Origin: Rubripirellula sp.
Lineage (GTDB): Bacteria > Planctomycetota > Planctomycetia > Pirellulales > Pirellulaceae
Reading direction: 5' to 3'
NCBI GenBank assembly: GCA_965216875.1
Contig: OZ244207.1
Coordinates: 1,152,001 to 1,216,000 of the forward strand
Length of the DNA: 64,000 nucleotides
The notes under the pieces are model-generated. The model searched no databases, was not told the origin of the DNA, and saw only the letters and a program-made list of their open reading frames with translations. A program made the position numbers and the translations under genes. Of the stretch, positions 1 through 64,000 are shown piece after piece; positions within the stretch are counted from its first letter, which is position 1, and each line of letters begins with the position of its first letter.

Positions 1-2105
1 GCATCGTCCGCATCATTGGGTGCGGGCAAAAAGTCGGGGAACCTCGAAAAGACTTCGGTCTCCGTCGGCTTGTTGTAAAGTCCACGCGAGAGAATGAAGG
101 TCTTGCGCGGTTTGGCCATGTCTTCCATTGTCATGACCTTGGGGATTTGCTTGTCGATGTTTTCGCGTTCTTTGACACTGCTGTCGCGATCGTTCAAGAG
201 TTTGACGTAGTCACTTGAGGTGCGTCGATGAGCGTCAGCGAGCAGTTTCTTCTGTTCGTTGTTGCGTTCGTCGGGCGTTGTGCGCAAAGCGACAATGAGC
301 TTTTCGTTTGGCGCGGCCATCTCGACGTCTTCACGCTCGGTAAGCGAGATACGAAAGCGGCCAAGGTTGTGCTGAGCGAAACGTGAGTCGTGGCTGAGCG
401 TCAGTGTGACTTCGGCGTCTTGCATTCCCGTGAGCGGCTTGTCAAAGGCAAACACGGCGGTGTGTTCGCGGTCGACCGTTCTTCCCTCGTGGACGGCCCA
501 GCCCGATTTGGGGTCATCGTCAAAGACGTTTTCGATTTTGAAACCGTTTTGCTCGTAGGTTGCTTTTCCGCGAGCAATCTTGATTGGTTCCGACTCGTCC
601 GCGTCTTTCCTTTTGACCTCAATCTTGAGCGAGGTGAGGACAAAGTTGCCACTATCGCTGCGTGCCAAGCCGTTCTTGGTCATCGTCTTGTGACGCAACG
701 CTTCGATACGCAATGCCGAGACCTGGTCGAGATTCGATTGAGCGACGTAGGTGTAGGTATCGTTCGGTGGGCTCCAGCCAGCGGCAAGTACGGAGTTGTC
801 GTCAAGAATCTTGAGGTTCGCGTTCTTGGCGAATGCGGTTTGAGGTTTGAGTGGTTTCCAGGCCAGGTCGGCCGTGACTTTATCAAGTTCAGCGATCTCC
901 CAATCACGCTGCGTCTTGGCAAACTCGTCGGCGATCATCTTCATTTGACCGTCAAGCTTGGCGATCTTTTCATCAAGCTCGGCCAAGCGGTTTGTTTGTT
1001 CGGTACTTGGTGCGTCGATGAAGGGTGCGGTCTGCGGGTTGCCGCCCGCCCCGGTCACAGGCGTTTGGTTGAAGAATGAAAAGAGCTCGTAGTATTCTTG
1101 GTTGGTGATCGGGTCGTACTTGTGGTCGTGGCATCGACAGCAGTTCAGCGTCATGCCCAACCAGACCGTTCCCATCGTCTCGGTCATGTCCATGACATAT
1201 TCGACGCGGTTTTCTTCGGCGATGCGGCCACCTTCGCCATTGATCATGTGGTTGCGACAAAAGCCGGTCGCCATCTTTTGTTGGTTGGTTGCGTCGGGCA
1301 ACAAGTCGCCAGCCAATTGCCAAACCGTGAACTTGTCGTAGGGCAAGTTGTCGTTGAACGATTGGACAACCCAGTCGCGCCACGGCCACATCGTCCGTTC
1401 GTTATCGCCTTGGTAGCCGTTGGTGTCAGCGTAGCGAGCTGCGTCGAGCCAGTCCCAAGCCATGCGTTGTCCATAGGCAGGCGACTTGAGCAAGCGATCA
1501 ACCAATCGTTCGTAGGCAAGCGGTTGGTTGTCCGCGAGAAAGGCATCGACTTGTTCGGGTGTGGGGGGCAGCCCCGTCAGGTCGAGCGAAAGGCGGCGGA
1601 TCAATGTGCGTTTGTTTGCTTCGTGCGATGGTGCCATCGCACGCGAAACAAGTTGCTGTTGAACGAACGCGTCAATCGGGTTTTTTCGCAGTGGCAGCCA
1701 ATCGGGTTGGGCAGCAGGTTCTTCGGGGCGCTCAATGGGACGAAAGGCCCAGTGTTGGTCCCACTGGGCACCTTCATCGATCCAGAGACCAATCAATTCA
1801 ATCTGCTCGGGGGTGAGCGAACGATTCGAATCGACCGGTGGCATCCGAATGTCTTCGTCATCGGTGGTGAGTCGATCAAACAACTCGCTCGCGTGACGGT
1901 CTGATGCTTCGATCACGGCGGCGATCCCGTCGGCGGTATCGACGCGGAGGTCGGCGGCTCGATTTGCGGCATCTGGGCCATGACAGAAGGCACAATTCTC
2001 AGAGAGGATTGGGCGAATGTCACGGACAAAGTCGACTGGATCCTCGGCAAAGCAGGTAGCAACCAGCCCGAGGCTCAAAAAGACTGAAGAAAGGTTTCGA
2101 TACAC
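1..2105 (-). CDS. Planctomycete cytochrome c / DUF1549 (PSCyt2)-type protein, probably with DUF1553 (PSD1); 3' end runs off the window
   Basis: Missing from the ORF track because its stop lies beyond the window edge. Manual translation from GTG 2105 gives a signal-like N-terminus, then 'VDFVRDIRPILSENCAFCHGPD' (CxxCH) and later 'GERMAWDWLDAARYADTNGYQGD...WRDWVV...LAGDLL...LNCCRCHDHKYDP'. Confidence 0.9.
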   Translation of the reverse strand, partial: MYRNLSSVFLSLGLVATCFAEDPVDFVRDIRPILSENCAFCHGPDAANRAADLRVDTADGIAAVIEASDRHASELFDRLTTDDEDIRMPPVDSNRSLTPEQIELIGLWIDEGAQWDQHWAFRPIERPEEPAAQPDWLPLRKNPIDAFVQQQLVSRAMAPSHEANKRTLIRRLSLDLTGLPPTPEQVDAFLADNQPLAYERLVDRLLKSPAYGQRMAWDWLDAARYADTNGYQGDNERTMWPWRDWVVQSFNDNLPYDKFTVWQLAGDLLPDATNQQKMATGFCRNHMINGEGGRIAEENRVEYVMDMTETMGTVWLGMTLNCCRCHDHKYDPITNQEYYELFSFFNQTPVTGAGGNPQTAPFIDAPSTEQTNRLAELDEKIAKLDGQMKMIADEFAKTQRDWEIAELDKVTADLAWKPLKPQTAFAKNANLKILDDNSVLAAGWSPPNDTYTYVAQSNLDQVSALRIEALRHKTMTKNGLARSDSGNFVLTSLKIEVKRKDADESEPIKIARGKATYEQNGFKIENVFDDDPKSGWAVHEGRTVDREHTAVFAFDKPLTGMQDAEVTLTLSHDSRFAQHNLGRFRISLTEREDVEMAAPNEKLIVALRTTPDERNNEQKKLLADAHRRTSSDYVKLLNDRDSSVKERENIDKQIPKVMTMEDMAKPRKTFILSRGLYNKPTETEVFSRFPDFLPAPNDADD

Positions 2106-2264
2106 GATTTGCGGAGAGCAAGGGGGAGGGAGGGGCGTAGATCCTATTCTACTTCAATTCCGCAGTAGTCTCGTGGTGGGGGGCAAGACGAGATTCTATA
2201 CAAGCCCGCAGTGCAAGCAAGTGAGATTTGCGGGTGGTTGTTTGTTGTCCCGCGTTTTGGCGGG

Positions 2265-2675
2265 CGTAGCTACCTTCGCCAGAAGGTGGGGCCCGTCGGT
2301 AGACCGCGTTCTGTTGTCACCACGCTCTGGCGAGCGTAGCACGTTGGGTCATGCGCGATGGGAGTCGGGTGTAGGGCCCGACGCTAGCGCGTTCGGCTCA
2401 CTGTTTGTTGTGCTTATGCGGAAGGGCGTAGCTACCTTCGCCAGAAGGTGGGCGTGTGAGGAGGCCGCTTTCTGTTGTCACCACGCTCTGGCGAGCGTAG
2501 CTACGTTGGGTCATGCGCGATGGGAGTCGAGTGTCGGGTGTAGGGCCCGACGCTTGCGCGTTCGGCTCACTGTTTGTTGTGCTTAGGCGGAAGGACGTAG
2601 CTACCTTCGCCAGAAGGTGGATCGTGTCGGTAGACCGCACTCTGGTGTCACCACGCTCTGGCGAGCGTAGCTACG
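2265..2675. repeat. Tandem composite REP/BIME-like array, about 2.5 units of ~165 bp
   Basis: Three copies of CGTAGCTACCTTCGCCAGAAGGTGG-(29-30 nt)-CCACGCTCTGGCGAGCGTAGC(T)ACG, separated by a conserved linker containing GGGCCCGACGCT(A/T)GCGCGTTCGGCTCAC. Confidence 0.9.
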
Positions 2676-2708
2676 AAGATCAGGTCCGGCCGCTTGCGTG
2701 ATCGTGGG

Positions 2709-4799
2709 TTATGTATCGGCTCGCGCCTCTTCGGTGGGGCCTTGGGCTGTCAAGACAACCGTTGACCTTGGTTGGACTTTGTAGCTGGTTCGCTTGCCAA
2801 TGCCGGTCGGATCGCCGATGTCGTTGGGAGATTCAAGCGACGTATCGATCACGCGCATCCATGGTTCGAAACCATCGGGGAGATTGGGAATCTCGAACGC
2901 AATTTCTTGCCAGTAGGCATTGAAGATCAGGTGGTACCACTTGTCACTATTTTCAACCGTGAAGGCGACCGAGTGCGATGCGTGCCCCCAATCGGGTTGC
3001 TCGAGTTTGGCGCCGTGCCAGCGAACTTGGGAACGCGAAATCACTTCATCGAGACTGAGTCCCGGATCGTGGCGATCGGGTAAGCCCTTGCGGTATTCGA
3101 TCAAACACCGGACAAACCGCAGCAGGTCCTCATGCTGCTTAACGAGTTTCCAATCAAACCAACTGATGTCGTTGTCTTGGCAATAGGCGTTGTTGTTTCC
3201 CTTTTGCGTGCGTCGTACTTCGTCGCCCATCACGGTCATCGGCACACCCAAGGCAAGCACGTTGATGGTGAACAGGTTTTTCATCTGCTTGACACGCAAG
3301 CGTTCGATTTCGACGTCGTCGGTTGGTCCTTCGACGCCGCAATTCCAGCTGATGTTTTCGTTGTGGCCGTCGCGGTTGTCTTCGCCATTGTCGAGATTGC
3401 GTTTTTCGGTGTACGACACCAAATCGTTCATCGTGAACCCGTCATGTGAGGTGACGAAATTGATGCTTTGTTCGGGTTCGCGATTGCGATGTCCGTAAAT
3501 GTCGGGGCTGGCCAAGAACCGTTTGGCAAAGGTACCGGCGTGGCCTTCATCTCCTTTGACGAACGCACGGACGTCGTCTCGGAAGCGGCCGTTCCATTCT
3601 TTCCAGTGGTCGCCAAAGAAATTGCCCACTTGGTACAGCCCGGCCGCGTCCCATGCTTCGGCGATGAGTTTCGTTCCACTCAGGACAGGGTCGGTTTCGA
3701 TGTCCCAAAGGATTGGCGGATTGGCTTGCGGGTGACCATTGATGTCCCGGGAAAGGACCGATGCGAGGTCGAACCGAAAACCGTCGACATGCATTTCCGT
3801 CACCCAGTAGCGAAGGCTATCCAAGATCAGGCGTCGAACGACTGCGTGGTTCCCGTTAAGTGTGTTACCGCAACCACTGAAGTTTGCATAGTGACTTCCG
3901 TTGCGCCGGTTTTTCAGATCGTTTTCGAGAATGTAGTAGGCCGAGTTTTCGAGACCCTTGAAGCAAAACGTTGGTCCGACCTCGTTGCCTTCCGCGGTAT
4001 GGTTGTAGACCACGTCCAACAACACTTCGATGCCCGCTTTGTGAAGTGCTTTGACCATGTCGCGAAATTCATTCAAGACTTCCAATGGGTCGCCGCTCGA
4101 TGAGTAACCGTGGTGCGGTGCAAAGAACGAAACGGGGTTGTATCCCCAGTAGTTGGTCAGGCCCGCGTGGGCTTCTTGCGGGTCGAATTGAAAAACGGGC
4201 AGCAGCTCAACGGCGGTGATGCCGAGTTCTTTTAGATAGGGGATCTTTTTTGCCAAGCCACGGAAGGTGCCGCGATCCTTTTTGAGAATCCGTGAACTGG
4301 CGTGCCGCGTGAAGCCGCCGACATGCATCTCGTAGATGATTGTGTCGCGAAAGGGGCGGTACAGAGGCTCGTCCCCTTCCCAGTCGTAGGTTGATAGATC
4401 GGCAACCACGCTCTTCATGGCAAAGGCACAGTTGTCGCCCGGTTCCGCACCGGCTTGGCGATCAAATCGATCGGGAACGGCTACCGCGCGTCCATAGGGA
4501 TCGAGCAGCACTTTGCTGGAGTCGTAGCGCAATCCGTCATTGGGCTGGAAAGGACCGCGAGCCCGATAGGCGTAAACCTGGCCCGCTTTGAGTCCAGGGA
4601 CCTTCACATGCCAATAATGAAACGTGCGATGATTGGTCGCATCAAGGGCGATGGTGCGCGATGGTTTGGCGTCGTTGGCATCGTCAAACAGCAGAAGCTC
4701 GAGCGAATCGCAGCTCTTGGAGTGGACGCTGAAGTTGACACCGTCTGCTTGTAAGGTCGCCCCGAGAGGGAACGTGTTACCGGGAGTCACTTTGGGCAT
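2709..4799 (-). CDS. glgX: Glycogen debranching enzyme GlgX (GH13 isoamylase type)
   Basis: PLGAT...GVNFSV, LLDPYGRAV, IIYEMHVGGFT, NYWGYNP, DVVYNHTAEG, VDGFRFDLAS, INFVTSHDGFT, GNNNAYCQDN. Confidence 0.96.
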   Translation of the reverse strand: MPKVTPGNTFPLGATLQADGVNFSVHSKSCDSLELLLFDDANDAKPSRTIALDATNHRTFHYWHVKVPGLKAGQVYAYRARGPFQPNDGLRYDSSKVLLDPYGRAVAVPDRFDRQAGAEPGDNCAFAMKSVVADLSTYDWEGDEPLYRPFRDTIIYEMHVGGFTRHASSRILKKDRGTFRGLAKKIPYLKELGITAVELLPVFQFDPQEAHAGLTNYWGYNPVSFFAPHHGYSSSGDPLEVLNEFRDMVKALHKAGIEVLLDVVYNHTAEGNEVGPTFCFKGLENSAYYILENDLKNRRNGSHYANFSGCGNTLNGNHAVVRRLILDSLRYWVTEMHVDGFRFDLASVLSRDINGHPQANPPILWDIETDPVLSGTKLIAEAWDAAGLYQVGNFFGDHWKEWNGRFRDDVRAFVKGDEGHAGTFAKRFLASPDIYGHRNREPEQSINFVTSHDGFTMNDLVSYTEKRNLDNGEDNRDGHNENISWNCGVEGPTDDVEIERLRVKQMKNLFTINVLALGVPMTVMGDEVRRTQKGNNNAYCQDNDISWFDWKLVKQHEDLLRFVRCLIEYRKGLPDRHDPGLSLDEVISRSQVRWHGAKLEQPDWGHASHSVAFTVENSDKWYHLIFNAYWQEIAFEIPNLPDGFEPWMRVIDTSLESPNDIGDPTGIGKRTSYKVQPRSTVVLTAQGPTEEARADT

Positions 4800-4866
4800 C
4801 TGTAAAAATCCAAGTCGAGCATCACTGGGCTGTCGTCGGTAGTTTAACCTGGATGCCTACGCGAGA

Positions 4867-6378
4867 GTGAGTGCTGAGCGAATGTTGGCGGCGTTTCCCG
4901 ATCCCATTATCGAGTGGTTTGATCATTTCGGTTGGCAGACGATTACGGTCGTCTCGGTGTTCGTCGTTTTGTTGCATGCCCTGGCCATCACATCGGCGCT
5001 GCACGCGATCAGCAATGTCCGCACTTCGCAGGCGGCGGTCGGTTGGACGGTCGGGTTATTGACGCTGCCGATGATGACGCTCCCGCTGTATTGGGTTTTC
5101 GCACGCCACCGGTTTTACGGTTATCGCGAGGCGATTCGAGACGTCGGACGCCGGCATCGTGAGTCGGTGACGGCCGTCCAGAAGGCACTGCTCACACCGC
5201 GAAACATCAGCACGGCCGAACACGAGCGCTCGATCGATCGTGTCGCCGATGTGTTGGACACGCCTGTCTCGACCGGCAATCAGTTCGAAGTGCTTGTTGA
5301 CGGCGAAGCCTCGTTTGATGAAATCTTGGCGTCGATTCAGTCGGCCGAGCACTACGTGTACATCGCGTTTTTTATCATTCGCGACGATGCTCTTGGAAAC
5401 CGCTTTGCCGATGCGCTGATCGAGCGTGGTCGCGCTGGCGTGACCGTTCGATTGCTTTATGACGAAGTCGGTTCGATCCGTCTGCCGAAACGCTACTGCA
5501 AACGTTTGGTGGATGCGGGAGTCGAGGTTCGCTCGTTCAATACGCGACAAGGTTTCGTCAACCGATTCCAAATCAACTTTCGCAATCATCGAAAGATCGT
5601 TGTGATTGATGGCAAGACCGCGATCGTCGGCGGATTGAACGTTGGCGACGAATACCTGGGCGAAACGGCTGGGCTTGAATCTTGGCGAGACACGGCGGTG
5701 GTCGCGCGCGGTCCGATCGCCAAACAAGTGCAGGCCGTTTTTGCAGCCGACTATTACTGGGCCGCACGTTGTGATTTGCCCGAAGCGGATTGGCAGCTTG
5801 CCCAAGATGTCGATCGCGAACCGTCGTGCAGTGGTCGGGGGGAGGTCTGTGCAACCGGACCGGCAGACAAGCGGCCGCGCGCTTCGATGATGTTTTCGGC
5901 CGCTGCCGCTGCCGCCAAGAAACGGTTGTGGATCAGTACGCCGTATCTGGTTCCCGATGAAGCTGTCATGATCGCACTTCATATGGCTCGTGCACGCGGC
6001 GTGGACGTTCGAATCTTGATTCCGAACAAGGCCGATCACTTTGCCGTATACCTGGCAGGCTTTCACTACGAACAAGAGTTGGGTGAGGTGGGGATTGAGG
6101 TGTATCGCTATGAATCGGGGTTTCTGCATCAAAAGTGCGTGTTGGTTGACGATGACCTTGCGCTGATCGGGTCGACCAACTTGGACAATCGTTCGTTGCA
6201 CCTTAACTTTGAATTAATGGTCGCGTTTGAGGAGACCGATGCGGTTGCCGAGGTCTTTACGATGCTGCAAAACGATTTTGAAAAGGCATCCCGAAGCGTC
6301 GGCGAGCACAAGCCAGTGCGTCGTTGGTTCGAGCGGGCAGGAACGGCAGTCGCGAGACTTTTTAGCCCCGTCCTGTGA
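4867..6378 (+). CDS. cls: Cardiolipin synthase (phospholipase D family)
   Basis: Two N-terminal TM segments, two HKD motifs (HRKIVVID, HQKCVLVD) and GSTNLDNRSLHLNFE. The exact start codon is uncertain. Confidence 0.92.
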   Translation: MSAERMLAAFPDPIIEWFDHFGWQTITVVSVFVVLLHALAITSALHAISNVRTSQAAVGWTVGLLTLPMMTLPLYWVFARHRFYGYREAIRDVGRRHRESVTAVQKALLTPRNISTAEHERSIDRVADVLDTPVSTGNQFEVLVDGEASFDEILASIQSAEHYVYIAFFIIRDDALGNRFADALIERGRAGVTVRLLYDEVGSIRLPKRYCKRLVDAGVEVRSFNTRQGFVNRFQINFRNHRKIVVIDGKTAIVGGLNVGDEYLGETAGLESWRDTAVVARGPIAKQVQAVFAADYYWAARCDLPEADWQLAQDVDREPSCSGRGEVCATGPADKRPRASMMFSAAAAAAKKRLWISTPYLVPDEAVMIALHMARARGVDVRILIPNKADHFAVYLAGFHYEQELGEVGIEVYRYESGFLHQKCVLVDDDLALIGSTNLDNRSLHLNFELMVAFEETDAVAEVFTMLQNDFEKASRSVGEHKPVRRWFERAGTAVARLFSPVL

Positions 6379-6608
6379 GTTGCAAAACGAATCTGCTTGA
6401 AATCGCGTGGTTTGCAGTTCACATTGATCCACGGTTTTCCTACGGACGCGACGAGGCTGTTTCAATGGCGATGGCGGCAAACATGACGCTCTTGGCAAGA
6501 CTCGGTAGGACGAGCGAACTGCAAGGCAAAAAAATCACTGTCTCGCTGCCAAGATGATCGGCTGGCTGACGAAACACCCATCTGATTGACAACATAGGAA
6601 TCGGTTCA

Positions 6609-7553
6609 CTGGAAGAAGTTGCCAACTTATCGAGCGTTTCAAAGCACTACGGCAACGTCGCCGCATTGCGAGAGGTATCGCTGCGCATCCCAACCGGGGT
6701 GACGGGGCTGCTCGGGCCAAACGGCTCCGGCAAGAGCACGCTGATCAAATCGTTGCTTGGATTGGTGGCCACCCAGTCGGGCAGCGGTTCGGTTCTCGGC
6801 CACGCTTGGCCGGTCGAGGCGAGGGCGATTCGTGACGATGTCGGCTATCTGCCCGAAGATGATTGCTACATCGCTGGGCTTTCCGGCGTCGATTCGATTG
6901 CCTTTATGGCACAACTCTCGGGGCTGCCCGGTACCGAAGCGCTTCGCCGCGCTCATGAGATTGCTGACTTTTGCGACATCGCCGAAGAACGGTATCGCGA
7001 AATCGAGACGTATTCGACCGGCATGCGTCAGAAACTCAAGTTTGCCCAGGCACTGGTTCACGACCCGCCGCTGTTGATTCTTGACGAGCCGACCACGGGG
7101 CTCGACCCCGATCAACGCGCCTCGATGCTTAGCCGGATCAAGACGCTGGCGACCCAGTACGGCAAGTCGGTGATTCTCTCGACCCATATCTTGCCCGATG
7201 TGCGCCAAGTCTGTGACTACGTGATCATGCTTGTCGGTGGACAGGTTCGTATCTCGGACACGCTTGATAACCTGAGTCGACCTGCTGAGCCGACTTTACA
7301 TGTTTCGGTGCTGGGGGAGAGTCATGCGTTTCAACGTCGCTTGATTGAAAACCGGCACAACGTGACCGAAGAGGCCGATGGGGCACTTCGCATCGAAGGC
7401 ATTGACGAATCTCAAATCGCTTTGGTTTGGCAGTGGGCGGCGGAGACCGAAACGTCCATTCGTCGATTGCAGCCCGCCCAGAATTCGCTGGACAAGATCT
7501 TTTTCGAAGCGGCCTCGTCCGCGGTTGCGGAGGGCGCCCATGCCAGTTCATGA
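6609..7553 (+). CDS. ABC transporter ATP-binding protein; start possibly the non-canonical CTG at 6609 (first standard start is TTG 6666)
   Basis: Walker A GPNGSGKS, signature YSTGMRQK, Walker B LLILDEP, H-loop STHIL. The in-frame upstream 'LEEVANLSSVSKHYGNVAALREVSL' looks like a normal ABC N-terminus. Confidence 0.9.
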   Translation: MEEVANLSSVSKHYGNVAALREVSLRIPTGVTGLLGPNGSGKSTLIKSLLGLVATQSGSGSVLGHAWPVEARAIRDDVGYLPEDDCYIAGLSGVDSIAFMAQLSGLPGTEALRRAHEIADFCDIAEERYREIETYSTGMRQKLKFAQALVHDPPLLILDEPTTGLDPDQRASMLSRIKTLATQYGKSVILSTHILPDVRQVCDYVIMLVGGQVRISDTLDNLSRPAEPTLHVSVLGESHAFQRRLIENRHNVTEEADGALRIEGIDESQIALVWQWAAETETSIRRLQPAQNSLDKIFFEAASSAVAEGAHASS

Positions 7554-8553
7554 TCTTGGCTACCGCCGCTGGGATGGCGACCGTATGCCGCGCATCCTGC
7601 GGCCGCTTGACGTTGCTCGCAGTGGTATCTCGCTGATTTGGAAAAAGCGTGCGCTGCGTTTGATGCTGATGCTCTCTTGGCTTCCGGTGTTGCTTCCGGC
7701 AATGGCGATTTTCGCGTTCGAGTACTCGACCACAAGTCGTGAAGCGAGCACGTTCATGCGGGGAATGCTTGGCAATCCCTTCGTTGGTCAGTACGACCTT
7801 GCGGCGATGGCGTCACAGGACCCATCGAGTGCGCGTCATGATGTTTGGGCGACGTTGATCCTTTTCTTTTTCCGGTACCCGCAGCTCAGTGTGATGGTCC
7901 TGTTGGTAGGGCTTATCGCACCGGCATTGATCTCTTATGACCTGCGTACCAAGGCCTACTTGCTTTACTTTTCGCGGCCGCTGACACCCCTTGAATACAT
8001 CCTTGGCAAGTCGGCTGTGATTTGGTTTTTCCTTTTCATGGTTGTGACGCTGCCGGCGATAGGTGCCTATTTTGTTGGCGTGATGCTGTCGCCTGACTTG
8101 TCGGTGGTGGCTGATACCTGGGATATACCGCTGCGCATTTTGGGGGCGACCGTTGTCTTGGTCGTGCCTGCCACCGCGATTGCTCTTTGCTATTCTGCGT
8201 TCACTGGCGAAAGTCGTTACGCCATGTTCGCATGGTTTGCGACTTGGGTCATGGGTTTCGTTTCGTATCAGATCTTGACCTTTGCTGGAGCCCGTCGACC
8301 GAGGCCTGGGCCCCGCGGTCCGCGAGGTCGCCGTGGTCCGCCTGAAGAATTTCGTTGGGAAGACATCGGTGTCGATCTTGATCGGTTTCGACTGCTCTCG
8401 CCCTATCACACGTTGGGCAAGGTCGAAGCGTGGATCTTTGGGCTCGATCCGACACCCGGCAGTGTGGTGCCTGGGATGATCGTGCTCGTTGTCTTGACGG
8501 TTGCCGGTTACTGGATCGTTCGTCGACGCATCATCGCGAGGTTGAGTGTCTGA
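7540..8553 (+). CDS. ABC-2 type transporter permease
   Basis: Start MPVHDLGYRRW overlaps the ATPase stop; multiple TM helices; 'ISYDLRTKAYLLYFSRPLTPLEYILGK' is typical of ABC-2 permeases. Confidence 0.88.
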   Translation: MPVHDLGYRRWDGDRMPRILRPLDVARSGISLIWKKRALRLMLMLSWLPVLLPAMAIFAFEYSTTSREASTFMRGMLGNPFVGQYDLAAMASQDPSSARHDVWATLILFFFRYPQLSVMVLLVGLIAPALISYDLRTKAYLLYFSRPLTPLEYILGKSAVIWFFLFMVVTLPAIGAYFVGVMLSPDLSVVADTWDIPLRILGATVVLVVPATAIALCYSAFTGESRYAMFAWFATWVMGFVSYQILTFAGARRPRPGPRGPRGRRGPPEEFRWEDIGVDLDRFRLLSPYHTLGKVEAWIFGLDPTPGSVVPGMIVLVVLTVAGYWIVRRRIIARLSV

Positions 8554-9491
8554 TGATGATGCAGCTTTCCAATGTCACGCGGCTCTACAAGAACGTGATT
8601 GGCGTCAACGATTTGAACATTGAGCTCCCCGCGGGCGCTTACGGACTGGTCGGGCCGAATGGTTCGGGAAAAACGACGTTGATCAACCTGTTGACTGGGC
8701 AGCTCAAGCCGACGATCGGGGCGGTTTCGGTTTTTGGCCGAACGCCTTGGAAGCACCGCGAACTGCTTCGCAACATGGGGCTTTGTCCTGCGACCGACGT
8801 GCTCTATCCCAACGTGTCGGCGCGTGAATGGGTGCGGTACCAGGTTCGACTGCATGGGTTTTCGCACGCCGAAAGTCGGCAGATGGCAGACGAAGCGCTC
8901 GAGATCGTCGGGATGAGTGATCGCATGCACCGTCCGATGGGAACGTATTCGCTGGGGATGCGGCAACGGGCCAAGATTGCCCAGGCGATCGCACACCGCC
9001 CCGACTTGTTGATTCTTGACGAGCCGTACAACGGACTGGATCCGGTCGGCCGCTACGAGATGACCGAACTGCTCAAGACATGGACAAAGGAAGGCAAGAG
9101 TTTGCTGTTTGCGAGTCACGTGTTGCACGAAATCGAGGCGATCACTTCATCGTTTCTGTTGATCTTTGGCGGACGGCTGCTCGCATCGGGGACGGCAAGT
9201 GAAATCGAAGGCATCCTCGCCGACACGCCGCAGGAAATCGCCTTGATCGGTCCCGACGTTCCGAAACTGATTCATCGACTGGCCGAGGAAACTTGGGTCG
9301 ACTCGCTGCAGCTGCAAGAGAACCGAACGTTGTTGAAGGTGGCACTTCGCGATCCTTCGCAATTGTTTAGCCGATTGGCAGGCTGGATTACGGAAGACAA
9401 CTTGCAGATCGATCGCTTTCAAACTGCCGATGGAAACTTGACGGCACTGTTTGAATCGTTGCTGCGGCATCATCGAGGAGAGACGCTATGA
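8553..9491 (+). CDS. ABC transporter ATP-binding protein
   Basis: TGATG overlap with the upstream stop; GPNGSGKT, YSLGMRQR, LLILDEP, SHVL. Confidence 0.92.
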   Translation: MMMQLSNVTRLYKNVIGVNDLNIELPAGAYGLVGPNGSGKTTLINLLTGQLKPTIGAVSVFGRTPWKHRELLRNMGLCPATDVLYPNVSAREWVRYQVRLHGFSHAESRQMADEALEIVGMSDRMHRPMGTYSLGMRQRAKIAQAIAHRPDLLILDEPYNGLDPVGRYEMTELLKTWTKEGKSLLFASHVLHEIEAITSSFLLIFGGRLLASGTASEIEGILADTPQEIALIGPDVPKLIHRLAEETWVDSLQLQENRTLLKVALRDPSQLFSRLAGWITEDNLQIDRFQTADGNLTALFESLLRHHRGETL

Positions 9492-10270
9492 ATCCTGCCT
9501 TGATGCTTGACGTGGTTCGTTTTGAACTTGCCCGTTCATTGACGGTTGGCCGCATCGCGATTTGGTTCGTGTTGACCGCGTTTCCGATTTTTCTGTCGGC
9601 CGGCATCCGTGTGATCGCGCAAGTCGCTCAGGCCAATGGCGGGCAAATCCATCCCGAGGAGTGGGGGCTGACCCTCTACTTCATGACCGAGGTGATCTGT
9701 TTGCTAAGTTTGCTGCTGTGGGCGACGCCGGTGATCAGCACCGAAATCGAAGGGCAAACGTGGATCTATCTGGCGATGCGTCGTTCCGGTCGATCGATGG
9801 TGCTGCTGGGTAAGTACCTGACCGCAATCATTTGGACGCTCGCCGCGACCCTCATATCAGTCACGGTATGCAGCCTCATCATGGCCCCGTTTGGCGGGTT
9901 TCGACTGTGGTCGGTGATGTGCATCGTCACCACTCTTTCTGTCGTTTCGCATGCAGCGCTTTATCTGCTGATCGGAACGCTGTTTTTCAAACGCACGATG
10001 GTGACTGCGGTTTTCTACACGCTGACGATCGAGTGGGGGATGTCGTTCGTGCCAGCGCTGGCTAACAAGATCACGATCAACTATCGGCTTCGCGGACTCC
10101 TCGCCGACTGGATGAATTGGGAAGAGGTGCGATCTCAGGCCGAAACGATCTTTGGCAATGAGCCCGCCTGGACGCATCTGTTGGTCCTCTTCGCCATTAC
10201 GGTCACCTTGATCGGTGTCGCTCTGTTCCGCATGGGGCACAGCGAATTCCCGACCGTGCAAGAGGCGTAG
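9488..10270 (+). CDS. ABC-2 type transporter permease
   Basis: ATGA overlap; about 6 TM helices; 'ISTEIEGQTWIYLAMR...LLGKY'. Confidence 0.87.
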   Translation: MNPALMLDVVRFELARSLTVGRIAIWFVLTAFPIFLSAGIRVIAQVAQANGGQIHPEEWGLTLYFMTEVICLLSLLLWATPVISTEIEGQTWIYLAMRRSGRSMVLLGKYLTAIIWTLAATLISVTVCSLIMAPFGGFRLWSVMCIVTTLSVVSHAALYLLIGTLFFKRTMVTAVFYTLTIEWGMSFVPALANKITINYRLRGLLADWMNWEEVRSQAETIFGNEPAWTHLLVLFAITVTLIGVALFRMGHSEFPTVQEA

Positions 10271-10284
10271 GCTGCCTTGACCTG

Positions 10285-10537
10285 GTAGGCCGGATCAAGG
10301 AGCGACAGCGACGCGGATCCGGCATGACCTACACGTTCGTAGCTACCTTCGCCAGAAGGTGGGTGTGTTGGTTGAGTGTGTTCCGCTGCTCCACGCTCTG
10401 GCGAGCGTAGCTACGTTGGGTCATGCGCGATTGGAGTCGAGTGTAGGGCCCGACGCTAGCGCGTTCGGCTCACTGTTTGTTGTGCCTAGGCGAAGGTAGC
10501 TACGTCTACGGGCTCTTCCGCCTAAAGGCGGGACTAC
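10285..10537. repeat. Stacked REP elements between convergent genes (several GTAG families plus one composite unit)
   Basis: GTAGGCCGGATC...GATCCGGC (10285-10323); ATGACCTAC remnant; composite unit ~10338-10505 matching 2265-2675; CCGCCTAAAGGCGGGACTAC (10518-10537). Confidence 0.85.
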
Positions 10538-10556
10538 GAACGCGGCTCACTGGGGA

Positions 10557-11465
10557 CTAGACGCTTGCGGCAGCTGAGCCGAGGCCGAATGCGAACAGGG
10601 TTTGACGCAGGCTTTCTTCGGCGGCATCTTCCAGCGGGGTCATTGGCAAACGCAATTCGCCGGTATCGCGGCCGACCATCTTCATGGCAGCTTTGACTGG
10701 GATGGGGTTGGTTGCCAAGCCGAGCATGTTGTTGCACAGTGCAAACAAACGGTGGTGCAGCTCGCGAGCCTTTTCGAAATCGCCGGCGGCGGCCGCTTGG
10801 ACCAGTTCCAACATCGGTGCGGGGACCAAGTTGGCAACGACCGAAATCACACCCTCGGCTCCGACACTCATCATCGGCAGGGTGAGGGAATCGTCACCGC
10901 TGAGGACGGTCAAGTCCGTTGTGCCGGCGATGGCTGAGCATTGATCAAGTTTGCCGGTCGCTTCTTTGACCATGGTGATGCCGGGAACATCGGCAAGTCG
11001 CTGGATCGTGGCGACATCGATTTCTTTTCCGGTGCGTCCGGGAATGTTGTAAACACAAACCGGAATGTCGACCGCTTCGGCAACCGCTTTGAAGTGTTGG
11101 TAAAAACCTTCTTGGGTTGGCTTGTTGTAGTAGGGAGCGACTTGCAACGTTGCATCTGCACCTTCGGCTGCGGCTCGTTTGGTCAGCCGCAATGCTTCTG
11201 CGGTGCTGTTGCTGCCGGTACCGGCCATCACTTTCGCACGACCTGCAACCGACTGGATCACTTCGGCGATTACTTTGTCGTGTTCGTCGTGCGATAGGGC
11301 GGGGGATTCGCCCGTGGTCCCAACTGGAACGATGCAGTTGGTGCCAGCAGCGATTTGAAATTCGATTTGTTCGCGGAGGCGAGCGTAGTCGACTTCGCCG
11401 TCGGCAAATGGAGTGATGATCGCGACCGATAGTCCGGCAAAATCGGAACCCTTGCGTTGGGCCAT
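10557..11465 (-). CDS. dapA: 4-hydroxy-tetrahydrodipicolinate synthase
   Basis: [25 protein letters not shown], Schiff-base lysine in VKEATG, LSGDD, NPIPVK. Start MAQRKG chosen. Confidence 0.96.
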
Positions 11466-11704
11466 GTCTCGTTCTCTATTCGGGTTGGCTTGCGTTTCCA
11501 CGGTATTCTACGGATTCGAGCGTTTCTCACCAGCGGGTGGCTGCCCGCCCGCAGCGACTCGGACGTCCTGTCAGCTCTATCCAGACCTGACTTGTCGCGG
11601 CCAGGTTCGATGTTTGTGGCATGAGACACCGATTCACACGCCGCAACGGTGCCCAGGTGCAATGTTGTTGCCACGGTTGTCCCCATGATGGTTGTGTCCC
11701 GGTT

Positions 11705-11890
11705 GTTCCCCTAGCGCGAAGGGCGGAACAAGGACTGCCGGGGTCGTAAGACCCCGGGCCTGGATTCGAATATTGACTCAGCCCGGAGGGCGGCACAATT
11801 CGAATCTGTCGCCCTCCGGGCTGAATCGATTCTTGTTCGTATTCCGGTGGCTCACGCCACCGGCAGGCATATGTCGGCCTCCGGCCTAGG
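11705..11890. repeat. Palindromic REP-like cluster (AGCCC(C)GGAGGGCG.C / TGTCGCCCTCCGGGGCT family)
   Basis: Inverted pair CAGCCCGGAGGGCGGCACA...TGTCGCCCTCCGGGGCTG, flanked by hairpins CCGGGGTCGTAAGACCCCGG and CCGGTGGCTCACGCCACCGG. Confidence 0.7.
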
Positions 11891-12037
11891 TACTCCACTA
11901 CGCCGACCAGTGGCGTGAGTTGCCGTGGCATTTTGACGGCCCCGCGGGCGTGACGCGCCAGCTCGTTCGGCAATGGTATGGCTGACAAGCTAAGATGACT
12001 CCCCGACACATCCACCACCGCCATGGGAGCCTGCCTG

Positions 12038-13204
12038 ATGCCCAAACCATTGTTCCTTTGCGTTGCCCTGCTGCTTACGTCCGTTTGCTCGGGCGATGAC
12101 GTTCCTGAATTCAAATGGCGAACGCAGGAGATCGACAAGATCTCCATCGGCTATGGATTGCAAATGGCCGACGTCAACGGTGACGGCAAGACGGACATCG
12201 TGTTGGCTGATAAGAAAACCATCCAGTGGTATGAGAGCCCAACGTGGGAAAAGCATGTAATCGTGTCTGACTTGACCAAGCGCGACAACGTTTGCATCAC
12301 TGCCCGAGATATTGATGGCGACGGTAAATGCGAAATCGCAGTTGGCGGCCAGTGGAACTTTCGAGAAACAATCAAAGACGGCGCGGTTTTCTATCTGATT
12401 CCTCCTGAAGACCGAACGCAGAAGTGGACGCCCGTCGAACTGCATCACGAACCGAGCGTTCATCGCATGCATTGGGTCAAGTCGCCGACCGATTTCAAAC
12501 TCGTCGTCAAACCACTTCGAGGGCGAGGCAGTGTGGATGGAGACGGGGCTGGCATTCGCGTTCTGGAATACCACGTCCCCGAGAATCAAAAGGGAGATTG
12601 GAAATACGATGTGATCTGTGAGTTCATGCACTTGTCACACAATTTCCACCCGGTGAATTGGGACGACGATCCTGAAGAGGAGTTGATCATCGCCGGCAAA
12701 GAGGGCGTTTGGCATTTCGATCGCGATCAGGGCAAGGGGGATTGGATCGCGACGCAATTGACCGATGAGTTCGCCGGTGAGATTCGCGACGGCAAACTTC
12801 CCAACGGCAAACGTTTCATCGTGACCATCGAGCCGATGCACGGCTTCAAGTCGGCCGTCTATGTCCAGCCTGACAACAAAGGCGACCGCTGGCAGCTCGT
12901 GAAAGTGCTTGACGAGCAATTGAAAGATGGGCACGCGATTGCAGTGGCCGATTATCTCGGTGTCGGCAGCGATCAGATCGTGGTTGGTTGGCGAGCGATG
13001 AACGCGCCCGGCGTTCCCGGCGTCAAGCTCTTCGCACCACTCGATTCGAATGGGGCGAAGTGGCGTCCGACGCAGCTGTCGGCGGAGGAAGTCGCGGTCG
13101 AAGACATCAAAGCCGCGGACTTGAACGGCGACGGAAAAGTGGACATCGTCGCCGCGGCAAGACAGACCAAGAATTTGGTCGTGTTCTTTAACGAGACGGA
13201 GTAG
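12038..13204 (+). CDS. Secreted FG-GAP/VCBS beta-propeller protein, aldos-2-ulose dehydratase propeller-like
   Basis: Signal peptide; DVNGDGKTD, DIDGDGKCE and DLNGDGKVD repeats; His motifs PSVHR, HLSHN, EPMHG and DGHAI. Confidence 0.8.
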   Translation: MPKPLFLCVALLLTSVCSGDDVPEFKWRTQEIDKISIGYGLQMADVNGDGKTDIVLADKKTIQWYESPTWEKHVIVSDLTKRDNVCITARDIDGDGKCEIAVGGQWNFRETIKDGAVFYLIPPEDRTQKWTPVELHHEPSVHRMHWVKSPTDFKLVVKPLRGRGSVDGDGAGIRVLEYHVPENQKGDWKYDVICEFMHLSHNFHPVNWDDDPEEELIIAGKEGVWHFDRDQGKGDWIATQLTDEFAGEIRDGKLPNGKRFIVTIEPMHGFKSAVYVQPDNKGDRWQLVKVLDEQLKDGHAIAVADYLGVGSDQIVVGWRAMNAPGVPGVKLFAPLDSNGAKWRPTQLSAEEVAVEDIKAADLNGDGKVDIVAAARQTKNLVVFFNETE

Positions 13205-13255
13205 GGCGTCGACATTGGGTGCGTGCTCGCACGCACCCAACGCAATCGTTGCTCG

Positions 13256-14050
13256 CTACTCGATTGGGCGTTCTTCGCCTTTGTTGTTTCGCAAGAAGGG
13301 ATCGCGTTCCTGTTCGCCTTCGGCTGCCTTGAATTCGCGGAGCCAAATGTTTCGGAAACGCACAGGGTTGCCGTGATCCTGGAGCGAGATTGGGCCCGTT
13401 TCGCCATGCTTGCTGTACGCAGGAGGTCGGTTGTAGGGCGTGTCCCCTTTGAGCTCGAAGTGATTCAAGATCAAGACGCCGTTGTGAACCGCAGTGATGT
13501 AGGCGGGTGATTTGAGCGAGCCATCTTCGTTGAATCGCGGTGCAGTCCAAAAGATGTCGTAGGTGTTCCAGTCGCCCGGTTTGCGCATCGCATTGACCGC
13601 TGGTGGCGTTTGCTTGTAGATCGCGCCCGCTTGGCCATCAAAGTAGGTTTGGTTGTCGTACGAATCGAGCACTTGGATTTCGTAACGCCCCATCAAGAAG
13701 ACACCGCTGTTGCCGCGTCCTTGGCCGTTGCCTTTGACGGGCACGGGGGCTGACCATTCAATGTGCAGTTGGCAGTCGCCAAATTGGTCTTTGGTGACGA
13801 CCTGGCCCTTGCCGCTACTGACGATGCCATCTTTGACCGGCCAGTTTTCGCCGTTCTTCCACTTCGACATGTCAGTGCCGTCAAAAAGGATGATGGCATC
13901 CGATGGTGGCGAGGCGTTCGATTCGCCTGGATCGACGACGGCGGGTTCTTTCCATTTGATTCCGTTGAGGTATTCGTCTGCGGTGGCAGTGCTGACGACG
14001 GCTGTAAAGCAGGCAGTCATGATCGCAATCGTAAAGTGGCGGGCCGACAT
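13256..14050 (-). CDS. DUF1080 family (3-keto-disaccharide hydrolase-like) secreted protein
   Basis: Signal peptide; PPSDAIILFDG, FGDCQLHIEW, RGNSGVF, YEIQVLDS, GPISLQDHGNPVRFRNIW. The start may be 14086. Confidence 0.9.
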   Translation of the reverse strand: MSARHFTIAIMTACFTAVVSTATADEYLNGIKWKEPAVVDPGESNASPPSDAIILFDGTDMSKWKNGENWPVKDGIVSSGKGQVVTKDQFGDCQLHIEWSAPVPVKGNGQGRGNSGVFLMGRYEIQVLDSYDNQTYFDGQAGAIYKQTPPAVNAMRKPGDWNTYDIFWTAPRFNEDGSLKSPAYITAVHNGVLILNHFELKGDTPYNRPPAYSKHGETGPISLQDHGNPVRFRNIWLREFKAAEGEQERDPFLRNNKGEERPIE

Positions 14051-14208
14051 CGATAGGAAACCTTGGCTAAGGGGTGTTGAGGTCATGGGCAGGCGCGAGC
14101 GGAGGTCGCATTCCGCTAACGAAGTGGGGAAGTATGATTGGCCCGCGCACGCCGATCAAGCATGCCCCACACCAAACGATTTCAGCGCCATCGATCTGCG
14201 GCCAAGAA

Positions 14209-15111
14209 TCACGCCTGGGACGGACCATCGGAGTGCGAGCCGGGGCTTTTTGCAATTGCGATTGCGATTCCACCAATCACGGCCAAATTGGCTGCTAGTA
14301 ATCCAGCGATGACCGATGGCACTTTGGACACGCCGTAGCTGTGGATTTCAGTCGCATACGACGACGCCAAAACATACGAAAGTGCGATCATCCAAAACGC
14401 GACTGCGGCGACGGCACCGCCGCGAACCGATTGCCCAGCGGATGGACGGGATTGTGGCGGCATACTCAAAACCCACAAACCCGAAAGTGCGAGCGTGACG
14501 AGCGCGAACCCTTCACGAGGATCCCACCGCCAAGGTTGTCCCCAGCTGAATTGTGCCCACACGCATCCAAGCAGAACGCCGACTGCATAGAACGCGATCG
14601 CGCCTCGCAGCAAACGCCTTTCCCAGCGGCGGCAAGACAATTCCAACGCCGCCCTTCGCAATGAGCCAAGCAACGCAATCTGTGCCAACAGGTAAGCCAG
14701 CACCATACCAAGCAAGCCGCCAAGCAAAGCAAAAACGTGAAGCATCAACAGAAAACGCATCGGGCCGCTGACCAAACCCTCGATGCCGACGTCGGTCGTA
14801 GCGGGCGCTTCGACATCGACGTTGGACCTGCTGTAGTCGTTGGCGATGTTGGCCCAAGCCGATGTCTGTGATCCAAGCAGCAAACAAAAGAACAACATCG
14901 AGGCGGCGATCGAAACGAGCATCCGGAGTTTCCAAGAACGCACTGCTGGAGATGGCACCGTCGAATGGACGCTAGGGGCAGCGCGGGACAGTCGTCTTGC
15001 GATTTCGGCACAGGCTTGATCGGTTGGCATGGACGACAGCATGACATGAAGTGCATTGGAAACGGAGGCATCAAGTTCATCGCGGTACTTCACAGGATTG
15101 GAGTGATTCAC
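14209..15111 (-). CDS. Anti-sigma-like membrane protein fused to a CcsA/ResC-like (WWD) heme-handling domain
   Basis: GTG 1 nt after the ECF stop, preceded by GAGAGG. Soluble N-terminus plus TM ending in 'SAWA', then LHV, WAQFSWGQPWRWDPRE and IHSYG; about 6 TM helices. Confidence 0.8.
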   Translation of the reverse strand: MNHSNPVKYRDELDASVSNALHVMLSSMPTDQACAEIARRLSRAAPSVHSTVPSPAVRSWKLRMLVSIAASMLFFCLLLGSQTSAWANIANDYSRSNVDVEAPATTDVGIEGLVSGPMRFLLMLHVFALLGGLLGMVLAYLLAQIALLGSLRRAALELSCRRWERRLLRGAIAFYAVGVLLGCVWAQFSWGQPWRWDPREGFALVTLALSGLWVLSMPPQSRPSAGQSVRGGAVAAVAFWMIALSYVLASSYATEIHSYGVSKVPSVIAGLLAANLAVIGGIAIAIAKSPGSHSDGPSQA

Positions 15112-15112
15112 T

Positions 15113-15649
15113 TTAAGCCTCTCGGTTTTCGGAGAACTCATGCGCGAGTGACTCGCGCAGATTGTTTCGTGCCTTGTAGAGCGCGGTCGAAACGGCGCTC
15201 TCGGAGATCTCGAGATAGGTCGCAATTCTCGCGTTGGACATGCCTTCGATGTGTCGTAACGCAAAGCACCTTGCTTGACGGTCAGGCAAGGCAGCGATCG
15301 CGGCTTGCATGATCGCAATTTGTTCGTCCACTTCGATGGAGCTGGAAAGGGGCGTTTCGACGGGATGTTGGTTTACATCAAGGGGTGACGGCGTCTTGCG
15401 GCGACGCAATTGATCGATCGCCCGAAGTGTCGTCATGTGACTCAGCAATCCAATCTCGGGAAGTTGATCGCTTTTCTGGGAATGCCGGTAAGCTTCGAGC
15501 AGCACTTCTTGGGTGATGTCCTCAGCCTCGGCGGCATCGTGCAGGATTCGGTAGGCCGCTCGGAATAGCTGTTTGCTGTGGTTCGATACGAGCTGCTGCC
15601 ATGTCACGGGTGGGCGCCAAGGAGTCGAGTGTTTCAGTGGGCGGTTCAA
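15113..15649 (-). CDS. ECF RNA polymerase sigma factor
   Basis: Region 2 'LFRAAYRILHDAAEAEDITQEV...AIDQLRRR'; region 4 'LPDRQARCFALRHIEGMSNARIATYLEISESAVSTALYKARNNL'. Start is TTG 15649 or GTG 15607. Confidence 0.92.
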   Translation of the reverse strand: MNRPLKHSTPWRPPVTWQQLVSNHSKQLFRAAYRILHDAAEAEDITQEVLLEAYRHSQKSDQLPEIGLLSHMTTLRAIDQLRRRKTPSPLDVNQHPVETPLSSSIEVDEQIAIMQAAIAALPDRQARCFALRHIEGMSNARIATYLEISESAVSTALYKARNNLRESLAHEFSENREA

Positions 15650-15883
15650 AAGAGAATCGAGCGCCGACGACGAATGTCACCCCAAAACGAGAAAAAAGCG
15701 TGACGCAGCGTCGCGCTTCGATCAAATCGACGCGTGCACCTCGCGTCAGTCTGGAACGATCATCACGATCTTGCGTTGCCGATGATTGCTCCGGCAGTCG
15801 AGTGGTGTGCAGCGACGATGGTTGTTTTCAGAGCGTCAGAATGGAGTTTGACGTGTCGTTTTGGGGCGGATGGATCGTTAGAT

Positions 15884-17026
15884 ATGGCTGGGTCTCGTTA
15901 CCACTGGTTGTTGTTTGCATGCGGCATCGCGAGCCTGATCGTGCCGGCGTCGAAGTTGCAAGCCGGCGATGCGTCGGGCAACGTATCGATGGCATCGATC
16001 TGCGACGGGTATTCGTTTGGGTCCTGGCAGCTTCCCGCGCAAACCCCGGCCACCGCCCAAACTCTGCCGCAAGCCGCCATCGCCGCTCGCGCTGAACCTG
16101 CCATGGAGCGTCCTGTTTTGACGAAGCGGCTCAACCCGGTCACGCGTCGTTGGCGAGCAAACGCCGGATTCGAGTTTGGTTGGTTGCAGCCTCGCTTTTC
16201 TGAAAACGTTGCCGCCATCGTGACGAGGCCAACGGGGAATCGAGTCCTCGCGTATGACTTTGAACACGAATTGACGCCGCGCGTTTGGGTTGGCATTGAA
16301 AACTGCAATCGGGTCGGGCTCCGAGCCGGCTACTGGTACTTTGAAACCGACGCACCCACTGGCGTGTATCAGGCCACGGCTGGCTACGCCCCCATCTCAC
16401 GCACGATCGTTGGTGCATCGGGAGGACTGAGCCGAATGGCGGTTGCCAACGTCGGTGATGCGATGACGACCAACCATCATCTCGAAGCAAAAACGATCGA
16501 GCTTGAACTGACCAAACGGATCGTTCATCGGCGCGGCGATTGGACAGCAGCGCTGGGGCTACAGTACGCAAAGGTCGATCAGCGATCCCATGCGGTTGCG
16601 ACCGACGGTGTCGGAGCACTCACCGAACTCGTTTGTCAGGACATCCTGATCGACGGTTTCGGGCCAACGCTGGCAGCTGCGTGCAACCACCGCCTGTTTT
16701 GTTGCGATGGTCCGCTTCGCGGATTGGGCATTTACGGCCACGGACGAACGTCACTGTTGTTTGGACGGACGGAACAGGAGATCGTGTTGGTGACAGGGGG
16801 CGGAGCAGGGTTGGCCGAAGACGATCATCAGCAGGATAGTTTCCTGCCAATCATTTCGGTCGGCGGCGGCCTGCGTTGGATGAGTCAACCGCGTGGGTTT
16901 GGATCGATTGAGTTGAAGACCGGTTATCGCGGCGAAAGTTGGTTCAGTGTTGGCGGACCTTCCGATTTCGACAGCAACCTCGGATTCCACGGCGTCACCT
17001 TTTCGATCGCCTGGTGGCGCGCCTAG
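15884..17026 (+). CDS. Outer-membrane beta-barrel protein (Lpg1974/BBP7-like planctomycete porin)
   Basis: Signal-like N-terminus; amphipathic strands (TPRVWVG, GLRAGYWYF, GFGPTL, SLLFG); C-terminal 'LGFHGVTFSIAWWR' beta-signal. Confidence 0.75.
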   Translation: MAGSRYHWLLFACGIASLIVPASKLQAGDASGNVSMASICDGYSFGSWQLPAQTPATAQTLPQAAIAARAEPAMERPVLTKRLNPVTRRWRANAGFEFGWLQPRFSENVAAIVTRPTGNRVLAYDFEHELTPRVWVGIENCNRVGLRAGYWYFETDAPTGVYQATAGYAPISRTIVGASGGLSRMAVANVGDAMTTNHHLEAKTIELELTKRIVHRRGDWTAALGLQYAKVDQRSHAVATDGVGALTELVCQDILIDGFGPTLAAACNHRLFCCDGPLRGLGIYGHGRTSLLFGRTEQEIVLVTGGGAGLAEDDHQQDSFLPIISVGGGLRWMSQPRGFGSIELKTGYRGESWFSVGGPSDFDSNLGFHGVTFSIAWWRA

Positions 17027-17054
17027 CAGCGCACGACCACGCTCCGCGTCGTTC

Positions 17055-17271
17055 GTAGGTCATGCTCTGCATGACGGCCGTTGGTATTGCGTGTTGGAGT
17101 GTGCAAGGGCCGGCCGCTTACGCGTTCGGCTCACCGTAACTACAGCCTCTGCCCGTAGCTACCTTCGCCAGAAGGTGGTTCGTGACGGCAGACCGCTATC
17201 CCTTTTCCCACGCTCTGGCGAGCGTAGCTACGAGAGATCTGCAAGGCCCGACGCTAGCGCGTTCGGCTCAC
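17055..17271. repeat. Composite REP cluster between convergent genes
   Basis: GTAGGTCATGCTCTGCATGAC, GGCCCGGCCGCTTACGCGTTCGGCTCAC, a REP doublet ~17154-17232 and GGCCCGACGCTAGCGCGTTCGGCTCAC. Confidence 0.85.
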
Positions 17272-18050
17272 TTTAAGTCGACTTTGCGCTCGAATCGCTC
17301 CACGCTCTTTGCTCGGCCTTCGTCGTTGGATTCAACGAGCGCTCCGCAAAGACGCACGTCCCCTGTGGCGACATGGAAATGACAGGGCTCAAACGTGCGT
17401 GTCGTGTGAGTGACCCGTTCAATGTCGCGACCGATGATGCTGTAGTACGGGCCGCACATCCCGACGTCACATTGAAAGGCTGTCCCGCCGGGAAGCACGC
17501 AGGTGTCTGCCGTCGGGACGTGAGTGTGCGTTCCAAAGACCGCGGTCACTTTGCCGTCGAGGTACCGACCGATCACTTGTTTGTCGCTCGTTGCCTCGGC
17601 GTGGATGTCGACGAGCACGTGATCGGTTTGGTCGCCAATCTCTTCGAGCGCTCGATCGACCGCGTCAAAGGGACAATCGACGGGCCGCATGTAGACACGT
17701 CCGAGCAGTGAGATGACCGCGATTGGCCCGGCGGGAGTGTCGACCATCGCCCACGTTCTTCCTGAGGCCTGGCTGGGGTAGTTTGCCGGTTTGACGATTC
17801 GCGAGTCTTTTTCGAGCACGCTGACGATTTCTTTGCGACGGTAGATGTGATCGCCCAGCGTGACCGCATCAACACCGACTTCCATCAGACGCTGGAATTG
17901 GCGTGGCATTAGGCCGGAGCCGTCGGATGCGTTTTCTGCGTTGACCACCAATGCGTCAAGCTTCAATTCGTCGCGCAGAGGCTGCGCTTCGCGAAGCACT
18001 GCGCTGTAGCCAGGTTTGCCGACGATGTCGCCGAGGAAGAGAATCCGCAT
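17268..18050 (-). CDS. ymdB: YmdB/TIGR00282 family metallophosphoesterase
   Basis: MRILFLGDIVGKPG, NAENA, TLGDH, DIHAEATSDK, GTHTHVPTAD, DVGMCGPY. Confidence 0.93.
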   Translation of the reverse strand: MRILFLGDIVGKPGYSAVLREAQPLRDELKLDALVVNAENASDGSGLMPRQFQRLMEVGVDAVTLGDHIYRRKEIVSVLEKDSRIVKPANYPSQASGRTWAMVDTPAGPIAVISLLGRVYMRPVDCPFDAVDRALEEIGDQTDHVLVDIHAEATSDKQVIGRYLDGKVTAVFGTHTHVPTADTCVLPGGTAFQCDVGMCGPYYSIIGRDIERVTHTTRTFEPCHFHVATGDVRLCGALVESNDEGRAKSVERFERKVDLK

Positions 18051-18343
18051 TCGAAATGACGGGTTGGAAAAGGGAATAAGAAGAGAGTGTGAAGCAGTGT
18101 AGGGGATGGCAGGCGGTTGGGCGACGCCGTTTGGGGGACTATACGAAAGTAGTGCCCAACTGGGGGAGATGAACTTTGGTCGACTAAAATGTGTCTGTTT
18201 CCCGCTCGGTTTCACGCCAAGAATCAGCCCGCGAGCAATCGCGGGGCAAGATCACCGTTGACCCCTGAAGGTCGTTTATCGAGAATCGGACCGAGTCTTC
18301 GTATATTGCCATAATTGCCCTCCGTTCCCCAATCCGACTGCGA

Positions 18344-19621
18344 ATGTCCACCACTGTCACCGAAGCCAACTTGGAATCCTATTGCCGCGAAACCGCCGAG
18401 GCGGCCAAGGAGGCTTCGTATGAATTGGCAATGCTGGACGCAAGCGTCAAGAACGCTTGGCTCGATGCGTCAGCCGCTGCGTTGATCGAAGCGACCGATG
18501 CCATTTTGGAAGCCAATGCGAAAGACATCGAGATGGCGCCCCAGTACGGTTTGACCGATGCGATGGTCGATCGGCTGAGACTTGATCCGGAACGCATCAA
18601 GGGGATCGCCCAGGCGCTGAACGAAATTGCACTTCTGCCGGACCCCGTTGGCGAAGTGATGGATGGGTTCACACGACCGGGTGGTTTGCAGATTCAAAAG
18701 AAACGCGTGCCGCTTGGCGTTGTGTTTTTCATCTATGAGAGCCGGCCAAACGTTACCGCCGATGCGGCTGCGATCTGCGTCAAGAGTGGCAACGCCGTCA
18801 TCCTGAGAGGTGGCAAAGAGGCGATCCACAGCAGTCAAGCGATCGTCAATGTTCTGAGTGCGACCGCAAAACAATACGGTGTTCCCGAAGCGGCCGTGCA
18901 GCTTGTGGCGACCACCGACCGAGCCGCGGTTGGGCAATTCTTGGAAATGAACGATCTGATTGACGTCACGATCCCACGAGGTGGCGAGGGCCTAATTCGC
19001 CGCGTCACTGCCGACGCGACCATGCCCGTGATCAAACACTACGACGGCAACTGTCACGTGTACGTTGACCAATCCGCCGACGTGGCGATGGCTGCGACCG
19101 TGATTGAAAATGCGAAGTGCCAACGGATGGGCGTCTGCAACGCGTGCGAATCGCTTCTGGTACACAAAGCGATCGCTGCCGACGCATTGCCAGCGATCGC
19201 CGCCAAGCTACGCGAGCAAGGGATCGAGATGCGTGGTGACGATCAAGTCACTTCGATCCTGGATGACGCACTACCCGCGACCGACGAAGATTGGTCCGCT
19301 GAATACCTTGGTCCGACGATCAGCATCGCGGTTGTCGATTCGTTGCAGGACGCTGCGAAACACATCAACCGATATGGTTCCCACCACACCGATGCGATTG
19401 TGACGGCTGACCTAAAGGCCGCCGATCAATTCACGCGGTTGGTGGACAGTTCGGCGGTCATGGTCAACGCGAGCACGCGGTTCAACGACGGCGGTGTGTT
19501 TGGCCTCGGAGCCGAGATCGGCATTTCAACGGATAAATTTCACGCTCGCGGGCCATGCGGTTTGCGCGAGTTGACGACGTACAAGTTCATTGTTCACGGG
19601 GACGGTCACGTACGTAGCTAG
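18344..19621 (+). CDS. proA: Gamma-glutamyl phosphate reductase
   Basis: [66 protein letters not shown]. Confidence 0.97.
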
Positions 19622-19676
19622 TCTGCACAAGAGCGTACGGCCGCCAATCCAAGGATAGGGGAGCGGGACAAAGGAT

Positions 19677-20726
19677 ATGTCCGAAGAATCACTTAGCCAG
19701 AACCAGGTCGAAAGTCTGCTCAAGGCGATGGAATCGGTCGAGGGTGCGCCACCCAAGCCCGATCCGCCCAAGTTTTCGGCTGAAAAAAGCCCAACCGCCC
19801 AGCGGGCGCCCAGCAGCATTGCACCGGCCGGCAGCCGAGTCACCGCATACGACTTCAAACGGCCTGAGCGGGTCGGTAAGGACCAAATGCGGGCGATGCA
19901 CTCGTTGCACGAAGCACTCGCCCGGAACTTTGGCGCGTCGATCTCGGGCATGCTGCGGACGATGATCGAAGTCAAACTGCTTAGCGTCGATCAATTGACC
20001 TACAGCGAGTTCGTTTTTAGCCTGGACAATCCCAGTTACTTCAACGTGCTCAAGCCCGCGCCGCTTGAAGGCAACTGGATCCTGGACATCGCACCGACGC
20101 TATCGTACGCAGTGATTGACCGTATGCTCGGGGGCGATCCCAATCCGAACGATACGGTGCGTCGGCCGCTCACGGAAATCGAAAACCGTTTGATGGGGCG
20201 TGTCGTCGAAATCTTCCTGACGCAATTGCATAGCGCCTGGGAGAACATCATCGATCTGGAGCTTGAAGTGGAAAGCGTCGAAAGCAATCCACAGCTCGTA
20301 CAGATCGTTCCGCCCAACGAAGTCGTGATCCTGGTTGGCTTCGAAGTTTTGCTGGGCAAGAATCGCGGGATGATGAATCTTTGTATTCCGTTCAACACGA
20401 TCGAGAATTTCAACTCACAGTTGTCACGCAACGGATGGGTCGGTTACGGCAAAGGCAAACCGACTGAGGAGAGTCGCGAACAAATCAGTTCCAACATCGA
20501 TCAGGCTCCGGTCGACATTGTCGTGACCCTTGCACGATCAACGATTCGCACCCGTGACCTGCTTGATCTTTCGGTGGGCGATGTGATCACGACCGAAAAG
20601 GAAGTGACTGAACCTTTGGAATTAGCGGTGCAAGACGTGCACAAGTTTGACGCGCGAGCTGGCGCGTTCAAAGGAAAGAAAGCCGTGCAGATCGAAACGA
20701 TCGTCGAGAACCCAAAGAAGGGTTAA
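19677..20726 (+). CDS. fliM: Flagellar motor switch protein FliM
   Basis: CheY-binding LSQNQVESLL, YDFKRPERV, VDQLTYSEF, RPLTEIE, ESNPQLVQIVPPNE and a C-terminal SpoA domain. Confidence 0.95.
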   Translation: MSEESLSQNQVESLLKAMESVEGAPPKPDPPKFSAEKSPTAQRAPSSIAPAGSRVTAYDFKRPERVGKDQMRAMHSLHEALARNFGASISGMLRTMIEVKLLSVDQLTYSEFVFSLDNPSYFNVLKPAPLEGNWILDIAPTLSYAVIDRMLGGDPNPNDTVRRPLTEIENRLMGRVVEIFLTQLHSAWENIIDLELEVESVESNPQLVQIVPPNEVVILVGFEVLLGKNRGMMNLCIPFNTIENFNSQLSRNGWVGYGKGKPTEESREQISSNIDQAPVDIVVTLARSTIRTRDLLDLSVGDVITTEKEVTEPLELAVQDVHKFDARAGAFKGKKAVQIETIVENPKKG

Positions 20727-20796
20727 TGTGGCACGGATGACCTTTCGGTGAAGGTCGGGCGACGAACAATCGTCGAGATTGAGAAAGTCGATGCGA

Positions 20797-20828
20797 CGCT
20801 AGCTTGTAGATGAGTCCACAAGCTAGCG
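20797..20828. terminator. Hairpin between convergent fliM and HU genes
   Basis: CGCTAGCTTGT-N10-ACAAGCTAGCG perfect inverted repeat, no long U-tract. Confidence 0.5.
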
Positions 20829-20873
20829 CCCAAGCGACAATGCGTGATTGCAATGATCTCGCTGGCAAACGCC

Positions 20874-21191
20874 TTAGATCATTTCCTTGAGGCCCTTGAG
20901 CGGGCGAATCGCGAGCTTCTTGGTAGCTGGCTTTGGCTTCAGCCAGATTTCCGAACCGTCGGCTGGGTTGCGGCCCTTACGCTTCGGCTTGGCGGGAACG
21001 TCCTTGAGGACGATCTTGCAAAGTCCGGGGATTGCGAACTGACCAGGACCGCCCTTGGCCAACGCTTTGGCGATTTCCTCGGCCAAAGCATCAAACACAG
21101 CTGCGACATCCTTTTTGGACAGCTCGGTTTCTTCCGCGATGTTGGCCAGGATCTGAGTCTTGGTCGGAGCCTTTAGCGGAGCTTTTGCCAT
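20874..21191 (-). CDS. HU family DNA-binding protein
   Basis: TKTQILANIAEETELSKKDVAAVFDAL, FAIPGLCKI, RKGRNPADG, RPLKGLKE. Confidence 0.92.
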   Translation of the reverse strand: MAKAPLKAPTKTQILANIAEETELSKKDVAAVFDALAEEIAKALAKGGPGQFAIPGLCKIVLKDVPAKPKRKGRNPADGSEIWLKPKPATKKLAIRPLKGLKEMI

Positions 21192-21611
21192 TTTGCGACA
21201 ACCTTTTTTCGTTGAGTTTGTAAGTGAATTCTGGGCCTGCGGCATCGATGCCCATCAATGGTATGGGCAAAGTGTTATGTGCGTGGCGTAATCCATGCAA
21301 CCCGGCTTAGGCCAAAAAAGCCCACGTTTTTCGGGGTTTTTTGCTCAAAACGCACTCTTCGCACCTCGGCTCGGCGCTACGAGGGCCTCTAGGAGGCGTC
21401 TTGCCGCGGTCGGACGGCACCTTCATCACCCCCTGTAACTGCCGTGGTCGTCGTCGCTGGGGGCGTTTCTGCGTTGCTACTGAGCAGATTTTCGCGGCCG
21501 TTTTCGCAATCGTTCGTGCTGGTCAAACGAAAAAAGTCGCCGCGATTTGCGACGACTTTTATACGGTTAAAAAATGGAAAAACGGGCGCCACTGGCCACG
21601 CCAAAATCGGA

Positions 21612-24600
21612 TCAATCGATGTTCGACGCCAACACTTCATCGATGGCCAATGCATCGAGTTGTTTTTCATCTTCCAGATCGTCGGCACTCGATTGGGCAA
21701 CCGAAAGTTGGGGAGCGACATCGGTGAGCGCGGTGTCGACCGAATCGGCCACGCCAACCTTCTCTTCCGAGTTCTCACCAAGCCACAGGTCGCCCGAGTT
21801 CGTTGGCAGCACGACAGCATCGGATCGCGAGTTGCCGTCATCGGTCACGGGGACAAAGACATCGGCAACCGAGGTGCTCTGCACGACCAGTTCGCCCTCA
21901 GGCTGTCGTTCGCCGACCGTGATTTCAGGCGTTGTGCCTGAGGCTGCTGCACTCGGGTTCGGCGCTGGAACGAATTGCGATTCAATGAACTCGGGGGAAG
22001 CATTGGTCGAAGGCGTTGTCACCGCTTCGAAGGACACGTCGTCATCTTCAACGCTGACCCGGTAGAGTTTCGCACCATTCGCTTCGCCACGCAGTTGAAC
22101 GCGTGAATCGGAAGTCGGAATTGTCGCTTGGATGTCATCGCCGGCATCGTCTTTGCCGCGGATGACAATGTTCTCGCCAGACGGGTCAAGTGAAACGGCC
22201 GGTTCGGAAACCGTGTCCGTTGCCTCGGTCGGTTCGGCAAACAATTGATCGCCACTATCGTTGACAGCGACAAGGATCGATTTGGTTGGCGTCGAACCGA
22301 GGAAGTCTTGCAACGTGATGTATCGTGGCAGCAGCGAACCGAGGTCGGTATCGATCGTCATGTCGCCGTCGTCGGCTTCACTGACCACTGGAATCGACTG
22401 GGCAGTTTGCGCTTTCGCTAAGAACGGAATCGCTGGGATTTCGAGTGTGTATGACCCAGGAAGTAGGTCTTCGAAGCGACCCGCACTGCTGTCATAAACC
22501 AGTGGCAGATCAACCGAATCACCAAGATCGTTGGTGCCTCGTAGGCGGATGCCGTCAACCGGTGTAAAGGAATCAGGGAAGTCAACGACAATGTTTCGTA
22601 CCGTGAAGTCGGTGACGTCGACGGTCACAGTCGCGGTGCTGACCGAACCTTGAGTTCCGTCGTGGATTTCGACCGTGAAGGTGTCCGTTCCTGTGAAGTC
22701 GCCCGAAGGTGGTGTGTAGAAGATGCGCTGTGTGGTTGCATCGATGCGGACCGTACCACCTGCGGATGTCGTTCCTAGATTCTCAAACGTGAGCGTTTCG
22801 CCGGCGTCAACGTTTTGCGGCAGATCCGCAAGGCTGAAGACTTCCGTTTCACCACTTGCGCGATTGACCGTTCGATCGGGGTTCGTGACCGGCGGTGCGT
22901 CATTGATTGCGTTGACCGTGAAGGTCACGGTGCCGACCGAAAGTCCACCACCGGTGTCGCGAATGGTGTAAGGAACGGTCGCTGTGCCGTTGAAGTCGGC
23001 TGCAGGCGTGTAGAAGAACTGCGTGCCATCGTTGCTGATCCGAGCGGTGCCGCCATCACTTGGCGTGCCCACGGAGTCGATGACAAAGGTTTGGTCGTCG
23101 ACGTCACGGTCGTCGTTCGTTGTGACGTCGAACTCGGCTTCGGCATCGTCTTCGTCGATCGTGAATGCATCGTCGTTTGCCGTCGGAGGATTGTCGGCCG
23201 GGGCAACGGTGACGGTGACCGTGGTTTGTTGTTCGAGTGCTCCGTCGCTGACGGTGTACGTGAACGTCTCGGTGCCTGTGAATCCTGAAGCCGGTGTGTA
23301 ACTGATGTCGGCGCCGTTGTTGGTGATCGTGACCGTACCACCTTGGTCGGTCGTGCCAACGGAGACCACGGTCAGCGTGTCGGCATCGATGTCGGAATCG
23401 TTATCAAGCACATCGAGCGTGTTGCCGGTGGAGTCTTGGTCGACGTTGAATGTGTCCGCAACGGCGACTGGCGAATCGTTGACGGGAGTGACCGAGACCG
23501 TCACGGTTGCGTCTTCCTGAATCCCATTGGTGTCGGAAACACGGTAGGTGAAGGTCAGGTCGCCGTTAAAGTCGGCACTTGGTGTGAATTTGACTTCACC
23601 GCCATCGAGGACGACGTTGCCGCCGGTGGTTGGCTGAGTCACCGAGACGACGCTTAGTGAAACATTGCTTCCCGCGACGATCGCATCATTGGCCAAGACG
23701 TTGAAGGTCGTTTCGCCGGAGTCTTCAGCGACGTCAAAGGTGTCGTCGGCGATGACGAAACTTTGGCCAACGGCGAGCGAGGCGCTACCGTATTCGATCT
23801 GGTCGGAAGTGACCAAGTCATCCAGGCCATACAGCAAGACTTCGCTGTCAACTTCATCCGCGGGTTCGCTGCGAATGTTGACAGATCCTGTACCGAGGGC
23901 TTCGAAGCGTACTGTCGCAATCAAGCTCTCTTCTTCGGCACTCGCGACGGTGCGATCCGACGCCGCACCGAGTTCGTTGATCAAGCCCGATGAGAAGGCG
24001 CCTTTGTTGACCGCTGGGAAGCGGTCAGCGTAGTCGATGGACGATCCTTGGACGGGACGTACAAGGCTGCTGTCAAACAAGATGTCCGCGAATGCCGCGA
24101 AGACCCCGTCACGTTGGAAAGAGAATTCACGTAGGTCGACGCCGATGAAGTTCATCAAGAACTCTTGTCCGACGGCGATGGAATCGATGGGCGTTCCCTG
24201 CAGGTCGGTCAATTCAATCTTGATGCCAACCAGCGGTTCGTTGGCGACATCGATACTGAAGTTCTCGGTGCGTGTGTTGCCGGCAAGGTCTGTCACTTCC
24301 AGAACAAACGCGTTCGTTCCCGCTTGGCTGGAGGTTGGCGTCCACGTGATCACACCGGTCGTTGGGTCGACCACGGCGCCGGTGGGCGAGGTCGTGAACG
24401 CATAGGTCAGGCCGCTGCCTTCTTCGCTGTTGATCAAGTCGGTTTCAAACGCACGGCCGACATTGGCTTGCGATGGAATCGTCGAGATCACCGAATCCGG
24501 GTCGGTCGAATCGTAGACAACGGTCAGACGAGCGGTCGAGATTTCGCTAGTGCTCGAGCCATCGCGTTGCCGGGCGGCGATTTCGTAGGTTCCGTCGCCG

Positions 24601-26432
24601 AGTGCGGCTAGGTTTGCAGTGGTGATCGTCGCGGTCGTTCCCGAAGCGAGTCCGGTTCCGATGACCGTGTTGCTGCCGGCCAACAAGAGTTCGACCGTCG
24701 CGCCATCGTCGACACCGGTCACCGTGAAGGTAAGGCTGCCAGCCGAGGTGACGTTGTCGATGTTGCTCGAGCCCGTGTCGCTTCCGGTTTCGAGATCGAT
24801 ACCGGTCGGCTGAGACAGGACGCCGCCCGAGAATGTGAAGGCGACGATTTGCGAGTCAAAGTCATTCGACGGCGTGGTTGGCTCGACACCGACTTGCACA
24901 TTGATGACTCCTTCGAAGCCAGCCGCCGGTGTGACGGTCACCAAGCCGGTGGTTGGGTTCACCGTCGCCGTTCCGCTTGCGGGACTCGACACCGATTGTG
25001 CGAAATAGCGAACGGCATCCCCTTCAACATCGATGCTGCTCAGTTGCAGGGTGGCTGGTGTGTCGTTGGGGAACGCAGCAGGGTCGGCGATCTCGTTCAA
25101 GAACGGCTGTGTGTTTGCATTGTCGGCGACAACATTCAACTGGAACGTTTCGTTGTGTGTGTTGCCATCTTGATCGCGAACCGTCACGGTCACGTTGGTC
25201 GAACCGGTCCGCAGTCCTCGCATCATGATCACTGAGTTCTCGGTGTCGTTGAAGACATCGATCGACTCGATCACCACGTCGTTATCAGGACGCTGAGAGG
25301 AACCGGCATTGCGCGACTCGGGAGTGCTTGTTGAACTGATCGCTTCCCGAACGTCTTCCCCCTCGACCAGTTGACCAAAGATCGAGTGGTTGCCATCGAG
25401 GAACCGTGCGGGGCCTTCGGTGACGAAGAACTGCGAGTTGTTTGTGTCGTCGCTCGATTTGGCAAACGACAAGACCCCGGATCGATTGTGTTGTAGGTCG
25501 GGATGGAATTGGTCGTCAAAGTTGCCCAGGTTCGATCCGCTCGTTCCCGTTCCCGTTGGGTCACCGGCCTGAATCACAAAGTCAGAAGTGACTCGGTGAA
25601 AGATGATTCCGTTGTAAAAGTCAGCGTCGGCCAGGTCGGCGACACGCTCGCTCGGTCGCGGTGCGCGTTGCTCGAACAATTCAAAGACCATGTCGCCATA
25701 GCCGGCCATGTTGATCCGAATCGATCGATTTCCTGACAGCACCGTCGCTTCTGCGATCGTTGGATCGTCGATCGAAACGGTGACCGTCAGTGGGCCGCCA
25801 TTGGGGTCGTAAGCGTCAACGGGTATGTGAAACGGCGATTCGAGTCGAATCGTTGTGTCGCCAATCGTCTCAAAGGTTGGGTCTTCACTTTCTGGGATCG
25901 CCACACCACTGCGTTGGCTCAACTCCTGGAGCGAGAGAACTCCTGTTTCGCGGCTCTGGTCGGGAAAGACCCACGTCGGGAACTGCGTGATGTTGTTGGC
26001 CGAGCCGATCGAGTTGAGCGTTCGATCCGGATTGGTCACCTCGATGAAGGGCAAGTTGTCTTTGCCGTCCGCAAAAAGTTCCTTTTGCTCGGTACAGGCG
26101 GGGCACCAGTGCGCACCGAAGAACTGAGTTCCCGAATCAGTCAGTCGCTTGGCGAATTCGACCAAGTCAGGAGCCGCTTCTCCTTCGGCCTGGCGAGTGC
26201 TTTGCAAGATGTTGGTTTCGGCAGCCGTCGATTGATCAGCAACGTCGCTGGTGCCGTCGGTGAATAGCAATTCGACGTCGCCAGCCAGCATTTGCCGCGA
26301 TTCCAGTGTTTCCAGCAGCAAACTTCCTCGCTGAGGATCATTTTCCTGGCGTTTTTCGCCAATGATGGAATCCAACAAGCGGCGGAAATGCGAACGCGAG
26401 GATGGGGAAGGTTGCTTGGGGGAAGAAGGCAT
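21612..26432 (-). CDS. Large planctomycete surface protein with thioredoxin-like, cyclophilin PPIase and Ig/cadherin-like (tandem-95) domains
   Basis: LETLESRQMLAG leader motif; FFGAHWCPAC...FPTW; FYNGIIFHRV...FVIQAGDP...NSQFFVT...HSIFGQLVEG; repeated 'NDxPxAxxDxF...YTPxxxFxGxxxFxY' units. Confidence 0.9.
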   Translation of the reverse strand: MPSSPKQPSPSSRSHFRRLLDSIIGEKRQENDPQRGSLLLETLESRQMLAGDVELLFTDGTSDVADQSTAAETNILQSTRQAEGEAAPDLVEFAKRLTDSGTQFFGAHWCPACTEQKELFADGKDNLPFIEVTNPDRTLNSIGSANNITQFPTWVFPDQSRETGVLSLQELSQRSGVAIPESEDPTFETIGDTTIRLESPFHIPVDAYDPNGGPLTVTVSIDDPTIAEATVLSGNRSIRINMAGYGDMVFELFEQRAPRPSERVADLADADFYNGIIFHRVTSDFVIQAGDPTGTGTSGSNLGNFDDQFHPDLQHNRSGVLSFAKSSDDTNNSQFFVTEGPARFLDGNHSIFGQLVEGEDVREAISSTSTPESRNAGSSQRPDNDVVIESIDVFNDTENSVIMMRGLRTGSTNVTVTVRDQDGNTHNETFQLNVVADNANTQPFLNEIADPAAFPNDTPATLQLSSIDVEGDAVRYFAQSVSSPASGTATVNPTTGLVTVTPAAGFEGVINVQVGVEPTTPSNDFDSQIVAFTFSGGVLSQPTGIDLETGSDTGSSNIDNVTSAGSLTFTVTGVDDGATVELLLAGSNTVIGTGLASGTTATITTANLAALGDGTYEIAARQRDGSSTSEISTARLTVVYDSTDPDSVISTIPSQANVGRAFETDLINSEEGSGLTYAFTTSPTGAVVDPTTGVITWTPTSSQAGTNAFVLEVTDLAGNTRTENFSIDVANEPLVGIKIELTDLQGTPIDSIAVGQEFLMNFIGVDLREFSFQRDGVFAAFADILFDSSLVRPVQGSSIDYADRFPAVNKGAFSSGLINELGAASDRTVASAEEESLIATVRFEALGTGSVNIRSEPADEVDSEVLLYGLDDLVTSDQIEYGSASLAVGQSFVIADDTFDVAEDSGETTFNVLANDAIVAGSNVSLSVVSVTQPTTGGNVVLDGGEVKFTPSADFNGDLTFTYRVSDTNGIQEDATVTVSVTPVNDSPVAVADTFNVDQDSTGNTLDVLDNDSDIDADTLTVVSVGTTDQGGTVTITNNGADISYTPASGFTGTETFTYTVSDGALEQQTTVTVTVAPADNPPTANDDAFTIDEDDAEAEFDVTTNDDRDVDDQTFVIDSVGTPSDGGTARISNDGTQFFYTPAADFNGTATVPYTIRDTGGGLSVGTVTFTVNAINDAPPVTNPDRTVNRASGETEVFSLADLPQNVDAGETLTFENLGTTSAGGTVRIDATTQRIFYTPPSGDFTGTDTFTVEIHDGTQGSVSTATVTVDVTDFTVRNIVVDFPDSFTPVDGIRLRGTNDLGDSVDLPLVYDSSAGRFEDLLPGSYTLEIPAIPFLAKAQTAQSIPVVSEADDGDMTIDTDLGSLLPRYITLQDFLGSTPTKSILVAVNDSGDQLFAEPTEATDTVSEPAVSLDPSGENIVIRGKDDAGDDIQATIPTSDSRVQLRGEANGAKLYRVSVEDDDVSFEAVTTPSTNASPEFIESQFVPAPNPSAAASGTTPEITVGERQPEGELVVQSTSVADVFVPVTDDGNSRSDAVVLPTNSGDLWLGENSEEKVGVADSVDTALTDVAPQLSVAQSSADDLEDEKQLDALAIDEVLASNID

Positions 26433-26507
26433 TAGTGGGTCTCGGGGTCTCTGTCGGGAAATGCTTTCTGCTTTTTGGCGGAATCACGCCACCGGCCACG
26501 ATGAACG

Positions 26508-26523
26508 AGCCAGAACTCTGCCA
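26508..26523 (-). promoter_or_regulatory. Possible sigma-54 (-24/-12) promoter for the surface protein gene
   Basis: Minus-strand TGGCAGAGTTCTGGCT has GG-N10-GC spacing, about 75 nt upstream of the ATG. Confidence 0.35.
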
Positions 26524-27075
26524 TCGTCATAGGGTCGGCATGAAAAGACGTCGGGACGAAAATATTCCGTACAACCCGCACGGCTTAACAGGACGGAAAA
26601 GACAGGCCAATCACACACCTTTTCGTGCTCAGAACTGCCCTTTGTCACCCTTTGCAGGCAAAAGCGGCCATTTCACCGCCAAGGCGAAAGTGCGACATCT
26701 GCCCCATCCGCGAGATTTCACAACCCTGAAACTTCGCTGTCGCTGTCAACTGCGTCATTCCAGTGTCCCCTCGGCCAGATCGGGTGGTCAGTCGTGAGAC
26801 GCGTGCAAATTAATGCGTGTTCCCCCCAATATAGCCAGAGTTGCTGATTTCCCCGGTTCGGTAATCCAAAACCTCTAGAGAGACCTGCGGGAGTGACACG
26901 GTTGGGCCGTCTGTCCCACTTTTAATAGCCTGGGCCCAATTTCATGTTTCGCGAAATCAACAGCTCACGCTATTGCGATTGGCCCGGAAGAGGGGCAACG
27001 CAGGGGCGAGGCGACGTCCGTGGGCCGCTTTTCTGTTCTAAGGAGGCCCGTTTCTTTTCGGGAGGATCGTTTCTT

Positions 27076-27297
27076 CTACGGAGGATCGTAGCCACTTCCG
27101 CCAAAGGGATTACACCGCAGGATGCGTTTGGCTGCGCGCCAGCCACCGCGAATCGGCCCATCTTTGCGGATCACTTCGATCGCATATTGGCTGCAGGTCG
27201 GTGTGTACCGGCAACTCGCCGGAAGCATCGGGCTGATCCCGATTTGATAGAAGCGAACCAGTTTGATCATCACCCAAGCGATAGATCGACGGATCAT
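27076..27297 (-). CDS. yidD: Membrane protein insertion efficiency factor YidD
   Basis: YQIGISP...[10 protein letters not shown]...[16 protein letters not shown]. Confidence 0.93.
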
Positions 27298-27390
27298 GTT
27301 TGTCCCTTCGCTCACACCCATTGCCGCGCCTCCACCAACATAATCGCCGCCGGCGACTTTTCGCCATGCCCGTGCATTCAGCACCTCTTC

Positions 27391-27448
27391 GTAGGTCATG
27401 CTCCGCATGACGGTCATGTAAGGCCCGACGCTAGCGCGTTCGGCTCAC
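27391..27448. repeat. REP pair
   Basis: GTAGGTCATGCTCCGCATGAC followed by GGCCCGACGCTAGCGCGTTCGGCTCAC, the same families as at 17055-17271. Confidence 0.8.
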
Positions 27449-27541
27449 GTGGTGATCGATTGTCATACAATCACGAGACGGAGTTTTTTGTTGAGAAGAC
27501 CGCAGCGGCGGTACGGTGTCTCGATCGCTTGGATGAATCAA

Positions 27542-28375
27542 ATGACCGCTCTGACTGACCAGCAGTTGTCTGACTACCGGCGTGATGGCTATCTCTTTGA
27601 GCGGCATCTGTTTTCGGCTGATGAGATTGCGGCTCTCGCCGAGACGGCTCGCAATGATCATGCGATGGACAAGGCGTCGGCCTTACGTGACGACGGTTTG
27701 GGAAACGACGTCCGCTTGTCGCTTTGGAATCATCCGGGTGAGGGAATCTATGGCATGTTCGCCCGATGTTGCCGGATGGTTGATCGCGTCGAGTCGATCC
27801 TGGGCGATGAGGCCTATCACTACCATTCGAAAATGATCTTGAAAGACGCCAAGGTGGGTGGCGCTTGGGCTTGGCACCAAGACTATGGCTACTGGTACCA
27901 AAACGGTTTGCTCTATCCCAATCTCTGCAGCGTCATGATTGCGGTCGACGATGCGACGATCGAAAACGGGTGCCTTCAAGTGCTCAAAGCATCGCATCAC
28001 ATGGGGCGAGTCAACCATGTCCTCTCAGGTGACCAAGCCGGTGCGGACATGGAGCGGGTGACGGAAGCGAAGAAGTCTCTTGAGCTCGTGCACTGCGAGA
28101 TGAAAGCGGGCGACGTGCTTTTCTTTCACGCGAACCTTTTGCACTGTTCGGCAGCCAACCACTCCGATCATGCTCGATGGGCGCTGATCTGCTGCTACAA
28201 CGCCAGGTCGAACAACCCCTACAAAGAGTCGCATCACCCGGCCTACACGAAGCTTGACAAAGTTGATGATTCGAAGGTGCTGGCAATTGGACGCGACGAC
28301 GCGCGGCGGTCGTCGGTGCAATTCGCGGATCTTGTGAACCGCGATCGTAGCGCCAAGAGCTTGGCCGAAGAGTGA
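27542..28375 (+). CDS. Phytanoyl-CoA dioxygenase (PhyH) family Fe(II)/2-oxoglutarate oxygenase
   Basis: YRRDGY, WHQDYGYW (HxD), ENGCLQV..SH, GDVLFFH..LLHCSAAN.S...R. Confidence 0.9.
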   Translation: MTALTDQQLSDYRRDGYLFERHLFSADEIAALAETARNDHAMDKASALRDDGLGNDVRLSLWNHPGEGIYGMFARCCRMVDRVESILGDEAYHYHSKMILKDAKVGGAWAWHQDYGYWYQNGLLYPNLCSVMIAVDDATIENGCLQVLKASHHMGRVNHVLSGDQAGADMERVTEAKKSLELVHCEMKAGDVLFFHANLLHCSAANHSDHARWALICCYNARSNNPYKESHHPAYTKLDKVDDSKVLAIGRDDARRSSVQFADLVNRDRSAKSLAEE

Positions 28376-28377
28376 TA

Positions 28378-28556
28378 CTGAGCCGAACGCGCTAGCGTCG
28401 GGCCCTTTGCGTCGGGGTTGTTGTGGCGAATACCGGCGGCTAGTGCCTTGCCGCTCAGCTGTGTGCCGTGATCGCGTAAGCGGCCGGGCTTTGATCGTCC
28501 TCACACTCGCCGCGCGTCAGCAAGGGCCCGAGGCCTGACGGCCTGCGGCTCACGGG
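28378..28556. repeat. Cluster of four related TGAGCCG-family palindromic repeats
   Basis: TGAGCCGAACGCGCTAGCGTCGGGCCC, ACCGGCGGCTAGTGCCTTGCCGCTCA, GTGATCGCGTAAGCGGCCGGGC and GGGCCCGAGGCCTGACGGCCTGCGGCTCAC. Confidence 0.7.
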
Positions 28557-28633
28557 CACTGCCCAATCTGCACAAGATGTTGCTCTGGTGGCACCAAGAT
28601 TGCAATCCGCAGCACAATCGCCTTGCCGCTCAT

Positions 28634-28660
28634 GAGCCGCGATCATGTGATCGCGGCTTC
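28634..28660. terminator. Hairpin downstream of the tail-collar genes
   Basis: AGCCGCGATCA-TG-TGATCGCGGCT inverted repeat, about 20 nt past the stop at 28678. Confidence 0.55.
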
Positions 28661-28677
28661 AAAGAGAATCACTCGCG

Positions 28678-29223
28678 CTAGTTGCGGGACGGGAAGGTAC
28701 CGATGAGTGCGATGATGTAATTCAATCCGAGGAACGGTTGACGGTTGCTGAACGAAGTGTTGTTGCCAGTGTTGAGAACCGTAACACCGCCTGTCAGCGC
28801 TCGCAGTGACGCGTCGGTAGCCGCCGTGCTGTAGATGTCTTCTGGCGAAAGACCCAACGCGTTGCCCGACGGATCATCTGAGTTGCCGTTATCTGTCACG
28901 TGACAGGGAACTGCCAAGGTCGATGTCGCTGTGTGGGTGTGGGCCGGCAGGTTGTTGACGTTCAGCGTTGTGTCAGCGTTACCTGACCTTTCACCAAGGG
29001 CGACATTTTGAAGACCAGGGCCTTGACCTTCGTGCACGGCCACGCGGCCTCGAAGTTCGGGCAACCCAAAGGTTGTTCGTCCATCGCCGCCGTAGGTTGT
29101 CCCTAGGATCGCAAATAGGGCTTGATTCTCACTGATTGCTAAGAGCTGACCATCACATAGTGCCCAGCCGCGAGGGGCGAAGTTGCCCGCGAATAAAATG
29201 ATTTGACCAATAAACGGTTCCAT
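28678..29223 (-). CDS. Phage tail-collar domain protein (MdpB/microcystin-dependent-like), paralog 2
   Basis: MEPFIGQIILFAGNFAPRGWALCDGQLL...LFAILGTTYGGDGRTTFGLPELRGR; LPAHTH; QPFLGLNYIIALIGTFPSRN. Confidence 0.92.
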   Translation of the reverse strand: MEPFIGQIILFAGNFAPRGWALCDGQLLAISENQALFAILGTTYGGDGRTTFGLPELRGRVAVHEGQGPGLQNVALGERSGNADTTLNVNNLPAHTHTATSTLAVPCHVTDNGNSDDPSGNALGLSPEDIYSTAATDASLRALTGGVTVLNTGNNTSFSNRQPFLGLNYIIALIGTFPSRN

Positions 29224-29260
29224 GACCTATCTCGCTGTTAAGTGTTTTTGCGGGTGATGC

Positions 29261-29806
29261 TTAGCTTCGACTTGGGAAAATGCCAGTCAACGCAATGATG
29301 TAGTTCAATCCCAGGAAGGGCTGCATGTTCGAAAACGAGGTTCCGTTGCCAGTGTTCGCAAGCGTGACGCCGCCGGTGAGTGCACGCAGCGATGCATCGG
29401 TTGCCGCGCTGGAGTAGATGTCTTCGGGTGACAAACCCAGCGCGTTTCCAGACGGGTCGTCCGAATTGCCGTTGTCGGTGACGTGACACGGCACTGCCAA
29501 AGTGGACGTTGCCGTGTGTGTGTGCGACGGCATGTTATTGATATTTAGCGTTGTGCTTGCGTTGCCAGCCTTCTCACCCAAGGCGACCGGTGGCAGGCCA
29601 GGTCCGTTGCCTGGGTGCACCGGCACTCGCCCACGCAATTCAGGCAGCGCGAAGTTGGTACGTCCATTACCGCCGTAGGTTGTGCCGAGAATCGAAAACA
29701 ACGCGCTGTGCGAAGCGATGTCCAGGAGCTGGCCATCGCAAAATGCCCAACCGCGCGGGGCAAAATTGCCCGCAAACAAAATGATCTGTCCAATAAAGGG
29801 CTCCAT
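29261..29806 (-). CDS. Phage tail-collar domain protein (MdpB/microcystin-dependent-like), paralog 1
   Basis: Same architecture and length (181 aa); MPSHTH; QPFLGLNYIIALTGIFPSRS. Confidence 0.92.
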   Translation of the reverse strand: MEPFIGQIILFAGNFAPRGWAFCDGQLLDIASHSALFSILGTTYGGNGRTNFALPELRGRVPVHPGNGPGLPPVALGEKAGNASTTLNINNMPSHTHTATSTLAVPCHVTDNGNSDDPSGNALGLSPEDIYSSAATDASLRALTGGVTLANTGNGTSFSNMQPFLGLNYIIALTGIFPSRS

Positions 29807-30193
29807 CGCGATGACCTCTGCAAGAAGTTGATGAGTGAATCAAGGGGGACTGTGTTCATCGAAGAGCACTTTGCCCACCACGAATTGGTTAGCGACCAGC
29901 TGCGAATCGCAGCGCGATCGCCGGTGGCAGTGCAACCATGTTAGTGTCTCGGCGCCCCCATGAACAAAGATGAACAGGCGTGCCGTGCTTCAAGAATAGC
30001 GCGATGGCTGCCACGTTTGGTCTGCACGCCCGCGCACCGTGTATGGGACACTTGGCATTTAGAAACGCATACTAAGGTGTCTGCTGTGCGACGCGGCTGA
30101 ACTGCTGTTCAGGAACGTGACGAATTCTGTTCGACCGAACGACGGAAACCTGGTGGTGTTTCGTTCAGATAGAAAAATTCAGGTTCCGCTGAA

Positions 30194-31099
30194 TCAATTG
30201 CTACAGACTTGGTTGCGTCCGAGCGATTTGGCTTGATAGAGCGCTTTGTCGGCTCGAACAAACGCGGAGTCCCAAGTCTCATCCTGTCCGACCAGCGTTA
30301 CACCGGCACTTGCCGTTACGGTCAAACAAGTCGATTCGAAGCGTAGGTCGCATCCTTGAAGTTTGCGCAGAATTTGAGCAACGATCTCGCAGGCATCCTT
30401 GACGCCCGATCCAGGCAGGATCAAAGCGAACTCTTCGCCCCCAAACCGCGCTGCAAATGAGCCCTGGGGTGCTTGCGCGACGAGTAACTTTGCGATTGAC
30501 CGTAAGACAGCGTCCCCTACAAAGTGTCCGTGTTGGTCGTTGACTCGCTTGAAGTGATCGATGTCGACCAGCGCCAATGACAGCGGAGTCTCGTTTTGGA
30601 CGCTCTCGTTCAAGAGGTGTTTGAACTGAGACTCGAGCGGCCGTCTGTTCGGCATTTCGGTAAGCGGGTCGGTATCGGCCGTCGCTTGGATCCCGAGCAC
30701 CTTGCGTTGTCTCGCGATCGCGTATCGGATGGCTCGCAGAAGTGATTGACGCGTGACATCGCCTTTGGCAAGAAAGTCCTGAGCACCCGTTTCGATTGCC
30801 GTGAGCCCAAGCTGTTCATCGTCGCTTCCGGTGACCACGACAACGGGCAACCGCGCATCAAGGGAACGAATCTGGTCAAGTGAATCGAGACCCTCTGAGT
30901 CGGGCAAACTCAAATCCAACATGGCGACGTCGTAGTCGGTTTCCTGCAGTCGCTCGATTGCGTCTTTCAGATAGGCAACCTGCTCGACTTCAAAGTTCAC
31001 CTCACCACTGGCTTGCAACAATCGTCGAACGAAGATCGCGTCGACATCACTGTCTTCGATCATGAGGACTCGAATCGATTGATAGGCGCCGTTGGTCAT
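30194..31099 (-). CDS. Response regulator-diguanylate cyclase (REC-GGDEF)
   Basis: VLMIEDSDVD, MLDLSLPD, VVVTG, DFLAK; TDPLTEMPNRR, DIDHFKRVND..GH..GD, RFGGEEF. Confidence 0.93.
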   Translation of the reverse strand: MTNGAYQSIRVLMIEDSDVDAIFVRRLLQASGEVNFEVEQVAYLKDAIERLQETDYDVAMLDLSLPDSEGLDSLDQIRSLDARLPVVVVTGSDDEQLGLTAIETGAQDFLAKGDVTRQSLLRAIRYAIARQRKVLGIQATADTDPLTEMPNRRPLESQFKHLLNESVQNETPLSLALVDIDHFKRVNDQHGHFVGDAVLRSIAKLLVAQAPQGSFAARFGGEEFALILPGSGVKDACEIVAQILRKLQGCDLRFESTCLTVTASAGVTLVGQDETWDSAFVRADKALYQAKSLGRNQVCSN

Positions 31100-31700
31100 G
31101 TCGAGGGGGCGTTGGGCGATTGGCCTGCGATGGGAGAGTGACGGTCTTGAATGAGAGCAGACATCGTGGCGCACAAGTGATGCCATTGGCAATGGCGATT
31201 CATTCTCTCTGAGTCAGTGTTTTTTCGAATTGGGCCGTTTTTTCAACCTCGTCAATGCTTTTGGGCGCCGTCCACCAGCTCGACTTCTCTCTCGCGAAGC
31301 GTATTCGATGGTGTCGCGGGCCCAAGGAACGGGATGTTTCCAAACGCAACTCTAGCGGCTGCGGGTTCATAGACGATTGTAGTGGCCCGTTAATCGTTAC
31401 AGGTCGCGCAGTCAAAAAGGTCCGCGTGACCGACCAGGAAAGCTGGTCCGGCTAGCGAAAAACTACAGGTTTGCAACGAGTGATTGAGGTCGAGGGTCGA
31501 TAGCAGTTGTGCACGCCCAGAGTTTGGGCGTGGCGTCGCGCCGCCACACGCCGATCGACCACTTTGGAACCTCCCATGGAACCTAGGCCTGGTCAGATCG
31601 GGGCGAAGCTTCGAGAAGGGCTGATGGCCGCTCGGACGTGTTGCGGCTCAGGCGCTGGCAATGAACCTTCCCAAGTACCCAAGTCCATGGAGATCTCACG

Positions 31701-32297
31701 ATGCGTCGTGTAATCGTTCCTGCGTTGTTTGCAATCGCAATGGTTGCAGGCAGCTCGGTCAACGCCAGTGCGTTTGGCCTCTTTGACAAACTCTGTAAGA
31801 AGAGTTGTGACACCTGCTGTGACGTCGAACCGGCGTGCGGCTGTGAAGCACCTTGCGAACCCGCTTGTGGCTGCGAAGCTCCTTGCGAGCCAGCTTGCGG
31901 TTGCGAAGCTCCTTGTGAGCCCGCATGCGGCTGCGAAGCACCTTGCTGCGACAGCGGCTGCGGCTGCAAGAGCAAAGGCCTGTTGCACCGCTTGTTCCAC
32001 AAGCACCGCCGAAGCAGCTGCTGCGAGCCAGCATGCGGTTGCGAACCAGCTCCTTGCTGCGAGCCAGCTTGCGGTTGCGAGCCAGCCCCTTGCTGCGAAC
32101 CAGCATGCGGCTGCGAAGTCGTCGACCCTTGCTGCTGCCCACCACGTCACAGCTGCAACATCAAAGGCTTCTTCTCGAAGTTGTTCAAGAAGCGTAGCAG
32201 CTGCTGCGATCCTTGCTGCGACGTCGAGCCAGCCTGCGGTTGCGAAGCTCCTTGCGAGCCAGCTTGCGGTTGCGAGCCAACTTGCGGCTGCAACTAA
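31701..32297 (+). CDS. Secreted Cys/Pro-rich repeat protein (EPACGC repeats)
   Basis: GGAG SD; signal peptide ending ASA; 46 Cys and 24 Pro in 198 aa; repeat copies differ mainly at third codon positions in this frame; downstream terminator. Confidence 0.85.
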   Translation: MRRVIVPALFAIAMVAGSSVNASAFGLFDKLCKKSCDTCCDVEPACGCEAPCEPACGCEAPCEPACGCEAPCEPACGCEAPCCDSGCGCKSKGLLHRLFHKHRRSSCCEPACGCEPAPCCEPACGCEPAPCCEPACGCEVVDPCCCPPRHSCNIKGFFSKLFKKRSSCCDPCCDVEPACGCEAPCEPACGCEPTCGCN

Positions 32298-32465
32298 TTC
32301 AAGTTGCGAAGACAACATCGGATAGAACTCGGCAACACCACCTGAAACAGCGACGCGATCTATCGTCAATGAACCAACCGAGAAGCGAGCCTCGTAAGCC
32401 CGCTCTCCATTGATCAACTTTCGCATCTCGATCAGCCGCCGAATTCGGTCCTCGACAAATATGAC

Positions 32466-32506
32466 AATCCCCGACGATTCCTTCATTGGATCGTCGGGGA
32501 TTTTTT
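32466..32506 (+). terminator. Intrinsic terminator of the Cys-rich gene
   Basis: AATCCCCGACGAT-loop-ATCGTCGGGGATT followed by a T-tract. Confidence 0.8.
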
Positions 32507-32582
32507 CGTAGATGGACCGTGTCTATTAACCGAACGTAACAGGGGTGGGTGTTAGCCACGTTTGCACGTCCGCTCGGCTCAT

Positions 32583-32621
32583 GCCGGATCTGCGTCGCTG
32601 TCGCTCCTTGATCCGGCCTAC
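32583..32621 (-). repeat. GTAGGCCGGAT-family REP
   Basis: Reverse complement of the copy at 10285-10323 with one mismatch. Confidence 0.85.
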
Positions 32622-32648
32622 GTGAAACTGGCATTTGGAAGGCATGAC

Positions 32649-32843
32649 CTACTCGGCATCATTTCTTTTCTCTTGATGCTGCTCGGTTGGCTCAACCTTC
32701 ATGCCAACATCCTGATACGTCCGATTGAAATGGTCGACAAAGTCGTCAGGGCGCTCTTCAGGCAAGTAGACCGGACCGATTGGTTGGCCATCTTTGACGA
32801 CCACACCATTGCTCGGTGGAATCTCTCTTTGACTGCTGCTCAT
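32649..32843 (-). CDS. Small hypothetical protein (64 aa)
   Basis: Protein-like MSSSQREIPPSNGVVVKDGQPIGPVYLPEERPDDFVDHFNRTYQDVGMKVEP, co-oriented just downstream of the dehydrogenase. Confidence 0.55.
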   Translation of the reverse strand: MSSSQREIPPSNGVVVKDGQPIGPVYLPEERPDDFVDHFNRTYQDVGMKVEPTEQHQEKRNDAE

Positions 32844-32890
32844 GTTTGCAGGACTTGTTGGCTCAATTGGACTTGAGGGCGCGCGATGAC

Positions 32891-33865
32891 CTACCCGCGG
32901 TAAACGACGGATGGATGGGGAAAGCCCAATCGTTTGTCGACGCGATTGTAGGGCTCTTGCCCAGCGAGAAATCGTTTCAGGTTGATGCAAGCCAATTCGG
33001 TCGCATCATCATTGCGACGATACGATTGAGCACCAACGTGCGGAGTGATGATCACTTTGGGGTCGTCCCACAGTAGGCTCGATTCCGCAAGCGGTTCCAC
33101 TTCGGTCACGTCCAGGCCCGCTCCCTTGAGGTGTCCCGAGGCGAGTGCGTCGACCAATGCCGATTCGACCACCACCGAACCGCGAGCGACATTGATCAGG
33201 TAGCTGCCCTTTTTCATTTTGGCGATTTGATCGGCATCGAAAATGCCACGAGTGTCTGCGTTGAGCGGCAGAGTGAGAATCACGATGTCACTTGCGGCCA
33301 GAACCTCGTCCATTTTTTCCGGCGGCAACAGTTCGTCGACTTCGTCTGGTTTATCGATTGGGTAGTAGTCAGTCGCCAAAACGCGAACGTCCCACGGAGC
33401 CAGGATTCTTGAAATCATCCGGCCATTGCCGCCAAGCCCAATGATTCCGACGGTCTTGCCACGAAGGTCGTCGGTGGGGCGACGAGTGAAGTCGCGATTT
33501 GCTTCGGCGCGAAAAAAGACGGGCAAACTCCTTAGCAATCCAAAGAGCAGTGCACAGGTTTGTTCGGCGACTTGAACGGCAAAGAGTCCCGATGCGCTGC
33601 TTACGACGATGTCCGACTCAATCACGCCGGGAACGAGACAATGATCGAGCCCTGCGGCGGACGATTGAATCCAGCGAAGTTTGCCGGCATCGAGGACACG
33701 ATCCCAATCAACCGGAACTTTGGCGTGGCCAATGTAGACGTCCGCGGTCGGCAGCAATTCGTCGATCCTTTCTTGTCCGGCATCAACCACTTCGGCGTCG
33801 GGCGCGGCTTGTTGGATCAGTTCAAACTGCCCCTGAGTGACGGGGTAACAAAGGACGATTCGCAT
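32891..33865 (-). CDS. D-2-hydroxyacid dehydrogenase family protein
   Basis: WIQSSAAGLD, GIIGLGGNG, LINVARGSVV, AGLDVTEVEPL, ITPHVG. Confidence 0.93.
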   Translation of the reverse strand: MRIVLCYPVTQGQFELIQQAAPDAEVVDAGQERIDELLPTADVYIGHAKVPVDWDRVLDAGKLRWIQSSAAGLDHCLVPGVIESDIVVSSASGLFAVQVAEQTCALLFGLLRSLPVFFRAEANRDFTRRPTDDLRGKTVGIIGLGGNGRMISRILAPWDVRVLATDYYPIDKPDEVDELLPPEKMDEVLAASDIVILTLPLNADTRGIFDADQIAKMKKGSYLINVARGSVVVESALVDALASGHLKGAGLDVTEVEPLAESSLLWDDPKVIITPHVGAQSYRRNDDATELACINLKRFLAGQEPYNRVDKRLGFPHPSVVYRG

Positions 33866-33932
33866 CAGCCTATTCTGCGGTAAACTTTGTGCATTGGATG
33901 AAAGAACAAAAGAGAATGTATCGAGTGGGGCG

Positions 33933-34805
33933 ATGATCGCGAAGTCGGCGTCTTTTGGGGCAGTTTGTTTGTTGTCGTCGTTGCTGTTGTCTCAGGCGGT
34001 TGCCGAGCAACCCTCCGCTTTGTCACCGACGCGGATTCGAGACGCCTTTGCGGCGACCCATCAGGGGTTCAGCAGTGACGAAGTGTTGATTCAGCCCGAT
34101 CTCCGTGACGCGTTCCTGAAGTCGCTTTACTCTGGCGAAGAGATCAGTGTTGATCGGGAACGCGAGGCCCTGCTGGCTTTACTTCGGCTCCGCAAAGCGG
34201 GCAAACTTGAGGTGCCGACGACCCGCCGGGGGCAAGCAGCAAACGCGAGTGTTCAAGCCGTTGCTGAAATTGCGGCACGTGTGGTGACCGATCGACACCG
34301 TGTGACATCCGACCGAATGTTGGCGGACCGGGAGCTGCGCGACGAATTTGTCAAAGAAGCAGCCAAACTCTCGAAGGGATTGGTTGAGAGCGAATTGTCC
34401 AAGGCAGTCCTCTCGCTAAGAAAGAAGCGCGCCTTGAGGCCAGAGTTGGTCTTGCAAGTCGCCACGTGGAATCGAACCCTTACGACGCATTCCTTGTCCG
34501 AGCTTCAATCGCTACTTGTTGCCGACGGAGTCTCGACCGGTCCGGGAGTCTATCTGTTTCGATCGCGGGACGAGTACCTTTACATCGGAGAAGCCGACAA
34601 CCTGAGCAGGCGGTTGAATGAACACGTCGGCCAAAGCGATCGTCTTTCGCTTGCGAAATACCTTTCTGGCCCCCAAGCAAACGAAGTGACGGTCGAGTTG
34701 CACATCTTTCCTGACGACTCACCTGCCGCGAAGACGACGGTGCGGCGCGCGTACGAGAGCGAGTTGATCCGAAGCAGGAATCCGAAGTTCAACGTTCGCC
34801 CATGA
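33933..34805 (+). CDS. GIY-YIG domain protein with a predicted N-terminal signal peptide
   Basis: GPGVYLF...YLYIGEADNLSRRLNEH...YESELI...PKFN; hydrophobic N-terminus ending AVA-EQ. Confidence 0.82.
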   Translation: MIAKSASFGAVCLLSSLLLSQAVAEQPSALSPTRIRDAFAATHQGFSSDEVLIQPDLRDAFLKSLYSGEEISVDREREALLALLRLRKAGKLEVPTTRRGQAANASVQAVAEIAARVVTDRHRVTSDRMLADRELRDEFVKEAAKLSKGLVESELSKAVLSLRKKRALRPELVLQVATWNRTLTTHSLSELQSLLVADGVSTGPGVYLFRSRDEYLYIGEADNLSRRLNEHVGQSDRLSLAKYLSGPQANEVTVELHIFPDDSPAAKTTVRRAYESELIRSRNPKFNVRP

Positions 34806-34812
34806 TTCGGAT

Positions 34813-37458
34813 TCAAGGTTGGGGCATGATTTCGCTAGCGCGAGCAAGTGCACGCGTTTTGCGAAGTGCCGGATGCTTCGCAAGTAGAAGCGGCAACATT
34901 GGCAAAGTCGCATATTCCAACGCAGCAAAGTCATCTTCGCTGACGCCCTTGCCGCTGCGGGCGTTAAACAGGGTCCGATTCAGCTCGGCGCCAAACGGTC
35001 CGTAGGGATAGGCGGCAAGCGTTTCTTCGCGTGCCCGCCAATACTGATCGGCAGTCTTGATAAACTCGGAATTGATCGAGGGAAGTAAGTCGGCAGCTTC
35101 TTGGTAACGCTGGCTTTCTTCGTACAGGTCGATCAATAGACCGACGGCGAGAACATCCGACTCGTGCCGCTGATTGAGTCGTATCGCTTCGCGTAGTGCT
35201 TTTTCGGTGTTGCCGGAATACCACCAGTTTCTTGCACGATCAACTTTAGCAACTAACGACCAAGGGTTGAGTTGCGTGGCTTCGCGCAACGACTTGGATG
35301 CTTCGTTGTGTTTGCCCAACGTCATTTGAAGCAGCCCGAATTGATGTTTGACCTGCCAGCGATTGGGCGCGATCATTGAGAGCTCGCGGAACCGACTTTC
35401 GGCTTGGGCATAGCGATTGGTGATTTGCCAATCAAGCATCGCTTCGGCCAATCGGGCGTCAATTAGCGACGGCTTGATCTTCAATGCGTCTGCGACTTTT
35501 TCTTGAGCATTGACCACCAGTTCGAGTGACTCCGCCGCATCGGCTTGGGCAGCCAAGGTGATGGAGGTCAATGCGATGCCGGCAATGGGCTCTGCAAACC
35601 GATCGTCAACTTCGTGGGCGTGTTGGAAACAGGCAAGCGCTTTCTGCATGCCGACGACACTGTCTGGGTCGGACCGTGCCGCTCCGTCCACCATGCAGCT
35701 AAAGGATTGGGCATCGGGGGTGACCCGATCTTCGGAAGTCGACTTCAATCGTCGGCCAAGCGCCGATGCGATCTTGGATGCAAGTTGACTTTGGTCAAGA
35801 AGTTCTTGCGACTGGTCGGTTTGGATCAATGTGTTCCAAAGTTTCTCGCCCGTCTTGGCATCGACCAATCGAACGTCGATCACCATGAATTGTCGGCCGC
35901 TTGCTGCAGCTTGCGAGGCAAGGGAGCCAAACAAGAAGGCATCGACACCAAGTTCGGATTGGAGCTGTTGAAGGTCTCCAAGGGTGCTCGGGCGGATCGG
36001 GCGAAACTGTGGCACGCTCAGGTCCGACAAGCGTGTCAGTTCGTGGACCAACATTGCAGCGAGTTGTTCCCCCTGGCTAAGTTTTCGCTCGCCTAGCGGA
36101 CGCGGCATCCCGAGGGAATCGGTTTCGATCTCATTGTCCGTAGCGTCATCGGCAAAACTCAAGACGGCGATCGAATCGATGTGTCGAAGGGAACCACTGC
36201 CTTGCGTCATCCACCAGATCCCCAGCGCACCGAGAGCGGTCGCACCGGTTGCCGCCGCAATCGCGGTACGACGCGAGATCGTCTTCGTTCCGCAAGGCGT
36301 TGTTGCGACGGGAATGCCAGCCGGTTTGACTGGCTTTCGCAACTGCGACGCGATCCAAGCCGCTGATTTGGGTCGCGCGGCCGGATCCTTTTGCAAACAT
36401 TGCTCAATCAGGTCGGCGAGCGTGACATCCGTACGGCGAATGGTTGCATCGGTGTCGGGATCGTCTTCAATCGTCGATCGAAAACGGGCCACCGTACTGG
36501 TGCCGTCGAAGGCTCGCTTGCCATAAAAGGCTTCGTGTAGCACACAGCCAAGCGAAAAGATGTCGGCGGAATTCGTCACTGATTCGCCGCGTGCCTGTTC
36601 GGGAGCCATGTATCCAGGCGTTCCCAAAATGATGCCTTCGCCAGTTTCGGTGGCGCCGGTCGGATCACCGCTAGGGGAGCGCGACAGGCCAAAGTCGAAT
36701 AACTTGATGACGGTCGATTCGAGGTTCGCTTCATCATCGCCCCCTTTGTTGCAGTTGGACGATGCGTCGCCGCCCTGGCGACGTACAAGCATGATGTTGT
36801 GTGGCTTGAGATCTCGATGGACGACGTCACCCTTGTGGGCCGCTGCGAGGGCGTCGGCGACTTGAGCACCGAGTCGCCGAACGTCGTAAGGGCACATCGG
36901 ACCCGATTTGAATCGTTGGTCAAGCAACTCGCCGTCAAGGAATTCCATCACGGCATAAGGCAAACCGTTGTAGGTGCCGATGTCGAACAGTTCGACAATG
37001 TTCGGATGGCTTAATGCGGCAACGGCTTTGGCTTCGCGGCGAAAGCGTTCGGACAGGTCGCGTCGTTTGTCCGAGTCGACGGCCAAGACCTTGATCGCGA
37101 CCGCACGGTCAAGCCGTTGGTCGACTGCTTGGTAAACGACTCCCATGCCACCGCGACCAAGCGAGTCGCCGATCTCGTAGGGGCCAACGACATCACCCGA
37201 TGTTGGCAGGGCAATGCCGCTGGGGATCATTCCGAACCCAACCGTCTCGGCGGCTGCAGCGCCTTGTGCTGGTGTTTCTTGAAGCTCGGCGCGGATCGCG
37301 ATCAACTCGGTGCGAAGCAAATCGCCGTTTTGGCCGCCATGCTCGGCGACCCAAGATTCAATTTCGGGGTCATCGCCCGAACGCAACGCCGATTCGAAAT
37401 TCAGGCAGATCGAATCGAGACGCGCCAATTCGCTTGCGGGCAGGTCGCCAAGGTTCAT
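34813..37458 (-). CDS. Membrane Ser/Thr protein kinase with an extracytoplasmic TolB-like/TPR region
   Basis: LGRGGMGVVY, VAIK, HRDLKPHN, DFG, GTPGYMAPE; TM after ISRR; 'DSIAVLSF' and C-terminal TPR-like helices. Confidence 0.93.
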   Translation of the reverse strand: MNLGDLPASELARLDSICLNFESALRSGDDPEIESWVAEHGGQNGDLLRTELIAIRAELQETPAQGAAAAETVGFGMIPSGIALPTSGDVVGPYEIGDSLGRGGMGVVYQAVDQRLDRAVAIKVLAVDSDKRRDLSERFRREAKAVAALSHPNIVELFDIGTYNGLPYAVMEFLDGELLDQRFKSGPMCPYDVRRLGAQVADALAAAHKGDVVHRDLKPHNIMLVRRQGGDASSNCNKGGDDEANLESTVIKLFDFGLSRSPSGDPTGATETGEGIILGTPGYMAPEQARGESVTNSADIFSLGCVLHEAFYGKRAFDGTSTVARFRSTIEDDPDTDATIRRTDVTLADLIEQCLQKDPAARPKSAAWIASQLRKPVKPAGIPVATTPCGTKTISRRTAIAAATGATALGALGIWWMTQGSGSLRHIDSIAVLSFADDATDNEIETDSLGMPRPLGERKLSQGEQLAAMLVHELTRLSDLSVPQFRPIRPSTLGDLQQLQSELGVDAFLFGSLASQAAASGRQFMVIDVRLVDAKTGEKLWNTLIQTDQSQELLDQSQLASKIASALGRRLKSTSEDRVTPDAQSFSCMVDGAARSDPDSVVGMQKALACFQHAHEVDDRFAEPIAGIALTSITLAAQADAAESLELVVNAQEKVADALKIKPSLIDARLAEAMLDWQITNRYAQAESRFRELSMIAPNRWQVKHQFGLLQMTLGKHNEASKSLREATQLNPWSLVAKVDRARNWWYSGNTEKALREAIRLNQRHESDVLAVGLLIDLYEESQRYQEAADLLPSINSEFIKTADQYWRAREETLAAYPYGPFGAELNRTLFNARSGKGVSEDDFAALEYATLPMLPLLLAKHPALRKTRALARASEIMPQP

Positions 37459-37511
37459 CGGCTCGATTGCTTAGGTAGTGAGGAACGAATCAATCGACAC
37501 AATGGAAATGC

Positions 37512-38141
37512 TCATCCAGCCTCGGCGTCCGTTTCGGCCGCCTCGCTCCACGTTTTACGGATCAACTGCAAGCGTCGTTCAACTGCCCGTTTGCTCAATT
37601 CTAAGGCTTGAGCAATCTCGTCCACCAGAAAGCCGTCCATCCGCATGACGGCAATCTGCCTGAGTTGTTCGTCGGGCAATTGGTCGAGCAGCGAATCGCA
37701 GGCTTCAGCCAATTCGGCGTGGAGATCTGGCGATCCGGAATCGCCAGTGATTCCGCCGATTCCCCCGCCGCGGGCGTCACCTTTGGTGTCGATAAAGACC
37801 GACTCGCCTCGCACACTGCCGCCGCCACGTTTCTGTCGGGTTTGGTGTCGCAAGTGCGCGTGGACTTTGCGACCGGTCAACGTGATCAGCAAGCCCCAAA
37901 GGTTGTCTGGCCCACTGAGGTCAGGGAATTGGTCGCGGCGTATGCCAGCGATGAAACTATGAAACGCCGAGAGTGCGATGTCTTCTTCGTCACCCACCCG
38001 GCGCAGATTTGCCGGCAATCGCTTGGCCGCGATCCGAACGAGACGCTGAAAGTACTCTTCCCACAACTGCTCGGTCGCTTTGTCGTCGCCGGCACGGACC
38101 TCTTCAAGCAGGGTGGCAAACTCTTCTGGGGAATGTTGCAT
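37512..38141 (-). CDS. ECF-type sigma factor of the kinase-associated planctomycete type
   Basis: VRAGDDKATEQLWEEYFQRLV, DEEDIALSAFHSF, RQKRGGG, EIAQALELSKRAVERRLQLIR; immediately upstream of the kinase. Confidence 0.9.
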   Translation of the reverse strand: MQHSPEEFATLLEEVRAGDDKATEQLWEEYFQRLVRIAAKRLPANLRRVGDEEDIALSAFHSFIAGIRRDQFPDLSGPDNLWGLLITLTGRKVHAHLRHQTRQKRGGGSVRGESVFIDTKGDARGGGIGGITGDSGSPDLHAELAEACDSLLDQLPDEQLRQIAVMRMDGFLVDEIAQALELSKRAVERRLQLIRKTWSEAAETDAEAG

Positions 38142-38187
38142 AACGTCAATGATGGCCGATATCGCTGCCGTTGGGAACGGAGGTTCT

Positions 38188-39051
38188 TTAGAGCAATGTG
38201 CCCGTCACCTCAGCGGTAAACGGTGTGCCGGTCAATTCGTCGGTTCCCGAGGCTTCGGCGCCGGGCTCGAAATGGCTGCGGCGTGCAAACCCCAGAGCGA
38301 TGGTTTTTCCATTTTCGTCGGTCGCCACACTCGTCAGACGTCCGACCTTCTTTTCGTCGGCGGTCAGGATGGCACCCGTTGCGGGGGTGAAGCCTTCGAT
38401 CAACCAACGTACGAGCTTTTTTTGCACCTGTCCCAAGGCATCGAGTCGGGCGACCGTTTCCTGCCCCAGGTAGCATCCTTTGGTCAAGCAAATCGCAACC
38501 GCATCACGATCTGCTTCTTGAGGCAGATTCGATTCATCCAGATCGACACCATGCCAGGGAAAGCCGGCTGCCACCCTTTTGGTGTGAAACGAGGTTTCTG
38601 ACTCGATTCCCGTCGGATTGCCCCGCTCGGCGCGGAACACGTCGACGTCGCCACCGGGAACGATGATGGCAGTTGAATCGGGGCCAAGCCACGTGAGAGC
38701 GTACTTCTCATAGGGAGTCTCGACTGCTGATTCACTGACGAAAACCTGAAAGTCCGCATCTCGGATGGTCGTCGTCACGTCTTCGCGAATCGTGTAGCGG
38801 TCGACATGCGTCGCAATCGCTTCGGATTGGCCCGGTGCGCCGATCAGGCGACATCCGTCCTGGGTACGAAAGGCAAAGACATGGCCGAGTGTTTTGCCGC
38901 GCACGTCCGTGACAAAGGTTTCGCAACCTGACCCCACCTCAAGCGACTTGACGTCGTTGGTCGTCAGATTGTTAAGGATCGCGATGGCATCGGCGCCAGC
39001 AAGATCGATGATCGAGGCCGCATCGATCGCAAAGAGTGTTTGGTCATTCAT
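38188..39051 (-). CDS. ygfZ: YgfZ/GcvT family folate-binding protein
   Basis: GADAIAILNNLTTND, LPQE and the signature KGCYLGQETVAR. Confidence 0.88.
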   Translation of the reverse strand: MNDQTLFAIDAASIIDLAGADAIAILNNLTTNDVKSLEVGSGCETFVTDVRGKTLGHVFAFRTQDGCRLIGAPGQSEAIATHVDRYTIREDVTTTIRDADFQVFVSESAVETPYEKYALTWLGPDSTAIIVPGGDVDVFRAERGNPTGIESETSFHTKRVAAGFPWHGVDLDESNLPQEADRDAVAICLTKGCYLGQETVARLDALGQVQKKLVRWLIEGFTPATGAILTADEKKVGRLTSVATDENGKTIALGFARRSHFEPGAEASGTDELTGTPFTAEVTGTLL

Positions 39052-39109
39052 ACCACGAGGATAGCGAAACGGAGCCGCATCCCCTAGGGAGCACCGAAAC
39101 CCTTCAAGA

Positions 39110-40915
39110 TCACTCGATGCTTCCTTCGGCCTTGTACAGCGGCATGTGCCGGTAATAGACCTCGAGGCAATAGAGCGACAAACAGGTTGTATAGAGCCGT
39201 CCCGAGTTACGCCCCCAGCGATCTTGTTGCGGCGACCAACTGCCGTCCTCTTGTCCACCAATCACTTGCGCTTTGGGCAATTGGACGCGCATCCGTTCGT
39301 TCCATTCTCGCCACGGCGAACCGCCAAAATGATGCATCGCTTGGGTCGCGTAATACCAGTAGTAGACATCGCGATCGTTGATATCGAACGGTGCATCCAG
39401 CAGCAGCGCGTTCAGTCCGCGGAACATCGCGGGGTGATTGCGATCCCAACTGATGTACTGTCGACAAAGGATTCCTTCCGCGGTCATCGCGGGACTCGGT
39501 TCACCATGAGCTTGGTAGCCATAGGCTGCTTTTTCATAGGAAGAAGCCGAATCGAGGTAGGAGTCGACGAAACGGAAAATGGAATCGTTGACCACCAATC
39601 CGCCGGAACGTGCACTTTGCAGTGCCATCACAAACCATCCGGTTACCGACGTGTCCGAATCGAATTTTGGTTCATAGCGCCAGCCGCCCTCTTCGGACTG
39701 TGATTCGTGGGCAAAATCGACTGCAAGCTGAGCTCGAGGTCGCAACCACGAATCTTTGGTCATCGCGTACAGTTCGCAGATCGCGATGGTCGCTTGCGCT
39801 TGCGCGTACATCTTTTCATGTTCGCGAGCCTGCTTGGCAAAGAATCCGGATCGGTCTTGTTTGCTGATCAGATACTGAATCCCTTTGTCGACCTGTTCCT
39901 GGTAGTCGCCGCTCTTGTGAGTGTTGCCGTCACCCAAGAATGCGAGCAACGCCATCGCCGTCGCAGCAACGGTGTTCTCAGTAACGCCACCATCGTCGTA
40001 AGGTCCACGCATGCTCCAGCTGCCGTCACGGCGCTGGTTTCGTTTGAGCCACTCGAGCCCACGTGCGACTGCGTTCTGAGTTTCGGGAGTGCCGCCGTAA
40101 ATCGCCAGCAACGCTTGCCGCATGGCACCGGTACGACCGTTGAACATCGGTTTGACGACCGCCAGCTCACCGGCGCCCATGTCGACGGGTTCAACTTCCA
40201 GCGACTGTTCCATCAGCGTCGACTCGAGCATCGTCGGGATGTCGACATCGACTTCGGCGTCTTCGAGTGATTCGGCATCGTCGACGGAGATCTGCGAGAT
40301 GACGTCAAAATCGGTGAACTTGGATTCGTCTTGTTTGTCGGCATGCCCGATCGTCAGCATCATCTTGCCCAGGTCGGTTCCGACCGGCGTGCCCATCAAA
40401 GCAAGCACAAGCAGAAGGACGAGGTGAAAGACCATACTGACCAACCAAGGTGGAGCTTCACGCGTGATCTTTTCGTTCAGCTCGTCTTCGTCTTCCTGGT
40501 CGGACGGGACGGCAGCTCGGTTGGTTGTTGCCGAAGTTCGAGTTCTCGCCTTTTTGCCTTGTTCCTTTTCGACTTCTTTGTCGACACCCGCTAGCTCGCC
40601 ACGCCAACGGACCCCCTTTGCCGAACCGACTCCGGTCGGCGTGGCACCCGCGGTTTGCCCGCCGTCGGAACGTGCACCCGGCTGCCTTGGCTGAGGTGCT
40701 GGGCGGACAGGTGGCTTGGTCGCTTGCGGAGGAGGTGGTGGCGGAACAACACCAGAAGGGATTTGGGGCGCCGAGTTCGGAGCCGGCGGTTTGTTCGCAC
40801 CAGGGGGCGGTGGTGGTGGAACTTGGTTCGGCGGAGGCGGCGGTACGGAGGTGCCGTCACTAGCCGGAATCGCGGCGGATGATGAGGAGTCGGAATGGAA
40901 GTCAGCTTGAGACAT
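39110..40915 (-). CDS. Membrane-anchored prenyltransferase/squalene oxidase repeat protein
   Basis: Pro-rich N-terminus; TM 'WLVSMVFHLVLLLVL'; repeats GLEWLKRNQRRDGSW, Q..EGGWRY, DTSVTGW, YYWYYATQ and LEVYYRH. Confidence 0.88.
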   Translation of the reverse strand: MSQADFHSDSSSSAAIPASDGTSVPPPPPNQVPPPPPPGANKPPAPNSAPQIPSGVVPPPPPPQATKPPVRPAPQPRQPGARSDGGQTAGATPTGVGSAKGVRWRGELAGVDKEVEKEQGKKARTRTSATTNRAAVPSDQEDEDELNEKITREAPPWLVSMVFHLVLLLVLALMGTPVGTDLGKMMLTIGHADKQDESKFTDFDVISQISVDDAESLEDAEVDVDIPTMLESTLMEQSLEVEPVDMGAGELAVVKPMFNGRTGAMRQALLAIYGGTPETQNAVARGLEWLKRNQRRDGSWSMRGPYDDGGVTENTVAATAMALLAFLGDGNTHKSGDYQEQVDKGIQYLISKQDRSGFFAKQAREHEKMYAQAQATIAICELYAMTKDSWLRPRAQLAVDFAHESQSEEGGWRYEPKFDSDTSVTGWFVMALQSARSGGLVVNDSIFRFVDSYLDSASSYEKAAYGYQAHGEPSPAMTAEGILCRQYISWDRNHPAMFRGLNALLLDAPFDINDRDVYYWYYATQAMHHFGGSPWREWNERMRVQLPKAQVIGGQEDGSWSPQQDRWGRNSGRLYTTCLSLYCLEVYYRHMPLYKAEGSIE

Positions 40916-41236
40916 CTTTCTCGAGCAATCCGATTGGCGGCTGGGTTGTGGAACCGTCAGCGGCGTCGCTTGGCGCCGGAATCTTTGGAAAAGTTGTCCT
41001 AATCGCAACTCGATCCGTCATCGAACGTTCCAGGCACCATTGGAACGCGGGGCAATAACGAGTCGCACCTGATCGAAAGTGAACGCTTTTTCCAATCAAG
41101 CGACGCGACCGGGACTGATACAGGATATCGCGTTTTTAAAGAAGATGCGAACCTTTTTGTCGCAGCCACGTCCAAGTTGCTGCAGAGGCGAGAGGAAAAT
41201 CCGGCAAAATCCTTTCCTGTTCGGCAAAAAGGCCCG

Positions 41237-41265
41237 TTGACAGTACGACGCTGATTTCCGATAAC
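41237..41265 (+). promoter_or_regulatory. Probable sigma-70 promoter of the tRNA
   Basis: Perfect TTGACA at 41237-41242; the -10 is only approximate (GATAAC at 17-nt spacing). Confidence 0.5.
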
Positions 41266-41300
41266 CCTGCCTCACCGCTGAGAAGGCGGCGAAAAAATAC

Positions 41301-41374
<74 letters not shown>

Positions 41375-41420
41375 CTTAACTTTCTCGCATCATCCGCTCT
41401 GATGTGCGAGGCAACGAATT

Positions 41421-41456
41421 GGCTGGTGATTGCAAACGCAATCACCAGCCTTTTTT
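41421..41456 (+). terminator. Intrinsic terminator after the tRNA
   Basis: GGCTGGTGATTGC-AAAC-GCAATCACCAGCC-TTTTTT. Confidence 0.9.
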
Positions 41457-41514
41457 CGTTTCAAGGCGTCCGTTTGATTCCTGGTCGAACCTTGGCAATC
41501 AAAAAAAAAGAGTG

Positions 41515-41612
41515 CGCCACGAGAAACACGAAAAGGCACAAAAAGCGAAGAAGCTCGCCAGGAGCCTCGCCCTCTCGGTGGTTCATTCGTGCGATTCGTT
41601 TGATTCGTGGTT
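41515..41612. repeat. Inverted 3x9-mer repeat element with an internal GAGGGCGAGGCTCC-type REP
   Basis: GCCACGAGAAACACGAAAAGGCACAAAAA ... ATTCGTGCGATTCGTTTGATTCGTGGTT; the internal part matches 50520-50560 in reverse. Confidence 0.7.
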
Positions 41613-41616
41613 GTCT

Positions 41617-42963
41617 CTACTTCGCCTGCAATTCGCTTCTGTGTTTGCCGCCGTTGTCTTGCAGGTACTGGGCGAGTTTTTTGTGTTCGGTTTTGCCGAC
41701 GACTCCGGTGCAGTAGTCCAGTGGTGTGTAGCCTTTGCCTTCTCCGGGCCAACCGTCGTCTCTGGTATCGTTGACGTCGGCGCCGAGTTCGATGAGTAAC
41801 TTGGTCGCTGGCAGGTTCCCTGCGATGGCACAGTGATAAAGGCCTTCGATTCGACAGCCCTTCCCAACCAGATAGCGAATCACCTTTTCGTAATCCCAGT
41901 GGCGATAGGCATGCTGCCAGATCGCGTTGCTTAGGGGCGCGTCTCCGCCGGCGTGAATATCGCCTCCGAATTCAACCAACGCTCGAAAGACCTCGTAAGA
42001 GCAATATTGCTCCGATGCCATTTCGAGAGCCGTGTAGCCTTCGGAGGTTTCGAGGTTGACGTTCATCCCCTGTTGAACGAGGACACGGATCAGCTCGGCC
42101 GAGTTGCATTTGAGTGCCAGGTGCAATGGCGTGTCGCAGTAGGCACCCTCGAGGCGTTCATGGATGACGTTGGGATCGTTCTTGGCCAGTTGGATGGCCT
42201 CTTGCGTTTGTTTGAGCACGATCGCGGTCATGAATGGCGATCCCGCAGCTCCGTTGGCGACGGCGACTTCTCGCAGCGCCTTGCTGCCGGACGTGATGTA
42301 GGCACTGTCTCGGCGAACGTCGGCGCCGTGGTCGATCAACAGTTGAGCGATCGCGTTGCAGCGTTTGGGGACGTACATCAACGGTGTGTGACACGAATCG
42401 GCCTTGGCACCGTGGGGCAAGGCGTCAGGATCGGCGCCGCCATCAAGCAATGCTCGAACCGAACGCAGGTCGCCCGCGATCACCGCATAGTGCAGCGGCG
42501 TCAATCCGCAATAGGGAAGGTCGTTGTAGAAACCGCGATCACCGGTCGGGTCAGCCAATCGAATGCTTCCTTGTGAAGGATCCGATTCGAGGATGGCTTT
42601 GACCGCCTTGGAATCGCGTCGCCAGATCGCGTGAAAGATCGGCTGCTCGCAAACGCCTGCCAAAATCATCGCTTCGACAAGCTGGTTGCGATCGGCTGCT
42701 TTGAGTCCGTCGCGACGAACGATCATTTTGACTGGCCAGTCGTCACTGTGGTTCATGACGAAAACATTGGCGCCAAGTTCAATCAGTACCTTGGCCGTTT
42801 CGATTTGCTCTTTGCCAAGCGCCTTGATGAGCGGGCAATTGATATTGCTGTCCGTGATATTAAGGAGCGACTTGTCATCGGTGACGAGTTTCAAAACGAG
42901 CTTGGTGTCGCCAGCTTTGGCTGCGCGATAAACCGGTTCGTATTTTGGGTCGCCGTCACTCAC
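41617..42963 (-). CDS. Ankyrin repeat protein
   Basis: TPLHYAV, TPLMY, TPLHLAL, TALEMA, TPLDYC and LxxxGADVN/GANV repeats. Confidence 0.9.
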   Translation of the reverse strand: MSDGDPKYEPVYRAAKAGDTKLVLKLVTDDKSLLNITDSNINCPLIKALGKEQIETAKVLIELGANVFVMNHSDDWPVKMIVRRDGLKAADRNQLVEAMILAGVCEQPIFHAIWRRDSKAVKAILESDPSQGSIRLADPTGDRGFYNDLPYCGLTPLHYAVIAGDLRSVRALLDGGADPDALPHGAKADSCHTPLMYVPKRCNAIAQLLIDHGADVRRDSAYITSGSKALREVAVANGAAGSPFMTAIVLKQTQEAIQLAKNDPNVIHERLEGAYCDTPLHLALKCNSAELIRVLVQQGMNVNLETSEGYTALEMASEQYCSYEVFRALVEFGGDIHAGGDAPLSNAIWQHAYRHWDYEKVIRYLVGKGCRIEGLYHCAIAGNLPATKLLIELGADVNDTRDDGWPGEGKGYTPLDYCTGVVGKTEHKKLAQYLQDNGGKHRSELQAK

Positions 42964-43093
42964 TTGTTCACCTCTTTGCTGAGCACATCATAAGCGAATG
43001 CACGCATTTCGTTGCTCGCTTGGGGGGCCTGAATCGTGACCTAAGCTTGCTCGAAGCATTTTCAAAAGGTATGCCCAAATCGGACGCAAGCTG

Positions 43094-44617
43094 ATGCGCA
43101 CTGTCAAAATCGTTCTTATCGTACTCGTCGCTGTCTTTGTCATGATTCCAATGACTGGAATCGTGTTGCTTACGGCAATTGCAGCGGTCGGAGCGAACGC
43201 AAACGAGAAGTTCGAAGAGATCAATGCAACTCTGGTCACTGCGAGTTCACCTGAGCTGACAGGGCCAAGAACCACGGTTGGGAACGTCACGCTTGTCAGC
43301 GATGCGTCGATTCCCGAGTTTCAAGTCAAGCAAGTGGCCGAAACGTTGGCGTCGAAACTGCTGCTTGGCTCAAGCGAGATGGACCATCTCTACCGCATGT
43401 CGGCCAATCGAAACGGATACCGACTGACAAACCTCACGCGTATGGCGACCGAAGGCTGCGAGCAGTTTCGACCGATCAACGAGTTCGTTGCGACGATCCT
43501 TAGTTTTGAGTGTTTTGATGGCGGTCAAGTCGAAGTCGTTTCGCTGCCGAACAACGGAGCGGGCGAATTCGTTTCGACCAAGCGAGCTGACGTGGTTACT
43601 TGTTGGGTCGATGAGATCAGTAGCGTCTTTTTTGGCCAAGAAGAGACCGAGGAAACAATCGCAAACGTGGTCGCGACCATTCGCTCGACCGGTTTGCTCG
43701 AGGATGGCCAACAACCAAAACACTTCTTCTTGCGACGAAGCGATCAAGGCGGCGAGATTTCATTTGTGAGTGCTGCCGCGGCGGTGGATCAAATCGATCC
43801 CGAAGTGCTTAAGGCAACGATGCGTGAACGTGCGTTGATGTTGAGTTTGACGTTGTTCGATGGTGCGCCTTGCAAGTTCTCGCTGACCGGTATTGGCTTT
43901 GACGAACTGGCATCTTTCGAGCACGATCCGCCGTTCCAGGCTCGATGTGCGTCGCGAAACGGATGCATGTTGGTCTTGTCTGACGGCACGGTGTCGCTCG
44001 AAGCAGTCGAGGCAATCGCCGCCAAACTAATGAACTTTCCAGGACGTGAACTAAAGATGGATCTTTGGGTCCGCAGCGTTGACGGCAAGAACACCGTGTT
44101 GGTGCCACTGCTGCGCGGCGACAAGCTTGACGCCGAAACCTTCCAGATACTGGAACATGTCAACGGCATGACCATCAAAGGAGAATTGCCGCTTGACCAA
44201 TCTCTGGAGATGGTTTGCTGCGACCTGGAGTTCAAAGAGTATCGATCGTTTTCGGTTGAAGACTACGTGGGGCCGACGATCATTCGAAACAACAATCGGC
44301 TTCACTATTGGTACCCGTTCGAGGAACCCTTTGCCAACGAAGTCGCCGACTACCTTGAACGCGAAGGCGTCTTTACGGACCAGCAATCGTTTCGATTCGA
44401 AATTTTCGGCTCAGAAGATCCTGCAGAACCACCGATGATTCAGGTCTACATTGACCCTCAAACGCTCGATGCCAAAGGGTACGAGATCTTCGAAACCTTC
44501 GGCAGAAAGATGATGGCCGACCTTTTCGCTGAGCAAACGGTTCGGTTTCGGATTGTCGATATGCTTGGCCAGACCGTGAAGTCGTTCACTCAGGAAGGCA
44601 TCGCCCCGGCCGAGTAA
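43094..44617 (+). CDS. Membrane-anchored hypothetical protein with an Flp-pilin-like N-terminal helix and four tandem alpha/beta repeats
   Basis: Hydrophobic N-terminus then IVLLTAIAAVGANANEKFEEINATL; four ~110-aa units ending LSFECFDGGQVEV, LSLTLFDGAPCKF, IKGELPLDQSLEM and MMADLFAEQTVRF. Confidence 0.7.
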   Translation: MRTVKIVLIVLVAVFVMIPMTGIVLLTAIAAVGANANEKFEEINATLVTASSPELTGPRTTVGNVTLVSDASIPEFQVKQVAETLASKLLLGSSEMDHLYRMSANRNGYRLTNLTRMATEGCEQFRPINEFVATILSFECFDGGQVEVVSLPNNGAGEFVSTKRADVVTCWVDEISSVFFGQEETEETIANVVATIRSTGLLEDGQQPKHFFLRRSDQGGEISFVSAAAAVDQIDPEVLKATMRERALMLSLTLFDGAPCKFSLTGIGFDELASFEHDPPFQARCASRNGCMLVLSDGTVSLEAVEAIAAKLMNFPGRELKMDLWVRSVDGKNTVLVPLLRGDKLDAETFQILEHVNGMTIKGELPLDQSLEMVCCDLEFKEYRSFSVEDYVGPTIIRNNNRLHYWYPFEEPFANEVADYLEREGVFTDQQSFRFEIFGSEDPAEPPMIQVYIDPQTLDAKGYEIFETFGRKMMADLFAEQTVRFRIVDMLGQTVKSFTQEGIAPAE

Positions 44618-44651
44618 AACGGTCGGTCGCGCGGTCGCCTCAACTTCGCTG

Positions 44652-45806
44652 CTAGACGAAAAGCGACTGGAAGACGACCCAGCGTGCGGTGAGCAGCGTC
44701 AACAAGAGACAGCACCACCACGAGGCCATTTGAGCGACGGGGCGACGGTGCAGGCAATAGAGAATGCTGATCGACGTTCCGGTAACGACAAACTTGAAGA
44801 GTGTCAGCTGCGCCGGGTCGGTGATCAACTTGCTTCCAAGTGGATTCAGTTCACGCATTGCCCCGGCCTGTGTCGCGGCAATCGTCCAGACGAGGTCGAC
44901 GCACGACAAGAGTGCGATGATGACCAACGATTTCACGACGATGGGACGCGCCGCGTTTTCTTCGTCAGAGTCGATGCCAGGCCGATGATTCAATAGATGA
45001 CCAAATCCAAACACCACCACAATCATTGCAAAGATGGTCAGTGGGTACGAGAGTTTGGAAAGCAGCTGATTCGCTGAGGCGATCTCGTACCCTGCGGCTT
45101 CCGCCGCATCGGCTTCGGCAAGTTCGGCTTCAGCACGCGTTGTGAATTCGAGGTCTGGCTCGAATTCGGCAATGAGTCGATTCCAAGATGCTTGATGGCT
45201 GGTCGAGAAAGTGATTGGGGGATCGACGTGTCGAGCCTCGACAAGTGCGGTAAGGAGAGCTTCGCCGCCGTGGTTGGGGTACAGCACCATTGGTTCGCTG
45301 TCTTTGAAGAGAACGACCAGCGCGCCAACATTGGCTTGTTCGAGCAAGTCTTGCATCCGGACCATCGCGATGTCGTCGCGCGAGCGTCCACGTCGCCGAC
45401 CCATTCCTGGTCGACGTCCTTGACCCGCACCGGGGCCAAAGTCGCGTTCCTGCCCGGGACCGGGACCGAAGCCGCGTTCGATTGCGGTGTCACCTCCTTC
45501 TTGCTGTGCGCGACGCAGCGAAACGCGAGCGATATCGACGTCCGACACCTCAGCGGTCGACCCGAGGTACTTGGTGGAATAGGTCTTGGCGTTGATTTTG
45601 AAGTTCTTGGCGTTGACCTGCAGGTCGTAGGGAGCACTGATGTACTTGCCGTCGATAAACAGATAGCCCGGTTGCATGGTGTTCACGTAGGGACCCTGCG
45701 CGACCGACGCGCTTTGTCCAGACGCAAGAAAGGCGACAGCTGTTGTTGCGATGATGCAGAGTGCGCGAGTCACGTTGTTTCCATTTATGCGCATGCGAAG
45801 CTCCAA
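44652..45806 (-). CDS. Membrane protein with a C-terminal DUF5658-like domain
   Basis: Signal-like N-terminus, GYLFIDGKYI; C-terminal TMs with 'LSCVDLVWT...ELNPLG...LFK'. Confidence 0.7.
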   Translation of the reverse strand: MELRMRINGNNVTRALCIIATTAVAFLASGQSASVAQGPYVNTMQPGYLFIDGKYISAPYDLQVNAKNFKINAKTYSTKYLGSTAEVSDVDIARVSLRRAQQEGGDTAIERGFGPGPGQERDFGPGAGQGRRPGMGRRRGRSRDDIAMVRMQDLLEQANVGALVVLFKDSEPMVLYPNHGGEALLTALVEARHVDPPITFSTSHQASWNRLIAEFEPDLEFTTRAEAELAEADAAEAAGYEIASANQLLSKLSYPLTIFAMIVVVFGFGHLLNHRPGIDSDEENAARPIVVKSLVIIALLSCVDLVWTIAATQAGAMRELNPLGSKLITDPAQLTLFKFVVTGTSISILYCLHRRPVAQMASWWCCLLLTLLTARWVVFQSLFV

Positions 45807-46244
45807 TAATTCTCAACCATGTTGACCCGCGCTCATGTCCGTTTTGAACCCAATAGTGACGCCCGAGTTTCGGGCGTGGGTTGCAAATTTGCGCGTCCCA
45901 GGTGGCGTGGTCGGCATCCCCAAAGAGTGGGCGCCCTCACTGACGAGGGCGAAAAGTGCCTGGCTGGATTTTGCAGCCGAAACCACGTCTCGCGAAACGA
46001 CGTTCCCCTATGTGATGGAAACGCGTTTGCGATCAAAAGATCGACAGGAAAATCGGAAATCGGAGCGATTTTTCGCTAAGGGGTGGCTAGATCGCGTTCC
46101 CTGTCCGATTTCGGCGTTTTCTACTACGATTTCAGAGGACGAATCTCAGGCTAATTCGCTTCCTGCCGCGATCGATAGCCGACAACGCGTTTTGCGGTCG
46201 CTTCCCCAGCTTCTGCGGCTGGCCACACCTCACAACCAACAAAA

Positions 46245-48041
<1,797 letters not shown>

Positions 48042-48118
48042 GTGCAACGGAGTGTCGCTTTGACCATCGGCTGGCGACGGTCGCACATGAATACAACCGT
48101 CGCTAGGGATCGACACTG

Positions 48119-49018
48119 ATGGATGAAACTTCAAATGAACCCGAGGTCGTGTTTCAATCACGAACCAAAGGTCCCTGTATGGAGGCACGTTTCGTTCTCG
48201 AGTCGGTTGGCATTCGCGCCCAGTCGATGCGGCTCGATGGGCAGTGGTGTTTGCTTGTGCCGCCCGACCAAGCAAGCGAGGCGCTTCGTGAGCTTGCAGG
48301 TTATCAACGCGATCTCGAACAAGAGGCCTTGCCACCGCCCGCACCGGTCAAGACCTACCAAGGCGCCGTGTTCGGTGTCGTCGGGTACGTTGCGATCCTG
48401 ATTGCGGTGGCTGCTGTTTCGTCCGATCCCGAAACGCGTCAAACGTGGGTTTCCGCGGGCAAGATGTTGGCCGGCGAAGTGATGGCGGGGCAATGGTCGC
48501 GAAGCGTCACTGCGCTGACCCTGCATGCCGATGTGGGGCATCTTTTGTCGAATGTTGGTTATGGTGCCGTGTTCGGGTTACTCGTCGGCCGAGTCCTGGG
48601 TGGCGGCGTTGGCTGGCTGACGATCCTTGTTGCCGGCGCACTGGGCAATACGATCAATGCGTTTTTTCGCGATGCTGACCACGGATCGATCGGAGCGTCG
48701 ACAGCCGTTTTCGCGGCGCTCGGGGTGCTGGTCTCACACGCCCTGCGTCCTCGCAGTCATGCGCAAGAGAAGTTGATGAAACGGTGGGCACCTTTGATTG
48801 GCGGCGTCCTACTGATGGCCTTTACAGGTATCAGTGGTGAACGCACGGATGTTGGAGCGCATACGGCAGGATTCATCGCCGGGATGGCACTCGGTTACAT
48901 TGCCTGTCGAACGCCTGAGCGATTACTGGGCAACTTGCGAGTGCAGGCGATATGCGGCTTCGTTGCTTTCGCAATCGTTGTATTCGCTTGGGTCGTCGCA
49001 GTTGTTAATGTCGCCTAA
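48119..49018 (+). CDS. Rhomboid family intramembrane serine protease
   Basis: WSRSVTALTLHADVGHLLSN, catalytic GAS, TDVGAH..GF..G. Confidence 0.9.
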   Translation: MDETSNEPEVVFQSRTKGPCMEARFVLESVGIRAQSMRLDGQWCLLVPPDQASEALRELAGYQRDLEQEALPPPAPVKTYQGAVFGVVGYVAILIAVAAVSSDPETRQTWVSAGKMLAGEVMAGQWSRSVTALTLHADVGHLLSNVGYGAVFGLLVGRVLGGGVGWLTILVAGALGNTINAFFRDADHGSIGASTAVFAALGVLVSHALRPRSHAQEKLMKRWAPLIGGVLLMAFTGISGERTDVGAHTAGFIAGMALGYIACRTPERLLGNLRVQAICGFVAFAIVVFAWVVAVVNVA

Positions 49019-49270
49019 CAAGAGAATCGCTGGTTTCCGCGGGTAGAAAGCAGGTTTTGGCCGCTGGTGATTTTTGGGCTGTGCTCCCTATCCGCTCTCT
49101 AGTGTCGGATGGTTCGCCCTTTTCTAATGCGCGTGCGGAGGTTGGTCGCAGCCTCTTTCTTCAGCAGTCTGACACCGCTAAGTTGTTGAGGTTAGGCGGC
49201 GATGGCAGCGAGACTCGTTGCCCTGAATCATCGTTTCCCGAATCTAGAATCGTGAACGCAGAGCGACGCC

Positions 49271-50467
49271 ATGCCAGATTTTTATCAACATGAACTCATT
49301 ACAACGATTCATGATCTGAGAACGGGTCAAATTGACCGGTTGGAAGACATGCTTCGCAAGTCGACGCAGCAGTCCAAGATTGGCTTGGTGCTGCCCGTGA
49401 CCGCATCGGACATGCGGGCCGAGCCGTTCGAGCGGATTGTTGGCGAATTGGTCGAGGCCGATTATGTCCATACGATCGTCGTTACGTTAGGCGTTGCACC
49501 AGACAAATCGGACTACGAGGAAACGGTTGCCAAAGTCGCGCCGCTTGGTGGTCGTGCTCGCGTGCTCTGGACCGACGGGCCCGAGATTCAATCGCTGTAT
49601 CAAGAGTTGATCGATAGCGGCATCCCTGTCTCGACACCTGGCAAGGGACGCAGCGTTTGGACCGCCTTCGGTTACTTGTTGGCAGATCCCGACATCGACA
49701 ACTTCGTACTGCATGATTGCGACATCGTCGATTACGACCGCTATCTGTTGGCTCGGCTTTGCCTGCCAATGGTTCACCCGGCTCTCGATTTTGAGTTTTG
49801 CAAAGCCTACTACGCTCGTGTGACCGACCGGATGCACGGCCGCGTGGTCCGTTTGTTGGTCGCCCCTCTGATCCGCGCGTTGATGCAGATCTTTCCAACA
49901 AGTCGATTCATTCAATTCCTATCGAATTTTCGATACCCGCTGTCGGGTGAGTTTTCTTTGACGCGAAACTTGGCTCGTACCAACCGCATTCCGAGTGATT
50001 GGGGATTAGAAGTTGGCACACTCGCCGAAGTCTTCCGCAACACTTCACTCAAACGCGTCTGTCAAACGGACCTTTGCAGGCTCTACGAACACAAGCACCA
50101 AGTGCTGTCGTTGGAAGACAAGAATGCGGGCCTGATCAAGATGGCCAACGACATCCTGACGACGATCTATCGCACGCTCGCCAGCCAAGGCGTTGTACTG
50201 AGCGATTCGACTTTCATTTCGTTGCGATCCTCCTATTTGCGAATCGCCCAAGATTGCATTCGCCAATACGCAGCCGATGCGCTGGTGAACGATTTGATTT
50301 ACGATCGCCACGCCGAAGAGGCGGCAATTGATGCATTCGCGCAGTGTGTCACCGAAGCGGGAGACGTCTTCCGAGCCGATCCCAACGGAGCCGAGGCGAT
50401 TCCTAACTGGACGCGTGTCCGAGCAGCGTTCCCCGACTTCACCGAGCGACTGCGTGAAGCAACGTAG
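49271..50467 (+). CDS. gpgS: Glucosyl-3-phosphoglycerate synthase-like glycosyltransferase
   Basis: MPDFYQ...ITTIHDL, GKGRSVW, LHDCDI, FCKAYYAR, GRVVRLLV.PL, RYPLSGEF, DWGLEVG, YEHKHQ. Confidence 0.8.
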   Translation: MPDFYQHELITTIHDLRTGQIDRLEDMLRKSTQQSKIGLVLPVTASDMRAEPFERIVGELVEADYVHTIVVTLGVAPDKSDYEETVAKVAPLGGRARVLWTDGPEIQSLYQELIDSGIPVSTPGKGRSVWTAFGYLLADPDIDNFVLHDCDIVDYDRYLLARLCLPMVHPALDFEFCKAYYARVTDRMHGRVVRLLVAPLIRALMQIFPTSRFIQFLSNFRYPLSGEFSLTRNLARTNRIPSDWGLEVGTLAEVFRNTSLKRVCQTDLCRLYEHKHQVLSLEDKNAGLIKMANDILTTIYRTLASQGVVLSDSTFISLRSSYLRIAQDCIRQYAADALVNDLIYDRHAEEAAIDAFAQCVTEAGDVFRADPNGAEAIPNWTRVRAAFPDFTERLREAT

Positions 50468-50488
50468 CGCCGTTCCGTCGGAAGAGCG

Positions 50489-50758
50489 AACCACGAATGG
50501 AACGAATCACACGAATAAGTTCTCGGCAGGGCGAGGCTCCCGCCGAGCTTCTTCGCTTGCGAAACTGATTGGCCACAAAAAACACAAGAACGCACAAAAA
50601 GAAGCGATCCAATCGTGCCCTGAATTTTTGTGTCTTCTTGTGTTTCTCGTGGCCCACTCTTCAAAAATGCCAGGGACCACGAACCAACCGCATTGCTCAC
50701 AAAAAGACGCGATCCAATCGAACGCTGGATTATTGTGCGGTTTCGTGTTTTTGTGGCT
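50489..50758. repeat. Cluster of 3x9-mer inverted repeat elements
   Basis: AACCACGAATGGAACGAATCACACGAAT; GCCACAAAAAACACAAGAACGCACAAAAA...TTTTTGTGTCTTCTTGTGTTTCTCGTGGC; a second degenerate pair shares the spacer GCGATCCAATCG. Confidence 0.75.
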
Positions 50759-50849
50759 CACCCTTCTTCATGACCGAACACGGATTCTGCGTCGCGGACC
50801 ATCTCGGCCAGCGGCTGAGGCGATCCGCGGGTGGGTTCAATCACGCATC

Positions 50850-53800
50850 CTACAACGGCTTGTTGAAACGAGACCTAAAGTCGGCAAAGTCAAACAACGT
50901 TGCGTTGGTGTCGTCGTCCATGTCGAACACTTCAAGGAGGGTTTGATTGGTGAAATAGTCGCGGAACTTGGCAAAGTCGAACAAGTTGACGGTTTCACCA
51001 CCATCGGCATCACCGAAGAGCCGGAAAAAGTTGTCGACTTTATCGACGCCGGACTCGGTTCCGTTGGCATCAATCCCGAGTTTTGCTCCATCGATGGTCA
51101 ATCGGTAGCGACCATCTTCAATGGTAGGAAGGATCCCTGGTTGGTTTTCCGACTTGTCTTCGATCAGCGTTGTTCCGGTGAACCCAAGGATCACGATTTG
51201 TTTGCCATTGACCACCTGCGAGCTCAAGACACTCAGCCCCACTTGCGTACCCGGCGAAACGGTCGTCGATTCGACAATGAAACTATCGTCAGTGATGGGG
51301 CCAACCGGCACACTTACCGGGCCTGTGAAGGTCACTTCGATTTGCCGAATGATCGATCGTTGCCCTGTGGAATCAGGTGATAAGTCTGCTTCCGCGTTGG
51401 CGTTCTTGTTGAAGTAGATGATGCTCTCTACCTCGGGCGTCGATGGAGTGTCATCGTTTTCGATCAAGCCATCAGCAGTGCTGATGTCCAGCAAGAGTGG
51501 ACTTGTCGGGTTGCTCAACGTCACGGTAAAGCCTTCATCTGGCTCGACGGTGGCGTCGCCTACGACATCAATCGTCAGTACCGTACTCGTCTGTCCCGCT
51601 GGGATCGTGACCTGTCCCGAGGGAAGGATCCCATCGTCAAAGTCGTCGGCGTCCGCGGGATCGCTGCCGCTTCCGGTGACGGCGAAATCAGCTGTCACTG
51701 GATCGGTTGTGGGACCTGTGCGCGAAACGGTAAAGGTAAAGGCGATGGTTGCCGAATCACCTTCGTCTTTGGACGCATCGAGCGGAGATATCGAAATCAA
51801 ATTCGCTTCGAACGCTCCAATGTCAACGCGAACGCCGTTCAATCGGGCAAACCCGCTGCCTCGCTGATCCGAGGTTGGGATCGCAGCCGTATCGCCTGCA
51901 TCCAAGGCTGGGCTTGTCGCCTCGAGCGCGTGCGTGTCGGTCAACCCACCATTGTTGGCAAGCGGTAGCAGCCCAGGGGCGGTGACACCGTTTTGGTCCG
52001 TCGTGAGATTGAAAACGCTTGCGGCATTACCCGTTCCGATGAGGTTGAATCCATTCGAAGTGAACGTGTTTGTGCCAGAACCCGCAAGCAGGTTGTCGAC
52101 ATCGCTATTGGCGTTGCCGGAGATGATGCTTGAGAGAACCTGCAGGTCGGAGACGTAGGTTCCATTGTTGTTGCCCGCGACCCCACTCCCAAATCCGTCC
52201 GGGGCGACGTTGCCGGTGATCGTGCTGTGACGGATGTGCGTCGTACCCTGGAAGATTGAAATACCACCACCGTTGCCGATCGATGTCGTGTTACCTGAAA
52301 TGGTTGAGTTGGAGATGGTCATCGAATTCGTCGTTGACCCGAACAAGACGCCACCGCCACGGACACCGGCGGAGTTGCCGGAAATGGTCGTGCCCGAGAT
52401 CGTTGTTTCGCCGCCTGAGGAAACGACACCACCGCCGAGCCCACCAACGGCAGAGTTACGCGATATCGTGCTGTCTTCGATCTGAAGCGAACCTTCAATC
52501 ACAAACAGTCCGCCGCCGATGCCTTGCCCCGAGGACGGATCGGTGGCGTTTTGATCAATCAGGCTTCGGCGAATTTCGACGTTAGCGTTTTCGGCGTAGA
52601 TGCCACCTGAAAATGCGTTGAATCCGGTAGCGCTGTTGTTGGCGATTACCGAATCTTCGATGACCAGTGCTTCGGATCCTGATCCGAATAAGAAGACGCC
52701 ACCACCATTGGCTGAGCCGCCCGATACGTGATTGTTAATGAGGTTCACGTCACGGAGGGTCAAGTCGCCTGTCGAATTGATCGCACCACCCGATCCAGGA
52801 TGCACCGTTCTGGATGAGTGGCCGCCAGTGAGGGTGAGTCCTTCGAGCTCGACAAAGAGCGAGCCACTCAAGTCGTGTAACTCGAACACTCGGAAGCTAC
52901 CGTTGGCGTCGATGGTCATGTTCGATGCACCGGGGCCAGAAATGATCAAGTCGTCGGTCACCGAGAGCTGCTCGATTTGCAAGGTGATCGCGCCACCAGA
53001 AAGTGCTGGGGCGAAGACAATTTGGTCGGTGCCAGGACGCGTATTGGCCAGGTCGATCGCCTCACGAAGCGACAGGTCGTTTGCCGAGTAGTCACCGTCA
53101 ATCTCGTCGGTCAAGGTATCGACGATGAATGGGTCGGCGGTCACGATTGCGACGCGATGGTCTTCGACTTCGCCATTGGGTGCGAATCCAATGACGCCTA
53201 GCCCGCCGCCTGTGCTGACTCGGAATCTGGCAAAGGAGTAACCGTTTTCAACATTGGCTCCGGTGTCTTGGGGAACCGAAAAAGTGAGTGTTTGAACGCC
53301 GTCGGTTGTCCCAAGATCGAAGTTCGCAAAGATCTGTTCACCTGGGTCCGACCAATCTCCATCGCGATTAAAGTCAATCCAAGCATCAAGCCGGTTGGCA
53401 GTCGCGTTTGCATTGCTCAGCTGGACTTCCACCGAGGCCGTGCTCGCGCCCGTTGGCGAAGCGATGATCGGCGAAAGGAAAGTGACGCCGTCTTCGTCAT
53501 CAGAGCCGTTGTCGTCGTCAAAGGACGCGTCGACAGAATTGACTCCGTCTAACTCTGCTTCACGGGACAGACCGAGGACGGGGCCCGTGTTTGTGTGGCG
53601 CGCTCCATTGTCGCTGAGCGTTACCGGATAGGTTGCGGCGAAACCACTTTGACTACTGCTTGCGGCATCGCCGAAATCAAGCGTTGCCGCGCCGTCATTG
53701 TCGGTGATCAACACATCTTCGGTCGCGTAAAGCGGTTTCACGCCTGTATTGATTTTCGTCACGCGAAGGTCGCCGCCGCCGCCGGCCAGGACAAGCAGGT

Positions 53801-56800
53801 CGCCATCGTCGGTGACAACCGATCCGACTGGGCCTTGGCCGTTTGAATTGCCAGCAGAGAAGGTGAGGATGCCGTCGCCGTCGAAACTCGTGTCGAGCGA
53901 CCCATCCGAATTCAATCTCGTGACGGCGATTTCGTTGCCAAGCGTAAAGTCGAGGTTGTATCCAACCGCAAGTAGCTTTCCGTCGGCTTGGAATTGGACG
54001 GAGGTGACGAGTTGGTCGACCGCCGGTGCGAGGTCGACGTTGACGATGCCATCGCTGTCAAACGTCGTGTCGACGAGTCCGTCGGGCGTCAACATCGCGA
54101 CGGCAAAATCGTTGGCGGTCGTGCCTTGAAGAAACGTCGAACCAGCCAGGGCGATTCGACCATCAACATCAACGGCGATTGAATGGACAGCGCCATGATC
54201 GCCATCAAAGACGACTCGGGTCGAGCCCGACGACCCGAAGGAAGTATCGAGCGTACCATCGGCATTGGCGCGGATGATCGTGCTCCGGTCACCTGCGTTA
54301 CCGACCAGCAAGAGTTGATTGTTTGCAAGCACTTTGATGGCTGAGGGTGTCGCATCAAACTCGTCAAAGCGTTTCAGCCCATTGCTGCCGAACGTATTGT
54401 CGAACAGACCGTCAGCTCGCAGTCGCAAGGCATACATCTCTGGACGTCCAAAGACCTGCGCGGCTACCAATACTTTGCCATCGGCTGCGACATCGATCTG
54501 TTCGATTGTATTGACTGGGCTTGATGAGAAATCGACCAAGCCACCGACGCCGAAACTTGTGTCAAGTGAACCATCGTCATTGAGTCGGGCAAGAAACGGG
54601 GCGGAACTACCAGAGAAGGTATCGCCAGCGACCAAAATTTTGCCGTCGTCCTGAAGAGCAATGCTCTTGGGCGACACACCGTTTGCGATCGTAATAAAGG
54701 TCAGACCACCGGTTCCGAACGAAGCATCGGGTGTGCCGTCGGCGTTCAGACGCTCCAACAGGAACTGACTGGAGTTGAAGCCCGAGGAGGCAGCCAGGAT
54801 CTTTCCATCGGGTTGGACGAGCAGGTTCTTCGCGCCAATCGACGCCGTGTTCAACTGTGTTGCTGCTTGCCCTGAAGTGCCAAAGGTCGTGTCGATACCG
54901 GTCGAGCCATTGGTCGTTCCGCCAGCGACCGTCGCCTTGATCGTGACCAGCTGATCGCCATCGGCCGCCGTATCGTCGATGGCATCCAAATCGACAGTGA
55001 CTGAGGACTGCCCAGCGGGAATGGTGACCATTGCCGGGACGGTTGCTTCGGTTGAATCGCTGCTGGTAAGGATTAGATCGAGTGCGTTGGATGTGTCCGT
55101 TCCGCGTGTGATCGTGACGGTGGTTGCGGCAGGTCCATCGGCTTCCGAAAGCGTATTTTCATCGAGGGTTACGGCAAGATCGGGTGCTGGGGGCGATAAT
55201 TCACGAATCGCAAGGCCTCCGACGCCGTAGAACGAGTTGCTCGTTACATCAATGACGATTTGGCCGCTCGCAGTGGGGGTTATCGTTTCGGCAAACGATT
55301 CCAACGTCTGCGCGCTACTGCCGATCGCTCCGTTGACCAGCAGCGTGTTTGGCGGATAGTTCTGAGCGAACGTAACGGGTGCCCCCGCTCCGGTGATGGT
55401 GACATTTTGGTTGTTGGTGAAGTTATCAAGTCCGAAAACGTAAACTTCGTAGTCGCGTGTTGGATCCAGGTCACTCCAGGTCATGGTTGCGGTGTTGTTG
55501 CTTCCAAAAAAGTTGCCGTCAACGCCGCTGAGCGATTGGGTGTGGATGGGCAATTGGGAAGCTGGCGGAGACCCAGTCGAGACGCCACCAAAGCCAGCGA
55601 CCGATAGATCAAAGGCGGTGCTGTTGCCTTGTTCGTCGATCAAGTTCGTCAGCGTTGTGTTGAAATCGGTATTGAGCGTCCAGTTGGTGGGTGAAGGCCC
55701 GCTATTGGCAAAGTCAACGCCGACCAGAACAGACGATCCTGGTGGCGGTGGCGGGGCCAGTTCGCGGATCGCGAGTCCACCCACTCCTAGGAAGGATCCA
55801 CTTGTCACATCGATGCTGATTTGGCCCGTTGCGGATGGCGTGATGATTTCGGCGTACGATCCGAGTGTTTGTGTGTCGCTGCCGAAAACTCCGTTGACCA
55901 GCAGCGTGTTCGAGGGGTAATTCTGATCGAACGTGACTGGAGTTCCTGATCCGGTGATGGTGACACTTTGATTGTTATTGAATGAGTCGAGGCCAAAGAC
56001 ATAGACCTCGTAATTGCGACTCGGATCTAAGTCGCTCCACGTCATGGTCGCAGTAGTGTTACTGGCGAAGAAGTTTCCGGCGATGTCAACAAGCGATTGG
56101 GAATGCGCTGGCAGCTGAGTGCTGAGCGGCGTCCCGCTTGCGGCTCCACTAAACCCACTGACCGAGAGATCGAAGGGCGTGCTGTTGCCCTCTTCGTTGA
56201 TCAGGTCGGTCAGGGTTGTGTTGAAAACCGTATTCAATGTCCAGTTGATGGGTGACGGTCCGCTGCTGCCGAAGTCGACCCCGACGAGCGAAGTTGATCC
56301 AGCTTCGTCGTCAAGGATATCGATCGTGTCTGAGCCATCGCTAAAGCCGGTCGCACTCGCAGTGATTTGGACCGCCTGAGTTCCGTCGCTGATGGCGTCA
56401 TCGACCGCTGAGATGGTGAAGGTGGCCGAATCGAATCCGTCGGCAATGGTGACGGAGTTCGGGACGGTCGCTTCGCTGGTGTCGTCACTCGACAGATTCA
56501 CCGTCAAGTTTCCAGTCATTCCAGTGCTTCGCGTAACGGTTGCTGTTGATGTGCCGCCGTTCTCACTGATCGAATCGGAATCGATCGTTACCGTCAGAAT
56601 GTCACCAGCGTTGCCGGTCGCTTGGATGGCGAGGCCAGCAAGCCCATAGCCGTCGACGCCCGCAGAAGCTTCGATTTCGATCTCGATCTCTCCGGCTGCA
56701 TCGGCAATGATGAGTTCAGCGTAATTCGAGAGGTCTTGCGCGCTGGAGCCGACCGATCCGTTGATGTAAAGATCGTTGTTGTCGACCGCCTGTGTGAATG

Positions 56801-57371
56801 AGACCGAATTCAGGCCGGTGATCGTAACGTCGTTACTGTGTTCGTCGACAAAGTCGTCGGCGATACCAAAGACGTAAACTCGATACTCGGCGAACGCGTC
56901 CAGGTCACTAAAAGTTGCTGTGTACGAGGTTCCTGTATTGCCGTCTCCAACAGTTCCAATTCCCAAGAGAGACTGTGTGTGTTGCGGGACGCTTGATGCT
57001 GTAGGCGACAAGCCTCGAGTCCCCGTCGAACTGCCAGTGAAATTGGTCGTCAGATCAACGGTCGTTGCAATGCCGTCTTCGCCAATCAAGTTCGACGGGC
57101 CTGCGGAAAACAGCGAACTGAGCGTCGTCCAATTGGTTGGCGAGGAAGCCCCACCTTCGATATCGATGCCGATCAGCGGACCGAGGCTAGACACCGAAGG
57201 GCCAGATTGCGCGACAGCCAGTTCGGCCGGGGCAACGGCTTGGTCCCAGATTTCATTTGGCGGTGTGTCGATGATGGACACCGCCAACAAGCGTCTATCC
57301 TCGAGTCTTTCAAGTTGATGTCGGGCCGCGCGTAACCTGCTTCGTCGACGATTGCGTCGTTTCTGTGACAT
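50850..57371 (-). CDS. Giant planctomycete surface protein (2173 aa): triplicated N-terminal domain, Calx-beta-like, delta-60 propeller, GEVED, CSLREA/choice-of-anchor-Q-like and C-terminal dockerin-like parts
   Basis: LERLEDRRLLA; repeated QPDGKIL / RLNxDGSLDTSFG; DFGDA...DEDGV...AWIDFNRDGDW...GEVED; LSLREAI; LANNGGLTDTHAL...DQRG...DIGAFE; RLFGDADG..VNLFDFAKFR. Confidence 0.9.
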   Translation of the reverse strand: MSQKRRNRRRSRLRAARHQLERLEDRRLLAVSIIDTPPNEIWDQAVAPAELAVAQSGPSVSSLGPLIGIDIEGGASSPTNWTTLSSLFSAGPSNLIGEDGIATTVDLTTNFTGSSTGTRGLSPTASSVPQHTQSLLGIGTVGDGNTGTSYTATFSDLDAFAEYRVYVFGIADDFVDEHSNDVTITGLNSVSFTQAVDNNDLYINGSVGSSAQDLSNYAELIIADAAGEIEIEIEASAGVDGYGLAGLAIQATGNAGDILTVTIDSDSISENGGTSTATVTRSTGMTGNLTVNLSSDDTSEATVPNSVTIADGFDSATFTISAVDDAISDGTQAVQITASATGFSDGSDTIDILDDEAGSTSLVGVDFGSSGPSPINWTLNTVFNTTLTDLINEEGNSTPFDLSVSGFSGAASGTPLSTQLPAHSQSLVDIAGNFFASNTTATMTWSDLDPSRNYEVYVFGLDSFNNNQSVTITGSGTPVTFDQNYPSNTLLVNGVFGSDTQTLGSYAEIITPSATGQISIDVTSGSFLGVGGLAIRELAPPPPPGSSVLVGVDFANSGPSPTNWTLNTDFNTTLTNLIDEQGNSTAFDLSVAGFGGVSTGSPPASQLPIHTQSLSGVDGNFFGSNNTATMTWSDLDPTRDYEVYVFGLDNFTNNQNVTITGAGAPVTFAQNYPPNTLLVNGAIGSSAQTLESFAETITPTASGQIVIDVTSNSFYGVGGLAIRELSPPAPDLAVTLDENTLSEADGPAATTVTITRGTDTSNALDLILTSSDSTEATVPAMVTIPAGQSSVTVDLDAIDDTAADGDQLVTIKATVAGGTTNGSTGIDTTFGTSGQAATQLNTASIGAKNLLVQPDGKILAASSGFNSSQFLLERLNADGTPDASFGTGGLTFITIANGVSPKSIALQDDGKILVAGDTFSGSSAPFLARLNDDGSLDTSFGVGGLVDFSSSPVNTIEQIDVAADGKVLVAAQVFGRPEMYALRLRADGLFDNTFGSNGLKRFDEFDATPSAIKVLANNQLLLVGNAGDRSTIIRANADGTLDTSFGSSGSTRVVFDGDHGAVHSIAVDVDGRIALAGSTFLQGTTANDFAVAMLTPDGLVDTTFDSDGIVNVDLAPAVDQLVTSVQFQADGKLLAVGYNLDFTLGNEIAVTRLNSDGSLDTSFDGDGILTFSAGNSNGQGPVGSVVTDDGDLLVLAGGGGDLRVTKINTGVKPLYATEDVLITDNDGAATLDFGDAASSSQSGFAATYPVTLSDNGARHTNTGPVLGLSREAELDGVNSVDASFDDDNGSDDEDGVTFLSPIIASPTGASTASVEVQLSNANATANRLDAWIDFNRDGDWSDPGEQIFANFDLGTTDGVQTLTFSVPQDTGANVENGYSFARFRVSTGGGLGVIGFAPNGEVEDHRVAIVTADPFIVDTLTDEIDGDYSANDLSLREAIDLANTRPGTDQIVFAPALSGGAITLQIEQLSVTDDLIISGPGASNMTIDANGSFRVFELHDLSGSLFVELEGLTLTGGHSSRTVHPGSGGAINSTGDLTLRDVNLINNHVSGGSANGGGVFLFGSGSEALVIEDSVIANNSATGFNAFSGGIYAENANVEIRRSLIDQNATDPSSGQGIGGGLFVIEGSLQIEDSTISRNSAVGGLGGGVVSSGGETTISGTTISGNSAGVRGGGVLFGSTTNSMTISNSTISGNTTSIGNGGGISIFQGTTHIRHSTITGNVAPDGFGSGVAGNNNGTYVSDLQVLSSIISGNANSDVDNLLAGSGTNTFTSNGFNLIGTGNAASVFNLTTDQNGVTAPGLLPLANNGGLTDTHALEATSPALDAGDTAAIPTSDQRGSGFARLNGVRVDIGAFEANLISISPLDASKDEGDSATIAFTFTVSRTGPTTDPVTADFAVTGSGSDPADADDFDDGILPSGQVTIPAGQTSTVLTIDVVGDATVEPDEGFTVTLSNPTSPLLLDISTADGLIENDDTPSTPEVESIIYFNKNANAEADLSPDSTGQRSIIRQIEVTFTGPVSVPVGPITDDSFIVESTTVSPGTQVGLSVLSSQVVNGKQIVILGFTGTTLIEDKSENQPGILPTIEDGRYRLTIDGAKLGIDANGTESGVDKVDNFFRLFGDADGGETVNLFDFAKFRDYFTNQTLLEVFDMDDDTNATLFDFADFRSRFNKPL

Positions 57372-57676
57372 GCGTGAATACCTTCAGATGATGGATCAAA
57401 TAATGGCATGGGCACAATCCGCAGAACAAAGAATCAAGGAATGGGCGGATCGTTTCAGCGGGGTTTTGGAACACGAACTGAGAGACGGATGGGTTCGATA
57501 AAAGAGATCCCCCGTCCGCTCCAAATGCCCCAATTTGAGAGACGTAGTTTACCCCCCGCCGCTGTCGCATGCGACTCATTCGCACATGCGTATACATATG
57601 GGCAGTGCCTATGGGGTGACCGGCCGCCGAGCTAGTGCTACAGGTTGCAATTGCGATTCCACCAAGCTTCGAAAAC

Positions 57677-57780
57677 ACTCTCCCTTGGGAGAGTCGGGCT
57701 CTAAGGCCCGGAGAGGGTCTTTTGCAACGGTTATTCCCTCCCCGGACTTTGCGTCCGACCCTCCCACAAGCGGGAGGGTG
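57677..57780. repeat. CCCTC(T)CCC/GGGAG(A)GGG-family inverted repeat pair
   Basis: CTCTCCCTTGGGAGAGTCGGGC...CCGGAGAGGG paired with CCCTCCCCGG...CCGACCCTCCC...GGGAGGGTG. Confidence 0.65.
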
Positions 57781-57891
57781 ATTGTTGGAACGCACGTTAG
57801 CCTGGGCAAGCACTGCACCTCATGGCACCGTAACTCCAATCCGCGGCACTAGCCGGATGCAAAGAGAATTTCGCGCGATGCGCGCAAGCGG

Positions 57892-58659
57892 CTAGAGCGA
57901 CAACACTTCGGTCGCTTCGTGGCGATCAGCGGCGATGATTGGAAAGCTCTTTCCTAGCACTCGTCGGTGCGCATCGATTGCGTGCTCGGGCGTGTTGCTC
58001 TCTTCCGACAAGTGCGAAAGGCAAACCCATTGCATGTCGTTGGACGCCGTTCGATAGAGCAGTTCGGCGGCGTCGTGATTGGAAATGTGCCCCTGCGGAC
58101 TTGCGATGCGTCGTTTGACCGATTCGGGATAGAACGAGCCGGCGAGCATTTCGACATCGTGATTACTTTCAAGCAACACGCCGTCGAGTGTCGGAATGAC
58201 CTCGTCAAGTTCGTCGAACACATGACCAAGGTCAGTCAATATGCCAAGCCGATGCTTACCATCGTCAACGACAAACGCCACGCCGTCGGCAGCATCGTGG
58301 GGGGTTGCGATCGTCTCGACCAATACGTCGCCAAAGACGAGTGTGTTGCCCGCGTTGAAGTAGTGGACGTCGCTGAGTTGGCCGATCTTGATTTTCCGTC
58401 GCGCCATTGCCAACGTGTCGGGAGTGACGTGAATCGGCATCCCAAACTTGCGCTGATAGACTCCCATCGCACTGGCGTGGTCGCGATGATCGTGTGAAAT
58501 CACGAGGGCGTCGACGTCGCAGATGTCTCGACCGACTGCCGCCAAACGCTGCTGAGCGCGTCGGCCAGAGATGCCAGCGTCAAAAAGGAGACGCTTTCCC
58601 GCGGTTTCTACATAAATAGAATTTCCGCTGCTTCCAGATTGCAGGGCGATGACTTCCAT
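57892..58659 (-). CDS. MBL-fold metallo-hydrolase (YycJ/WalJ-like)
   Basis: SGSSGNS, DAGISG, SHDHRDH, TPHDA, TDLG, ESNHD, GHISN, HLSEESN. Confidence 0.92.
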   Translation of the reverse strand: MEVIALQSGSSGNSIYVETAGKRLLFDAGISGRRAQQRLAAVGRDICDVDALVISHDHRDHASAMGVYQRKFGMPIHVTPDTLAMARRKIKIGQLSDVHYFNAGNTLVFGDVLVETIATPHDAADGVAFVVDDGKHRLGILTDLGHVFDELDEVIPTLDGVLLESNHDVEMLAGSFYPESVKRRIASPQGHISNHDAAELLYRTASNDMQWVCLSHLSEESNTPEHAIDAHRRVLGKSFPIIAADRHEATEVLSL

Positions 58660-58705
58660 AATCGGAAATCGTAACGCACACCGCCACAAATCACCATCCC
58701 ATCCA

Positions 58706-58765
58706 GTAGGGTGTGTGCTTGCACGGACCAAACGATTGTGACCCCTTGTGTGCTTGCACGCCCCA
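58706..58765. repeat. GTAGGGTG(C/T)GTGCT(T/C)GCACGCAC-family REP, two copies
   Basis: Related copies at ~13217-13240, ~61275-61298 and ~61513-61530. Confidence 0.7.
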
Positions 58766-58803
58766 AACCTTTCGACTTTTCCCCACCACCACCAACATCC
58801 ACC

Positions 58804-60144
58804 ATGCGATCTCGACTTCTGCTCGCGTTTGTCTTCGCATTCATGCTTTCAATCCAGGCACGCAGTTTTGCAGAAGAAATTGTCTTTCGGCCGCGGGCAG
58901 CCGACGGCCCTTTGGACAATCCGCTCAAGGGATGGTGTCCCTACACCGACGCTGGCGAAATCCACCAGCCCTATTCGATGGTGTTTCAATATGTCGCCTG
59001 GAACCAGCTCGAGCCGAGCGAGGGTGACTACCGTTTTGATCAATGGGAAAAGAGCTGGGACACCGGCCGTGGGAAAGGAAAGCACATTCTGTTTCGCGTC
59101 TATGTTGACTATCCGAGTCTCGCGTCGGGGATGCCTGATTGGCTTCGCAAAGCAGGGGTGAAGGAGACGAAGTATTCGGCGCATGGCGGCGGTCAGTCGC
59201 CCGACTACGACGATCCAAAACTCATTGCTGCGATGGAGCGGTTCATTGCGGCGCTTGGGCGTCGTTACGATTCCCATCCACGTGTCGCATTCATTCAATT
59301 GGGTTTGCTCGGGCATTGGGGTGAGTGGCATACATGGCCTCAAGAGCAGATGTATGCGTCGACCAAGACCGAGCAACGCGTGATCGAGGCCTACCGAAAG
59401 GCATTTCCAACGAAGTCGTTGATGGTCCGGTACGCGCGCGACCATGCAGGCAAGCAAGATTGGATCGGATTCCATGATGACATGTTTCCCGAAGACACCG
59501 ACAACGGCAAGGATTGGAGTTTTCTGTCTGGTCTTCGTTCGTCCGGCCGCACGGAAAATTGGAAGGCGGCAATCGTCGGTGGCGAGATGGTGCCCAACCA
59601 AGGCAAGCGTTGGCTTGGGAAAGATTACGCGACGACGGTGACCATGCTGGGACGTGCACACTTCAGTTGGGTGGGACCCTACTGTCCGGCGCTTGAGAAG
59701 TCGAAAGATGAGACCTATTTGGGAAACTGCCAACAGCTCATACGCAAGATGGGATACGAGTTCGAATTGGACGAGCTACGACATCCGTCCGAGGTGTCGA
59801 CGGGCGAGCCACTTACCATTCGATTGCGCGGAAGCAACAACGGCGTCGCTCCGTTTTACTACAACTGGCCTGTTGAGTTGGCTCTACTTGACGATACAGA
59901 TTCCGTCGTGGCAAGGGCGCGCACGACGTGGGACATAAGGAAGTGGCAACCGGGAAGTTTCAGCGAAACAGCCGATGTCGCGTTCGATGTGGCTCCTGGC
60001 ACCTACCGTCTTGCCATTGGAATTCGTGATCCTTGGCAGGATCGACCCGCCATCGGTTTTGCGAACGACTTGCCGACTGCAAACCGATGGACTGTCTTTT
60101 CAAAGTTGAACATTCAAAACCGCGATTCTTCTCGCAGCCGATGA
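58804..60144 (+). CDS. Secreted DUF4832-domain protein (GH-A clan-like putative glycoside hydrolase)
   Basis: Signal peptide; NPLKGW, WNQLEPSEGDY, PDYDDP, GHWGEWH, GGE, KMGYEF, NNGVAPFYYNWPVEL. Confidence 0.8.
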   Translation: MRSRLLLAFVFAFMLSIQARSFAEEIVFRPRAADGPLDNPLKGWCPYTDAGEIHQPYSMVFQYVAWNQLEPSEGDYRFDQWEKSWDTGRGKGKHILFRVYVDYPSLASGMPDWLRKAGVKETKYSAHGGGQSPDYDDPKLIAAMERFIAALGRRYDSHPRVAFIQLGLLGHWGEWHTWPQEQMYASTKTEQRVIEAYRKAFPTKSLMVRYARDHAGKQDWIGFHDDMFPEDTDNGKDWSFLSGLRSSGRTENWKAAIVGGEMVPNQGKRWLGKDYATTVTMLGRAHFSWVGPYCPALEKSKDETYLGNCQQLIRKMGYEFELDELRHPSEVSTGEPLTIRLRGSNNGVAPFYYNWPVELALLDDTDSVVARARTTWDIRKWQPGSFSETADVAFDVAPGTYRLAIGIRDPWQDRPAIGFANDLPTANRWTVFSKLNIQNRDSSRSR

Positions 60145-60321
60145 TGAAACGGGTGCCGGCTGGCAGTTCGAAAGTTAACTCGCATTTCAATTTCAAACCT
60201 CGCGCCCGGCAATTCTATCGAAAGTAGTGAGGTTGGTCCGTCGAGTCGCTTTCTGGGTTCTCATTGACGAGTAGACTGCGGCGACGCACGCTTCGTTTCG
60301 ACGACCAAAGGAATCGATCTC

Positions 60322-61209
60322 TTGCTTTATCAACCGAGGCTTTTTGTTGTTGTCTTAGCAGTGGCATGTCCACTTTTCGCTCTCGCTCAAGAGAGTGAAA
60401 AGCCAAGCGGCCCGTTTTTTGTTGATGGCCAAGACCCTAAACCTGCGGGTATGGCTTGGACGCCCGTTGAATCACTGAGTGACGAATTCAATGGCGACAG
60501 CATTGATCTCGGCAAATGGCAGACGGATCCGATGCAAAACGGATGGGGTTGGATCGGGCGCCCGCCGGGACTGTTTCGTGCCGAGAACGTCGTGGTTGCA
60601 GACGGCAACATGAACGTCACGGTCAGCAAGCTGCCACGTCCCCGCCAAGTTCGACGCAGCCGATTCGTTTACCAAGGCGCGATCGTTCGTTCGCTCGAGC
60701 CGGGGCACGTTGGCTGGTACTACGAGACTCGGATGAAGGCCAACAAGACGGCGATGTCATCGACTTTTTGGTTGAACACGAAATCACGTCGGCCGATGGG
60801 GCAAGAGTTGGACATCCAGGAATGCGTCGGTTCAACGAACGAAAAGACTGAGTCGTGGGCCAAGACGTGGGACCAAGTCTTTCATTCGAACTTGATTCGT
60901 TGGCAGAGCTTCGAGCCGCGACGCACTCAGAACCAGGGGAGTGTTGCAACACCGACCAAGAATCACGAAAGGTTCTACGTCTATGCGGCGTGGTGGAAAT
61001 CACCCGACGAAGTTCAGTTCTTTCTCGATGGCCAATACAAGTATTCGATCAAACCGAGCGCCAAATGGAATCTGCCGGCGCACATTCATATGGCGATCGA
61101 GACCTACGACTGGAACCCCGTCCCGGATGACGGAGGCCTTGTCGCCCGCGGGACCTGGGAAGAACGCACCACGAAATACGATTGGGTGCGTGTCTGGAAG
61201 CTGAAGTAG
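60322..61209 (+). CDS. GH16 glycoside hydrolase (beta-porphyranase/agarase-like)
   Basis: Signal peptide; LSDEFNG, YYETRMKA..T.MSSTFWL, catalytic ELDIQE, FYVYAAWW, YDWVRVW. Confidence 0.88.
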   Translation: MLYQPRLFVVVLAVACPLFALAQESEKPSGPFFVDGQDPKPAGMAWTPVESLSDEFNGDSIDLGKWQTDPMQNGWGWIGRPPGLFRAENVVVADGNMNVTVSKLPRPRQVRRSRFVYQGAIVRSLEPGHVGWYYETRMKANKTAMSSTFWLNTKSRRPMGQELDIQECVGSTNEKTESWAKTWDQVFHSNLIRWQSFEPRRTQNQGSVATPTKNHERFYVYAAWWKSPDEVQFFLDGQYKYSIKPSAKWNLPAHIHMAIETYDWNPVPDDGGLVARGTWEERTTKYDWVRVWKLK

Positions 61210-61227
61210 CGGAGTGGACACACGGAC

Positions 61228-61446
61228 GTCGACGTTTGATTCGAGTTCATCTGCGGTCTCCCGTTTCAAACGATGTAGGGTGTGTGCTTGCACGCACAGG
61301 ATCTCCCGACTCTAACAATGGCGATGAGCAACCGCAGATGAACGCAAATGGACGCAGATCGAGTTTCATAACCTGCAATCATGATCATCCAACGACGTAC
61401 TCACGCAGGGACCAATGATCTGCGTTCATCAAAGTCCATCTGCGGT
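61228..61446. repeat. CCGCAGAT-type 3x9-mer inverted repeats with an embedded REP
   Basis: AACCGCAGATGAACGCAAATGGACGCAGAT...ATCTGCGTTCATCAAAGTCCATCTGCGGT; upstream half-copy GTTCATCTGCGGT. Confidence 0.7.
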
Positions 61447-61577
61447 GCCCCATAGTCGCCTTTCGCTCCGTCGAAAGTTGCGTCCCCACTCTCCCCGCAA
61501 TTTCCGTGGCGTCTGTGCTCGCACGCGCAAACTCTGCCCCCTGGGTAATGGCTGACAAATACCCACCGCATCGCCAC

Positions 61578-63809
61578 TCACTTTTTCAGGTCAGTGACAT
61601 CCGCCCAGTAGAGGTGGTGCTCCGTTAGAACGCCTGCTCGAAAGCCCTTGGGGTGTGGCAAGATCTGTTTCACTTCAGGGGCACGCCCCGCAGTCACATT
61701 GAACGCTTGAACTCGGCTCCCCCCGGCGTTGAAGACGATCAGTGGAAGCTCATGACTATTGGCATAGATGAGTCTTGCGCGGACATCGACTGCGATTGCT
61801 GCGGGGTAGGCGCCGGATTCGATCGAGATTGCGGGGATCGAAAAGTCGTTGGTCTTAAAGATGTAGGTGCCGTACCTCAGCCTTGGCAACGTTCCTGCTT
61901 GCGAATTACCGCCGCCGCTCGGCGCGGCAACCAAACGAGAGTTGGAGCTGACAACGATCGGTGACCGCCGTCCTGATCGAATTCGGGGCGTTGATTCCTC
62001 AACGACGATGCGATCTTGATCGACTCGCAATCGAATGAGTGCTTCGATTCCACCTTCGATAAACAAGTACTTACCGTCCGGGGACGCGACCAGCGTCTCT
62101 GGTTTGAACATTTGCACACGCAGATTTCCTGCGTCCGGTTCGATGGTTGCGATCGACTTGCCTCGCGCGAGGTCGATTTGATGGATTAACAGTTGGCGAA
62201 CACCCGTTGCAACGTACGCGACTGAGGTTTGCGCTGAGCACGCGATGGACGTTAGCCCAGCGACTTGGATGCTCCGCTTGATTTCCAGCGTTTGTTCATC
62301 AATCACAACTGCCCTCTGCACGCTGGTCATGACGGCAACCAATCCAACTTGGCTTCGAGTGAGTTGGCCACACGCTCCTTCGAGTTTGGTTTCGGCAATC
62401 AGCTCGCGACTCTCAACCGAGTATTTTTTGAGTGATCCAGATTTCGATAGCGTGTAGGCGGCCGCCCCGTCACTTGACCAACAAAATGAACTAACCAAAT
62501 CCTCAGGTGATTCGTTGAAGGATTTCAATCCGCCTACATTCTCAGCGCCCGCATTCAAAACGCCCCCGCTCGAAACGCCCGGCCCGCGTTTCGGCATGCT
62601 AGGCAAAGGGTTTGGACGCGATGGATGCGGATCGGTACTCGGTGGTTGCGTGCCAGGGACGCGTCCGCTCGCGATGTGAGGATCTTGTTCGGCAGGGCGT
62701 TTTACGACGGCCTTGGTGGCTTTGCCTCGGTAGATCACGAGAGCTTGGCCGATTTCGGGAAGGTCGATCGAGGTTGGAATGGACCAACGCTCCGACCCAT
62801 CCAGCATTGTTAGACGATGTTGCAGGATGACTTTCGCACCATGCTTTCGACGCCATAGGACGGTGGCAATTCGAGCATTGCCATCGATACGCAGGTCCGT
62901 ACTCATCGCGTTTGGCGCTTTGACTTGTTCCCATTGTCCCTGGTCGTTGGGTGTCGGTGGCAAAGTGGGCGCACTGGCAATGTGAAGGTCGATGTTTTTC
63001 ACCAGCGACATGGGGTCATGAAGCATCGTGCGAACTTCCAATTGCATTTTGTTGCTGGCGTTTCTGCCGCGCACGAGCAACATTGGGCCGGCTTGCCCCT
63101 TCAGCAACGCGTTGAGTTGATCAACGGGAATCGCCATCCCGATTTGCGTGCCGCTCACTTTGGCAACGGCAATCCCAATGAGCTTGCCGTCCGCCCCGAC
63201 AATTGGGCCACCCGAGTTACCAGGATTGATGCTGCCATCAATTTGAATGGCGGCGACGCGACGCGCATCGTCCCGCCGAATGCTCGATACCGTGCCGCGC
63301 GACACGGTGATCGCCGGTCCCCGTGCACCTGCTGACAATGCCTCGCCAAACGGAAAACCCGCGATGTAGACAGGCAATGTTTCATACAAATCGGTCTCGT
63401 TCATCGAAGGGATGGTTTCAGGCAACGCATCCGATTCGACTTTGACAATCGCTAAGTCTCGAAGCGGTTCGCTGGTGACCACCTCACCAACGACTTCAAA
63501 CTCTTCGGGTTGGCCGCTATTGAAAACAACAATGGTCTTACCTGGCTTTCCTCCATCCAGCGTTACGACGTGTGAGTTCGTTACGACAAAGCCGACCTCG
63601 CCCTCTTTCCGCAATAGGAATCCCGAACCCGTTTGCGCTTCATCGCCCCCTTCGAGTCGAATGAAAACGGTCGATTTCTTGAGGCGTTCGATCCCTGCAC
63701 GATCAAGCCGACCCGAATCTTGAGCGAGTGTGATGGTTGGAATCGCCAACGTCACAGCGATTGCGCCAAGAAGAATCGGCGCCCACAGATGACGAAGAAT
63801 TGGTTTCAT
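61578..63809 (-). CDS. Secreted trypsin-like (S1C) serine protease with a C-terminal beta-propeller
   Basis: Signal peptide; GSGF, TNSHVV, RDLA, IQIDGSINPGNSGGP; Pro-rich linker; 'SSDG', 'SPDGKYLF' and 'HPKG' propeller-like repeats; no PDZ domain. Confidence 0.87.
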   Translation of the reverse strand: MKPILRHLWAPILLGAIAVTLAIPTITLAQDSGRLDRAGIERLKKSTVFIRLEGGDEAQTGSGFLLRKEGEVGFVVTNSHVVTLDGGKPGKTIVVFNSGQPEEFEVVGEVVTSEPLRDLAIVKVESDALPETIPSMNETDLYETLPVYIAGFPFGEALSAGARGPAITVSRGTVSSIRRDDARRVAAIQIDGSINPGNSGGPIVGADGKLIGIAVAKVSGTQIGMAIPVDQLNALLKGQAGPMLLVRGRNASNKMQLEVRTMLHDPMSLVKNIDLHIASAPTLPPTPNDQGQWEQVKAPNAMSTDLRIDGNARIATVLWRRKHGAKVILQHRLTMLDGSERWSIPTSIDLPEIGQALVIYRGKATKAVVKRPAEQDPHIASGRVPGTQPPSTDPHPSRPNPLPSMPKRGPGVSSGGVLNAGAENVGGLKSFNESPEDLVSSFCWSSDGAAAYTLSKSGSLKKYSVESRELIAETKLEGACGQLTRSQVGLVAVMTSVQRAVVIDEQTLEIKRSIQVAGLTSIACSAQTSVAYVATGVRQLLIHQIDLARGKSIATIEPDAGNLRVQMFKPETLVASPDGKYLFIEGGIEALIRLRVDQDRIVVEESTPRIRSGRRSPIVVSSNSRLVAAPSGGGNSQAGTLPRLRYGTYIFKTNDFSIPAISIESGAYPAAIAVDVRARLIYANSHELPLIVFNAGGSRVQAFNVTAGRAPEVKQILPHPKGFRAGVLTEHHLYWADVTDLKK

Positions 63810-64000
63810 ATCGTGGCTTTGCTCAGGTCGAACAACGGTGGCCCTTTGAGCAAGCCAGTTTAGCCGAAACTTGTGGCGTTGGTTCCACAGGGACAAAGTA
63901 GGCTCCACCGCAAATTCTTGCGCACTTGGGCCAATGTCCGTACGGCGCTGGCTGTGAGGCCTCGGGCCCTTGCCCGAGCGTAGTCGGGTTCAGGCCTGCG

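Follow-up and report, generated by a model that had tools for sequence, protein, structure and literature searches.

An ECF sigma factor gene in a Rubripirellula genome is followed at once by a gene whose product resembles part of a cytochrome c synthase. What does such a protein do in this position? Pairs of ECF sigma and anti-sigma factors are a major bacterial signalling route, and the sensed signal is obscure for most groups. Save for a few systems, bacterial sensing of heme or of cytochrome maturation stress beyond the cytoplasmic membrane is also poorly understood. A preliminary description of the 64,000-nucleotide stretch analyzed here (the window) had proposed that a synthase module was reused as the sensor of an anti-sigma factor.

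The sigma factor gene lies on the reverse strand at 15113-15649 (178 aa as listed). The product matches Pfam Sigma70_r2 (39 bits) and Sigma70_r4_2 (53.4 bits) as well as the NCBIfam model sigma70-ECF (TIGR02937; 73.2 bits, cut-off 42.9), and it has regions 2 and 4 only, as in ECF (group 4) sigma-70 factors. No named ECF subgroup could be assigned, the best specific NCBIfam model (NF058625) reaching 111 bits, below its cut-off of 130. The true start is probably the GTG at 15607 (verified in the sequence) and not the TTG at 15649, because the TTG lies just 5 nt past a conserved promoter-like motif and orthologous sigma factors begin 12-14 residues later; this start gives 164 aa. A single base separates the TAA stop (15115-15113) from the GTG at 15111, exactly the spacing described before, and a 300-aa frame runs from this GTG to 14209. 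Based on Pfam, an AlphaFold model, a family search and a predicted complex, we regard this product, P0001 (14209-15111, reverse strand), as a putative anti-sigma factor and CcsA-like membrane protein. Its gene is flanked by the ECF sigma gene and a 3-keto-disaccharide hydrolase gene, not by hemA.

The C-terminal part of P0001 (residues 116-288; 14248-14766, reverse strand) appears to be a truncated heme-handling, CcsA-type module of five TM helices, as judged from PF01578, sequence profiles and structure comparison. In the HMM scan that the preliminary description had called for, P0001 exceeds the PF01578 (Cytochrom_C_asm) cut-off of 29.9 with 50.5 bits over residues 66-249. The AlphaFold model (pLDDT 85.6) contains two short N-terminal helices, TM1, a juxtamembrane helix and five further long helices, in agreement with a soluble N-terminus (about 55 residues), one TM helix and then five more. 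Counts of lysine plus arginine (7 in the loop at 150-169, 1 in the loop at 82-117) fit the proposed topology with the N-terminus inside.

Profile searches matched solved CcsA/CcsBA chains, with 60 bits for 25vk_A and 56 bits for 7s9y_A. In the alignment to 7s9y, the MLHV of P0001 corresponds to IH761V, the WWD motifs are matched and HSYG corresponds to MHSYA, whereas ILH858LRF aligns with a His-free stretch, so that the transmembrane heme histidine is indeed missing as had been noted. The P-His1 equivalent is thus His125 (14737-14739, reverse strand; codon verified), the WWD motif is WAQFSWGQPWRWDPRE (residues 185-200; 14512-14559, reverse strand; verified in the sequence) and the P-His2 equivalent is His257 (14341-14343, reverse strand). 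Structural comparison with VIA-align also ranks CcsBA first (7s9y, Z 14.1, 199 aligned residues, rmsd 5.2; 7s9z, Z 13.8), followed by the System I proteins CcmF (Z 12.9) and CcmC (Z 12.7 and 12.3), but the margin is small, unrelated helical bundles reaching Z of about 12, some 2 below 7s9y. Foldseek with the P0001 model returned no match at E ≤ 1e-3. The homology of the module to CcsA thus rests mainly on the sequence profiles and not on structural Z.

A HMMER search over 1.84 billion representatives defined the family of P0001. It comprises about 33 clusters scoring from 590 down to 111 bits, and the next matches, at 72 bits or less, are ordinary CcsA, CcsBA and CcmF. Nearly all clusters are 290-330 aa long and match from about residue 7. 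The family is rare and planctomycete, occurring in 2 of 401 genomes of a class-level sample, 1 of 401 of a phylum-level sample and 2 of 61 relatives. Most members scanned pass the PF01578 cut-off, which was missed by two of seven close members (P0005, 28.8 bits; P0035, 22.2 bits). In one source, a member of the family goes under the name 'cytochrome c biogenesis protein CcsA'.

Conservation was read from 35 aligned members that are 24-36% identical to P0001. Eight columns are invariant; five of these are P-His1 (H125) and WWD-motif residues, and L204 and W213 lie in the helix directly after. Within the WWD motif, W185, G191, W194 and W196 are present in 35/35 members, E200 in 34, P198 in 30 and D197 in 27, the last being lost in eight. 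At the P-His2 position 22 members have His and the others Q, R, K, N, D or a gap. The preliminary description had named two periplasmic His ligands; both histidines are there in P0001, but the second is not a family-wide feature. Because P-His2 is lost in 13/35 members, the CcsA type of bis-His ligation cannot be what the family conserves. No member has a His in the column aligned with H858 (0/35), and one has a His one column earlier.

Gene order around family members is consistent. In all five readable loci, which represent about two lineages (the genus itself and one Planctomycetaceae clade), an orthologous ECF sigma gene lies directly upstream of the family member, and the sigma factor of the window is 46-51% identical to those of the other four (L004, L005, L006 and L008). 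In three loci the sigma stop and the start of the downstream gene share 4 nt, in a fourth they share 8 nt, and in the window a single nucleotide separates them. Reading the flanking ORFs by eye, we found neither ccsB nor resB beside any of the five members, so the question of whether homologs follow ECF genes or sit next to ccsB is answered in favor of the former. Nor is there another anti-sigma candidate between or beside the pair in these loci. The 8.26-Mb genome has about 104 ECF matches above cut-off and therefore only 1-2% or so of genes follow an ECF gene. With the same orthologous sigma gene preceding the member in 5/5 loci, the pairing is beyond chance on this gene-order evidence.

The genome has its cytochrome c machinery elsewhere. 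The sole ResB match falls inside a 1262-aa fused CcsBA frame (C1:5.5 Mb), 4.3 Mb from the locus, consistent with the earlier remark that no ccsB is nearby. Besides P0001 and this CcsBA, no further PF01578 gene was detected in the genome, and thus there is no System I CcmC or CcmF. Long CcsBA-type frames also occur in G460 (1578 aa) and G461 (1325 aa), and in G459 only a 142-aa frame was found, matching positions 173-291. The order P-His1, TM, WWD, TM, TM, P-His2, TM in P0001 is that of System II CcsA/ResC and of the Helicobacter hepaticus CcsBA (7s9y/7s9z). Unlike these proteins, P0001 lacks TM-His2 and, having no CcsB part, TM-His1 as well, and it belongs to a family that in the loci read is always paired with an ECF sigma gene and not with ccsB/resB. 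Where CcsA has helices ahead of P-His1, P0001 has a cytoplasmic module and a single TM helix instead. Against the NCBIfam CcsA equivalog TIGR03144, P0001 reaches 52.1 bits, far under the cut-off of 187.6. The lack of TM-His2 and of CcsB, the low equivalog score and the complete CcsBA elsewhere support the view that P0001 is not an ordinary cytochrome c synthase.

The cytoplasmic N-terminal module (residues 1-55; 14947-15111, reverse strand) is a predicted sigma-binding domain, based on motif conservation and a predicted complex. Across the family it carries a conserved (D)ELD..AL..ML...P motif (L13 in 32/35 members, P29 in 28/35), and the AlphaFold model places helices at 15-26 and 31-44. Residues 1-65 have no Pfam match, and the curated anti-sigma domains (zf-HC2, RskA and the NCBIfam anti-sigma models) did not match; the best NCBIfam anti-sigma model against the module was NF052375 (E 0.3), and an Atlas lead to zf-HC2 scored 0.84, below the useful range. 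Modeling the N-terminus with the sigma factor had been suggested before, and binding is predicted. With residues 1-62, ipSAE values were 0.84, 0.85 and 0.86, and the best of three controls gave 0.00. Between runs, at least 81% of contacts are the same, and partner pLDDT is at least 68. Residues 6-46 would touch sigma residues 17-54 and 107-172, docking the head between regions 2 and 4. Of 157 solved complexes, 116 attain this ipSAE mark, as do 2 of 215 mismatched pairs; these counts are only a rough guide here since our own alignments were used, and the prediction may in part be memory of sigma/anti-sigma complexes already solved.

TM1 (residues 56-81) is followed by the juxtamembrane helix (84-101; together 14809-14946, reverse strand), recognized from the model and from conservation of an A-W-A/G-Q/E-V motif (among 35 members, A85 in 24, W86 in 32, A/G87 in 32, Q/E88 in 27 and V89 in 29). 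The N-terminal module and this motif align to an ECF-linked WD40 protein of another planctomycete (hhalign probability 74.5%, E 2.7e-5). This likeness points to a modular anti-sigma head that may be joined to interchangeable sensor domains. In the RsiV/sigma V system, lysozyme is sensed by a soluble domain, and signal peptidase performs the site-1 cleavage at a position that an amphipathic helix masks. By analogy, P0001 may be RsiV-like in its conserved A-x-A type motif, which starts the juxtamembrane helix just past the single anchoring TM helix. Together, these features support a description of P0001 as a fusion of an N-terminus of sigma-binding type with a truncated CcsA-type module.

Several known systems share part of this plan. 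The WWD tryptophan-rich motif is defined as a feature of a heme-handling family in PMC6299221, which also describes CcmC as a six-TM WWD protein that still holds heme without TM histidines. CcmC resembles P0001 in its six TM helices, its external WWD site between periplasmic histidines and its lack of TM histidines (PMC6299221). P0001 is nearer CcsA in sequence, and a cytoplasmic sigma-binding head is absent from CcmC. According to PMC5801465, HemX of Bacillus and Staphylococcus is a PF01578 member and putative heme binder that controls glutamyl-tRNA reductase abundance; like P0001 it would be a Cytochrom_C_asm protein with a regulatory role and not one in cytochrome c synthesis. It differs in that eight TM helices are predicted, both termini lie outside, the gene adjoins hemA (gtrR) and the action is post-translational (PMC5801465), whereas P0001 has six helices, its N-terminus inside, a predicted transcription factor-binding head and an ECF sigma gene next to it. 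The hemA-linked arrangement was seen in six metagenome loci (L057, L059, L060 and L062-L064). A parallel in layout is ECF16 (PMC7826278), where the gene at +1 from the sigma gene encodes a six-TM anti-sigma factor (NrsF/OsrA, DUF1109) that senses through periplasm-facing cysteines. The NrsF membrane domain is unrelated to that of P0001 (which has no Pfam match to DUF1109 at E ≤ 1), and it has two sensing cysteines in place of a conserved His and WWD tryptophans.

The mechanism we propose is as follows. The head (about residues 6-46) would clamp the sigma factor between regions 2 and 4, and would be joined through one TM helix and the A-W-A-x-V juxtamembrane helix to a five-helix CcsA-type remnant. 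The remnant keeps the heme site that faces outward, with P-His1 and the WWD tryptophans, and has lost the parts for transmembrane heme transport, namely the two TM histidines, the CcsB portion and the initial helices of CcsA. A periplasmic heme-related ligand, either free heme or heme plus a histidine of an unprocessed CxxCH apocytochrome, may be taken up at the WWD/P-His1 site. Occupancy would alter the packing of the module against TM1 and the juxtamembrane helix and free the sigma factor, possibly via cleavage at A-x-A and then by an M50 site-2 protease (the genome encodes M50 proteases). The freed sigma factor would transcribe from GGTGACA-N15/16-CGAT promoters, its own included. Our confidence differs between these steps. 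Gene order, domain composition, the retained and missing residues and the shared promoter-like motif are read from the sequence; sigma binding is a prediction, and ligand, release step and regulon are inferences. An anti-sigma role, with sigma binding predicted from the model, is likely; that the ligand is heme-related we put at a little under an even chance, and proteolytic release at A-x-A is doubtful. As a whole, a sigma/anti-sigma pair with a CcsA-derived, heme-related sensor is the best explanation we have, evenly balanced between right and wrong in its full form.

A GGTGACA-N15/16-CGAT(a/t)T motif occurs upstream of the sigma gene in 5/5 loci. In the window it is GGTGACA-N15-CGATT at 15655-15681 (reverse strand), an ECF-type promoter-like motif that is probably autoregulatory. 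A strict search of the whole genome gave 14 matches against about 8 expected (our rough chance estimate), and thus the motif cannot define a regulon; one strict match within the window falls inside a 2173-aa ORF. Any regulon is putative. The preliminary description took the divergent ORF at 15884-17026 (forward strand) for a porin and a candidate target. The ORF exists and has a signal-peptide-like start, so a porin is plausible but not established, the sole family match being Legionella_OMP at 23 bits, below the cut-off of 25.4. As a target it is improbable. It diverges from the sigma ORF at a distance of 234 bp, and the strand of the ORF has a loose GTGACG-N13-CGAT string around 15699-15724, but both the sequence and the spacing of this string are unlike the conserved motif, and a strict scan found no copy of that motif at the right spacing upstream. 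Moreover, the barrel-like gene is absent from the other four loci with the pair, and at E ≤ 1e-5 the same-genus genomes G001 and G002 have no homolog, although G002 carries the pair. The proposal of a synthase module reused in an anti-sigma factor thus keeps the fusion, the ECF pairing and the non-synthase features, but not its barrel target.

The strongest alternative accepts P0001 as an anti-sigma factor and holds that the CcsA-derived module senses no heme. The module could be a polytopic anchor, it could respond to a membrane or redox cue as the six-TM NrsF does, or it could dock onto CcsBA and report maturation load. The variability of P-His2 (22/35) and of D197 (27/35) and the absence of the TM heme site favor such readings, and six-TM ECF16 anti-sigma factors with periplasmic cysteine sensing do exist (PMC7826278). 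A mere anchor is hard to square with P-His1 and four WWD positions kept in 35/35 members at otherwise about 30% identity. In solved relatives these residues form a heme site (PMC6299221). Taken jointly, we consider the non-heme variants rather unlikely.

P0001 could also be no anti-sigma factor at all, and instead a specialized heme-handling or chaperone protein, serving for example a subset of CxxCH proteins, that is co-transcribed with the ECF gene and under its control. In general ECF operons often contain target genes, P0001 passes the PF01578 cut-off, and the source name mentioned above would fit. We think this improbable, given the missing TM histidines and CcsB part, the equivalog score (52 against 187.6 bits), the lack of an alternative anti-sigma candidate at the pair in five loci, and a conserved N-terminal module that is predicted to bind sigma and is common to the ECF-linked WD40 protein. 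Finally, truncation relative to CcsA and a rare, patchy occurrence (2/401, 1/401 and 2/61 genomes) might indicate a decaying, functionless paralog. The frame is intact in about 33 clusters down to about 25% identity, functional residues are invariant and the partner gene is conserved, which makes this very improbable indeed.

The sigma/anti-sigma reading has a parallel in a second group of proteins, found in at least 54 clusters at 90% identity and, by source names, partly in Gemmataceae. Like P0001, these have a cytoplasmic head, one TM helix and an HV...WGWDPRE CcsA-like module, and in the one locus read (L061) the gene directly follows that of a transcription factor. They differ in that the partner is PadR in place of an ECF sigma factor and the head is HAAS-like (E 0.078, below cut-off). 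In a tree, the PadR-linked modules form their own group (SH-aLRT 100) on the canonical side, near the CcsBA of the window genome, separate from the ECF-type group (SH-aLRT 99). This suggests, from the sequences, a second and independent recruitment of a CcsA-like module. We found no publication describing either the ECF-paired or the PadR-linked family. To our knowledge, cytochrome c maturation machines and HemX are the only settings in which the WWD heme-handling module is known. Our joint reading is tentative, and we would sooner expect it to fail than to hold: the WWD module would have been recruited at least twice as the outward sensor of one-protein transmembrane switches that hold an ECF sigma factor or PadR at the membrane, with a new short anti-sigma head at the P0001 locus and a HAAS-like head for PadR in the L061 type.

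The locus suggests an undescribed coupling of extracytoplasmic heme-related signals to gene expression. Because the sensor is recognizable, with the outer-face heme residues kept and the transport residues lost, an orphan ECF system gains a concrete ligand hypothesis. For metabolic reconstructions, the label 'cytochrome c biogenesis protein CcsA' on a family member is probably misleading. If the sensor reading is true, a heme-handling protein family would extend from enzymes to receptors, these proteins would form a new sensor class for heme or apocytochrome outside the cytoplasm, and planctomycetes would tune expression to periplasmic heme traffic.

The ECF sigma factor gene of the window (15113-15649, minus strand) matches the Pfam models Sigma70_r2 and r4_2 and scores 73.2 bits with the NCBIfam sigma70-ECF model (cut-off 42.9). 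A single base separates its TAA stop from the GTG at 15111, which opens the frame of P0001, a CcsA-like membrane protein of 300 aa, and that frame ends at 14209 on the same strand. P0001 is matched by Pfam Cytochrom_C_asm at 50.5 bits, over the cut-off of 29.9, and reaches 52.1 bits with the NCBIfam equivalog for the System II CcsA protein, far under its cut-off of 187.6. An AlphaFold model built from a 35-sequence family alignment (pLDDT 85.6, pTM 0.73) contains two short N-terminal helices (residues 15-26 and 31-44), TM1 (56-81), a juxtamembrane helix (84-101) and five long helices (116-149, 154-190, 198-215, 225-254 and 264-288). There are seven lysines and arginines in loop 150-169 and one in loop 82-117 (family medians 4 and 2). 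Because basic residues concentrate in loop 150-169, the predicted topology is N-in, with H125, the WWD motif and H257 on the outer face. The preliminary description, which saw a sigma gene abutting an anti-sigma/CcsA-like gene, is confirmed by the junction, the Pfam and NCBIfam scores and the model; its account of the domain match, helix layout and topology of P0001 was also correct.

P0001 and its homologs, here called the ECF-type family, were defined by a HMMER profile search over 1.84 billion representative proteins. About 33 clusters score from 590 down to 111 bits, after which scores fall to 72 bits or less. Nearly all of these clusters are 290-330 aa long and are matched from about residue 7, N-terminus included; several remoter proteins of 265-287 aa in the range of 72 bits or less have the same plan. 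The full HMMER search was needed to obtain the family, as a word-based homolog search recovered only two relatives. One member is named 'cytochrome c biogenesis protein CcsA' in the source and one 'hypothetical protein', and the other listed ones are nameless.

The genomic context of the family was compared in five loci: the window, the locus of a same-genus genome (G002), and three Planctomycetaceae/Planctomycetota MAG contigs. Each locus has, immediately upstream of the family member and on its strand, an ECF sigma gene. At the junction the two frames overlap by 4 nt (ATGA) in three loci and by 8 nt in another, and are 1 nt apart in the window. The sigmas are orthologs of one another, 46-51% identical to that of the window, and a ccsB/resB-like gene occurs in none of the five loci. 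The window's genome has ~104 matches over the ECF sigma model cut-off, which gives a randomly picked gene a chance of ~1-2% of standing behind an ECF gene. The expectation that homologs consistently stand behind ECF genes, and not beside ccsB/resB, is borne out in these five loci. We consider the ECF linkage solid, on sampling that is not broad because the five loci represent roughly two lineages. As separate observations, ~104 matches in 8.26 Mb is an unusually large ECF repertoire, and downstream of the pair on one MAG contig (L004:2898-4886) lies another ECF sigma gene, followed by a protein whose Cys-rich (CAECRGE) N-terminus is fused, by eye, to Ser/Thr kinase-like sequence. In the window (13256-14086, minus strand) and in G002 (L008:2786-3589), a gene for a 3-keto-disaccharide hydrolase (DUF1080) is found downstream of the pair, in the same orientation. 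It is common only to these two loci and absent from the three MAG loci, and probably reflects plain synteny.

Full-length members are rare and patchy among the genomes sampled. They were found in two of 61 relatives (the window's genome and G002), and none was found in the other same-genus genome, G001, which is 84% complete. Among 401 genomes of the phylum the window's genome is the only one with a full-length member; 401 genomes of the class yielded two (the window's genome and G999, the source of one MAG contig), and 301 genomes from the order of G460 yielded one (G460 itself). In these large samples, 5-7 first-look candidates were scored per genome. Two genome-search matches with slightly higher scores (L075 and L076) were set aside as ordinary CcsBA. 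A scan of metagenomes with the family profile gave eight loci and no true members: six are hemA-linked and HemX-type, one is PadR-linked, and L058 has a match equal to that of L057.

The relation of the family to cytochrome c synthases was examined with profiles and structures. The family profile matches solved CcsA/CcsBA chains at 60 bits (25vk_A) and 56 bits (7s9y_A). When it is aligned to 7s9y, the HV of the family corresponds to IH761V, the WWD motifs coincide and HSYG corresponds to MHSYA, while ILH858LRF faces a family stretch free of His. Structural comparison of the P0001 model with VIA-align gave CcsBA Z-scores of 14.1 (199 residues) and 13.8, CcmF 12.9 and CcmC 12.7, with unrelated helical bundles at ~12; a Foldseek search with the same model returned nothing at E<=1e-3. 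Since unrelated bundles follow closely in Z and Foldseek alone came back empty, the CcsA homology of P0001 depends mainly on sequence profiles. The window's genome has exactly two PF01578 matches, the P0001 gene and a 1262-aa frame at 5.5 Mb; the latter also bears the only ResB match in the genome and is a normal fused CcsBA. The organism therefore possesses its synthase in this CcsBA, and P0001 is an extra, truncated paralog. Compared with CcsBA, P0001 lacks the CcsB part, the TM-His and the early CcsA helices. Elsewhere in the window, a 701-aa frame open at the window edge (3-2105, minus strand) begins like a signal peptide and carries CAFCHG, a CxxCH motif, close to its N-terminus, in agreement with the earlier remark on a CxxCH protein at 1-2105.

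The available text of PMC6299221 defines the heme-handling family (CcsBA, CcmC and CcmF) by two outer histidines, P-His1 and P-His2, around the WWD domain. According to the same text, two additional TM His of CcsBA are required to bring heme to the outer site, and CcmC is a six-TM family member without TM His. We counted conservation in an alignment of 35 ECF-type members with 24-36% identity to P0001. H125 (the P-His1 equivalent), G182, W185, G191, W194, W196, L204 and W213 are invariant (35/35). E200 is kept in 34 members, R119 in 31, P198 in 30 and D197 in 27, and H257, the equivalent of P-His2, in 22. No member has a His at the column aligned with TM-His2, the membrane His after the WWD motif. 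Based on these counts, selection has retained one axial His and the Trp platform, not the second His. The CcsA alignment of the preliminary description stands as regards HV, WWD and HSY, which fall on their 7s9y equivalents, and the missing His after WWD; its two conserved His ligands do not, as only P-His1 is universal. The bis-histidine picture is in need of revision.

The N-terminal module was compared with curated anti-sigma models, none of which matched (best NCBIfam anti-sigma model, E 0.3). It has a conserved (D)ELD..AL..ML...P motif. In predicted complexes of the sigma with residues 1-62 of P0001, both entered as alignments, ipSAE was 0.84, 0.85 and 0.86, against 0.00 for the best of three controls; contacts agreed by at least 81% between runs and the partner pLDDT was at least 68. 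Among solved complexes 116 of 157 reach the mark used for the complex score, and among mismatched pairs 2 of 215; these counts hold only roughly with the author-supplied alignments, and part of the score may reflect likeness to known structures because solved sigma/anti-sigma complexes are well represented. The predicted contacts place partner residues 6-46 against region 2 (sigma residues 17-54) and region 4 (107-172). The docking of the N-terminus on the sigma, as proposed earlier, is therefore reproduced in the prediction, which supports sigma binding by this module.

A protein with another sensor provides independent support for the anti-sigma head. In G459, the genome of the L004 contig, an ECF sigma gene is followed, with overlapping stop and start codons, by the gene of a protein of 621 aa (L071:274-2645, G459:C560); beyond its first ~100 residues this protein is a WD40 propeller. 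Its residues 1-~100 align with the N-module, TM1 and juxtamembrane motif of the family (HMM E 2.4e-6; hhalign probability 74.5%, E 2.7e-5). Because the N-module also heads this ECF-coupled WD40 protein, the head looks like a modular planctomycete anti-sigma unit attached to varied sensors. N-module paralogs were absent from the window's genome at E<=1e-2, and in a protein Atlas search residues 1-105 scored 0.89 at best, against nameless clusters. Right behind TM1, at the opening of the predicted juxtamembrane helix, lies an A-W-A/G-Q/E-V motif (A85 in 24/35 members, W86 in 32/35, A/G87 in 32/35, Q/E88 in 27/35 and V89 in 29/35), and the WD40 protein has AFAQV at the equivalent place. We suspect that this motif serves a general release step, because it accompanies the head rather than the CcsA module. 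Its small residues at -3 and -1 would fit a candidate signal-peptidase site of the kind present in RsiV. The M50 site-2 protease family has 10 matches in the window's genome.

A promoter-like motif, GGTGACA-N15/16-CGAT(a/t)T, precedes the sigma gene in all five loci. The copy in the window (15681-15655) ends 5 nt ahead of TTG 15649, the start of the longest sigma ORF, and the orthologous sigmas start 12-14 residues further downstream; for both reasons GTG 15607, a better fit to the ortholog starts, is probably the true sigma start. A sigma-70 promoter scan of 13900-16000 returned no promoters, and the same interval has four terminator-like sites compared with 2.2 in shuffles. Genome-wide, the strict pattern occurs 14 times against ~8 expected by the author's rough chance estimate, and a loose pattern 83 times. 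The regulon is not definable from the motif because the strict count is near that estimate. One strict copy in the window, at ~56606, falls within a 2173-aa ORF (50850-57371, minus strand) of giant, repetitive-looking sequence, and is a chance occurrence. The divergent barrel-like ORF (15884-17026, plus strand; Legionella_OMP 23 bits, under cut-off) had been put forward as the target of the system. It has no strict motif upstream, is missing from the four other loci carrying the pair, and lacks homologs at E<=1e-5 in both G001 and G002, the latter of which has the pair. The barrel gene is outside the conserved system.

CcsA-like proteins also occur in other regulatory settings. On the metagenome contig Ga0209810_1017056 (L061:1381-2614), a PadR gene (82 bits) comes immediately before the gene of a protein of 275 aa. 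The head of this protein is HAAS-like (E 0.078, under cut-off); it also has a single TM helix and a Cytochrom_C_asm module (53.9 bits) in which HV and WGWDPRE are present. This PadR-type protein is common to at least 54 clusters at 90% identity, some named from Gemmataceae; the PadR context comes from L061, the one locus read. These proteins seem to be a second CcsA-like family that tethers a transcription factor. An unrooted core-module tree of 71 rows places the ECF-type proteins together on one side of a branch (37 rows, SH-aLRT 99). The PadR-type proteins group separately (12 rows, SH-aLRT 100) on the canonical side, where the CcsBA of the window's genome is among the rows nearest to them. 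Two recruitments of the CcsA module would be the simplest reading, not proven because the tree is unrooted. On six further environmental contigs (L057, L059, L060 and L062-L064), the gene immediately preceding a hemA-like (glutamyl-tRNA reductase) gene encodes a CcsA-like protein of 243-282 aa, which is the hemA-adjacent arrangement of HemX. According to the available text of PMC5801465, HemX belongs to PF01578, is a suspected heme binder and controls how abundant glutamyl-tRNA reductase is, in an organism that has no c-type cytochromes; regulatory use of the PF01578 fold therefore has precedent.

A published fusion of a CcsA-like module to a transcription-factor-holding head was not found; planctomycete ECF surveys, which lie outside this search, may describe the ECF group. 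Likewise, no publication was found joining Cytochrom_C_asm to an anti-sigma factor, a heme-handling protein to an ECF factor, or a polytopic anti-sigma factor to ECF and heme, and the titles and abstract openings of the papers listed from the anti-sigma/CcsA/WWD literature mention no such fusion. In the available parts of the ECF re-classification and its supplement (PMC7826278), cytochrome c biogenesis genes appear only as unrelated neighbours; the ECF16 anti-sigma factors given there are six-TM DUF1109 proteins. Unlike the regulatory use of the fold, a head-to-CcsA fusion that holds a transcription factor is thus without precedent within the literature searched. The proposed interpretation is retained in part: without the bis-His site and the barrel target, the results partly support an ECF sigma factor with an anti-sigma factor in which a new, short head is joined to a truncated heme-handling module, and for which heme or apocytochrome would be, as a reasoned hypothesis, the putative signal.
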